Origin: Malacoraja senta
Lineage: Eukaryota
DNA: 64,000 bases
Direction of reading: 5' to 3'
Assembly (NCBI GenBank): GCA_038087875.1
Contig: CM075988.1
Coordinates: forward strand, 1,426,001-1,490,000
Below, piece after piece: positions 1 through 64,000 of the stretch. The notes below the pieces were generated by a model, which did not search any database, had not been told where the DNA came from, and saw only the letters and a list, made by a program, of their open reading frames with translations. The position numbers and the translations under genes are program-made. Numbering within the stretch: position 1 is the stretch's first letter; the number at the start of each line of letters is the position of its first letter.

Positions 1-95
1 GTGATGGCAGTGGGTATGAGTGGTGGCAGGTGCAGTGGTAGTATTGATGGCAGTGGGCATGGGGACAGATGGTGATGGCAGGTGCAGTGGTGTGA
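1..95. repeat. Degenerate GTG-rich low-complexity tandem repeat
   Basis: Recurrent gtgatggcag / gtggtggcag / ggtgcagtgg units. Confidence 0.6.
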
Positions 96-532
96 GGGCT
101 ATTAAGTGTGCACAGTGGAGGTCTGCTGAGGATTTGAGATAATAGGTGAGAGGAGTGGTAACGAAGGATGAGGCGTGACCTGATGAGGATAATGAGGATT
201 GTTAAACAATGCACTCTGGCTTGCTGGCATTCCACTGATCACTGACAGGACTTTGTACAGAAAAGTATCATGTACCAATCCCTCTTTACTCCATTGTGGA
301 TGTGGTTGTGTGCAGAATAATTGATTGATTACAGTACGAACGGCCATTCAGCCTCAGTATTGGCTTTGTTTAAGAGCAGTCCAGATCATACTGCTCCGCC
401 AGCCCCTGCAAACTTTCCTCAGATACTTGCACAGCTTTCCATGGAAGGCTACAATTAAATCTGGCTCCATTACATGTGCATTCCAGCCAGCTCCTGTGTT
501 TTGAAGAAATCTGCTACTTTTGCTGAGGAACT

Positions 533-828
533 TCAAGAGTCAAGTCAAGAGTGTTTTATTGTCACATGTCCCAGATAGGACAATAAATTCTTGCTTGCTG
601 CAGCAAAACAGAATATGTAAACAGTACATAATGGGAGAAAAAAAGAAAAAAGTTCAGTGTGTATATATATATATATATATATATACACACCTACACACAC
701 ATGCTCAATAAATAAACAAATATAGTTCAATAATATAATAGTCTGTTGCAGTTCAGAGCTTATTTGTTGTAGTGTTTAATAGCCTGATGGCTGTAGGGAA
801 GAAGCTGTTCCTGAACCTGGACGTTACA
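533..828 (-). mobile_element. Rex1/Babar LINE 3' end
   Basis: Minus strand encodes TSRFRNSFFPTAIRLLN, followed by a 3' UTR and a (CTTGA)n-type tail; contains (TA)n at about 662-684. Confidence 0.75.
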
Positions 829-2270
829 TCTACCCAATCAATTCCTCTCATGATTTTGTACACCTCTATAAGATCTCCCCTCATCCTCCTGTGCTCCATG
901 GAATAGAGACCCAGCCTACTCAACCTCTCCCTTTTGCTCACACCTAGTCCTGACAACATTCTCGTAATTTCGTTTCTGAATCCTTTCAAGCTTGACAATA
1001 TCTTTCCTGTAACATGGTGCCCAGAGCTGAACACAATATTCTAAATGCAATCTCACCAACGTCTTATACAACTGCAACATGACCTCCCAACTTCTATACT
1101 CAATACTCTGATTGATGAAGGCCAAAGTGCCAAAAGTCTTTTTGACCACCTTATCTACCTGCAACTTCAATTTCAACGAACCATGCACCTGTACTCCTAG
1201 ATCCCTCTGCTCTACAACACTACCCAGAGGCCAACCATTTACTATGTAGGTCCTGCCCTTTTTCGACATCTCAAAATGCAACACCTCACACTTCTCTGTA
1301 TTAAATTCCAACAACCATTCCTTCGCCCGCCTGGCCAATTGATCCCGATCCTGCTGCAATCGTTCACAACCATCTTCACTATCTGCAAAACCACTAACTT
1401 TTGTATCATCAGTAAACTTGCTAATCTTGCCCTGTATGTTCTCATCCAAATCATTGATGTAGATGCCAAACACTAATGGGCCCTGCACCGACCCTGAGGC
1501 ACACCACTAGTCACAGGCCTCCAGACTGAGAAGCAACCCTCCACCATTACCCTCTGCTTCCTTCCATTTAGCCAATTTTCTATCCATTGCTAGCCAATTT
1601 GCTATCCATCTCTCCAAGGATCCCATGTGCTCTAACTTTCCAGCCTACTATGCGAAACCTTGTCGACTGCTTTGCTGATGTCCATGTATACATCTACAGC
1701 TCTGCCCTCATCAACCTTTTTGGTTACGTCTTCAAAAAAATCAATCAGATTTGTGAGACATGACTTCCCACGTACAAAACTCTGACTATCCCTAATCAGC
1801 CCTTGCCCATCCAAATGCCTGTATAACCTATCCCTCAGAATATTCTCCAGTAACTTACCAACTACAGATGTTAAGCTCACTGGCCTACATTTCCCAGCAT
1901 TTTCCCTGCAGCCCTTCTTGAAAAAAGGTATAACATTTGTCACCCTCCAGTCTTCTGGCACCTCTCCTGTATTTAAAGATGACTCGTAAATTTCAACCAA
2001 GGCTCCTGCAATTTCCTCTCTAGTTTCCCCACAATGTCCTCGGATATATTAGATCAGGCCCTAGAGATTTGTCTACCTTCAAACACGACGGTACCTTCAG
2101 TACTTCTTCGACAGTAACCCTGACTGCTCTCAAGGCACTTTTCGTGAGTGCTCCCATTTCCTCTGTCCTACTGTCTTTCTCCTCGGTAAATACAGAGGGG
2201 AAATACTCATTTAGGACCTTGCCCATCTCCAATAGCTCCACACAGAGGTGATCGCTTTGATTCCTGAGAT
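829..2270 (-). mobile_element. CR1 LINE ORF2 fragment (decayed RT)
   Basis: ORFs with VPEDWRVTNVIP, RPVSLTSVVGK, SCLTNLIDFF, KFTDDTK, HLEYCVQLW; several frameshifts. Confidence 0.9.
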
Positions 2271-2419
2271 GTCCCACACTCTCTCTAGTTACCCTTTTCT
2301 CCCTTCAGTGTTCATTCCTAATCAGTGTAGCTTTCTCAAACAGCCATTCTGTCACAACTCGTCCGCACAGACCCAGGTGCAACATGACGTCCCAACTCTT
2401 GAACTCCATGCCCAGACTG

Positions 2420-2490
2420 ATGTCCTGCTGAGTTACTCCAGCATTTTGTGTCAATCTTTGGTGTAAACCAGCATCTGCAGTTCCTTCCTA
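2420..2490 (+). mobile_element. Penelope-derived short repeat (3' terminus)
   Basis: gctgagttactccagcattttgtgtc...accagcatctgcagttccttcc matches the terminus of the coding PLE at 21213-21300. Confidence 0.7.
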
Positions 2491-2499
2491 CTTATACCT

Positions 2500-2830
2500 C
2501 TAGGTCTCTCTATTTTACCATGCTCCTCAGTGCCCTGCTATTTACTTTGTATGTGTACCCTGATATAACCTTCCAAAATACATCTCTGTGCACTTGTCTG
2601 CATTAAATTCTATCTGCCATTCCTTTGCCCGTTTACCCAGTTGATCTAGAATCTGTGGTAGCCGTAGACAACCTTCTTCACTTGCTACTACACCACCAAT
2701 TTTGGTGTCACCTGCAAACTTACTAACAATGCCACTCACATTCTCAACAGAATAGTTAATATAGATGGCTAAGCAACAGTGGACCCAGCATTGATGACTA
2801 CGGCATACAGGCCTCGAATCTGAAACTCTG
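2500..2830 (-). mobile_element. Old CR1 RT fragment
   Basis: SKFAGDTKIGG...LGKRAKEWQIEFNADKC. Confidence 0.8.
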
Positions 2831-3389
2831 GTCTGTGGCACTGTGAGGCAGTGGCTCTTCATGTGCTGGGAGTGGAGGGATATGGACCACATGCAAGCAG
2901 AGGAGATCAGTTTCTCTCCCCAGTTGCAATGTAGTTCAAGTAGTTGTGTTCATTAATAGATTTGCTGTGGGAATATTCAGTTGCTTCAATTCTATCTATA
3001 TGCAAGAAATAGACTGTGGACAGCATGGCACAGTGTATGTGTGTGATGTGCAGCTGTTTACCATCTAGGCATGTGAATCTGTTATAGTACATCTTTAGTG
3101 GATGTTCAGTGCGTGGTGGAGATTTTGGATCGCAAGGGTCTGTGATCAGTCTGTACATGTGTATGGCTTTGGTGTGCATTGCTGGTATCTGTCAAACCCA
3201 AATGGCACAACCATTAACTTCAAGTTGAGCGTAGTGTGTTGGCAAATTAGATCGCTGCTTGAGTCTACCACTGGTTGACAGTTTTACATAATTGCTGCTC
3301 CAAGACACATTTCTGGGGAATTTATTTGTTCTACTGATATCAAAATAGCTGTCTCTTGTAACCATCTCTTGGGATTTGTTGGAATCGCC

Positions 3390-3560
3390 CCCACCCTCCT
3401 CCCCAACTCCTATTTTCCATCTTTCTCCCCCTTACTACAATGTCCGAGGAGGGGTCCCGACCTGAAATGTCGCCGATTTATGTCCTAAAGTGATGCTGTC
3501 TGATCTGCTGATCTTTGTTGGAGTAATTCAGACTCTAATATCTGTGGTTCCTTGTGTTGT
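3390..3560 (+). mobile_element. Penelope-derived short repeat with decayed hammerhead motif
   Basis: ccgaggaggggtcccgacctgaaatgtc at 3444-3471 is a mutated copy of ctgaagaagggtctcgacccgaaacgtc. Confidence 0.6.
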
Positions 3561-3823
3561 CTGGTTTTAATGTTTGGGCTTTGTATGATGTGCTTCAAAT
3601 GTTTCTCTGTGCATTGAAGCTTTCTTCTGCATTGGTCTGATACTACTTCTGCAATGGTCTATCCATCATAGACAAGAATATCATCGGCCTGGTCTGCATG
3701 CCAGCAAAGCTGATCTCATCTCCCCTAAAGTTCTTATGATTCACAATAGCATTCTGAGCAACTAATACCACCAGAAAGTTTATTGATGGTTGATGATGAT
3801 GAGCTCCTCATTTTTTATATCTA

Positions 3824-5376
3824 TAATTATATGTGTCTTTTTACAATACTGCACACAAAAATGTGACAAGGGGTCAAATTTCAAATTCTTTCAAAAAAGT
3901 TGACAAGCACTTTATTGGGTTCATGACTAACATAGCATTAACAACAAATATAAGAAAAGATAATAATAATAATAATAATGGATGGGATTTATATAGCGCC
4001 TTTCTAATACTCAAGGCGCTTTACATCGCATTATTAATTCGCTCCTCAGTCACACTCGGTGGTGGTGAGCTACTTCTGTAGCCACAGCTGCCCTGGGGCA
4101 GGCTGACGGAAGCGTGGCTGCTAATCTGCGCCTACGGCCCCTCCGACCACCACCAATCACTCACACACATTCACACACATTCACACGCAGGCAAAGGTGG
4201 GTGAAGTGTCTTGCCCAAGGACACAATGACAGTATGCACTCCAGTGACCTGGTTGGCGCAGTAAGTACACATATTCCTTATTCCTTTCTATGTTCATGAA
4301 TACCACATGGAACAATAAAATAGCAAACACCACTTCCACTTCATTCACTTGATCATGTAGCAGAGTACTGCATCCATCTAAGTGGACACCGCAACTCGCG
4401 TTACACAAACGTTCGTTGCGGTGAACACTAAAAGGTTTGGTGTCCCAGAAAACGTATGTTACATTATTAGTGAGAACCAAGCATTTTCACCAATGCGATC
4501 TAAACGGTACATTACCTTATGTATTTGAGCTATCGATGGCCGATGATTCGTCAGATCGTTTGATTTGGGCTGATTTTTTTGTAAGTAAAATGTCTCCGTA
4601 ACGGTCGTTGCGGAGCTTCCAGCGATTGACATTAAGGAATGAAGTTAGCGACTTGGTCCGTACGACAGGTAAACAAGAGACCGTGTGTTGCCAAATTTAA
4701 GATTGGCTCAGTTTCTCAGTTTTGATAACCGATTTATGTCCAAACATTTTTTTTAATAGATTTTAAAACATCGGAAAATATATCGTAAACGGTCGTGGCG
4801 TTTTTGACACCACGATGTTTTTGATATATTAAATTGGAAAATAAGAACAAATAATTAACTCACCCAAAGATCGCTACTACCATAGCATACTCGTTGGGTG
4901 TTTGAAAAGCATTAGAGGTTTGGAGCCTCCGTGGTTTAACTTACGGAGGTACCGACCCCGATAACGGGCGTTGTGACAATGGACACCAAGCACAACGACC
5001 GTTACGGGATCTTTACTGTACTATATTACCTTTATGTTACTGTATTTTTCTCCTAGTATAGATGAAGATATTTCCCTAGATAATTATCAAAACGTATATG
5101 TATGACGGGCCATGTGAAGTTTCTTTATGAATTAAATATTCATGACTAAATGTGGCAGAGTCACACTTTTGGTGTCCAAAATGGTGGGAAAACGATGAAA
5201 ATTTGTCTGTTATGAAAAAAGTTTATCACTTTCGGTCGGTTATCTAATTTATATCTGCTATTTGTAAGGTTTCACGATGGGTAGAGTTTTGTTAAGAACA
5301 GCGTATTGGTGAAAAAGTGAATGCTAATCTTGTTCGCCAAAAACTCTCCAGTATTGTTAAAAGACACATATAATTA
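3824..5376. mobile_element. Unclassified non-autonomous element with 28-bp TIRs
   Basis: taattatatgtgtctttttacaatactg (3824-3851) versus reverse complement of 5349-5376, one mismatch; internal inverted motifs; AT-rich yet CpG-retaining. Confidence 0.75.
3961..4243 (-). mobile_element. CORE-type SINE with L2-like tail, 5'-truncated
   Basis: Minus strand has the CORE-like gtgtccttgggcaagacacttcaccc, an aaggcgctatataaat stem-loop tail and (ATT)n. Confidence 0.75.
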
Positions 5377-5559
5377 ATTCCTGCCATTTGGTACACAAAA
5401 TGTTCGCACTGTTCCGATTTGATAGATATAATCAAATGTCTTCATCAGATGATGGTTGCTCTTGTGTACATTGTTCATGTGAAATCAAATCAATCCTCAC
5501 TGTTCGACATATCAATACATACCAACCTTGATACCCCAGAAGGCAGAGTGTCCACTAAT

Positions 5560-7212
5560 GTGATGATGTCGTCTTAGTCACTGGAATTCGTGATTCAGCT
5601 TTTTCATACCTGGTAGAGCATGTCATGGAGGATGTGCTACTGGGTTTACTTGCAGCTTGAGGTGGGATTTTCACTTGTTCATTCAATACAAGAAAACTCA
5701 AATCAGCTGTAGCTTGTTGAGTGTAGAATTTGTGTCTGCAGTAACCTTTACTCATCCCCAGTGCTCTCATCTATCCTGTTTACTGGGTTGCACGACTACT
5801 ATGACTTGGCGCAGTTCTGTTGAAGTCTTGTTTGACCTTGGTACTGAATTTAGAGAAAACAAAGTGGCTTCAGCTTGTTGACCTGCATCATACACCTTGC
5901 AATCGTCTGGGACTAGTGTCCATACTGGAGAGCTATTCCTCAGACTAGTTAAACAACAACTGTAAGTAGTCATACCCATAGACCTGTTGTCAGGCAATGT
6001 GCAGGATCTTTGTCACAATCCCTGGTTGTGTTCTGTCCCATTGAAAGAACAGACCAACGAGATGTGATGACACGAGAAGTGGGAGAGATCACTTGCAAAG
6101 TTCTTAACGTTGATTCTGGGTCTTTTGAGGTCTCACGACCTTGGGTCCAACATGGTAACTGATTGACCATGTTCTGTGTCCTCATTCGGCTGCTGCAGCA
6201 ATGCTCTCAGGTGGAGTCATCTTGTAATCTGCTGTCTTTCAACTTTTAACGTCACGGGGATCCAATGGCATTCTCTGATGTTTTGTGGAGTTTCTCCTCA
6301 TGACAATGGGGTTTTCCACGGGTATTTTGGTTTCTTCCTGCACCCTGAAGATTTCTAGGTTGCCAGATTAATTGTCCAATTTAAATTGTCCCCAGTGTGT
6401 AACTGAGTGGTGGAATCTTGGAGACTTGATGGTCATGTGGAACGGACTTGATGGGCTGAAGTGCCTTTTCTGTGCCTTACAACTCTCTGCCGCTGTATGT
6501 TGAACAATGCTTGGCTAAAACACAAAGTAACGGGTGCACAGACTGTTTGTTGAGTTGGGGAAGTCAAACTCCAACACCAAGAATGATTTAATGGCACCAT
6601 CACTGAATCAACTGGCTAAATCCTTCAAGATTTTGCTGCCAGACTGGGTTTTCTGACAGTGAGTGGAACCAGAATGAAATCCCCACTTGCTTTTGTCTTT
6701 GCCCGCTACCTGTGACAGATGCATCTGTCCATGGAAGAATTGGTAGAATGGGCCATTGTACAGCACTTGCAGAACCAAAGTCACCTTCACTTTGGAGTAA
6801 AAAAGACACAAACGACTTCCTGAGATCCCCACCATTACAAAGACATTACAATGCTTTAGCAATTTGACCCTTGCTCAAAATATTTGATCATTAGATGGAC
6901 CAGTAGGATCATATGTTCCACAACCAGCTGGAACATTTTATGATCTCAATGTTCTATCCACCTGCCAGTATGTCTGGTACATTAATGATGTTGTTATCTA
7001 ATGGACAGTGCCCATTATCTCCTGTTCACGAAGCGTAGGATACATCTAATGTGGCTATAAACCAACACTGATACCAATACTATAAACCAATTCAGTGTTC
7101 TTCCAAAATGATGAAAGCTGTCATCAACAATGCTATAAAGTGGTAGTTGTGCACCGTTACTTAGTTGTGTCCCATATGGACATATTCTGATTTTGTCCTT
7201 GATCCAAACCAA
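5560..7212 (-). pseudogene. Fossil Gypsy/Ty3 pol remnant (RT, RNase H, start of integrase region)
   Basis: Decayed motifs in Gypsy order on the minus strand: KIRIC, FGR, PDILAGG*NIE (DDILVxG-like), TDASxxG, ETSKDP..L..LQVI. Confidence 0.5.
6185..6480 (+). mobile_element. HE1-like V-SINE (old)
   Basis: V-domain remnant tgtggagtt...gggttttccacggg...ggtttcttcctgcac...aaattgtcccc, with a CR1-type tail. Confidence 0.6.
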
Positions 7213-7947
7213 CTAGAAACAAGATGAATCTCTGCTCCTGACCTTCAAGGCAACAAGTCAGCATTGCATCAAGGAGCCATGGTATAGGTAAAATCAGTGG
7301 GTATCAAGGGGAATCTACTCCAGCGCTTGGAATTGTACCTCGCACAGAGGGAAGTTAGACTGTCAAACTTCTTAATCACAGGATATCACGACTTTTTTTC
7401 CCTGTTGCCAGCCGGGCCACCTTGGCAGCTTTTTGGTTGCCAAATGACAGTTTAGGTGGTTATTTTAGACAGTTTGCATGACACGTGCGATAATGTGCTC
7501 GGACGAAGTGCGTAGTTACCAGTCAGAATTATGCTCAATGACGCATTCACATATTATTTCTGCTTCAAATAAAGTCACAAACTAAACATATTCGCCAATC
7601 AATACATGATATATACCACAATGACATGCAGCAAAATTATAATACAGTATCTCAACTCTTTTTACACATTGCAATTAATGCAATTTCTATTAGTTCTTTC
7701 CACTTCCAAACAAAAATGTGGTTGGATTATTCAGCGTATGATCAACTTGTGTCAATAAATCCTGGACCATGATAACATATATGCTTAACCATGCACACTA
7801 CAGATTGATGCAAGCATGTTTTCTGTGAAGGACCGAAAATTACCATGACATGGCCATAGCATGGGTCGTTATTGCTATTGGTACCGAAACACTCTCGCTT
7901 CCCACATAATTTATCCATAACAAAATATACAGGTTGCAAGGACATTT

Positions 7948-10423
7948 TTTTTCTTAAAAAAAAAAAAATTGTTATTTATTAGAAGTACAGTAAATTACAA
8001 TAAATTACATTAATACACACCACGTATATCTTATTACATTTAATGTACCCCTTCATTTTTTAAAGCTATTAAGAAAAGATGGAAATTGAGAAAATAGAGA
8101 AAGTGAAAGAAAATAGTGTTAGTGTAAAAGCGTGACGAAAGGAAAGAAGAAGACCCTTTAGACGAGAAATTAGAGAAAAGAAATTAAGAGACCCTAGGAA
8201 AGAAAAAAGAGAAAGACAGATACTCTATTATGAACATCGTGCAAAAGGGATATACCAGCTCGCCACTTTTCATCCCCCTTTACCAAGTCCTGACACCAGT
8301 GCCTTTTTAAAGTACTGTTGCACCTTATGCTTGTAGTAATTCTATAAATGAAGACCACGTCCTATAGAAGTGATCTGATTTGTCTGCCAGGAGGAGTCTC
8401 ATCTCTTCCAGGTGTAATGTTTCAAACATATTTGAAATCCACATGTTTATTGTTGGTATAGGAGCGTTTTTCCAGAATTTTAGAATAAGCTTTTTTCCAG
8501 TTATTAACCCGTAATCAAATAGGTTCTTTTGAAACACATTTAATTCAGGGCTACCTTCCGTTGTTCCAAAGATAATCCATTCTGCTTTTGGTATCAGTTT
8601 TATTTTAAATAATTTTGTAAAGATTTCAAAAATTTCAATCCAAACTTTTTGGATTTTTATACAAAAGACAAATGAATGCGCTATAGTAGCTTCTTGAGAC
8701 TGGCATTTTTCACAGATAGGTGATACGTTGGGAAAAAGTTTACTTATTTTGGTTTTTGAATAGTATAATCTGTGTAAAATTTTAAATTGGATTAAAGTGT
8801 TACATTAATCGAGCATTTGAGCACATTTAATAAATGTTCATCCCACCTCTCTTTTGAAATTTTAACAGCTAATTCTTGTTCCCAGTCTCTTCTAATACCA
8901 TCCGTTGCTGGTATTTCTACATTTAAGATAATATTATACAAATATGATATTAAGTTTGCTGATTCGGCTTTTGTCTTCATTTCTTCGTCCAGTAAATCTA
9001 ATGGCATATTGTAATAATCTTGTGTATATTTTTTCAGATAATCACATATTTGAAAATATTTAAAATATTGATTGTTTCCCAGATTATATTTTAGTTGTAA
9101 TTGTTGGAATGATAGTAATTTCCCAGTTTCATACAAGTCTCCGAGCGTTTTAATTCCTATTCTTTCCCATTGTGTAAATGATTTGTCTATAATGGAGGGT
9201 TTAAACGAAGGGTTATTAACTATTGGAGGTAAGAGCGATAGATTTCTTAATTTTAAATTATGTTTTATTTGTTTCCAAGTTCTAATTGTACTATGTATAA
9301 TTGGATTTTTGTTATAGTTTGTGTTATTCAACTTCATTGGTGAGAGGAGGATCGCTCCAATATTACAAGGGGAGCAGTCCTCTCTCTCCATTATAATCCA
9401 ATCCACCTGCTGGGCAGAGTTGTCCAGCATTTGAATCATATTTTTAATATTTACTGACCAATAATAGTACATAAAGTTAGGGAGTGCTAAACCACCTTAT
9501 ACTTTAGGTTTGTTCAAATGTGTTCTTTGTATTCTTTGGGATTTATAATTCCATATACAATTTGTAATGTCTGAATCCAGTATTTTAAAAAACTTTTTTG
9601 GTAGGTATATAGGAATTGATTGGAATAGGTATAGAATTTGTGAATTTGTAAGAAGATCATTTTTATAGCCTTTATTCGACCTATTAAAGACATCGGAAGC
9701 GTTTTCCAGAATTTAATTAAAGTATTTAATTTCTTAAGTAGAGGATTATAATTTGCGTTAAACATGGCTTGATATTTTCTGGTAATTTCAATACCCAAGT
9801 ATTTACATTTTTCTATAGCTATTTTAAAAGGGAATTTTAAGAGGTGTGTTGAGTTTCGGTTTTATTGACATAATTTCACTTTTGTTCCAGTTTATTCTGT
9901 ATCCAGAAAAGGATCCAAAATCCTCAATTAAAGTTAATATGTTTGGTATAGTAGTTTGAGGTTTTGTGATGTACAATAGTACATCATCAGCGTATAAAGA
10001 TATTTTATTATTTGAATATTTTGTATTATAGCCATGGATATTCAGATGTGTTCTAATTCTTTCCGCTAGAGGTTCAATTATAAGAACAAATAACAGTGGT
10101 GATAGTGAGCATCCTTGTCTATTACCCCTTGATAATTGGAATTTCGTAGATAATATGTTATTAGTTAATATTCTAGCCGTAGGCTTATTATATAATAATT
10201 TAATCCATAGGATGAAATTCTCTCCCATTTGGAATTTTTGCAATACTTTAACCATGTAATCCCATTCCACTTGATCAAATGCTTTTTCTGCATCCAACGA
10301 AATAATTGATAATTCTTGTTCTTCAGTTTTATGTGAATGCATTATGTTGAGCAGATGTCTCAGATTATTAGATGATTGTCTCTTAGGGATAAACCCCGTT
10401 TGATCCGGATTTATTAATTTACT
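7948..10423 (-). mobile_element. L1-clade LINE, 5'-truncated, with 10-bp TSD
   Basis: INPDQTGFI, SLDAEKAFD, RQGCSLSPLLF, LYADD, GYRINWNKS; T/A-rich tail; TSD aaggacattt at 7938-7947 and 10424-10433. Confidence 0.92.
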
Positions 10424-10453
10424 AAGGACATTTCTAAAGGCATTTTATGATAA

Positions 10454-11616
10454 TAGACAGTAGACAATAGGTGCATGAGTAGGCCATTCGGCCCTTCGAG
10501 CCAGCACCGACCGCCATTCAATGTGATCATGGCTGATCAACCCAAATCAGTGCCCCGTTCCTGCCTTCTCCCCATAGCCCCTATCTCCGCTATTTTTAAG
10601 AGCCCTATCTAGCTCTCTCTTGAAAGCATCCAGAGAACCCGCCTCCACTGCCCTCTGAAGCAGAGAATTCCACAGACTCGCCACTCTGAGAAAAAGTGTT
10701 TCCTCGTCTCCGTTCTAAATGGCTTACTCCTTATTCTTAAACTGTGGCCCCTGGTTCTGGACTCCCCCAACATCGCGAACATGTCTCCTGCCTCCAGCTT
10801 GTCCAAACCATTTAACAAACTTATATGTTTCATTGAGATCCCCTCTCGTCCTTTTAAACTCCAGAGTGTACAAGCCCAGCCACTCCATTCTCTCAGCATA
10901 TGACAGTCCCGCCATCCCGGGAATTAACCTTGTAAACCTACGCTGCACTCCCTCAATAGCAAGAATGTCCTTCCTCAAATTAGGGGACCGAAACTGTACA
11001 CAATACTCCAGGTGTGGTCTCACTAGGGCTCTGTACAACTGCAGAAGGACCTCTTTGCTCCTATATTCGATTCCTCTTGTTATAAAGGCCAACATGCCAT
11101 TCGCTTTCTTCACTGCCTGCTGTACCTGCATGCTTACTTTCATACACTGATGTACAAGGACCCCCAGATCACATTGTACTTCCCCTTTTCCCAACTTGAT
11201 GCCATTTAGATAGTAATCTGCCTTCCTGTTTTTGATACCAAAGTGGATAACCTCACATTTATCCGCATTAAACTTCATCTGCCATGCATCTGCGCACTCC
11301 CGCAACACGTCCAAGTCACCCTGCACTCTCATAGCATCCTCCTCACAGTTCACACTGCCACGCAGTTTTGTGTCGTCTTCAAATTTTCTAATGTTACTTT
11401 GAATCCCTTCATTCAAATCTTTAATGTATATTGTAAATAGCTGCGGTCCCAGCACCGAGCCTTGCTAGTCACTGCCTGCCATTCTGAAAGGGACCTGTTA
11501 ATCCCTACTCTTTGTTTCCTGTCTGCCAACCACTTCTCTATCCATGTCAGCACTCTACCCCCAATACCATGTGCCCTAATTCTGCCCACTAATCTATGTG
11601 GGACCTTATCAAATGC
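10454..11616 (-). mobile_element. CR1 LINE 3' portion with tail
   Basis: ORF 10724-11455 (GPQLFTIY...HLEYCVQF), 3' UTR and ctattgtct-type tail. Confidence 0.92.
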
Positions 11617-12414
11617 CGGATGGCCTACTCCAGCACCTATTGTCTATTGTCCATTATTTGATAAAAGCTGTTAAAACCGACTACCCATCTGACAGGTTAA
11701 CCACTACACTAACTGACATGAGATGGCCAAAGGACATAACTGCAGCAAATGTTCTTTTGGTAATATGTTTAAAGGTGTCAAAACGCCACATTACCGGACA
11801 TTCATATTAGATGTACGTGTTGTGAACAGCAATGAAGATACCCAGTTTGTACGCACCAGATTTTAAAGAAATTATTGATAAACATTTCCATCATTCCCAC
11901 TTCAGAATTAACGTTAAAATTTCAACTGAAATATCTCCTGACCAAATTTGTGATGTATATGACCGACTAGAAGTAAAAGCTGGATAAATCCAATGTATAG
12001 TTGTGAATGTTGCTCATTAAATAACTACAGTACTGATACTCCATATTAAGAGCATTGATTTGCCGTTAAAATTAATTCTGTAATAACGTGTCAACGATAG
12101 CAGTGACAATCGGACACTGCGGTTTTAATGTTTCACGTGTTCACAATTTAATTAATCCATTTTATGGACTAAGACAAATAATAACATTGGGAATTAAAGC
12201 ACATTTGATTGCATTCCGTTATCAAACATAGTCAATGTTCGCTCTAAAGACATTCCCAGCACAATAGGGTCAGGGGTAGTGGGGGGTTGTGTGTGTGAAT
12301 CAGTGAGGGGTGGATAGATGGCGGGGGGGTTGAGAAGGCAATCGGTGCGGAATGGATGAATTGAGGCAGGTGAACTAGTACGTGTTGGTTGGAGTATGTA
12401 AAATTGTGAGGGGA

Positions 12415-13075
12415 GAGCACAGGGGATGTCAGTGGTGTTGAATGGTGGGGATCAGTACGGGATGGATGGGGGGGGGATCAGTACAGGATGAATGGGGGTA
12501 GACAAAAATGCTGGAGAAACTCAGCAGGTGAGGCAGCATCTATGGAGCGAAGGAAATAGGCAACGTTTCGGGTCGAGACCCTTCTTCAGACTGTTCCCCC
12601 CCATTCTTCTTGCATGGGGGGATCAGTACAGGATGGAGGGGGAAATCAGCGCAGGTTGAATGGGGGGGATCAGTACAGGATGAATGGGGGTGGTCAGTAC
12701 TGTGTGGATCGGAGGATCTGTGAAAGATGAATGGGGGGGGGGGGTCATTACAGGATGAATGAGAGGATCAATACAGGATGAATGATGGGGATTTGCAAAG
12801 GATGAATGGAGATCAGTATAGGATGAATGAAGGGATCAGTATAGGATGAATGAGGGGATCAGTACAGGATGAATGGGGGGGTTCAGTAAAAGAAGAATGG
12901 GGAGATCACTACAGGATGGATGGGGGGACTGGTGCAGGGTAAATGGAGGGTTGGTCAGTACGGGATGAATGGGGGGGAATAGTGCATGATGAATGGGGGG
13001 TGCAGTGCAGGATGGATGGGAAGGGAGGTCAGTACAGGATGAATTGGGGGACCAGTGTAGGATGGATGGGGGGGG
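12415..13075. repeat. G-rich minisatellite, unit of about 22-24 nt (GGATCAGTACAGGATGAATGGGGG)
   Basis: More than 20 degenerate tandem units with variable G runs; interrupted by a PLE-derived insert at about 12498-12592. Confidence 0.85.
12562..12589 (-). ncRNA. Minimal hammerhead ribozyme motif (intact core) in a PLE-derived repeat
   Basis: Minus strand CUGAAGA-A-GGGU(CUCG)ACCC-GAAACGUU. Confidence 0.7.
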
Positions 13076-13107
13076 TGGTGGCAGGAGAATCAATGCGAGG
13101 TGGATAG

Positions 13108-14462
13108 GAAATTATTATGGGAAACAAGGAAATGGCAAAAGTGTTGAACAGGTACTTTGGATCTGTCTTCACCAAGGAAGACACAATCTCCCAGAAGTAC
13201 TGGAGGACAGAGGATCTAAGGGGGTAGAGGAACTGAAAGAAATTTTGAATAGGCGAGAAATAGTATTGGGTAGGCTAATGGGACTGAAGGATGATAAATC
13301 CCTTGGGCATGATGGTCTGCATTCCAGGATCTTCAGGGAGGTGGCTCTAGAAATAGACACATTCGTGATAATTTTCCAATGTTCAATAGATTCATGATTA
13401 ATTCATGTGGATTGGAGGATAGCTAATGTTATCCCACTTTTCAAGAAAGGAGCGAGAGAGAAAACGGGGAATTACAGACCAGTTAGCCTGACTTCGCTGG
13501 TGGGAAAGATGCTGGAGTCAATTATTAAAGAGGTAATAATGGGACATTTGGATAGCGGTAAAAGGATTAGTCCAAGTCAGCATGGATTTATGAAAGGGAA
13601 ATCATTCTTGACTAATCTTCTGGAATTTTTTGAGGATGTGACAAGTAAAATGGATGAAGGGGGGCCAGTGGATGTAGTGTATCTAGACTTTCAGAAAGCC
13701 TTTGATAAGGTCCCGCACGGGAGACTGGTGACTAAAATTAGAGCACATGGTATTGGGGGTAGGGTGTTGACGTGGATAGAAAATTGGTTGGCAGACAGGA
13801 AGCAAAGAGTAGGAGTGAATGGGTCCTTTTCTGAATGGCAGGCAGTGGGGTGTGGAGTGCCGCAAGGCTCGGTGTTGGGGCCGCAACTGTTTACCATATA
13901 TATTAATGATTTGGAAGAGGGAATTAGGAGCAACGCTAGCATGTTTGCGGATGACACAAAGCTGGGTGGCACTGTGAACTGTCAAGAGGAGTGAGTGAGT
14001 GGGCAGTTGCGTGGCAGATGCAGTATAATATAGATACATGTGAGGTTATCCACTTTGGTGGCAAAAACAAGGGGGCTGATTATTATCTCAATCGGGTTAG
14101 GTTAGCTAAGGGGGAGGTACAGCGAGACCTGGGTGTCCTTGTACACCGGTCACTGAAAGTTGCCGTGCAGGTACAGCAGGCAGTGAAGAAAGCTAATGGA
14201 ATGTCGGTCTTCATAACAAGAGGATTTCAGTATAGGAGTAGAGACTGCAGTTGTATAGGGCTCTGGTAAGCCCACGTCTGGAGTATTACGTATAGTTTTG
14301 GTCTCCTAATTTGAGGAAGGACATCCTTGTGATTGAGGCAGTGCAGCGTAGGTTCACGAGATTGATCCCTGGGATGGCAGGAGTCATATGAGGAAAGATT
14401 GAAAAGACTAGGCTTGTATTCACTGGAGTTTAGAAGAATGAGGGGCTATCTTCTAGAAACAT
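13108..14462 (+). mobile_element. CR1 ORF2 fragment
   Basis: ORF 13407-13994: NYRPVSLTS, YLDFQKAFDKV, GVPQGSVLGP, FADDTK. Confidence 0.92.
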
Positions 14463-14463
14463 A

Positions 14464-14660
14464 TCTATATTATTATCTATATTACTAAAAGTCTGATCTT
14501 GACCACTTCCTGTTCTGTATATTGATTTTAGAAAAAATGCTGCCACTTACGGCTGTGATTTTTGGCCATCTTACTCACAGATCCCCTCCGCTGCGCAGGA
14601 CAAGAGGATTTTTCCCATCGCTGAAAAATAAAAGAGTTATTAGTGTTTAACAAATGTTGT
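14464..14660 (+). mobile_element. Helitron-like 5' end fragment
   Basis: Starts A|TCTATATTA (duplicated), then TCTATATTACTAAAA, inside CR1 with no TSD; no 3' CTAG end seen. Confidence 0.55.
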
Positions 14661-14661
14661 G

Positions 14662-16961
14662 AATAATGGAGCCGACCAGAGAAAAGGCAATTCTGGATTT
14701 AGTGTTGTCCAATGAACCAAATTTGATAAGAGAACTCGAGGTAAAGGAACCGCTTGGAGGTAATGACCATAATATGATTGGTTTTAATCTGCAATTTGAG
14801 AAGGAGAAGGTTAAATTGGAAGTGGCAGTGATGCAGCTGAACAAATGGGATTATGAAGGCATGAGAGAGGAGCTGGCCAAGGTAGACTGGAAAGGGATAC
14901 GAGCAGGAATGACGGTGGAACAGCAATGGCAGGAATTTCTGGGCATAATCCGGAAGACACAGGATCATTTCATTCCAAAAAGGAAGAAAGATTCTAAGGG
15001 GAGTAGGAGGCAACCGTGGCTGACAAGAGAAGTTAGGGATAAAATAAAACTAAAAGAAAAGATGTATAACACAGCAAAGAGTAGCCGGAAGCCAGAGGAT
15101 TGGGAAACTTTCATAGGACAACAGAAGGAAACAAAACGGGCAATACGGGCTGAAAAGATGAAGTACGAAGGGAAGCTGGCCAGGAGTATAAAGAAGGACA
15201 GTAAAAGCTTCTTTAGATACGTTAAGGGAAAAAGAGTAGCAAAGTCAAATGTAGGTCCCTTGAAGGAAGACACGGGTGAAATTATTATGGGGAACAAGGA
15301 AATGGCAGAAGAGTTGAACAGGTACTTCGGATCTGTCTTCACTAAGGAAGACACAAACAATCTCCCAGAAGTACTGGAGGACAGAGGATCTAAGGGGGTC
15401 GAGAAACTGAAAGAAAATTTCATTAAGCGAGAAATAGTATTGGGTAGGCTAATGGGACTGTAGGATTATAAATCCCCGGGGCCTGATGGACTGCATTGCA
15501 GGGTCCTCAGGGAGGTGGCTCTAGAAATAGTGGACGCATTGGTGATCATTTTCCAATGTTCAATAGATTCAGGATCAGTTCCTGTGGATTGGAGGATAGC
15601 TAATGTTATCCCACTTTTCAAGAAAGGAGCGAGAGAGAAAACGGGGAATTACAGACTAGTTCGCCTGACTTCGGTGGTGGGAAAGATGCTGGAGTCAATT
15701 ATTAAAAAGGTAATAATGGGGCATTTGATTAGCAGTAAAAGGATTAGTCCAAGTCAGCATGGATTTATGAAAGGAAAATCATGCTTGACTAATCTTCTGG
15801 AATTTTTTGAGGATGTGACAAGTAAAATGGATGAAGGGTGCCAGTGGATGTAGTGTATCTGGACTTTCAGAAAGCCTTTGATAAAGTCCCGCACGGGAGA
15901 CTGATGACTAAAATTAGAGCACATGCTATTGGGGGTAGGGTGTTGACGTGGATAGAAAATTGATTGGCAGATAGGAAGCAAAGAGTAGGAGTGAACGGGT
16001 CCTTTTCAGAATGGCAGGCAGTGGTGAGTGGCGTGCCGCAAGGCGCGGTGTTGGGGCCGCAACTGTTTACCATATATATTAATGATTTGGAAGAGGGAAT
16101 TAGGAGCAGCGCTAGCAAGTTTGTGGATGATTCAAAGCTGGGTGGCAGTGTGAACTGTGAAGAGGATGTTAGGAGGTTGCAGGGTGACCTGGACAGGTTG
16201 AGTGAGTGGGCAGTTGCGTGGCAGATGCAGTATAATATAGATAAATGTGAGGTTATCCACTTTGGTGGCAAAAACAAGGGGGCTGATTATTATCTCAATG
16301 GGGTTATGTTAGGTAAGGGGGGGGTACAGCGAGACCTGTGTGTCCTTGTACACCAGTCACTGAAAGCTGGCGTGCAGGTACAGCAGGCAGTGAAGAAAGC
16401 TAATGGAATGTTGGCCTTCATAACAAGAGGATTTCAGTATAGGATTAGAGAGGTTCTTCTGCAGTTGTATAGGGCTCTGGTAAGACCACGTCTGGAGTAT
16501 TGCGTATAGTTTTGGTCTCCTAATTTGAGGAAGGACATCCTTGTGATTGAGTCAGTGCAGCGTAGGTTCACGAGATTGATCCCTGGGATGGCGAGACTGT
16601 CATATGAGGAAAGATTGAAAAGACTAGGCTTGTATTCACTGGAGTTCAGAAGGATGAGGGGGATCTTATAGAAACATATAAAATTATAAAAGGACTGGAC
16701 AAGCTACTATAGATGCAGGAAAAATGTTCCCAATGTTGGGCGAGTCTAGAACCAGGGGCCACAGTCTTAGAATAATGGGGCGGCCATTTAAGACTGAGGT
16801 GAGAAAAAAAAATTCACCCAGAAAGTTGTGAATTTGTGGAATTCCCTGCCACAGAGGGCAGTGCAAGCCAAATCACTGGATGGATTTAAGAGAGAGTTGG
16901 ATAGAGGCTAGTGGAATCAAGGGATATGGGGAGAAGGCAGGCACGGGTTATTGATTGGGGA
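14662..16961 (+). mobile_element. CR1 (endonuclease C-terminus, RT, 3' UTR); tail resumes at about 18110-18193
   Basis: PTREKAILDLVL...DH, full RT motif set; 3' UTR split at gggac by an opposite-strand CR1. Confidence 0.93.
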
Positions 16962-18100
16962 CATAGAAACATAGAAAATAGGTGCAGGAGTAGGTCATTC
17001 GGCCCTTTGAGCCTGCACCGCCATTCAATATGATCATGGCTGATCATCCAACTCAGTATCCTGTACCTGCCTTCTCTCCATACCCCCTGATACCTTTAGC
17101 CACAAGGTCCACATCTAACTCCCTCTTAAATATAGCCAATGAACTGGCCTCAACTACCTTCTGTGGCAGAGAGTTCCAGAGATTCACCACTCTCTGTGTG
17201 AAAAATGTTTTACTCATCTCGGTCCTATAAGATTTCCCCCTTATCCTTAAACTGTGACCCCTTGTTCTGGACTTCCCCAACATCGGGAACAATCTTCCTG
17301 CATCTAGCCTGTCCAACCCCTTAAGAATTTTGTAAGTTTCTATAAGATCCCCCTCAATCTTCTAAATTCTAGCGAGTACAAGCCAAGTCTATCCAGTCTT
17401 TCTTCATATGAAAGTCCTGAAATCCCAGGAATCATTCTGGTGAACCTTCTCTGTACTCCCTCTATGGCAAGAATGTCTTTCCTCAGATTAGGAGACCAAA
17501 ACTGTACGTAATACTCCAGGTGTGGTCTCACCAAGACCCTGTACAACTGCAGTAGAACCTCCCTGCTCCTATACACAAATCCTTTTGCTATGAATGCTAA
17601 CATACCATTCGCTTTCTTCACTGCCTGCTGCACCTGCATGCCTACTTTCAATGACTGGTGTACCATGACACCCAGGTCTCGTTGCATCTCCCCTTTTCCT
17701 AATCGTCCACCATTCAGATAATAGTCAATTTTCCTGTTTTTGCCACCAAAGTGGATAACCTCACATTTATCCACATTATACTGCATCTGCCATGCATTTG
17801 CCCACTCACCCAGCCTATCCAAGTCACCTTGGAGGCTCCTAGCATCCTCCTCACAGCTAACTCTGCCCCCCAGCTTCATGTCATCCGCAAACTTGGAGAT
17901 GTTTACAATCATTAATATATATTGTAAATAGCTGGGGTCCCAGCACTGAGCCTTGCGGTACCCCACTAGTCACTGCCTGCCATTCTGAAAAGGACACGTT
18001 TACTCCTACTCTTTGCTTCCTGTCTGCCAGCCAGTTCTCTATCCACATCAATACTGAACCCCCAATACCGTGTGCTTTAAGTTTGTATACTAATCTCTTA
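16962..18100 (-). mobile_element. CR1 3' portion nested in the 3' UTR of another CR1
   Basis: (catagaaa)n tail, ORFs 17340-17966 and 17053-17316; host UTR continues with gggacgatcagccatg. Confidence 0.92.
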
Positions 18101-18299
18101 AGACGAACTGGGACGATCAGCCATGATCACAATGAATTACGGTGCTGGCTCAAAGGGCCGAATGGTCTCCTCCTGCACCTGTTTTCTATGTTTCCAGTGA
18201 CCCTGGTTCAATCCTGACCTCTGCTGTCCGTGGAGTTTGCACATATTCTGAGATTTCCTATGTTTTTTTTCCTACAATCCAACAACGGTTGGTATCTTA

Positions 18300-18650
18300 C
18301 GCAAACTGGACTCGCACCTATTTCTCCCCTCCACCACCCCTGCTACTTTGCCTGGAATCCCCCACAACTCAAACCTGTTTCATACCTACTGTTCTTATCT
18401 CTGGCCTTTGTTCCAGCCTATCAAAAAGTACGCCTCGGCTGTGTGAACCTTCTACTTGCCATACCACTGCCCTCCCCTTTTACAGCATTCTTCTCCCCCC
18501 CTCCCCCACGCACATAATCAGTCTGAAGAAGCTCGACCTGAAACTTCATCTATGCATGTTCTTCAGAGAAACTGCCTGACGTGTTGAGTTCCCTTAGTAC
18601 TTTCTGTCCTTTGTGTATTAACCTGCGTCTGCAGTTCTTTGTTTCAACCA
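18300..18650 (+). mobile_element. Penelope-derived repeat (old)
   Basis: gtctgaagaagctcgacctgaaac at about 18521-18544, plus terminal ctgcagttc motif. Confidence 0.6.
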
Positions 18651-18949
18651 ATAACCTGCTGATAGAGAGGTGGATCAGCTAGTATTGGATGTAGGTGGCT
18701 GTCAGGAGTTGGTAGACTACTAGTATGTGGGAGTGAATAGCTTGCACGGAATGGTATTGCTCGATAGCTGATGAACTATCAATGAGCTGAAAGGCCAATG
18801 TGTAAGGTAATATTAATGAGAGATAGTCTGGACTATTTGTATTGGTCTGGTCTCTTTGCTCTATGGTGACTTTGAATGAGCCACAGAGACTAGAGTTATA
18901 AACGTAACAGGTTGTTATTCAGCACAAGCAAGCATGCATCCTCCCTTAG

Positions 18950-19735
18950 CAAAAGGATCAATGACTTCCTCATTGGCAGCACTTGATCAGTACAAGTTGG
19001 CAACAACAGCTCTTTGTCGCTAACAATCAGTACAGGGGCACCTTAATGCTGTGTGTGCTCAGTCCCCTAATCTACTCTCTATACCCATACCCCTGTAGGC
19101 AGACACAGCTTTGATAATCTGTCCTGTGCTCAGCACATTTCCCCCCCCCCCCCCCCCACAAATATGTAATTACTGATTCTGTTTCGTAGGTTTTTTTTCC
19201 CCCAATCCGCAAGCATTGCCACTTTTCATTTCACTGCACATCTCGTATGCGTATGTGACGAATAAACTTGACTTGACTTGACATTGATGGAATTACAAAT
19301 AAAGCATACCAATGCCTCTACTTCCTCAGTCGTTTGAGGTGATTCCTTGGTCTTACTAACATTGGTGGCAAGATTGTGGTTCTGGCACCACTCAATCACA
19401 TTATAGATCTCCCTCTTGTACTTTTTACATAGTTACCAGTTATTCATCAAATATGATGGTATAGTCGATGAATTTGAAGATGGTGTTGGAGCTCTGCCTG
19501 GCTGCACAATCATAGGTATAGAGAGAGTAGAGCAGGGGATTGCGCATGAAGCCCTGAGGCCCCTGTTGAAGTTTTGTTTATCATCCAGAAGTTTAGTTTA
19601 GTTTATTATTGTCACGTGTACAATGAAAAGCTTTTTTGTTGCGTGCGATCCAGTCAGCGGAAAGACTTGATTACAATCAAGCCGTCCACAGTTTACGGGA
19701 TAAAGGGAATAACGTTTAGTACAAGATAAAGTCCA
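18950..19735. mobile_element. Cluster of Rex1/Babar fragments (both strands)
   Basis: TGAP-CVLSP-LYSLYT-like remnant, aataaacttgacttgac tail (+), gtttagtttagtttattattgtcac tail (-). Confidence 0.55.
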
Positions 19736-21312
19736 GCAAGGGGTGAAATTGAAACGGGAGATGTGGAGTCAGTATGGATAGAACTAAGGAATTGTAAGGG
19801 TAAAAAGACCCCAATGGGACTTATCTACAGGCCCCCAAACAGTAGCCTGGACACAGGGTGCAAGTTGAATCAGGAGTTAAAATTGGCATGTAGTAAAGAT
19901 AATGTGGTGGTTGTAATGGGAGATTTTAACATGCAGGTAGACTGGGTAAATCAGGTTGGTACTGGACCCCAAGAAAGGGACTTTGTAGAGTGCCTTCGTG
20001 ATGGATTCTTAGAGCAGCTTGTAATGGAGCCTACCAGGGAGAAGGCAATTCTGGATTTAGTGTTAGGTAATGAACCGGATTTGACAAAGAACTTGAGGTT
20101 AATGAGCCATTAGGAGGTGGTGACCATAATATGGTCAGGTTTAATCTACAATTGAAGAGGGAGAAGGGTAGATCGGAGGTGTCAGTGTTACAGTTGAATA
20201 AAGGGGACTATGGGGCCATGAGGGAGGAGCTGGCCAAAGTTTACTGGAAAGATACCCTAGCAGGGGTGACAGTGGAACAACAATGGCAGGTATTTCTAGG
20301 AATAATACAGAAGGTGTAGGGTCAGTTCATTCCTAGGAGGAAGAAAGATTCCAAGGGGAGTAAGGGGTGACCGTGGCTGACAAGGGACGTCAGGGACAGT
20401 ATAAAAATAAAAGAGAAGTACAACGCAGCAAAGATGAGCGGGATGCATGAGGATTGGGTAATGTTTAAAGAGCAACAGAAGATAACTAAAAAGACAATAC
20501 GGGGAGAAAAGATGAGGTACAAAGGTAAGCTAGCCAAGAATATAAAGGAGGATAGTAAAAGCTTCTTTAGGTATGTGAAGAGGAAAAAATTAGTTAAGAC
20601 CAAAGTTGGACCCTTGAAGACCGAAAAAGGTGAATTTATTATGAGGAACAAGGAAATGGCAGATGAGTTGAACAGGTACTTTGGATCCGTCTTCACTAAG
20701 GAGGACACACACAATCTTCCTGATATAGTAGTGGCCAGAGGATCTGGGGTGACGGAGGAACTGAAGGAAATCCACATTAGGCAGGAAATGGTGTTCTGTA
20801 GACCGATGGGACTGAAGGCTGATAAATCCCCAGGGCCTGATGGTCTGCATCCCAGGGTATTTAAGGAAATGGCTCTAGAAATCGTGGATGCATTGGTGAT
20901 AATTTTCCAATGTTCTATAGACTCAGGATCAGTTCCTGTGAATTGGAAGGTAGCTGAGGTTATCCCACTTTTTAAGAAAGGCGGGAGAGAGAAAACAGGG
21001 AATTATAGACCAGTTAGACTGCCATCGGTGGTGGGGAAGATGCTGGAGTCAATTATAAAAGATGAAATAGCCGCACATTTGGATAGCAGTAACAGGATCG
21101 GTCCGAGTCAGCATGGATTTACGAAGGGGAAAATCATGCTTGACTAATCTTCTGGAATTTTTTGAGGATGTAACTAGGAAAATGGACAAGGGAGAGGTAG
21201 TGGATGTAGTGTGTTAAAGAAGGAACTGCAGATGCTGGAAAATCGAAGGTACACAAAAATGCTGGAGAAACTCAGCGGGTGCAGCAGCATCTATGGAGCG
21301 AAGGAAATAGGC

Positions 21313-21340
21313 AACGTTTCGGGCCGAAACCCTTCTTCAG
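21313..21340 (-). ncRNA. Minimal hammerhead ribozyme motif (intact core) in the PLE 3' repeat
   Basis: Minus strand CUGAAGA-A-GGGU(UUCG)GCCC-GAAACGUU. Confidence 0.75.
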
Positions 21341-21456
21341 ACTGATAGGGGGTGGGGAGAAGAAAGGAAAAAAGGAAAAGGCGGAGGAGGAGCCCGAGGG
21401 CTGGGGGAGGGGAGGAGACAACCAGATGGCTGATGAAGGGGAGGGGACAGCCAGGG

Positions 21457-22437
21457 CTAGCAGAATTGGGAGAATTCAACGTTCAGGCCACCAGGATGTA
21501 GACTGCCCAAGCGGAATATGAGGTGCATTTCCTCCAATTTACGGTGTTGCTCGCTGTGGCCATGGAGGAGACCCAGGACAGAGAGGTCAGATACGGAATG
21601 GGAGGGGGAGTTGAAGTGCTGAGCCACCGGGAGTTCAGGTTGGTTATTGCGGACCGACCGGAGGTGTTCGGCGAAACGATCGCCAAGCCTCCGCTTGGTC
21701 TCACCGATGTAGATCAGCTGGCATCTAGAGCAGCGAATGCAATAGATGAGGTTGGAGGAGATGCAGGTGAACCTCTGTCGCACCTGGAACGACTGCTTGG
21801 GTCCTTGAATGGAGTGAAGGGGGGAAGTGAAGGGACAAGTGTTGCATCTCTTGCGGTTGCAAGGGAAAGTACCAGGGGAGGGGGTGGTATGGGAGGGAAG
21901 GGAAGAATTGACAAGGGAGTTACGGAGGGAGCGGTCTTTGCGGAAGGCAGACATAGGGGGAGATGGGAAGATGTGGCGAGTGGTGGGCTCACGTTGGAGG
22001 TGGCGAAACTGACGGAGGATCACTTGTTGTATGTGACGGCTGGTGGGGTGAAAGGTGAGGACTAGGGGGACTCTGCCTTTGTTGTGAGTGGGGGGATGGG
22101 GAGAGAGAGCAGTGTTGCGGGGTATGGCAGAGACCCTGGTGCGAGCCTCATCTATGGTGGAGGAGGGGAACCCCCGTTCCCTGAAGAATGAGGACATTTC
22201 AGATGCCCTGGTGTGGAACGCCTCATCCTGGGAGCAGATGCGGCATAGACGGAGGAATTGGGAGTGGGGGATGGAGTCCTTACAGGAAGCAGGGTGGGAA
22301 GAAGTGTAGTCCAGATAGCCATGGGAGTCGGTAGGTTTGTAGTGGATGTCGGTAAGGAGTCTATCACCTGCGATGGAGATAGTGAGGTCAAGGAATGGTA
22401 GGGAAGTGTCGGAAATGGTCCAGGTGTATTTGAGTGC
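21457..22437 (-). pseudogene. PLE RT C-terminus plus GIY-YIG endonuclease (open frame, no N-terminus)
   Basis: LPFLDL, YKPTDSHGYLDYTSSHP, CNRKRCNTC, NLIYCIRC..C..IYIGETKRRLGDRFAEH, GLN. Confidence 0.9.
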
Positions 22438-23679
22438 CCGGATGGAAGTTGGTGGTGAAGCGGATGAAGTTGGATGTAGTGTACCTGGACTTTCAGAAAG
22501 CCTTTGATATGGTCCCTCATAGGAGATTAGTGGGCAAAATTAGGGCACATGGTATTGGGGGTAGAGTGCTGACATGGATAGAAAATTGGTTGGCAGACAG
22601 GAAACAAAGAGTAGGGATTAACGGGTCCCTTTCAGAATGGCAGGCAGTGACTAGTGGGGTACCGCAAGGCTCGGTGCTGGGCTCGCAGCTATTTACATTA
22701 TACATCAATGATTTGGATGAAGGGATTCAAAGTAACATCAGCAAATTTGCAGATGACACAAAACTTGATGGCAGTGTGAACTGTGAGGAGGATGCTATGA
22801 GAATGCAGGGTGACTTGGACAGGTTGGGGAGTGGGCAGATGCATGGCAGATGAAGTTTAATGTGGATAAATGTGAGGTTATCCACTTTGGTATCAAAAAC
22901 AGGAAGGCAGATTACTATCTAAATGGCGTCAAGTTGGGAAAAGGGGAAGTACAACGGGATCTGGGGGTACTTGTTCATCAGTCTATGAAAGTAAGCATGC
23001 AGGTACAGCAGGCAGTGAAGAAAGCGAATGGCATGTTGGCCTTTAGAACAAGAGGAGTCGAGTATAGGAGCAAAGCGGTCCCTTCTGCAGTTGTGCAGAG
23101 CCCTAGTGAGACCACACCTGAGGTATTGTGTGCAGTTTTGGTCCCCTAATTTGAGGAAGGACATTCTTGCTATTGAGGGAGTGCAGCGTAGGTTTACGAG
23201 GTTAAATCCTGGGATGGTGGGACTGTCATATGTTGAGGGAATGGAGCAGCTGGGCTTGTACACTCTGGAGTTTAGAAGGATGAGAGGGTTAGGGTTGAAA
23301 CATATAAGATTGTTAAGGGTTTGGACATGCTAGAGGCAGGAAACATGTTCCCGATGTTGGGGGAGTCCAGAACCAGGGGCCACAGTTTAAGAATAATGGG
23401 TAAGCCATTTAGAACGGAGACGAGGAAACACTTTTTCTCACAGAGAGTTGTGAGTCTGTGGAATTCTCTGCCTCAGATGGCGTTAGAGGCCAGTTCTCTG
23501 GATACTTTCAAGAGAGAGCTAGATAGGGCTCTTAAAGATAGCGGATGAGTCGGGTGATATGGGCAGAAGGCAGGAACGGGGTACTGATTGTGGATGATCA
23601 GCCATGATCACATTGAATGGTGGTGCTGGCTCGAAGGGCCGAACGGCCTACTCCTGCACCTATTGTCTATTGAAACACC

Positions 23680-23970
23680 AATTAAAGGTAGTCCGAGGGT
23701 CTCCAATGAGTTATATGGTGGCTCAGGACCACACTCTAGTCTAGTTGATGATAGGATGGTTCTGTTGACTGTTAAGACCTGGGAAGAAACTGTCCCTGAA
23801 TCTGGAGGTGAGTATTTTCACACCTGCACCTGACTGATTGGAGAAAGGAGAAAAGGTAGTGTCTGGGGTGAGACTGGTCCTTGATGATGTTGGTGGCCTT
23901 GCTGAGGCAGCATAAAGTGTAGATGGAGTCAATGGAAGGGAGGTTGGTTTGCGTGATAGTCTGGGATGTA
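23680..23970 (-). mobile_element. Rex1/Babar 3' fragment
   Basis: TSRFRDSFFP motif. Confidence 0.7.
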
Positions 23971-24017
23971 TTGAAAATAGACTTTGGTATTCTCCACCCC
24001 AGAGGACTGCAAAGAAT

Positions 24018-24150
24018 TAGTCAGAAGAAGGGTCTCGACCCGAAGCATCACCCATTCCTTCTCTCCAGAGATGCTGTCTGTCCCGCTGAGTTACTCCAAC
24101 ATTTTGTGCCTACCTTCGATTTAAACCAGCATCTGCAGTTCTTTCCTACA
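24018..24150 (+). mobile_element. Penelope-derived short repeat (mutated hammerhead)
   Basis: cagaagaagggtctcgacccgaagcatc plus the PLE terminus. Confidence 0.75.
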
Positions 24151-24699
24151 GATTTAGTCACAGTATATTCAAGACTGGTGGATAGATAATGTAGTTTGTA
24201 TGGAAGAATGAGGAAAGGCAAGATTTTAAATTGAGCAAAGTGACCTGAGAGTGTGTGTGCAATAATCATTGAACGTGACAGAAAGGTTTGAGAACCCAAT
24301 TGATAGGGCAAACACAATTTTAGTCTTTATCAATAAGGAGGATGTGGGGCCACCAGGGAGGGTCTGGAAAAAATGATCAGAATTGTTCTAGGCATGAGGG
24401 ACTACATTTACGGGGATCGGTGTGAGAGACTGACTAATTTAGAGAGGAGAAGGAGAGTTGGTGAAATAATATAAAAAGATGAAGTCCAATCTGTATAAGT
24501 AAAGGCTGTTCTCTTTTTGGAGGGGCAGAAGTCAAAGGTGAAAGAATCAAGAGGTACATGAGGAAAGTTTTTGACCGCATAATGTGCTTGGAGTTAGGAA
24601 ATGCACTGCCTGCAATGTGAAGGAGGTCGATTCCATTGTAGTGAACAAGAGAGAGTTAGATAAATGCACGATGAACTAAAATTTGCAAGTTACGGAAGT

Positions 24700-24980
24700 T
24701 ACGGATGCCCAAGTTTGATCCTGATCTGGTGCTGTCCGTTGCACGTGATGGTTGCACATTTTCTTTGTGACTGCTGGTTCTCTTTGGGAGCTCAGGTTTC
24801 CTCCCACATCCCAAGGATGGCCAGTGAATTGACCAGAATAAATTGCCCCAGCTATCTGAGTGGATGGTAAAATACGGGGGAGTTAATGATAAAATGGGAT
24901 GAATACAATAGGATCAGTTGAATAAATGGATGTTTGTGATTGGCACTGACTTGGACGGCTGAGGGACCTGTATATGCTAT
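24700..24980 (+). mobile_element. HE1-like V-SINE (old)
   Basis: ctcaggtttcctcccacatcccaaggatg...aaattgcccc V-domain. Confidence 0.6.
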
Positions 24981-25609
24981 CATGACTGACCGATGGGCCG
25001 TGATGGGATTAAATGAACAGAATTGCCCTGGCCGAGAGATGGTGTGGCCACAATGGGCCGAGTGACCTCCGATGTTGTAACCATTCTTTGATTCTGTGAT
25101 GGATATGAAGGGACCTGGGCAAGAAGGTTTTTCAAGAAGGTAACGTGCAGCTACCCTTTTTAATCATGATTATGGATAGGTAATCGATGCTGGCCTTGCA
25201 GTGATGGCCTCGTTCTGTGATGACTAAAGAAAAAACAATGAGTATCAGGAGCACCAAAAGACAAATGTAATACATCGGATTTAAATGAGGGTTACTTTTC
25301 TGCATAATTACTTGGGTCACTGTTACTAACCCGATGTGGACAGAAGCATTGCTTGATTAGGTTACTGAAAATAACAGCAGGAAAACAATTTGGGGACAGC
25401 AATGAGAACAAGTTAGGTCTAATGAAAGTCCAGTCAAGGATAATTAATATAATAATAAAGAACTGCAGATTATCAAAGACACAAAATGCTGGAGAAACTG
25501 AGCTAATCAGGGAGCATCCCTGGAGAGCATGGCTCGGTGATGTTTCAGGTTGGGACCCTTCTCTTATATATGAATAATCATGATATGTGTGCTGGATTTG
25601 AGAAAGTGT

Positions 25610-26918
25610 GTAAGAAGGAACTGCAAATGCTGGTTTAAACCAAAGATAGACACAAAAAGCTGGAGTAAATCAGCAGGACAGGCAGCATCTCTGAGAAGGA
25701 ATGGGTGATGTTTCGGGTCGAGACTCTTCAGACTGGTTATGTAGCAATGTTACAAAATTTTGAGATTTTAAAAATAAAGTCTGCAATTTATCCCATCAGA
25801 TAAAGCATAAAAAGAAGTTTAATTTGACACCTAATTCACTTTCATATCTTCAGTATTAAAGAAGTTATGGCCATTTTCATACTCGGAAATTAGCATCTTG
25901 TTCCCTATTGCTTTTTCATTGACTTAACTCAAAAGCTGTGATCGAGGACAGTTAAAAGCCCATAACTTTCTTAAAAATTAAGATAACTGAAAGAAATTTC
26001 CAGTTATTATAGATTGAAACATTCTGAAACAAATATGAAACAATCTTACTTAGAAGACATGAAAGTAAAGCATATAATTAGTTAGTTACCTAATTGTAGC
26101 TAATTACAAAATTCAATTACTAGATCTAAACATCTTATCAATTTCTTAAGAATAGATTAACATTTTTAAATAGCCTAAGTGTCCAAATAACATTCACTCA
26201 AGAATTCACAATATAACATAATTTTTAAATCTCATTTTCATGAATTTACAGGCCAAATGGAAGGAATTGAATGTTTAATACCTGTAAATTAATGGGCATT
26301 TAATTCATCTTGCGAGCGAGGATTTCTGGAACGCGATCTTTTGGAACGTTCATTTGCGGTGAATTTAACCCCGTATTGGCATGAAAAATACTGCCGTTAA
26401 TTCGGGGAATAAAATCACCGTGTCGCATGAAAAAATGTGAATTAAAGGCTTCTTAAGAAGCACTTTTATACATTTAAAGAAACCCCTTTCGTTTACCTGT
26501 CCCAGTGTGAAATCCGTCCCCGTTATCGGCGTTGACGCTTCAGAAGCTGATTTTAAAATTACTCTAGCGCTGACATTGACGATTTAATAAAAATAAAAAA
26601 TACACAAATCGCCACTAGGAACGATTCATCAGCCAACGCTTGTACAACAAAATATTAACTAGGACAAGGGAGGAGAAACCCGCGTTTTAACCCCGCCCCC
26701 CTTAAAGTCGCCAAAATCGCGCACACGGCCAGTGGCAGAATTACAGCGTGACTGAAGGTAAGTTTTGTAACATACCTAGGTTATGGATAAGGGAAACGAG
26801 AGATATAGGCGCTGATGTAGAGAGATAAAGAACAATGACTGAAAGAGATAAAGAACAATATATTTCATATATTTCATTCATTGTTCTTTATCTCTTTACA
26901 TCATCGCCTATATCTCTC
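25610..26918 (-). mobile_element. Penelope-derived repeat, split by a DNA transposon and ending in a 41-bp inverted repeat
   Basis: PLE terminus at 25610-25734; inverted pair 26798-26838 / 26878-26918. Confidence 0.7.
25742..26778. mobile_element. Non-autonomous DNA transposon, TAG...CTA ends, 7-bp TSD (hATw-like?)
   Basis: TIR tagcaatgttacaaaa / ttttgtaacataccta; TSD ggttatg at 25735-25741 and 26779-26785; homologous to 54433-56597. Confidence 0.85.
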
Positions 26919-27184
26919 ATAAATTAAGCGTTAAGCCAAATTACAGTATCACACTAAATATTAGTTTGTGGATAAATTGAGGAAAATTTTAAGACGTACT
27001 AATTTTAAAGGGAGGATCATGTTAAAACTAATGGAGAACTGAGACTGTATGCTGGAATCTTGAGCGAAACACAAAGTGCTGGAAGAACTCTGGGTCAAAC
27101 AGCATCTGTGGAGGAAATGGACAGATAATGTTTTCGGTTGGGTCCCTTCAGACTGAAATTTGGGGGGTAGGCAAAGCTGGAAAG

Positions 27185-28451
27185 TGTTAAACTGAGTTTT
27201 TTTGTCAATCTAAAGTCAACTTGACTCAAACGCTTGTAGCTGTTGAAATCGATTCTTTATTCAGCTGAGACTAGTCTCTGAACCTTCCAACACAGAGCTG
27301 GAAGCTCTGGGGCGGGTCCAGAGAATTTAGTAAGTTTGATACAAACTCATGGCATTTATATAGGTATTAGACATTTCAGATACAGAGGGTATGTCAAACT
27401 AGTAACCAATCATCGGAGTCCTTCTGGTGATTTACAACAGCAGTCACATGATCCCCCCTTCTGGCCTCATTTTACAACCTTCGTTTGCCTGTGGTTTAAC
27501 TTTGTTTAGAATTATTTTATTTCAACACGGCAAAACCCCAGTCGGCTCAATTATCAAAGACCACTCCTCAAAATATAACATACATATGTAATACAATGAT
27601 CACACAAGTCATACAACAAAACACACTTTCCATACCAAGAAGAAAGATATTTCTATAAATCTAAACAAAGTCTAATGTTTACAGTCCTACTAAGACACAA
27701 TACATTTCATAAATGGTTTCACTACATTTTTACACAGTTTAAAATACCATTACCTATGTATTAAAAACATTAATTATATGAGTTCGCCGAATTACACAGC
27801 TTCTAAGTAAAATTCAAAACCCACACACACCTCCCAACTCCAAGCAGACATGGGTCGTAAATCTGTCAACTTAATTGATAAGTGTTTGGTGCCAGGATAC
27901 AACTTCATTCTACATTACAGCCTCCCTTTCCTGCTATCTCTGGGAGATGGTTTTTCAATCTCTCTGCAAGGTATTTTACAAATATTACAGACTCAGGGTA
28001 AATTTACAACTTCAGACCATTACCTCAAAAGTACAGTTTCTCGATCCATAGAGTCTATTATCCCTCAGCCTTGAATTCTGTCTCAAACTCAGCATAACCA
28101 GCCATAACTTCATCTTTATGTCACATCAGAGCTCAAGAATGTGCCATAGAGAAAGAGCAGATGACCTCTGGCCTAAGAAGAGGCCCTATTCAGTAATCCA
28201 TTCTTCAACACAAAATCATATCAAATACAATTTCCTCCAGCGTTATAATTGCCTCAAAGCAATAAACTAAGCTACGCAGGTTCAGATTAATATTTCTATG
28301 TTTTGATTCATTTGTTCGCTGTATGTGTTTCTTTGTACTTTATTTCTTTAGGATACATGTGTTTCTGAAAACCTTAAGCTTTTCTCTTGCAAATTACCTA
28401 GCTTAAATAAAAGTCACTATCCGAGCAATTCTATTATATAATATTTCCTCA
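27185..28451 (-). mobile_element. Solo LTR, 1267 bp (ERV- or Gypsy-type), 4-bp TSD
   Basis: TG...CA ends; TSD aaag; minus-strand TATATAAA (27355-27362) followed by AATAAA (27256-27261); splits a PLE-derived repeat. Confidence 0.8.
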
Positions 28452-28554
28452 AAAGGAGAGATGGGAGCAGAACAAAGCCTGGCAAGTGACAGGCGGATAC
28501 AGGTATGGGGGGGGGGGGGGGGGGATGAGTGAAGAGAGTGAAAAGGAGATATCA

Positions 28555-29200
28555 ATGTCAGATCAGGGTATTGAGTATAGAAGTTGGGATATCATATTAC
28601 AGCTGTACGAGACACTGGTGAGGCCACACTTGTAGTGCTGTGTTCAGTTTTGGTCACCCTGCACTAGGAAAGATGTTGTTAACCTGGAAAGAGTGCACAG
28701 ATCATTTACGAGGATGTTGTCTGGACTCAAGGGCATGCTAGGACTGTATACCTTGGACGTAGGAGGATGAGTGGTGATATTATAAAGGTGTATAAGATCA
28801 TGAGGGGAATAGATAGAGTTGGATGCACAGTTTTTTTTAACCTAGAGTAGGGGAATCCAGGTTAAGAGAGCATAGTTTGAAGGTGAGATGGGAAAGATTT
28901 AATGGGAATCTGAGGGGAAACCTTTTCACACAGAGTGAAGGGTATATGGAATGAGCTTCCAAAGGAGGTGGTTGAGGCAGAAACTATACCAACATTTAAA
29001 AGACATTCAAACAGGCACGTGGATTGGAAAAAGTTAGAGTGATATGGACTAAACATAGGTAGGTGGGTCGGCCCCAGTTGGGCCAAAGGGCATGTAGGTG
29101 GGACAAGGTGGGTCGGCCCTAGTTGGGCCAAAGGGCATGTAGGTGGGTCGGCCCTAGTTGGGCCAAAGCGCCTGCTTCTGGGTTGCATGACTCGACTGTA
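28555..29200 (+). mobile_element. CR1 3' end with a triplicated unit of about 35 bp in the tail
   Basis: RPHL..CVQFWSP remnant; ggtgggtcggccctagttgggccaaag x3. Confidence 0.8.
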
Positions 29201-29429
29201 AAACAAGAGTAATTTACTTAACATGAATGATTAGCAAAGCATTAAGATAAGTAGCTGTGTCTATTGGCAGGATGCGAATATGATATTAAAAGAAGGAAAA
29301 TAATATGCTGAAGTGAGAGAAGTTGGTCATGAGGTGGAAGCTGGATGAGGGTTTTAAAATTTGATTGAAGCCAATAGATTTCGGAGTAAAGGGCGTCAGT
29401 GGCTTCAGTGGCTTTTTGTCTTTTTTGGT

Positions 29430-30240
29430 TCTACAATACAATATGGTTTTATTCGTCACATTGCACATAAAGTGCAAGTGAAATGAATTTGCCAGCAGCG
29501 GTACAATGATAAAGAACACACAATACACAATAAAAATTTAACACAAACATCCACCACAGCGTTCATCAATGTGGTGGAAGGCACAAAATTTGGCCAGTCC
29601 TCCTCCATTTTCCCCGTGGGCGGGACCTCAACCCTCCGCAGCCGTCGCTGCGGGTGTCCAGATGTTCAGACAAGGTAAGTTCCCGGTAAGTCCTGAATCG
29701 GTGCCTCCCTACCGGAGACCGCGGGTTCAAGATGGTGTAGGCCGCAGGCCGGCAGTCGGAGATTTAAAGTTCCCGCCGCGCCGCAGCCGGAAGCACCGCA
29801 GACCGCAGGGCCGGCGGTCGAAGCTCCTCTCCAGGGGTGATGGTAAGTCCGCGCCAGGCCCGCGGTAGAAGTTGGCCGCGGGCCGGCAGTGGTGGCTTCT
29901 TCTCCCGGGTCCCCCACGAGGGATCCCGGGCCGCGGACGCCGCGCCAGCTGGAGCTCTGCAGACCACGGCTTCAGGCTGCCGGCTGCCGCGGGCCAGCGA
30001 AACGGAGCGCTCCCCTACGGTGAGCCCCAACGAGGGCTCGCCCGCTCCACGGCGAGAGTCCACGCTGCGCCCGCCGCTGAAGCCCCGGGCGCGTCTCCGG
30101 GAAAGGCCGCCCAATCCTCGCTGTTAGGCCATGGGGGAGGCGATCTGCAAAAAGTCGCCTCTCCGTGGAGGAGGCGACCGAAGCGGTTCCCCCCTCACCC
30201 CCCACACAAAACACACAGAGGAACATTTAAAACATACTTC
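29430..30240 (-). mobile_element. GC-rich non-autonomous retroelement with Rex1-like 3' tail
   Basis: Tail (tttattcgtcaca on +) resembles other Rex1 tails here; CpG-island-like body with no recognisable protein. Confidence 0.55.
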
Positions 30241-30449
30241 TATTGGTTTTATGTATGCTTTACTGCATCTGGACCTGGAAAGCACATGCTAAAATAGAGG
30301 ATCTGGAAAATGGGCTTTCCAGGAGAAATATGGCGAAGTTCCAACTGATTTCATTTTTAGTCGAAGATTGCAATTGACTATTGCATAACAGCTTTTGTGA
30401 GATCGTTCATGTTGTCAGAGATTTTGGCAATTCTGTGTCTGAACCCTCA

Positions 30450-30792
30450 AACCGTGAAAGGCCTGGATAGAGTGGATGTGGAGAGGATATTTCCACTAGT
30501 GGGAAAGTCTAGGACCAGAGGCCATAGCCTCAGAATAAAAGGATGTACCTTGAGGAAGGAGATGAGGAGGAATTTCTTTAGTCAGAGTGGTGAATCTGTG
30601 GAATTCATTGCCACAGAAGGCTGTGAAGGCCAATGGATGTTTTTAAGGCAGAGTTGGATAGATTCTTGATTAATATGGGTGCTAGGGGTTATGGGAAGGA
30701 GAATGGGGTTGAGAGGGAAAGATAGATCAGTCACGATTGAATGGTGTAGACGATGGGCCGAGTGGCCTAATTCTGCTCCTATCACTTATGAA
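30450..30792 (+). mobile_element. CR1 3' end
   Basis: GLDRVDVERIFPLVGKSRTRGHSLRI plus tail. Confidence 0.85.
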
Positions 30793-31859
30793 TCTCAAAC
30801 TAGGGTAGCTGCAGTGATAATGTCATTCAAGAATCTCATCACCACTTTGATTACTTTGTGTTCCGTCTGCACTTTTCACCACCATTCATCACATGTATTC
30901 CGTACAAGATTTGCTACTTTTGATTGTTGAGGTACTTTCACAGCAACTTGCAGACCTGTACTGTCCATTGCTTACTGTGGATGTTCAGGTGTGCAGAAAC
31001 TGCTATCACTTTGTTATTCACTTTCCTAACGTGGATTTGTATTGTTGCTTAAGATCCAGATGTCCTTGTTACAATTCCTTTACCATACCTACTGCAGGAG
31101 TTCAACTAGTTAAGCTTTACAATGCATCAATACAAGATTGAATGAGATATTTATTGTGAGTAAAAGTTATTTGATTGGCAGAATAGTAGGAAGGAGATGG
31201 AAGTAGATTTTGCTGATCAATGTTGCATTATCTTCCTTCGCAGAAACTCTGAGAAATACCGACCAAAAAACTTTAATTTGTTTGGGTCCATTTCACGTGG
31301 ATATAGATCTCTGGTTCTTGGGTGCTTGATGGCTAATGAGGTTGGTATGTGCCTGTAAAAGTTGCCACAGGTTAGGCTGGAAGAGGTGGTATGGGAAGTG
31401 ATGGACTCCTTTCATTCTACTGGTTTTTGCCTGCATGCAATGACTTAGTTCTTTGTATGTTTCTTTGTGCTCCTACATTTCAGTGTTAATCAGCCAGGAA
31501 TTCCCTTAAATTGAGGGAATTCACTGTTTTTTCCCCAGAGGCTTTGAGAACATCCTGAATTGCTCACTCAATTTGCTCACATGGTAATCTTTTGCCTTGT
31601 TGAACTTGGAATAAAGTAATGCGAAAAGGAATATATTTGAAAAGAGAAATAAAACATGCTAGAAATACTCAAGAGGTCAGACAGCATCCATAATTGCTGC
31701 TGACCAGAGTAATGCCAGCATCTATTTCTATTTCAGAAGTGTAATAGGTCAATTTAGTGTAATCAGGGTCTCCGCCAGGGATGTTTGCTTGGTAATATTT
31801 GGAGGATTTTATGGTGACTATGTAGGTATAATTGTGGGACAGAAAATGTATTTTTCTGC

Positions 31860-33840
31860 TGCAAAGACAGATTCTTGAAAGCTGTAATACCTGCCTTGTG
31901 AGGGTTAAGGGTTTTCTGAACAAGAGAAGAACTCAAAGTGGGAAGGGAAGGACCACCTAGGCACAACTGGCATAAATAAGGCAAACAGAGAGGCTCTGCT
32001 GAAAGATTGAGGAAAGCGGGTCAAAATTTAAGCAGCAGAATCCAAGGATGATCTCTGGATTATTAACTGAGCACAATTTGGCAAAAGATAATTAGGATAA
32101 GAGAAGTAACTGTGGCTCAAAGCTTGGTGTGTTAGAAATGGTTTCAATTCATGAGGCAGGTTGGGAAGGTGAGAGCAGTTCTATTAAGATGGGCTTCACC
32201 TGAATTGTGATGGACCAGTTTCCTGGCAATAAGTTGTAGAAAGAATGTAAACACAATAGTTGGGGAAGGATTCTGAGAATGGGATGTGTAATAAATCGAG
32301 AGGAAAAGAGAGTGATGGCACAGAATTGTGAGGGAGCAGATGACACGCAACTGTGACAGGCTGGGCTAGAGAATGTAAGCACAAGTATGCAGCACCGAGC
32401 AATTTAATAGTAGAAACTTAGCCAAAGCTTGTCTTTTTTAATGCATGTAGCATTTGCAATAAGATAGATGAATTGACGGAAGAAATAGCAGCATATGATC
32501 TAATACCTACTATGTAGAGATATGCAGGGGAGGAAGTAGTTTAAGGCCCCCAAAATGTGACCGTATGATATTTCAACATAAATGGGGTAATATTTAGGCC
32601 ATGTATTAGGAAATTGCTGTTGTCATGGGAGATTTTACATTAATTAGATGAGCCAGACTGGCAAAGATATCATAAAAGTAGCATTTGTGGAGTGCGTCAC
32701 TGTTACAGAAGCTGCCCAAGGATGGGCTATTTTAGATTTGCTTGCGAGTAATGAAGAAGGCTAAATGAGAAGTGGTTAAAGATCTCCGAGGAGGGAGTGA
32801 GCACAGTATGATGGAATTCTAGATTCAGTTTGAGATGATCACAACAGGAAAGTACCACAGTCTTCAATCTAAATGTGGGCATTAGAATGACATGAAAGTG
32901 GAGCTTGGGTGGAATGAGCTAGGTCAGAACATAAACAGAGGCAGATATTCAAGTGGCAATCCAAAACAGCAGAAATGTATCCCAATCGGAGAGGGATTCC
33001 TTGAGGAAGGGGCACTATCTGCAGTTAACAAATGAGGTGAAGGATAATGTTTAATTGAAGGGTAGGCCATGCAAGGTGGTAGGCCAGATGACTAGTTCTT
33101 AGGATCTTGCAGCAAAAGATTTAAAAACCTCAAGAGATAAATTGATTTTTGAGAGCAAACTTTCACATTATATCAAGTCAAGCAGTAAGAGTTACTCTGG
33201 AAATGTAAAGAGCAAGATGGTGGCTAAGGTAAGTCTGGGACTGCTGGAGAACGAGGCTGGTGAATTAATAACAGGATGTGCCATTAGATGACGGAACTGT
33301 ACCATGGATGTAGTGAGCAGATGTAATTGCATAATTTTGAAATGGAGAATGGATGCATTGGGCCACATAGCCGAGATTAGGAGGAGGTAAAATGCAAGAA
33401 TCTATTGTTAAGAAAATGGATGATAACAATAGGATTGAGCAAAATCAAAAGTAATGTTATGAAGGAGAAATCATGCCTGACAAATCTTCCAAAGTTTTTT
33501 GCGTTTGCAGTTGGGAAAATAAGGGAGGAGAAACCAGTTGATATAGTGCATTTGAACTTTAAACAATTGTCTGAAAAAGTACCTCAAAATATTTAAAGCA
33601 AATTGAGAGCGCATGGGATTGGGGCTGATATAGTGGTGTGTAGAAGGTAGATTAATGGACGGAAAACAAGAGGAGTCAATGTCATTTTAGGGTTAGAAGG
33701 CTGAGACCAATGGGGTGCCATAAGGATTGGTGCGGGGGCTGCACAATCCAGATTCATGATTTGGATCAGAAGACCAAGTTTTGTTGACGTTTCATGGAGG
33801 ATGCAGAAAAGCATCAGGAAGATAGATTGGGCAAGTGAAA
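31860..33840 (+). mobile_element. Very old CR1 remnant (ORF1 to RT)
   Basis: atgggagatttt (MGDF), KSCLTNL..FF, VDIVHLNF, lost reading frames. Confidence 0.6.
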
Positions 33841-34066
33841 TGAAAGGTAGAAAAGTATTGGTCTTATTATTGTTACAGTGAACAACTTCCCTTTGCGTGC
33901 CATCAAGTCAATCAAATTATACATTAAGCCAAATTCAAGCCATACATAAATACAACAGGTAGTGCAATGAACAAAATACCAGAGTGCTGAATAAACTGTT
34001 ACAGCATGAACGCGTTACAGTTACAAAAAACGTTCAATTTCCATAATGAGGTAGGTTGGACGATCA

Positions 34067-34350
34067 GAATAAGAATAAGGGGTAGGCCATTTAGAACGGA
34101 GATGAGGAAAAACTTTTTCACCCAGATAGTTGTGAATCTGGAATTTTCTGCCTCAGAAGGCAGTGGAGGCCAATTCTCTGGATGCTTTCAAGAGAGAGTT
34201 AGGTAGAGCTCTTAATGATAGCGGAGTCAGGGAATATGGTGCGAAGGCAGGAACGGGGTACTGATTGTGGATGATCAGCCACGATCATAGTGAATGGTGG
34301 TGCTGGCTCGAAGGGCCGAATGGCCTACTCCTGCACCTATTGTCTATTGG
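34067..34350 (+). mobile_element. CR1 3' end nested in a Rex1 tail remnant (about 33860-34510, minus)
   Basis: RIRGRPFRTEMRKNFFTQ plus ctattgtctattg tail. Confidence 0.85.
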
Positions 34351-34512
34351 CTACACCCTACCTTATGGGAGGACCATTCAGTCATCTGATAACAGCAGGG
34401 CAGGAGCTGTTCCTTAATCTCCTGGTATGTGCTTTCAAGCTTTTGTATCCTCTGCCTGAGTGGAGAAGGGCGAAGATGGGGTGACTGGGGTGAATAAGGT
34501 TATTGATTATGT

Positions 34513-34642
34513 GTAGGAAGAAACTGTAGATGCTGGTTTAAACCAAAGATAGACACAAAAAGTTGGAGTTACGCTGCTGGTCAGGCAGCATCTCTGGAGA
34601 AAGGGAATAGGTGATGTTTCAGTCGAGACCCTTCTTCAGACC
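34513..34642 (-). mobile_element. Penelope-derived short repeat with decayed hammerhead motif
   Basis: Minus strand aggt-ctgaagaagggtctcgactgaaacatc-acct. Confidence 0.75.
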
Positions 34643-34708
34643 TGTTGGAAAAGTGAATTCATTCACCTTGGGTGTAGGGGAATAAAATAAAGTTGGAGAA
34701 GCTCAATT

Positions 34709-35951
34709 ATGAATGAATGAATGAATGCCATTTTATTGTCACTATACACATGTACAATGAGATTAAAAGCAGCTCATACTCAGTGCAGACATGTAATTAG
34801 TTCAAAAAACAAAAAAACAAAACAAAAGGGGGGTGGGGGGGATAAGGTGCACAGTTTTGCGGCGCTATATACATATCTATAAAAAGACAATGGGTAAATA
34901 GAGTGAATAAATAGGATTCCTATATACAGTATGGGTTATTGCACATATTAAAAATTACAGTTACAGTACAAATTACAGTAGGTGGATAGATGGAAGTCCG
35001 GGGGTTAAGCTGTGAAGTCAGTGCATGTGTGAGTTCTGAGAGGTTATGGCTTTTGGAAAGCAACTGTTCTTGAATCTATTTGTCCTTGTTCTGATGCACC
35101 TATAGCGCCTCCCTGAGGGCAGCAGGTCGAACAGGCCAAACACAGGATGGGAGCTGTCCTGGATGATGTTCTTCGCCCTGCTGAGGCAGCGGGAGGTGTA
35201 AATGTCCATCAGGGAGGGGAGAGGGCAGCCAATGATCTTCTGTGCTGCCCTAACTACCCTCTGAAGCCTCTCCCTGTCTGCCATGGTGCAGCTGCCGTAC
35301 CATGCTGTAATGCAGTATGTCAGCAGGCTCTCAATGGACGAGCGGTAGAAGGTCAGCAGCAGGTTGGAGTCCAGGTTGTACTTTCTGAGGACCCTCAGGA
35401 AGTGCAGCCGCTGCTGAGCCTTCTTGATGACCGCTGTGATGTTGTCTGTCCAGGAGATGTCAGCGGAGATGAGGACGCCGAGAAACCGGAAGGTGTAGAC
35501 CCTCTCCACACACTCGCCGTTGATGTATAGGGGGGCTAAGTCGGTGCTGTGCCTCCTGAAGTCGACAATGAGCTCTTTTGTTTTCTTGGTGTTCAGAGCC
35601 AAGTTGTTTTCTGAGCACCAGGCTGTCAACTTCAGGACTTCCTCTCTATAAGCTGCCTCGTCTCCCCTTGAGATGAGTCCGACTACTGTAGTGTCGTCAG
35701 CAAACTTGACGATGCGGTTGTTGTTATGGGCCGGACTACAGTCGTGGGTGTAGAGACAGTATAGGAGGGGGCTTAGCACACAGCCCTGTGGGGAGCCGGT
35801 ACTCAACATGCGAGTGGAGGAGAGGTGGGGGCCGAGTCTCACAGTCTGGGGCCGGTTGGTGAGGGAGTCCTTTATCCAGGCACATGTGAGAGTGGGGAGG
35901 CCGAGAGTGACCAGTTTGTCGATGAGTATGTCCGGAATGATAGTATTGAAA
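34709..35951 (-). mobile_element. Young Rex1/Babar LINE, 5'-truncated, with uninterrupted RT C-terminal ORF
   Basis: [46 protein letters not shown]; (CATT)n tail. Confidence 0.95.
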
Positions 35952-36409
35952 TTTACACAAATTGTACCTGAAACCATTTTATTCTCTGCATCCTGCACAA
36001 CCATTCCGGCAAATTAAACGTGGGAAGAAGCTGACATGGTCAGAGGGAAAATGAAGAGATTAACAGCATTTGCTTTTCAGAGGGACGTGCGCAGATCACT
36101 GAATATTAATGACGGGTACAGCGAGTAATTCAGAATGTAAACAGTATGTAGGCTTTTGCAAGAGATTGGCTGCAGCACTAAAAATGTAAGACTGAAGTTA
36201 CGGTCCTTGTGAGACTGCACTTAAAGTAAGAGTGTGAGAGAGATATGCAGGTCCTTCAGCCCACCAAATTCAAGCTGACCACTCAGCATCTATTTTTACA
36301 CAAATTGTACCTGAAACCATTTTATTCTCCGCATCCTGCACAACCATTCCGGCAAATTAAATGTGGGAAGAAGCTGACATGGTCAGAGGGAAAATGTGCA
36401 AACTCCAAT

Positions 36410-36833
36410 TGTAGTGACAGTTTTTTTACAACATCTCAAGGATTTAGTCCTCGATAGTCACTTTAATTGATGACCGTGGATCAGACCGCACCCACGAGCT
36501 CTCCACGAGACATTCAGTGGCGTTGAAAAATGAATCTTCCAAAAACACTCTTGATTAATAGTTTCTTTATTGTAGTGGTACAAACAGTAAGATAATTCAT
36601 AAAAGCTTCTTCTTGTATAAGTACATTTCAAACATACTCGTGGTCATGCTCGGTCGACCACTATGTCTCTTCCCCGATCTTCTTCGAACTAAACTAAACA
36701 CTTTGGGAGTCTGCGCCAGAATCCCAGCCACAAACCACGCCCCAGACTACGTATAAATCCCACCCACATAATTACAGGCAGATAAATCTAGTTATAGTTA
36801 TAACATACTAAGTTAAGCTAAATGGCTACTACA
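36410..36833 (-). mobile_element. Solo LTR, 424 bp, 5-bp TSD
   Basis: tgtagt...actaca perfect 6-bp terminal inverted repeat; TSD ccaat at 36405-36409 and 36834-36838; minus-strand AATAAA near 36566; inside an HE1-like SINE. Confidence 0.85.
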
Positions 36834-37482
36834 CCAATAGACAGCACAAGAGGTAGGGAGTGAACCCAGTTTACTAGAAATGTGAGGCAGCAGGTCTACT
36901 TGTTACGCACCATACTACCCATTTTGTACAAGTCATCGCCATATCCAAGGACAGACATAGTGGGTAGCACAGGGACAATGAAGATTCACCCGACTAATTC
37001 TTAGGATGAGGCAATGCACTCTGGAGAAAGATAAGGTAAACTATTTTGTAGAGTTTGAAAGAATCTTGTTGAAACGTTTACAATTTAGAGGATAAAGCGG
37101 GGGCCGCGTTCCCCCTAGCTAAGGTGTCAGGAACATTGTCGGGGGGGGTGGGGGGAGACTATAGCCTTCCGCAGTTTGCAGAAGTAAAATAATGGTTGAA
37201 GTTTATTGTAGAGAAACAGATTAATGTTCTTGAGATGATATTTAAATATAGCAATTTGAAATATGCAAGAAATCTGACTGGGACAGAGGTAATATATCTT
37301 TAAATATATTTAAAGTGACCGGACAAGTTGAGATTTTTTTTTCAAGAAAAATAATTTCAGGTCGTCTTAATAGAAGGGTACTGAAGCAAGAACATTCCTT
37401 CAACATTTACAGAAGGACTGGCAGGATTCCAACTAAAAAATAGGATTCTAACATGGAGCATGCAGAACATAGAAAAGTACAT

Positions 37483-37689
37483 AAGATAGACACAAAATGC
37501 CGTAACTCAGACAGCGTCTTTGGAGAAAAGGAATAGGTGACGTTTCCGGTCAAGACCCTTCTTCATACTGGCAGTCTTAACTTGAAACGTCACCTATTCC
37601 TTTTCTCCAGTCATGCTGTCTGACCCGATGAGTTACTCCAGCTTTTTGTGTTTATCCGGTTTAAACCAGCATCTGCCATTCCTTCCTAT
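37483..37689. mobile_element. Fold-back PLE-derived mini-element (two inverted arms)
   Basis: Minus arm then plus arm; flanking acatagaa(a/c)agtacat duplication at 37467-37482 and 37690-37705. Confidence 0.75.
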
Positions 37690-38940
37690 ACATAGAACAG
37701 TACATCACAGGAACATGGCCTTTGATCCTCAATGTCCGTACCGAACATGATGCCAAGATAAACTAATCTCATCTGTACATGACCATATCACTCCATTCTC
37801 TGCATGTCCATGTGCTGATCTAAAAGTTGCTTGAACAGCATTATTGTATCTGCCTTCATTACCACCCCTAGCAATGCGTTCCAGGCACCCACCACCATCG
37901 GTGTAAAAAGAAAACTTCCACCCCACACACCTCCTTTAAACTTTGTCCCTCTTACCTGAAACCTATTTCCTCTAGTCTTTGATATTTCTACCCTGGGGGA
38001 AAAAGGTTCTGACAGTAAACCCTATCTATGCCCCTCATCATTTTATGTATTTCTATCAGGTCTTCCCATGGCTTCTGGTTCACCAGATAAAACAGCCCAA
38101 GTTTGTACAACCTCTCCTTATAGCTACAGCCTCTAATCCAGGCCGCATTCTGGAAGGATGTGGAGTTTTATGCACCCTCTCCAAATACTGCACATCCTTC
38201 CTGTGATTTGGCAACCAGAACTGCACACAATACTCCAAATGTGGCCTAGCCAGAATACTATAAAGCTGCAATATGAATGTGATTCTTATACTTAATGCCT
38301 GATCGATGAAGGCAAGAATACCATATGCCTTCTTTCCCACTCTATCAATTTGTGTTGCCAATTTAGGGGAGCTATAGACATGGACCCAAAGATTCCTCTG
38401 CACATCAATGTGTTATGGGTCTTGCCATCTACTGTATACTTTCACCCAACATTTGACCTCCCAAAAAGCACACTTGCTTAGATTAAATTCCATTTGTCAT
38501 TTCTTTGTCCATTTCAGTAGCTGATCTATATAGCCGCTGTCTACTTTGACAGCCTTCCTCACAGTCTGTGATCCCAATAATCTTGGTCTCGTCGGCAATC
38601 TTACCCGCTAGTCTACATTTACGTCCAGATCATTTATAAATATCACAAACAACAGAGGTACCAGCACAGATCCCTGCAGAGGTACCAGCACAGATCCCTG
38701 CAGAACTAGTCACAGACCTCCAGTCAGAATAAAGGTCTTCCACCACAACCCTGTGCCATCTATGAATGTGCTAGTTCTGAATCCAAATGACCAAGCACCA
38801 TAGATCCCATGCATCCTAATCTTCTGGAGATAGACACATAATGCTGGAGTAACAGCGGGCCAGGCAGCATCTCTTGAGAAAAGAAATAGGTGATGTTTCG
38901 GGTTGAGAGGTTTACCATGATGACTTTTATCAAATCCCTT
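37690..38940 (-). mobile_element. Old CR1 3' portion
   Basis: ARPHLEYCVQFWLP; 24-bp tandem duplication near 38653-38700; PLE-derived insert at about 38828-38908. Confidence 0.8.
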
Positions 38941-39310
38941 ATAGGAGTCCACACCTGGAACAGTGGATGCAGTAGATGAGGTTGAAGGAGGTGCAAGTGA
39001 ACCTCTGCCTCACATGAAAATATATCTGCTGTTCCAGGTGTGGACTCCTATATATGGGCAGGGCCAAGCACAGACTCTGGGATCGTTTCGCTGAACACCT
39101 TTGCTCCGTCTGCCTAGACTTACGTGATCGCCCGGTTGCTAAATACTTTAACACCCTCCCATTCCCACACTGACCTGTCTGTCCTGGGGCTCCTCCACTG
39201 TCAGAGTGAGGCCAAATGCCAATTGGAGAAACAGCACCTCATATTTCGCTTGGGCAGCTTTACGCCCCAGCGGTATGAATATTCTCTAACTTCAAGTAAC
39301 TCTTTCCCTC
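38941..39310. mobile_element. PLE GIY-YIG fragments in inverted arrangement
   Basis: Minus VRQRFTCTSFNLIYCIHCSRCGLL abuts plus-strand CSRCGLLY.G...HTDLSVLGLLH...QHLIFRLG. Confidence 0.8.
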
Positions 39311-39987
39311 TCTCCCTGCTTTCTGGATGTCCCTTTGCTCACAAGCAACCTGGTGGAAAAGGTTGGTCCTCAATGTTCCAAAGGAAAACTGAGGACTGAC
39401 ATTGTAGATGTATATAAAACAAGGGACAGAGATTGCATGAATGGTCACTGTTTTTTCCAATGAGAGTGGAGTATAAAACTAGAGCGCTTGGGCATAATGT
39501 GAGAGGGACATTTTAATGGGCACCTGAGGGGCAGGTTTTTCATTCAGTGGTAGGTGTGGGTACAATTACAATATTTAAATGAAAAAAAACACAATGCTGG
39601 AGTAACACAGCAGATCAGGCAACCTCTCTGGTGAACAAGGTGATGTTTTGGATTGGGACCCTTCTTCAGACTGAATGTATGGGGATGGGAATGAAAGCTG
39701 GAAGTTAGGGAGGGGGAGAGAGCTCAGAGGTTGAGGCAGTGCAAAGCCTGGCAAGTAACAAGTGGATAAAGGTGTGGGAGGGGTTTTGATTGGCAGATGG
39801 TTGGACAAAGGCCAGAGATGAAAAGACAAAGTGTGAGAGATAGGGATCGGAAAAATATGAATTGTAAAGTCAGAAGGAATATGGGTGGGAGGAGGAGGGA
39901 GAATGAGTGCAAATCCAGGTGGGATACAGGGAAGAGATGGGAGAAAAATATGGGAGAGGAGAAGGGTGGGTAGGTTTGTTTGCAGGT

Positions 39988-41568
39988 TAGTAACCTCCAG
40001 GCACGGAAATCGCGATCAAAATATGGGATATCAAATAACCTACAGCCCTGCCTGGACAGACAGGACACCAGCCTGGAGTAGTGGAGCTAGCGCTGCTTCT
40101 CCGCGCTGGCTGTAAACCTGGGCTGTCGTTCCCATAAGTCCAGGCAGGGCTGTAGGTTAACCTGGCGGGACGGGCAGAGTTGAGCTGGGTTTAGCGCTGC
40201 TTTTCTGCGCTGGCTGTGGGCCTGCGGGTATCACTCCCGTCTGACCCCGACGTCTCTGGCCACCCCTGGGGCGGCATTCGGGTGGGGACAGGGATGGTCC
40301 AGTGGCGTTTCGGCAGCGGTTTCAGCGCCGGAGACCGGGATCGATCCTGGCAGCAGATGAGGCGCAGGTCTGTGTCCAGGGCTGCCGAGAGTGTTTTGGC
40401 ACGTCTCCCTCCTCCAATCACCGCGCTCTATCCTCAGTCCCACCGCCCCACTTCTGCCTCTGACCGACACCTCCCTCCTCCAATGATTGCGCTGAATCAT
40501 CATGTCCCGCTCCGATTACCTGCTGACCGACGTCTCTCTCGTCCAATCGCCGCTCTCGATCAGCAGTCCCACCTTCACTGTCTCGCGGAAAGCGGAGATT
40601 TCATCGGGTTTTAAATCCGGATTACAAAAAATGGGGGGGATCATCCCCCACCTCTCAAAACAGGGGGGGACGTGTGTCCCCTGGCACCCCTCCCCCCTGG
40701 ATTTCCGCCCCTGGTAACCTCCATAATTTTTAGGACAAAGACCCATTATTTATTTAGAAATACTCTTCAGAAGTCGGGTGTGGATTTGTCAATGACCACT
40801 GTCCGCAGAAGACTTCATGAACAGAAATACAGAGGCTACACTGCTGACAAGATGCAAACCACTGGTAAGCTGCAAAAATAGGATGGCCAGGTTACAGTTT
40901 GCCATGAAGTACTTAAAAGAACAACCACAGTTCTGGAAAATGGTATTGTGGACAGATGAGACAAAGATTAATGTATATCAGAGTGATGGCAAGAGCAAAG
41001 TATGGAGGAGCGAAGGAACTGCCCAATGATCCCAAACATACTGCTAAAGCAACAAAGGAGTTTTTCAAAGCTAAAAAATGGTCAATTCTTGAGTGGCCAA
41101 GTCAATTGCCCAATCTGAACCCAATTGAACATGCCTTTTATATGCTGAAGAGAAAACTGAAGGGGACTAGCCCCCAAAACAAGCATTAGCTAAAGATGGC
41201 TGCAATACAGGCCTGTAATAGCATCATCAGAGAAGACACCCAGCAACTGGTGATGTCCATGAATTACAGATTTCAAGCAGTCATTGCATGCAAAGGATAT
41301 GTGACAAAATACTAAACATGACTACTTTCATTTACATGACATTGCTGTGTCCCAACATTATGGTGCTCTGAAATGGGGGGACTATGTCTAAACACTGCTG
41401 TCATTTCTACATGGTGAAACCAAAATGTATAAAAATGGCCTTTATTAAAATCTGACAACGTGCACTTTAACCACATGTGACTTTTTCTATTACAAATCAC
41501 AAATTGTGGAGTACAGAGACAAATAAATAAATGATGGGTCTTTGTCCCAAACATTATGGAGGGCACTG
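39988..41568 (+). mobile_element. Tc1 element, internally deleted; left TIR split by the hAT
   Basis: TTVRRRLHE, LWTDETKI, EWPSQLPNLNPIEH; right TIR ...ttatggagggcactg|TA. Confidence 0.9.
39998..40713. mobile_element. Non-autonomous hAT with 8-bp TSD
   Basis: TIR caggcacggaaatc / gatttccgcccctg; TSD gtaacctc at 39990-39997 and 40714-40721; internal GC-rich repeats. Confidence 0.9.
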
Positions 41569-42029
41569 TAAAATTAGAGAATTTAATCATATCGTTAAGC
41601 TGTAAGCTACCCAAGTGGAATACGAAGTACTGTTCCTCCAGCTTGCATGACCTCACCTAGAAAAAGGTCAGTATGGGATTGGGAAGTGGAGTAAAAATGG
41701 TTAGCAACTCAGAGATACATAGATACATAGATCCGGTAGGCCTTGGCGGTCTGAGCGCAGATATTTGCTAAAATGGGCGCTTGGTGTACGCTTGGTCTCA
41801 CACTTAGGTTGGCTATTTACGCTTGGTAAATGAGGTCACAATGGGAACACTGAATGCAGATGAGATTAGAGGAGTTTGTGAACCTCTTTCTCACCTGGAA
41901 GGACTGCTGGGGTCCACGGATGGAAGTGAGGGAGATAAAGGGACCTCTTTATCTCTGATCTTGTTGAAGTGGCAGAAATATTGGAGAATGATGTGTTACA
42001 AGGATATTATACTATTCTAATTATGTCAG

Positions 42030-43010
42030 ATTATACAATATGAATACAATCCAGCCATACATGAGTCCAATAGATGGTGCTACAGTGTCATAGCGTCACA
42101 GTTACAGATAGTGCAGCTTAAAGAAAAGTGCAAGATCTGTGTTGATCCGTACTGTACCCTAGTTTATGGAAGTACCATTTCGTAGTCTGATATAACAATG
42201 GGGAAGATAATGTTCCTGAATTTAGCCATTTGTGCTTACAATATTTTGTATCTTATGTCTGTGAGTGGGGAGAAATGGGAATGACCGGGTTGAAAATGGT
42301 CCTTGAATATGTTGGCTGCTTTCCTGAGGCAGCAGAAGTATAGATGGAGTTACCGGTGGTGGAGGCTGGTTTGTGTGATGGACATCCCCAACTCACCGTG
42401 GTTTCTTGCCAACTTGGACAAAACTGTTGCCATACCAAGCTTGATTGCATTCTGATAGGATGCTTTCTGCAGTGCATCTCCAGACGTTGGTAAGAATTGT
42501 GGAGATGTGTCAAACTTCCTTGGTTTTCTGATGAAGTAGAGGCATTGGTGTGTTATCTTGGCTGTAGTTTCAATGTGGTTTGTGCAGGACAAATTGTTGG
42601 TGTCATTTACGCCTCGGAATTGAAGCTCTCGACCATCTCTTCGGTATTATTACTGACTGGGGCATATTATTTCCTGAATTTAATATCTGCCTCCTTCTCG
42701 TTTTCCGAAGTTAATAATTGGCTCCATCATCCTGATACCATGTTACTAAGCTATATATCGGTCTCATCATTGTTTGAGATCTGACCCACAACGATGGTGT
42801 TATCAGCAAAGATGTCAATGAGTTAGTACAGAATTTGGTTAGAAGAATCATGAGTGCATAGGTAGTATAGTAAGCGACTGAGAAAGCATATTTGTATGGC
42901 ATTGGTGTTGAGAATTATTGTGGGGGATGTTTTGCCTCCGCTCGCTGATTGTGGCCTACGTGTCAGGAAGGAGAGGATCTCCTTGCAGAGTGGAGGTCAT
43001 GATGCCTTAG
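42030..43010 (-). mobile_element. Old Rex1/Babar RT fragment
   Basis: Decayed FADNTIVVG, HQCLYFIRK and ESILS-like motifs. Confidence 0.7.
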
Positions 43011-43266
43011 TCTTGGAGATGAGTTTTGTTGGAGTTATGTTGTGATAGTGTTTCCATTGTGATGAGAGATTGAATAAGATGGGTTTGTTTTTCAACAGTA
43101 GAGCAGGCTGCGGGGGACCTGACAGTGGTATAGTTAGGATGAAAGAAACGTTTCCCAATGGCGGGGATGACTACGACTAGAAGGCATTGTTTTAAAGTTG
43201 TAAGTGCTAGTTTAGCGGTCTGAAGATGACTCTTTGTCACCTAGAACAGGCTTGCAATCTGTAATA

Positions 43267-43515
43267 TGTAGGAAGGAACTGCAGATGCTGGTTTAAACCG
43301 AAGATAGACACAAAAAGCTGGAGTAACTCAGCCGGACATTCAGCATCTCTGGAGTGAAGGAATGGATGATGTTTCGGGTCGAGACCCTTCTTCAGACTGA
43401 AAGTCATGGGAAAACTTTGTCTGAAGAAGTGTCTCAACCAAAAAAGTCACTCATTCCTTCTCTCCAGAGATCCTGCATGTCCCGCTGAAGTACTCCAGCA
43501 TTTTGTATCTACCTT
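43267..43515. mobile_element. Fold-back PLE-derived mini-element with perfect 16-bp TSD
   Basis: TSD cttgcaatctgtaata at 43251-43266 and 43516-43531; divergent hammerhead motifs at 43368-43395 (-) and 43421-43448 (+). Confidence 0.85.
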
Positions 43516-43577
43516 CTTGCAATCTGTAATACACTGCCTGAGCAGGTGGTGGAGGCAGAGACACCCACAGCATTAAC

Positions 43578-46500
43578 ATAGAAAATAGGTGCAGGAGGAG
43601 GCCATTCTGCCCTTCGAGCCAGCACCGCCATACATTGCGATCATGGCTGATCGTCCCCAATCAATAACGCATGCCTGCCTTCTCCCCATATCCCTTGATT
43701 CCACTAGCCCCTAGAGATCTAACTAACTCTCTCTTAAATCCATCCAGTGATTTGGCCTCCACTGCCCTCTGTGGCAGGGAATTCCACAAATTCACAACTC
43801 TCTGGGTGAAAACGTTTTTTCTCACCTCAGTCTTAAATGGCCTCCCCTTTATTCTAAGACTGTGGCCCCTGGTTCTGGACTCGCCCAACATTGGGAACAT
43901 TTTTCCTGCATCTAGCTTGTCCAGTCCTTATATAATTCTATATGTTTCTATAAGATTCCCCCTCATCCTTCTAAACTCCAGTGAATACAAGCCTAGTCTA
44001 TTCAATCTTTCCTCATATGACAGTCTCGCCATCCCAGGGATCAATCTCGTGAACCTACGCTGCACTGCCTCAATCACAAGGATGTCCTTCCTCAAATTAG
44101 GAGACCAAAACTGTACGCAATACTCCAGATGTGGTCTTACCAGAGCCCTATACAACTGCAGAAGAACCTCTCTACTCCTATACTGAAATCCTCTTGTTAT
44201 GAAGGCTAACATTCCATTAGCTTTCTTCACTGCCTACTGTACCTGCAAGCCAACTTTCAGTGTACAAGGACACCCACATCTCGTTGTACCTCCCCCTTAC
44301 CTAACTTAACCCCATTGAGATAATAATCTGCCCCCTTGTTTTTGCCACCAAAGTGGATAACCTCACATTTATCTATATTATACTGCATCTGCCATGCATC
44401 TGCCCACTCACTCAACCTGTCCAGGTCACCCTGCAACCTCCTAACATCCTCTTCACTGTTCACACTGCCACCCAGCATTGTGTCATCCGCAAACTTGCTA
44501 GTGTTGCTCCTAATTCCCTCTTCCAAATCATTAATAAATATGGTAAACAGTTGCGGCCCCAACACCGAGCCTTGCGGCACTCCACTCGCCACTGCCTGCC
44601 ATTCTGAAAAGGACTCCTACTCTTTGCTTCTTATCTGCAATTTTTTTTAAAAATATTTATTTTATTAGAAGTGTACAAGGATAGAGTAATCGACATAACA
44701 ATGATACAATTTTCATACAGCTTCAGTTTTAACATTTTATAAACTAATAAATGAATCTGAAAAAAGAAAAAAGGAAAGAAGGGAAAGTAAGAAGAAAGAT
44801 ATGAAAAAGAAAGAAGAAAAACCCCTGAACTAACGAAGAAGTGAAAAAAACCCCGGAGATGTATTCCACTACCCTTCCCTACACCCGCTCACCCGACCCT
44901 AGCGTCGGTTTTGAATTTGTGTTCAACCATTCTGTTGTTGAAGAAATTCAATGAAAGGAGAACATGTTTTGGAAAATTGATCTGATTTGTCAGACAAAAC
45001 AAGCCTTATTTTTTCTAAATGTAGTATCTCGGTCATTTCTGTGATCCACATCTTCACTGTAGGAACTGTTATCTTTTCCCAGAATTTAAGTATAAGTTTT
45101 TTCGCAGTTATTAAACTGTAGTCAAGGAAACGTCTTTGGAATATCGTTAACTTATGGTAGCCCTCTGACATTCCTAATATTATTAATTTTGAATCTGACT
45201 CCAATTGAATTTTGAGTGTTTTAGAAATGGCATTGAATATTCCCATCCAGAAATTTTGTATTTTTATACAGGATACAAAATAATGGGTTAGGGTGGCTTC
45301 TTGGAGGTGACATTTATCACAGAGAGGGGGGACAGTTGGGAAGATCTTGTTCAGTTTGGTCTTTGAGTAGTATAGCCTATGTAATACTCCACTCGCCACT
45401 GCCTGCCATTCTGAAAAGGACCCATTCACTCCTACTCTTTGCTTCCTATCTACCAACCAATTTTCTATCCACGTCAACACCCTACCCCAATACCATGTGC
45501 TCTAATTTTAGTCACCAGTCTCCCGTGCAGGACCTTATCAAAGGCTTTCTGAAAGTCCAGATACACTACATCCACTGGCTCCCCTTCATCCATTTTACTT
45601 GTCACATCCTCAAAAAATTCCAAAAGATTAGTCAAGCATGATTTTCCTTTCATAAATCCATGATGACTTGGACTAATCCTTTTACTGCTATCCAAATGCC
45701 CCATTATTACCTCTTTAATAATTGACTCCAGCATCTTTCCCACCACCGAAGTCTGGCGAACTAGTCTGTAATTCCCCGTTTTCTCTCTCGCTCCTTTCTT
45801 GAAATGTGGGATAACATTAGCTATCCTCCAATCCACAGGAACTGATCCTGAATCTATTGAACATTGGAAAATGATCACCAATGCATCCACTATTTCTAGA
45901 GCCACCTCCCTGCAGGCCATCAGTCCCAGGGGATTTATCATCCTTCAGTCCCATTAGCCTTCCCAATACTATTTCTCGCCTAATTAAATTTTCTTTCAGT
46001 TCATCGACCCCCTTAGATCCTCTGTCCTCCAGTACATCTGGAAGATTGTTTGTGTCTTCCTTAGTGAAGACAGATCCGAAGTACCTATTCAACTCTTCTG
46101 CCATTTCCTTGTTCCCCATAATAATTTCACCCGTGTCTGCCTTCAAGGGACCTACATTTGACTTTGCTACTCTTTTTCCCTTAACGTATCTAAAGAAGCT
46201 TTTACTGTCCTTCTTTGTATTCCTGGCCAGCTTCCCCTCGTACTTCATCTTTTCAGCCCGTATGCCCGTTTTGTTTCCTTCTGTTGTCCTATGAAAGTTT
46301 CCCAATCCTCTGGCTTCCGGCTACTCTTTGCTGTGTTATACATCTTTTCTTTAAGTTTTATTCTATCCCTAATTTCTCTTGTCAGTCACGGTTGCCTCCT
46401 ACTCCCCTTAGAATCTTTCTTCCTTGTTGGAATGATATGATCCTGTGTCTTCCGGATTATTCCCAGAAATTTCTGCCATTGCTGTTCCACCGTCATTCCT

Positions 46501-48215
46501 GCTAGTATCCCTTTCCAGTCTACCTTGGCCAGCTCCTCTTTCAATGTATTCATAATCCCCTTTGTTCAGCTGCATCACTGCCACTTCCGATTTAACCTTC
46601 TCCTTCTCACATTGCAGATTAAAACTAATCATATTGTGATCACTACCTCCAAGCAGTTCCTTTACCATGAGTTCTCTTATCAAATTTGGTTCATTGGATA
46701 ACACTAAATCCAGAATTGCCTTTTCTCTGGTCAGCTTCATTACAAGCTGCTCTAAGAATCCATCTTGGAGGCACTCTACAAACTCTCTTTCTTGGGGTCC
46801 CGAACCAACCTGATTTTCCCAGTCTACCTGCATATTGAAATCCCCCATCACCACAGAGGCATTACCTTTGTTACATGCCAGTTTTAACTCCTGCTGCAAC
46901 TTACACCCTACATCCGGGCTACTATTTGGGGGTCTGCAGATAACACCAATTAGTGTCTTCTTGCCTTTGCAATTCCTCAACTCAATCCACAGTGACTCTA
47001 CCTCGTCAGTCCCTATGTCTTCCCTCGCAAGGGACTGAATTCCATTCCTCACCAGAAGAGCTACCCCCCTTCCTCTGCCCACCTGCCTGTCCTTTCTATA
47101 GGATGTATAACCCTGAATATTAAGTTCCCAGACCCGATCCTCCTGCAGCCCTGTCTCGGTAATCCCCACAATGTCATATCTACCAAGCTCTAACTGAGCC
47201 TCAAGCCCATCTACTTTACTTCTTATACTTCGTGCATTGAAATACAGTACTTTTAATTCCTTACGCATCTCACCATTTACATCGATCCCTACTACACTTG
47301 GCCATACTCTCCTATCCCTTTGTGAGCTTTCTTTCCCGTTAATTCTGGGGTCATTAACTATCCCTTTACTCCCTTTCCCTTTAACTCCGTCCTTGACTAT
47401 CCCATTTGACACCCCCCCCTTATTTAGTTTAAAAACACCTGTGTTGCAGTGGCAAACCTGACTGCCAGAATGCCAGTCCCCCACCTGTTAAGGTGCAATC
47501 CGTCCCTTTTGTACAGTTCCCCCTTACTCCAAAACAGATTCCAGTGGTCTAAGAATCCAAATCCCTGCCCCCTGCACCAGTTCCTCAGCCACACATTCAG
47601 GTCCTGTATCTCCCTGTTCCTCTCTCGCCAGCACGAGGAACTGGAAGCAAACTGGGGATGACCACCGTGGAGGTCCTGCTTTTCAGCATTTTTCCGAGCT
47701 CTCTAAAGTCACACTTCAGAATATTCATCCCCTTCTTTCCAACATCGTTTGTGCCAACATGCACTACAACTTCCGGCTGTTCACCTTCGCCCTTGAGGAT
47801 TTTTTGCACTCTGTCCGTGACATCCTGGATCCTGGCACCCGGGAGGCAGCACACCATCCTCGAATCCCGTCTTTTGCCGCAGAAACCCCTGTCCGTACCT
47901 CTCACAATGGAGTCTCCAACCACCACTGCATTGCCTGACGTCGGTCTCCTTGGTTTTGGCTCCACAGCTCTTTTTGCATCGCAAGCCAGTCCGCCGCTCA
48001 ATGTGATAACATCTTCTGTCCCGACAGCTTTTAAGTGGCTGAACCTGTTCACAAGAGGTACAACACCCGGGGACCTGTGCATTCCATGTTTACTTCCGTT
48101 TCTCACTGTCACCCACCTTCCCTCTTCCAGTACCTTCGGTTTAACAATCTTGCTGTAGGACTCGTCGTGGAACGACTCAGCCTCTCGGACGAACCTGAGG
48201 TCATCCACTTGCTTC
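43578..48215 (-). mobile_element. Near full-length CR1: ORF1 (SGNH/GDSL esterase-like), ORF2 endonuclease and RT, tail; interrupted by L1
   Basis: VVVGDSIVRG, CLPGARIQDV, VVHVGTND; LYFNARSI, GITET, MGDFN, GSDH; RT motifs; frameshifted. Confidence 0.95.
44645..45385 (-). mobile_element. L1-clade 3' fragment
   Basis: LHRLYYSKTKL..CDKC....ATLTHYF..C cysteine-rich C-terminus; T-rich tail on +. Confidence 0.9.
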
Positions 48216-48949
48216 TCCATTAAAGAGACATTTTTAACATTAAAGAGACATCTGGACAAACGCTTACATTTCCAAGGTATAGATAATGCAACAAGTGCTG
48301 AAAAACAAAATTTAGTGCGGATAGGCACCTGATGGTCTGCGTGGCAATGGTGGGCTGAAGGACATGTATTTATGCCTTGGACTCCATGAATTATATACCT
48401 ATTTTCTATGTATCTATGTATCTATGTATTTCACCACACATCCTCCTCCACTACTTCTCCAAATGAGTGAAATATCCTTTGCTAGTTTCTAATCTGAACT
48501 TGAAGATCACATCTAGAGTATCGCTTGCAATGGTCTTCGAAGTCTCCCTAGACTTTGATCATGGATGTTTTAATTCTTTTCCATGTACCACGTCTGACAT
48601 CAGGGTTTCTTGTGCGCTGGCAGCCCTCAACTCTGTCCCAATCCATATTCATCCCTTTATTTATCATGCTGCACATTTGATACGAGATAAACAATAATTG
48701 AGAAGATGTTGACATTGATCCCTCTTCTTGGCAACTCTCTTTGATCTTGTGTTAAATCATGAGATGAGCTTTTCCTATGATCCACCCCTCTTCAAGGTTC
48801 TCTGCTGCCTTCTCCATAATGTTGCCCTGTTCTTTCTGTTTCAATTTATCTGACACCTTTTTCCTCTCCTAAACCTTATTGAAAATGCAGCTGCTCAAAT
48901 CTGAAATTCCACCAAGTTCCTTTCATGTACCACCCTGTACATGCTTACC

Positions 48950-49325
48950 TCACGGTGCCTCGGTTAGGCCAGCAGCATAATCAATAAGGACGAGGCGCAC
49001 CCTGGCCACTCCCTCCTCCCCTCTCCCATCAGGCAAATAGTATAGAATGTGAAAACGCACACCTTCTTCCCAGCTGAATCATCCTACCACAACCAGAGAA
49101 AAGTCCTGAACTACCATCTACCTCATTGGTGACCATCAGACTAACATTGATCGGTCTTTGCTGGCTTTACCTTGCACTAAATGTTATTCGCCAATCATGT
49201 GATCTATACACTGTATATGGCTCAATTGTAATCATGCATTGTCTTTCTGCTGAATGGATAACACACAACAAAAGCTTTTCACTGTGCCTAGGTATACATG
49301 ACAATAAACTAAACCAACTGACTAA
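48950..49325 (+). mobile_element. Rex1/Babar 3' end
   Basis: IIKDEAHPGH..LPSG remnant; gacaataaactaaac tail. Confidence 0.7.
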
Positions 49326-49439
49326 ACAACAGCTCCAAGTGCAAGAACAACTTGGTTTTTAAATCCTAATCTCAGTTTTCAAATTGATTTAAGGTCTCCT
49401 CTAACTTTGTTCTACCTTGAAAGCTTTCCTGTTCCCCCA

Positions 49440-50300
49440 CTTGTGGTTTGGTACAGCGCTCCAATGCTGCATCATTTGTGACCGTGTTTATAGTTGCATC
49501 GTGAATCCACACTCATCGCCAAACCTGGCAAGAGGATATTCTGGGAGATCTTGAAGATGAGATCATAAACACGTTCAAGAAAGGAACCAAGTCTGACAAT
49601 GGGAACTCCAGATATCTTTCTGAGCTCCACTACAGGGAGAGTAGTCATCGCTCTCTCCTCCCAGTGGCTTCTCAAATCACAGTGTGAGTTATGTTTATTC
49701 ATCAACACAATTAATGTGATAATTACCTCAAAATTCCAAAACAATTGCAGGGAGTACCACCAGACATGATGGTGTCAAATGACTTTTCTGGCCTTGTGAC
49801 ACCATCAAGCAAAAGTAGTTGTGGAACATCTTCTTCATATCCAGCTCCCATAGAAATTCAACTTCACCTTTCAAATTGATACAGACCAAGTGTGTGTCAT
49901 GATGTTGATTAATGGATCCATTCTCCTGAAGGCCGCTGTCAATCATAGCTGTGTGATAACCTCAATGGTCTTTTCAATATTTCTTGATGTAATGTTGAAT
50001 CTCATCTTCAATAAACTTCCCATGGGAGTCGAGAAAATCGTGAGGACTAATGGAAACTGATTCAACCTTTGCTTCGAACCAAGGTTGCCCAAACATTGTT
50101 GGTATTTAGGCTGGTGCCTGCTCATAGGATGAGGTGCATCATCATCCATACTTTCACCTTAGAGGGTGGGCCATATATTGAACATCTGCAAGACAACGGT
50201 TTTTTTTACCAATCCACCCAATTTACCCAATTCTGGTCATATTTTGAAGGTCTATGGTAAGACCAGGAAGATGCAAATGACATTATATCTTGTTGGCAGA
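49440..50300 (-). mobile_element. Ancient RTE-like RT remnant
   Basis: Weak GxKQG..P.L..IF-like and downstream RTE-like segments. Confidence 0.35.
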
Positions 50301-50439
50301 AACATTCAAAATTAAAAAAAAGCACCAATCCTCTCTTGCAGAATCCTTTAAATTCACTATAAAGTTGTGTCCACATTGGAGTCCTCTCCTGGTCAACATT
50401 CCTGGTCAGCTTTGTCCTAGTCAGTGATGCTGGCAGAGC

Positions 50440-53400
50440 AAGATGTAACAAGTTGAATGGATAAGGGAGAGCCAGTGGATGTGATGTATCTGGACTTTCA
50501 ACAAGCCTTTGACAAGGTCCCACACAAGAGATTAGTGTGAAAATTTAGAGCACATGGTATTGGGGGTAGGGTATTGACATGGATAGAAAACTGGTTGGCA
50601 GACAGGAAGCAAAGAGTAGGAATGAACAGGACCTTTCAGAATGGCAGGCAGTGACTAGTGGGGTACCGCAAGGCTCGGTGCTGGGATCTCAGTTGTTTAC
50701 AATATATATTAATGATTTAGACGAGGGAATCAAATGTAACATCTCTAAGTTTGCGGATGACACAAAGCTGGGTGGCAGTGTGAGCTGCGAGGAGGATGCT
50801 ATGAAGCAGCAGGGTGACTTGAATAGGTTGGGTGAGTGGGCGGATACATGGCAGATGCAGTATAATGTGGATAAGTGTGAGGTTATCCACTGGTGGCAAG
50901 AACAGGAAGGCAGATTATTATTTGAATGGTGTCCAATGAGGAGAAGGGGAGGTGCAACGAGACCTGGGTGTGCTTGGACATCAGGCACTGAAAGTAAGTG
51001 TGCAGGTACAGCAGGCAGTGAAGAAAGCCAATGGCATGTTGGCCTTCATTGCTACACGATTTGAGTTTAGGAGCAAGGATGTCTTATTGCAATTGTACAG
51101 GGCTCTGGTGAGACTGCACCTGGAGTATTGTGTGCAATTTTTTTTTTTAATATTTATTTTATTAGAAGCAAGTGTACAAGGAGAGAGTAATTGACATAAC
51201 AATGATACAATTTTCATACAGCTTCAGTTTTAACATTTTATAAACTAATAAATGAATCTGAAAAAAGAAAGGAAAGAAGGGAAAGTAAGAAGAAAGATAT
51301 GAAAAAGAAAGAAGAAAAACCCCTGAACTAACGAAGAAGTGGAAAAAAAACCCGGAGATGTATTCCACTACCCTTCCCTACACCCGCTCACCCGACCCTA
51401 GCGTCGGTTTTGAATTTGTGTTCAACCATTCTGTTGTTGAAGAAATTCAATGAAAGGAGAACATGTTTTGGAAAATTGATCTGAATTGTCAGACAAAACA
51501 AGCCTTATTTTTTCTAAATGTAGTGTCTCGGTCATTTCTGTGATCCACATCTTCACTGTAGGAAGTGTTATCTTTTCCCAGAATTTAAGTATGTTTTTTC
51601 GCAGTTATTAAACTGTAGTCAAGGAAACGTCTTTGGAATATCGTTAACTTATGGTAGCCCTCTGACATTCCTAATATTATTAATTTTGAATCTGACTCCA
51701 ATTGAATTTTGAGTGTTTTAGAAATGGCATTGAATATTCCCATCCAGAAATTTTGTATTTTTATACAGGATACAAAATAATGGGTTATGGTGGCTTCTTG
51801 GAGGTGACATTTATCACAGAGAGGGGAGACAGTTGGGAAGATCTTGTTCAGTTTGGTCTTTGAGTAGTATAGCCTATGTAATACTTTAAATTGTATCAGG
51901 CAATGCCTTACATTTAAAGAACAGTAATGTATGTATAGTAGGCTTTCATCCCATATATCTTTTGAAATGGGTGAACCCAGCTCGTCCTCCCATGCTCGCC
52001 TATAAATCTCAGAAGGTGGCGTATCAATATTTAGAAGAATGTTATAAATGTAAGATATCAACTTACTTATATCGGCATGTCTATTCAAACAATTGTCTAA
52101 TATATCTGGACCCATGAGGACAGTCTTGTGTATATGTTTTCACATAATCTCGGATTTGAAGGTATCTAAAAAAATTGTTGCCGTTCAAGTGATATTTCTC
52201 CTGTAGTTCTTGAAAAGAAGAGAGAGTCCCCTTCTTATAGAGGTCTCCCACAGTATTAATTCCCAGGTTCTTCCATTGAGAAAACACCATATCTAAAGTA
52301 GACGGTTTAAACGTGGGATTGTTTGCAATAGAAGGAGAGACATGTTTCCCAATTTAAGACTGAATTTCAACTGTTTCCAGATACGGGTACTGTGTATTAT
52401 CGGATTTTGCTCATACGTTGACTTATTCAAATGTATTGGCGATAGGAGGATCGAGCCTATACTAAAAGGCAAACAATCTTCCCTCTCCATTTTTAACCAA
52501 TTTACATGTTGACATGTATCGTCAAACCAGAAGGTTATATTTTTAGTATTAGTTGCCCAGTAGTAAAAAAAGAAAATTAGGAAGAGCTAATCCTCCATTT
52601 TCTTTGGATTTCCACAAATGTCTATTGTGTTATTCTATGGGTTTTGTAGTCCCAAATAAAGTCCCAAATAAAGTCCCAATAGAATCAATTGGGGAAATAT
52701 ATCGGTATTGATTGAAATAAATATAAAAGTTGCGGAAGGAAGATCATCTTTATGGAATTTAATCTACCTCTAAGGGAGATAGGAAGTGTTTTCCAAAATT
52801 GAATGTAGGCATATAGTTTAGTGATTAATGGTGAAAAGTTTATTTTAAACAGAGAGGAATACTTTCAAGTCACGTAAATTCCAAGATATCTAAACTTGTC
52901 AGTAACAATTCTGAAAGGAAATTTTTGGAGTTGAGAAGGGTCTTGTTCTTTTATTGGCATAATTTCACTTTTATTCCAATTTATTCTATATTGTGTGCAA
53001 TTTTAGTCTCCTAATTTGAGGAAGGACATTATTGCTATTGAGGGAGTGCAGCGTTGGTTCACTAAGTTAATTCCCGGGATGGCGGGACTGACGTATGATG
53101 AAAGAATGGGTCGATTGGGCTTGTATTCGCTGGAATTTAGAAGGATGAGAGGGAATCTTTTGAAACATATACAATTCTTAGAGGATTGGACAGGGAAAAT
53201 GTTCCCGATATTGGAGGATTCCAGGACCAGGGGTCACAGTTTAAGAATAAGGGGTAGGCCATTTAGGACTGAGATGAGGAAATTTCTTTTCACCCAGAGA
53301 GTTGTGAATCTGTGGAATTATCTGCCACAGAATGCAGTGGAGGCCAATTCACTGGATGTTTTCAAGAGAGAGTTAGATTTAGCTCTTAGGGTTATGGGGG

Positions 53401-53527
53401 GAAAGCCAGAACGGGGTACTGATTTTAGATGATCAGCCATGATCATATTGAATGGCGGTGCTGGCTCAAAGGGCTGAATGGCCTACTCCTGCGCCCATTT
53501 TCTATGTTTCTATGTCTATGCTTCTAT
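50440..53527 (+). mobile_element. CR1 3' portion interrupted by L1
   Basis: YLDFQ.AFDKV, GVPQGSVLG, FADDTK, tttctatg tail. Confidence 0.92.
51142..52988 (-). mobile_element. L1-clade 3' portion with 16-bp TSD
   Basis: YRINWNKSE to C-terminal cysteine motif; TSD tattgtgtgcaatttt at 51126-51141 and 52989-53004. Confidence 0.92.
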
Positions 53528-54933
53528 GTCCAGCACCAGACTCCCAAAACAGATGCACCGTTTCAAGTTTTGTTATTGGAAATGATTACCAGGCAGACAG
53601 AAGAAAAGGTTCAGGATATGCTTTAAGCCTTGTTGATGTGCAGCATTCCCATTGTCTCCTGGGAATGTCTAGCCCATTTTTGCTTAGTGTGGAGAAGGAG
53701 CATTTCAGGTGGTATTGAAAACCTTGTGCTCATCATCAGGAGCGCCCGGAAGCTATTGAGTTTTGTTGAGGTGACTGTCAGTTTCTGTTCAGCCCATGTG
53801 TCACGAGCCATATAGGTCTCATTAGCCACTTCAAAAACCACAATGGATGTGTCATCCTTGATCCCAAGGGGTTGCATCAGAGTCCTGAGCCTCCAGATTT
53901 ATTTTTCCAAAGGTTGTCTTTTCTCCTTTATAAAATCCATCTGCCTAATGGTCCTGTCCCACTTAGGCGACTACAGGAGACTGTGCAGTCGCCACATGTT
54001 CGCGTATGGTTGCCGGGGAGTCGCCTTCATGGTCGTGAGGAGTTCCTGCATTCTGGGAACTAGTCGCGGCCTCATTATGATCGCTGTGAATTTTTCAACA
54101 TGTTGAAAAATTATCGGCGACAATAATGAAGCCGTCATGGAGAGTAGCGAGAATTCCCGTGCCGTAGGTGGGTCGCCAGGAGATCCTAGTGGGTTGCCAG
54201 GAGGTCGTAGGTTCTCGTAGGTTGTGCCCGGTGCTGACCGGTGAATTTCATTTGCACATTGGGGGAAAAAAAGGTAAGCAGTAGTTTTCAGAACCAAGGA
54301 TAACTGACTGGTAATGTTAATGTCTGCAGAGCTTGACAGCCGTGTATCTCTGGCTTCTTAAAAGTTGTCTCCACTCCTTCTCCCCCCTCTCTCCCTCTTC
54401 TCCTCCTCTCCCCCCTCTTTTAAAGGACTTACTAGGAATGTCACAAAATTTTGAGATTTTAAAAATCAAGCCTGTAATTTATCCCATCAGATAAAGCATA
54501 AGAAGAACTTTAATTTAATACCTAATTCACTTTCACATCTTCAGTATTAAAAACATTATGGTCATTTTCATACTTGGAAATTAGCATCTTGTTCCCTATT
54601 GCTTTTCCATTCTTAACACAAAAGCTGTGATCGAGGACAGTCAAAAGCCCATACTTTCTTAAAAATTAAGAGAAATGAATGAAATTATCAGTTATTTTAG
54701 ATTGAAGCATTCTGAAACAAATATGAAACATCTTACTTGGATGACCTGAAATTAAAGCATATAATTAGTTACCTATTTGTAGCTAATTAAAAAATTGACC
54801 GTTGTGACGGAAATAGTTATAAACACCCAGACTGCCTTAAATTCAAAAATGTGATATTCTCAAGATCAGAACTTCAATATTATTGTATTATATGCTGTAG
54901 GTCTGTAACAGACAGGTAAAGAAATTGCAATTT

Positions 54934-55279
54934 CTAGCAAAAGACCAAGTCTTTATGGAGAAGATTAGTTGCTAGCTGGTACATTGGCATATCATAATCA
55001 GTAGCATCATCATACTCCTCAGATTGTAACCAATAAGCAACTCTGCACACCTTGTTCTTCCTCAGCTTTTCAATTTTGGCATTGTAAACTACAAGTTTTT
55101 GCTCTTCAAACCACGCATGGCATTCCTTTCTGACCACTACTTTCCCATTAAGAATGTCCTGCAGATCATCACATTTGGAATAGTCCAAATTCGGATAATC
55201 TCTGCAAATGCTGTATAAATCAATCTCTTTTGCTGGGCATTTGAATTGACAATTTTGCATTTCTTCTTTAGAGACATCT
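54934..55279 (-). pseudogene. Putative last exon of a transposon gene; Tudor/Spindlin-like C-terminal domain
   Basis: Polypyrimidine tract and AG at 55281-55280, then an open frame DVSKEEMQNC...MYQLATNLLHKDLVFC*; absent from the shorter copy. Confidence 0.55.
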
Positions 55280-55977
55280 CTTTAAAATGTAAAGAGAAAA
55301 AAAAAACACTGAACAGCATTAACAGAAACAAGTTATTATTTGCAGTTTTAGAAAAAATGGTAGAAATAATAAAGTTAAACGCCAAAACAAATAGTAAATA
55401 CCCAACAAAAAATTAATATTCATCATTCATCAAATCAATTAAATTCATCTAATCAATTACTAGATCTAAACATCTATCCATTTCTTAAGAAAAGGCTAAC
55501 ATTTTTAAATATCCTAAGTATCCATATAACAAACTCATCCCATTCACACAAGAATTCATATCATAACATGATTTATAAATCTCACTTTGTCATGAATCTA
55601 TATGCCAAATGGAAGGAATTTAATGTTTAATTCCCATAAAATAATCCAGAAACATCCACTCTCAAGATAATCAAAATCGCTATTTTTTGCACAATACATC
55701 TGACTAAAACTGTACTGTGGATATTTAGTATGAAAATATTGATCATGGATAGACAATAACACAAAATATAGACGATTTAGATGTTCTTATGACATGATTG
55801 TGCAAAAAAATAATGAATTTGATTATCTTGAGAGTGGATGTTTCTGGAACGTGATCGATTGGAATGTTGCCGTTGCCATAAGTTTTAAGCCCATATTGGC
55901 AGGCAAGGCATGGCCAATTCTTAACATGCCTAAATAACATTTTTCGCATCATAAGATTAAAATGAAGCCACACCAAA

Positions 55978-56268
55978 TGAAGCGGTCTAGGCATAAGATC
56001 AGGGGCGACCGCGCCTTTGCGGTTGCAGCTCCTAGACTGTGGAACAGCATCCCCTTTCCCATCAGAACTGCCCCCTCCATCGACTCCTTTAAGTAAAGAC
56101 TAAAAACGTATCTATACTCCCAAGCCTTTCTTGACGTCCTCTGAGCGAGGGCTATATGTATATATGTATGTAGTTTGTTTGTTTATACTATTATTACAAA
56201 TGTAAAGCACTTTGGCCAACGAGAGTTGTTTTTTAAATGTGCTATATAAATAAATGTGACTTGACTTG
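55978..56268 (+). mobile_element. L2 LINE 3' end with 8-bp TSD
   Basis: RGDRAFAVAAPRLWNS...FK*RLKTYL; aaatgtgctatataaataaa tail; TSD acaccaaa. Confidence 0.9.
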
Positions 56269-58109
56269 ACACCAAAAAGCAAGATATTATGTTAAATAAA
56301 CGACATACCTTTTGTTTTGTCCTGATATTGCGATCCGTGATGTTGAAGGTGTATTTAGTCGCGTTTAAGTTAAATCCAGCGATGCAATTGTCCAGCAATT
56401 TTTTTCCTTCAAAACCGCGAACAGAAGCCTGGACGATTTTTCTTCATCAGCTAGCAGCCCGAGGAAATCCCTCTCCGATAACCAATACAAACCTGCATTT
56501 TAATCCCATCTCCCCCCCCCACAAAACCCCCGTAATCACACGCACAGGTAGTGGCAGATTTGTAGCGCTGCTGATGGTAGGTTTTGTAACAACACTAGAC
56601 TTACCGTACGCTGCGCTTTTTAGCTTCTTAATTTCAGCGCCAACCGTCTGTATCACATTGGCTTTGCACCGTGTGAATTTCACTCAGACAGCGCTCCCCC
56701 CGCGTGCCCTGTCCCCCGCCTGCATAACAGGCTGGTGAAGGAAGTGATGTGTTTGTGTATGTGTTCCACTCTGACAGTCGCTGTTCCAGTTGCCAGTTTT
56801 TCAGGCGACTGCCGGCAACTTGACAGTCACCGGCAGTCGCCTGAAAAATCACCTACGTGGGACAGGCCCATTAGGTTATGAAACCTGCTCCATTGTTCTG
56901 TGTCTTGATATCAGAGTCCACTGCAGCACCCTGTGGTGTTTCACTAAATCCAAAGGTGCTAAATAACGGACATTTATTGCTGTGATAGTTACGTTGTACT
57001 TGTATCCTGGCCCACATGACACCAGATTTTAATTGTGGACCACTTCTCTGTGAAGTTTAAAAACTCTGTGTTTGATGTTCAGTGTTCTTCGTCAACCATC
57101 TTATTGTATTAATGGAATCGAGCTGGTATACTGTGAGCTTTACAAGGTTTTCATTACATGTGACGATTGCATTGAGTACTCTACCTGCCCTGCTGCATGC
57201 TTGGGCAAGTTGTTTTGATGATTGACACTCATGATAATGTGCTTGACTGCGTTATGCAAAGAACCTGCTGCTCCAAAATTTGATTCAGCAACTGAAAAAG
57301 TTTCAATCAGTGACAGGAAGAATAATCGGTTAGAAGACTGGAAAGCTGCCAGTAAATAGCATTTTTTGTTCCAGTGTACCATGATTCAGCAATTTGAGGA
57401 TATCAAAGGAATGGGGAGGGAACGAGGAAGAGATACAACACTGATATTACTCAGAATACTGTCAGCAGTGCCGTCCGTGCCTTAGTCATCTAATATTGAA
57501 ATCTTAAGGACGATCATCAAGAATAAAGGTGATGTTGATGTAGAGATTATCTATTGTTAAACATTGACCTGTACAAAAGCACTCTGGGCTAGAATTTTCA
57601 ATCAGTATCGCAGTATGGTAAATCACTTCACCTTTTGCCATGTTGATGCACGAACAGGAGTTACAAAGCTTTTTCCATAATAAGTTGTAGAAATCTAGAT
57701 GCTCCTGGCCCAGAGATGTATATTTTCATTTAAGTAGGATACGACAGAAAAATAAGCATGAAATATTTTCTTCTCTGTTTGAGATTGAATGTATTGCACA
57801 TAATGCAAACCTCTGGGAATGTCCATGTGGGTTATGTGATGGTGCACAGCATGTACAGGTATCAGCCTTGTGGAAGTTGGAGACCAAATCATGCAGCCGT
57901 CTTACTTGGAATGAGAGAATCTATTCCTGTGTGTCAGCAGAATGCTTATGTTGAGGTACTGCTAATGATGAAAGACAAATATAATACCTGCACTAACTTT
58001 TACAATGCTGAACGCTTCTCATTGCTGATCAACTTCAATGTCTCTTCATTGAAAGATATATAATATTCAGACATATGTTTATTCATGAAATCAAAGCATT
58101 CAAATATGT

Positions 58110-58385
58110 AATGAACAGCTTCACCATGCTATTGATCCCAATGCACACTTGTGGTCCCCATTTGTGCAAGATGGATGGCCTACTGCTTGTATGCAGTGCT
58201 CCATCTTGGCTGCTGAATGGTTGATGATTTACGATGCAGGAGGAAGCCATTTGGACCAAGTCTGTGCTGATTTGAAAGAGAACTCTCAAGCTAAATCTCC
58301 ATTCATGGGCTGTGCCCATGCAGGCTGCTGTTCTTCAAGATTATGTTCAAATACCTGTTTACACATGATGAGGATTTCTGCCTGT
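58110..58385 (-). mobile_element. Ancient RTE-like 3' remnant
   Basis: Decayed W.GH..RM-like and IG..SH-like C-terminal motifs. Confidence 0.35.
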
Positions 58386-60197
58386 CCCATCCTCTCTGGC
58401 AGTGACTTCCAGATCCTTGCCACTCTCCAAGTGAAGAATACATTTTAATCTGCTCTCGAATCCTTGCATCATTAACTTTAAATCTATGCCCTCTACTTTT
58501 TCACCCATCTGTGAAGGGAAACAACTCCTTCATGTTTACTCTCTCTCTGTTCCACATAGCCCCATTTACTCCTGTCTTTGCTAATAGCTAAAGTTTTCCA
58601 GCCTCTGCAGTACTTTATGAATCTGATCTACTTCCTTTTTGGTGCAATCAAAGCTTTACGACTATGTACAAATCTGAATTGTTCCAAGTACTTCCTGCTC
58701 TTGTATTTTATGCTATAGCTTCTAAACCAGAGCATCCCAGATACCATTTTATCCACCTTATTAAAAGCAGCAAAAGCAATCTAAGGATAAATGCACATTT
58801 AGTCTAAATTACTTCTCCTTCTGAGAAAGGTTCACTAGTCTCTTACCTGAGAAGGAAAACTTCAGTTGTGAGGAGAGACTGATAGGTTTGATGTACTTTG
58901 GGTAACAAGACAGAGAGGGGACATGTTAGAAGGTTTAAGGTGATCAGTATGGGGTTTAGAGAGGGATCCAAGGAGGAATTTTCCTTGGCTCTCAGAACCC
59001 ATTCCTCTGTAAACTATTATTTTACACATGCCCATTATTACCCCCTTAATTTCCCTACCACCTATCTAAACGTAATGAACAACATATCTTTGTAATGTGG
59101 GTGGAAACCAGAGCACTGGGGGGAAACTCGCACAGTCATAGGGAAAATCTGGTCAGATGGGCAAGTGAGAGTTTGTTGGGAGCACAAATACTTTAATCTT
59201 ATGAGAAAGCAGCTGTTTCTTGCTCGACACAGCTACTCCTTGGGTCAGGGCATCGGGTGGCCTTGGAATCTGTTGGAGGCTAAATTGAATCTTAATTCTA
59301 TGTACAGTGGTATCCAGTGAAGATTGTATGAGACTGGCTGTGTGCATAGTAATCATTAGTGGCTTCATGTGATTGAGTGGCCAGTTCCATAATAAGAGCT
59401 GGGGCCCTGATGTCATTAGCACTGTTGATTATGCACAGGTCAGTGTAATTGAAAAATTATTAAGACTTAATGCGTGTGGACTGCCACTGTGTGCAGGCTT
59501 TTGTGTGTAATGGATGGTAATAAATCATGAAGTAACAGCTCCAACATAGAGTGGCCGCCGCTTTGCATTGTGCTATTTTACCACTTTTATTTTAAGGGCA
59601 ATAAGATTTGGTAAGATGAGGTCTGATCTGCTGAGGTACTCCAGCGGTTTGTTTCCTGTAAACTGGCATCTGCAGTTCCATGTTTCAAAAAATTTCAAAT
59701 TCATTGTCTGTCGATATGTTTGCATCTTAGGCCATAAACATCACTTAGAATTTTCCTGGTGGTCAATATTTAACATGATGGTTGGATTTAAAAATATGAC
59801 ACATTCATTTGAACAGCTTGAACATCAATATACGTCGGCCTTAACCTAAATCCTTGAATGGATTTTTTTTTTTTTTTTAAATAGAGAGTTTGCTCTAGGA
59901 ATTGACAGACGTAAATGACAACCCATATTAATGATAAGAACATTCAGATCTTTAGCTTTTGCCCTTCAGTGGTTTGCACATTTGTGAAATGTGGAAAAGT
60001 GCCCCAAAACCTTTCTGACTCATTGAAGTAAACTACATGCTGAAATGCTGCACTTGCCTGTAGATTATTCAACTTTGCTTTACCTTTTTATTAAAAGTTT
60101 TCATATTTGTCTTTTCCTAGGATTGGGTTATATTTGTACCTGATGTCAATATGTGACTACAGTAACTGACTTACTGAAGATTTCCCACTCTTGCTGC

Positions 60198-60287
60198 ATG
60201 AGACTTCTCAGAGGATCAACTATGGAGTCCAAGACTGACAGTCCTGTCTGGGGTACACCGTCAGAGCAGGATCAGACTCCAACCCAG
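60198..60287 (+). CDS. Probable first coding exon of an unidentified host gene (exon 60121-60287); (MRLLRGST)MESKTDSPVWGTPSEQDQTPTQ
   Basis: Acceptor tttgtcttttcctag|60121; donor CAG|gtaagt at 60287 (phase 0); in-frame ATGs at 60198 and 60222 (actATGg); upstream in-frame TGA at 60141; non-repetitive context. Confidence 0.65.
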
Positions 60288-61191
60288 GTAAGTGGAACTA
60301 ATCAGTGAAACGAGGTATAACCGTATCTGGTGATCAATCACCGATCAATAGTGTTGCTTCAGGCTGATTGCTTTTGCTGAATAGAAGGTGCACAGCCTGG
60401 GAAGCACATTACATAGACAACGTGGCAATTGGGGGTATTAATTTAATGCAATGAATATTTGATCTGCTTCAAATATGTGAGGAAAGTGATCAGAAAGGAA
60501 CATTTATGTAGACTTGCCAAGTTTCCTGGTTGTTCTCCAATTAGTTCGTAGCCCTCTTCAGCACAGTGCAAATATTCCTCACAGCCCCTAACTGGTAGCC
60601 CGAGTTATGATCACTGACTGGCTTATCAAATGTAGTAGTAGAGGACTGTAATCTAATTCCCAAACGCCAACCAGAACAGCTGCAAGGTTCTCAATTTAAG
60701 CTCGCTATTGTTTCAACTTCAGAACTTTACAAAAATGATGCTTCCTCACCATTCCCGCATATACTATACACCACATACATTTGAGATAGATTCCTACACG
60801 TATATTTAAGATGTGTTAGGTGTGTGGGGTGTGGGAAATCTGAGATGGCATGCCACAACTCTTTCCAGTTTTGCTATGCTTGGAAGGCACACAGCTCCAT
60901 TCTGCTTTACATTCTGATCAATTGATGAAAAATGATTTAAAGATAAGGCAAAAGCTTTAATAATGAATGATTAGCAATAATGAGGAATGAGGGAACCATG
61001 CTCATTACTACCTTCATAGGAACATCAGGGTGAGCTGGGTTATTCTGCCATCCATTGTACCACCATTCAGTTAGAATTTGGTTGATCTGCACAATTGTCC
61101 ATCTCATTTTAATCCATTAGTATTCTACATCTTACAAAAAAAATTCCAAGCTCGGCTTTGGAATTTTCACTTAATTTGGGAGAAAGAGTTG

Positions 61192-61391
61192 NNNNNNNNN
61201 NNNNNNNNNNNNNNNNNNNNNNNNNNNNNNNNNNNNNNNNNNNNNNNNNNNNNNNNNNNNNNNNNNNNNNNNNNNNNNNNNNNNNNNNNNNNNNNNNNNN
61301 NNNNNNNNNNNNNNNNNNNNNNNNNNNNNNNNNNNNNNNNNNNNNNNNNNNNNNNNNNNNNNNNNNNNNNNNNNNNNNNNNNNNNNNNNNN
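61192..61391. other. Assembly gap (200 N)
   Basis: Run of N; right edge begins inside a PLE 3' repeat (61392-61465). Confidence 1.
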
Positions 61392-61871
61392 ATCTATGGA
61401 GCGAAGGAAATAGGCAACCGTTTCGGGCCGAAACCCTTCTTCCAGCTGATAGGGGGTGGGGAGAGGGGTGACTTCACTCTCTGCGCGTGGAACATAGTAC
61501 AGCAGGCCGCGAGGAGAAAGTTCTTGAAAATGGGTAACACGTGAGCGCCGGTGACCTCGGAAGCTCTCGGAAGCACTTTCGGGATCTGCAGAACAGAGCC
61601 CACTTGCTCGTTCTTTCTGCGTCTTTTGAAGAAGTGGGGGGGGGGGGGAAGGGAGGGGTGGTGACATCATTCCTGGAAAACAGTGGGCAGCAGGCAGTGC
61701 GTTGAAAACTCTGCGCAGCTTGCCGCGAGAAGCAAAGGCATTGTGACGTCATCCAGCTCGCTTCAGCAGTTAGATTTTAAAAAGATGTCAGATTGGTGAA
61801 CAATTTTAGTAACAATCTCGGGAAATAATGAATCCAATTTTCAGATGAGGGGATTTTAGAAATACATAGCC

Positions 61872-63267
61872 CCGCCCATTTCAGCACCCCATAATGTTTG
61901 GGACACAGCAATGTCATGTAAATGAAAGTAGTCATGTTTAGTATTTTGTTGCATATCCTTTGCATGCAATGACTGCTTGAAGTCTGCGATTCATGGACAT
62001 CACCAGTTGCTGGGCGTCTTCTCTGGTGATGCTCTGCCAGGCCTGTATTGCAGCCATCTTTATCTTATGCTTGTTTTGGGGGCTAGCCCCCTTCGGTTTT
62101 CTCTTCAGCATATAAAAGGCATGCTCAGTTAGGTTCAGATCGGGTGATTGACTTGGCCACTCAAGAATTGACCATTGTTTAGCTTTGAAAAACTCCTTTG
62201 TTGCTTTTGCAATATGTTTGGGATCATTGTCTTGCTGTAGAATGAACCACCGTCCAATGAGTTTTGAGGAATTTGTTTGAACCTGAACAGATAGGATGTG
62301 TCTATACACTTCAGAATTCATTATGCTACTACCATCAGCAGTTGTCTCATCAATGAAGATAAGTGAGCCAGTACCTTCGGCAGCCATACATGCCCAGGCC
62401 ATAACACCCACACCACCGTGTTTCACAGATGAGGTGGTATGTTTTGGATCTTGAGCAGTTCCTTCTCTCCTCCATACTTTGTCCTTGCCATCACTCTGAT
62501 ATAATCGTCGTCTCACCTGTCCACAAGACCTTTTTCTAGAACTGTGGTTGCTCTTTTAAGTACTTCTTGGCAAACTGTGACCTGGCCATCCTATTTTGCG
62601 GCTAACCAGTGGTTTGCATCTTGCAGTGTAGTCTCTGTATTTCTGTTCATGCAGTCTTCTGCGGACAATGGTCATTGACAAATCCACACCTGACTCCTGA
62701 AGAGTGTTTCTGATCTGTCGGACAGGTGTTTGGGGATTGTTCTTTATTATAGAGAGAATTCTTCTGTCATCAGCTGTGGGGGTCTTCCTTGGCCTCCCAG
62801 TCCCTTTGCGATTAGTTCCAATTGAATAATGTTCCAAACAGTTGATTTTGGTAAGCCTAAAGTTTGGCTGATGTCTCTAACAGTTTTATTCTTGTTTCTC
62901 ACTCATAATGGCTTCTTTAACTTTCATTGGCACATCTTTGGTCCTCATGTTAATAAACAGCAATAAAAGTTTGCAAAGGTGATGGATAGACTGGAAGAAA
63001 GACTAGGTGCTGAGACCTCTCTTATACCTGCATTAAGGAGGCATTTAAACACACCTGAACGGTTACAAACACCTGTGAAGCCATTTGTCCCAAACATTAT
63101 GGTGCCCTAAAATGGGGGAGGGGGGGGGGGCACATATAAACCTATGTACCTGTAAACCTATGTATAAACACAGCTCTATTATAATATAAACACAAATCTC
63201 AAATTGTGAAGTACAGAGGCAAATAAATAATTGATGGATCTCTGTCCCAAACATTATGGAGGGCACT
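61872..63267 (-). mobile_element. Tc1 element with decayed DD34E-type transposase
   Basis: GRPRKT, IVRRRLHE, VKHGG..VMAWAC, QQDNDPKH, WPSQSPDLN..E; TIR ...ttatggagggcact; same family as 39988-41568. Confidence 0.93.
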
Positions 63268-63269
63268 CC

Positions 63270-63870
63270 AAATGCAGCCTAACTGAAGTCTTATAATGCT
63301 GCAACATGACTTCCTGGCTCTTGTACTCGATGCCTGACTAATGAAGGCAAGCATATCATGCAATTTCTTTCTCACTCTATCTTGTTTGTCATTTCAGGGA
63401 TGCTGAGATCCCTCTGTACATTTATCCCACTGTTTGGCCGTTAACCGTACACTCTCCCCTCCAAAAGTACAGCATCTCACACTTGCTCGGATTCAAGTTC
63501 ATTTGCCATTGCTCTGCACATTTCTGTAGCTGGGCTATATCCTTCCGCGTATTTTGACTGCCCTCCATATTGTCTGCGACTTGATCAATTTTGATGTTGT
63601 TTTCAAACTTACTAACCAACCCATTTAAATATGCATCTGAGTTGTTCATTAATAATATAAATACCACTCTTACCTCATCATCTATAATGGAGACAATACC
63701 AATTCTGGGAATATCACCCTGCCTCACAAAACTTTTTATCCACTTGTAAACATACTGACTAATCTGTGCTGCACCCTCTGAAAGACCAACATATATTTTG
63801 CAAAATGTGGTGCCCAGACTGAACACAGCATTCTAGGCATGGTTCATCCAAAGTCTTATGTAACTGTCAC
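63270..63870 (-). mobile_element. Old CR1 fragments
   Basis: LVSKFE..IKI..., CAEQWQMNLNPSKCEML. Confidence 0.7.
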
Positions 63871-64000
63871 ATAACATCCACACTGTTGTATTACAGCCCG
63901 TAAAACTAATGATCATCTTTCCATTAGCACTTTGAATAATTGCATGTACTGTCCATTGTTTTTTGTGATTTCTGTTAATGGACGGTTAAATGTCTAAAGC

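Follow-up and report, generated by a model that had tools for sequence, protein, structure and literature searches.

A shortened hAT-like transposon of Malacoraja senta retains the C-terminal relic of a transposase with a predicted Spindlin-like Tudor domain

The element in the window and its open frame

The window analysed here is a stretch of 64,000 nucleotides from Malacoraja senta (GenBank assembly GCA_038087875.1, contig CM075988.1, positions 1,426,001 to 1,490,000 of the forward strand). It contains a transposable element that had been delimited from the sequence alone by its terminal repeats and target-site duplications, together with a shorter sister copy; the features of both are as follows, with positions being those of the window:

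54433..56597, minus strand: non-autonomous deletion derivative of a hAT-like DNA transposon (all 40 scored places in the genome match at 86–100% over the 3' part; autonomous parents of 4.27 kb)
56598..56604, minus strand: 7-bp target-site duplication GTAAGTC, 5' side
54426..54432, minus strand: 7-bp target-site duplication GTAAGTC, 3' side
56582..56597, minus strand: 5' imperfect terminal inverted repeat (TAG...)
54433..54448, minus strand: 3' imperfect terminal inverted repeat (...CTA)
55977..56268 (ends approximate), plus strand: insert of about 290 bp, derived from the 3' end of a LINE-like retroelement and including a short duplication
55278..55310, minus strand: T-rich tract and AG ahead of the native ATG; the autonomous copy shows the identical AG-ATG
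55233..55277, minus strand: transposase codons 1–15, beginning at the native ATG (55277) and read in a different frame from the domain
55231..55232, minus strand: deletion junction, at which two filler bases replace about 2.6 kb of transposase gene
54934..55230, minus strand: transposase codons 881–978 and stop
54937..55185, minus strand: predicted Spindlin-like Tudor domain together with the helix that precedes it (residues 896–978 of the intact transposase)
25742..26778, minus strand: the sister copy, a shorter member of the family, flanked by the 7-bp duplication GGTTATG and without a coding relic

The delimitation at 54433–56597 was confirmed: the imperfect TAG...CTA termini are flanked by a perfect 7-bp duplication, both copies of GTAAGTC being identical. 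The sister copy, 1037 bp in length and bounded by a duplication of its own, indeed lacks the open frame. The 2165 bp of the window element include the extra insert, the usual unit of the family being ~1.87 kb: this insert corresponds to a gap at query positions 330–615 in other family copies and matches, at 94–96%, the end of a reverse-transcriptase-bearing insert in locus L051, with its own ends placed by comparing flanks with locus L002. The window copy is a dead, shortened relic of a recently mobile element and, as such, ordinary debris. Elsewhere in the window, two inverted copies (41024–41355 and 61898–62555, 93% over 332 bp) include a 205-codon frame that by eye resembles a Tc1-type transposase, and the remaining long frames appear by eye to be LINE and Penelope-type debris.

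Within the element, an open frame of 115 codons extends over 54934–55281 on the minus strand, in agreement with the sequence-only reading of a frame of about 114 codons with the same C-terminal peptide; the polypyrimidine tract and AG noted ahead of it are present as a T-rich tract and AG. Interpretation of the frame as a spliced exon did not hold: the AG is the one found directly before the transposase ATG, inherited with the T-rich tract from the 5' non-coding part of the parent, and the supposed exon boundary is the deletion junction, with only the last 98 of the 115 codons being native coding sequence. Since the sequence skipped at this junction starts with GC and finishes with TG, and since the same deletion joint is present in contigs of the public runs X3 and X4, we assign it to a deletion of DNA and not to splicing. 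Among the joints listed from contigs of seven runs presumed to be RNA, deletion joints were found and no GT..AG joint, it being understood that assembled contigs of such runs cannot reveal expression. The intron-containing transposase gene that had been postulated likewise gave way to an intronless coding region, with one continuous frame of 977–1029 codons running through to the shared C-terminal end in 16 of the 20 loci fetched for long frames. The frame in the window is almost certainly the relic of the C-terminus of a single-exon, hAT-like transposase, left behind in a deletion derivative. Compared with the young intact protein, it exhibits 13 amino-acid differences, including G913V, Y942C and D969N at conserved sites.

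A search of the genome at the DNA level gave 5545 candidates, of which 40 were scored, and a protein search with the frame gave 2077 candidates, of which all 150 scored showed 86–100% identity. The frame is hence family-wide and more than a chance occurrence. A host exon captured by the window copy alone was ruled out: the frame occurs throughout the family, and the host Spindlin gene is separate and contains introns.

In the shortened copies, the domain codons evolve neutrally: over 20 copies picked by DNA similarity, the non-synonymous share of changes was 93/124 (0.75, compared to a neutral share of 0.74), stops were present in four of the 20 and frameshifts in none over 94 codons. The comparison of substitution rates among copies, which had been proposed as a measure of selection, gave a divided answer: shortened copies are neutral, whilst between subfamilies the core exhibits purifying selection (pN/pS 0.19) and the domain offers too few changes (2 synonymous, 5 non-synonymous) for a verdict. 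That deletions keep the domain is explained by its position, ~500 bp from the 3' end of the element. Of the 43 loci with both the native ATG and the junction (some being duplicate retrievals of the same copy), a single one has a frame that runs from this ATG into the domain.

Several further observations concern these shortened copies. A second ATG at 55260, 17 bases past the native start, sits in the Tudor frame, and leaky scanning at this position could in principle yield a 108-residue stand-alone domain in the deletion family, the copies of which are neutral. At locus L012 (G000:C6, ~39.44 Mb), an extra small deletion sets the native ATG in the domain frame and generates a 111-residue open frame. 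Loci L058–L062 represent a second, independent deletion family with its junction at element positions 1121/1432 and most domain codons kept; a joint matching this family was found in runs X2 and X3.

Intact parents and the predicted transposase core

The search for an autonomous copy, suggested earlier as a check, was successful: intact parents elsewhere in the genome measure 4.27 kb, contain a single 978-codon frame ending in the same C-terminal peptide and exhibit TAG...CTA ends with 7-bp target duplications. Divergence among 15 full-length young copies is only 0.0–1.5%. When at most one mismatch was allowed, the 7-bp duplication was seen in 24 of 27 copies with clean ends and in 23 of 24 further copies with both ends. 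The target sites of 24 copies show a weak palindromic preference, approximately C-W-W-W-R-W-G.

The earlier assignment of the peptide to the C-terminus of a DDE transposase is borne out by these 978-codon parents and their Hermes-like core. In the model of the whole transposase (pLDDT 85.4), the core is predicted to be of the RNase H type with D429, D506 and E784 and a C531-x-x-H534 motif, whilst a 58-residue helix (825–882) would keep the C-terminal barrel at a distance from it. These core residues are close to invariant among relatives: D429 in 79/80, D506 in 78/79, C531 in 78/78, H534 in 79/79 and E784 in 80/80. The best Foldseek match of the core was Hermes (E 3.9e-7), with the P-element transposase at E 7e-5; in the VIA comparison, Hermes reached Z 18.6 (rmsd 3.6, 332 aligned) and the next family, ISCth4, 10.9, with the P transposase missing from the 50 best matches and no THAP match found. 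Pfam scans detected no hAT family (dimerisation domain, BED finger) in five proteins or frames and none in 20 distant relatives, and those of the window frame and transposase pieces gave no meaningful match; single-sequence and whole-protein profile searches of the PDB returned coiled-coil noise only, and nothing came near a gathering score in Rfam. An Atlas feature search with the whole protein led to unnamed mollusc clusters (0.91–0.94).

One search returned 116 relatives of the transposase, and another, run against representatives clustered at 50% identity, gave 1759 with E-values of 0.001 or better. Those with named hosts come from Hydra, sponge, molluscs, echinoderms, priapulid, sea spider, brachiopod and bony fish, and nearly all are uncharacterised proteins.

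With Hermes and other hAT transposases (PDB 4d1q, 6dwz, 8edg), the family shares an RNase H core with helical insertion, the D-D-E triad, the C-x-x-H motif, short imperfect terminal repeats and a single-exon gene; it differs in its 7-bp duplication, where 8 bp are usual, in an identity of ~10% and in matching no Pfam hAT family, and the alignment with Hermes does not extend to its coiled-coil N-terminal half, its long C-terminal helix or its Tudor domain. The 8-bp duplication typical of hAT elements is absent here, groups with 5, 6 or 7 bp being accepted exceptions. The hATw elements, which we take to be a group with 7-bp duplications, are a candidate placement for the window family; they are annotated in Hydra and amphioxus, and Hydra contains many relatives of the transposase. 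Families of hAT elements with 7-bp duplications, including Repbase entries marked '7-bp TSD' and the fungal hAT7, have been catalogued (accessible text of PMC4455052 and PMC12730594). Such groups resemble the present family in combining a hAT-type core with a 7-bp duplication; fungal hAT7, in contrast, groups with families of the Ac/Tam3 type from fungi and plants, and TET/JBP genes may be part of its elements.

Fold and profile evidence for a Spindlin-like domain

Of 129 relatives complete at the C-terminus, 125 carry the C-terminal domain, the range extending from Hydra to fish. The model of the domain (pLDDT 95.5) is a five-strand barrel with a helix preceding the last strand. Spindlin1 ranked first in Foldseek (TM 0.58, E 0.013), no match reaching E 0.001 or better; in VIA, Spindlin-4 (rmsd 2.7, 64 aligned) and the RDM15 Tudor domain both obtained Z 7.0, followed by the SH3-like barrel of TraI, a non-reader (6.6), BAHCC1 (6.3) and TnsB (5.0). 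Tudor domains top both fold searches, and since a Z of 7.0 is below the caution level of 8 for this tool, the result speaks for a Tudor/SH3 arrangement more than for a particular family. The domain very probably adopts a Tudor-type fold.

Profile comparisons point more specifically to Spindlin. With a profile built from transposases only, a search of the PDB (177,635 sequences) placed 17 Spindlin sequences first, at E 7.8e-5 to 1.1e-3 and with the next match at 0.31, these E-values being sums over the Spindlin tandem repeats (best single-repeat value 0.067). Alignment with the three Spin repeats of the host by hhalign gave 92.9% and E 3.7e-7 over 62 columns, and the profile scored 19.1 bits against host repeat 1, compared to at most 6.2 for 60 column-shuffled profiles. 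An earlier, less diverse profile had reached E 0.0065 and 87% against host repeat 1, and matched host repeat 2, the one for H3K4me3, with a probability of only 15%. In Pfam, none of 55 domain sequences scored above the curated cut-off for Spin-Ssty (PF02513), and five of the 55 each matched two Tudor families below or near the cut-off (best E 3.1e-4). The Atlas feature search with the domain gave a best value of 0.81 and 0.76 for Tudor-like clusters including Spin-Ssty, all under the lead level of 0.9. Searching with the domain profile for other architectures returned seven proteins, six of them known transposase relatives and the seventh P0256, which is weak evidence.

The Spindlin-type Tudor likeness noticed by eye is thus supported by the first rank in Foldseek and the Spindlin-first ordering of the PDB profile search, whilst the check by fold and profile as a whole gave a mixed outcome: Spindlin ranks first with a PDB E-value of 7.8e-5, but no sequence enters the Pfam family and Z is 7.0. 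We consider it probable that the domain is a true Spin/Ssty relative; as it fails Pfam membership and the tandem architecture, we name it Spindlin-like. Compared to Spindlin-1 to -4 (PDB 5jsg, 4mzg, 4uy4, 7bqz; PF02513), the likeness consists of a Tudor-type barrel followed by helix and last strand, a start of the form G-x-x-x-x-H-x-W, aligned aromatics and a C-terminal stretch that aligns with repeat 2 without gaps. In contrast, Spindlins are stand-alone proteins with three tandem repeats, whilst the transposase carries one repeat at its C-terminus, lies at ~17% identity and below Pfam detection, and exhibits a longer acidic beta3-beta4 loop, a basic beta2-beta3 loop and an extra conserved W947.

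Two observations on related barrels may be added. One distant relative (P0119, 1103 aa, ~20% identity) has a shorter C-terminal barrel, without the long acidic loop and closer to Spindlin in appearance, which makes it a possible bridge between the transposase clade and the Spin/Ssty repeats. The host three-repeat Spindlin gene, with introns, occurs twice in the assembly (G000:C1:146.91 Mb and C1031), and a genome search with PF02513 found only this gene, with six repeat matches.

Proposed histone reading and its alternatives

Pocket and anchor residues of Spindlin1, taken from the accessible text of PMC3967050, were mapped onto the host repeats and thereby onto the transposase domain. W920, Y929 and Y946 align to W62/W72/Y91 of repeat 1 and F141/W151/Y170 of repeat 2, and D969 and D974 fall in ungapped register on Spindlin1 D184 and D189, which anchor H3 R2 and A1 (PMC3967050). 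Across 113 fully covering domains, the three pocket aromatics are present in 110, four in 97, and four together with both acids in 95, the acids individually being kept in 111 (D969) and 110. Position 959 is aromatic in 99 of the 113; we infer its fourth-pocket register, as a match of F959 to Y98/Y177 requires a 3-residue shift, and F/Y959 is likely to be the fourth pocket residue as judged from the alignment. Mean charges over 55 sequences are +3.9 for the basic beta2-beta3 loop and -5.0 for the acidic beta3-beta4 loop. Complex prediction with the domain and an unmethylated 35-residue H3 tail gave a score of 0.01.

From this arrangement, a mode of action can be proposed. W920, Y929, Y946 and probably F/Y959 would form a methyl-lysine pocket, D969 and D974 would anchor the H3 N-terminus in the manner of Spindlin1 D184 and D189, and the acidic and basic loops would add contacts to the tail and to DNA. 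Several barrels per transposase multimer would provide the avidity that Spindlin gains from its tandem repeats. The barrel would likely tether the transposase to nucleosomes via a methylated histone H3 tail, the tether serving either landing-site choice or the finding and protection of donor copies. The domain is somewhat more likely than not to bind a methylated histone; that it measurably biases insertion is doubtful.

If the mark were H3K4me3 and the tether served target choice, young insertions should favour CpG islands. In a first set of 12 young copies (L076 and L082, a duplicate and an older copy, as well as five copies without clean ends being left out), the median CpG observed/expected ratio of the flanks was 0.65 compared to 0.395 (p 0.038), with no islands. 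This excess was not replicated in a second set of 23 further copies (of 32, eight without an end and one duplicate flank removed), where the ratio was 0.425 (p 0.80) and CpG islands were found at 2 of 23 flanks, the share among 305 background windows being 7.9%. These flanks do not support strong promoter targeting, although the test is limited by the low number of copies and by selection acting after insertion.

The barrel might, alternatively, read no mark at all: it would be a structural SH3-like barrel that binds DNA or joins subunits, as in retroviral integrases and TnsB, with the aromatics serving core packing. With Z 6.6 for TraI and Z 5.0 for TnsB, SH3-like barrels come near the Spindlin score, the beta2-beta3 loop carries a strongly positive net charge (+3.9 on average), and the insertion bias proved not to be reproducible. 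However, Spindlin is the only barrel in the PDB to which the sequence shows affinity, and the best-kept positions are those aligned to pocket and anchor, including the two acids (111 and 110 of 113), which DNA binding leaves unexplained; we regard the structural barrel as improbable. A reader of methylation could also act away from target nucleosomes, on methyl-arginine or methyl-lysine of host silencing or repair proteins or on the chromatin of the donor copy, in which case excision or silencing would be affected and not the landing site. The strongest profile match is indeed to Spindlin repeat 1, the pocket of which takes H3R8me2a, other close folds read other marks (RDM15 H3K4me1, BAHCC1 H4K20me1), insertion flanks resemble background, and SPIN1-SPINDOC is reported to silence young retroelements (accessible part of PMC11512509). 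The acids aligned to D184/D189, on the other hand, point to anchoring of a free H3 N-terminus, and we hold this off-target reading to be distinctly improbable.

The remaining alternative concerns the relic itself and would make it a spliced exon, or the source of a stand-alone Tudor protein that shortened copies express via the ATG at 55260. The T-rich tract and AG ahead of the frame, this ATG in the domain frame, the retention of domain codons in at least two independent deletion families and the lack of frameshifts in all 20 copies over 94 codons are what such a function would lead one to expect. Against it, the parent gene is one frame and, of 43 loci, one has a native ATG that leads into the domain in frame, substitutions are neutral with stops in 4/20, deletions retain the domain by position, and the window copy has lost G913, Y942 and D969; this alternative is very unlikely indeed. 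The explanation that we favour, with somewhat better than even confidence, is that the window holds the decaying C-terminus of a transposase, the intact form of which is predicted to carry a Spindlin-type barrel and likely to use it as a nucleosome tether. A broader joint reading is unlikely in our view: a clade of hAT-like elements of aquatic animals in which a single Spin/Ssty repeat is a functional reader, binds the transpososome to the tails of methylated H3 and shares a direct ancestor with the host Spindlins. Shared ancestry, unlikely at the same level as part of this joint reading, could mean that the module was captured early from host Spindlin genes or was their source, and the ~17% identity over 62 columns between Spindlin and transposase domains is too little to root a tree.

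Reader folds at the end of an integrase or transposase are also found in chromodomain Gypsy elements, the Tudor-carrying Gypsy-10_Ec32 and Ephydatia hAT-chromodomain fusions, and for such fusions a tethering of integration has been proposed or shown (accessible parts of PMC12477816 and 10.1101/2021.11.30.470311). In contrast to these, the present family is a cut-and-paste DNA transposon with a Spindlin-type repeat that is fixed in a clade from cnidarians to fish, rather than a lineage-restricted fusion. The 2025 paper, as far as its accessible text goes, presents the brown-algal Tudor-carrying Gypsy as the first such transposable element known to its authors (PMC12477816); in 10.1101/2021.11.30.470311, the fusions covered by the accessible text are mostly of PHD and chromodomains, including hAT-chromodomain in sponge, and 'spin' does not occur in the main text. 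In the literature open to search, no transposase was found to be described as having a Spindlin-type domain, though Repbase Reports, subscription journals and bioRxiv supplements may hold such a description. The family-wide Spindlin-like end of the transposase is real and widespread, and apparently undescribed in the literature that could be searched.

Chromatin readers are established for the integrases of LTR retrotransposons, and a Spindlin-type repeat, if the proposed reading is true, would extend reader-guided transposition to cut-and-paste enzymes. Spin/Ssty repeats would then gain a first broad set of single-repeat relatives, and targeting studies a vertebrate transposase that is intact, was active recently and comes with a tether of its own; if the reader works, the near-identical intact copies would represent a ready enzyme for chromatin-guided cut-and-paste integration. 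As a minor observation on the distribution of the family, transposon matches at 1135775–1137820 of contig G000:C1545 lie inside a contig that is dense with histone genes.
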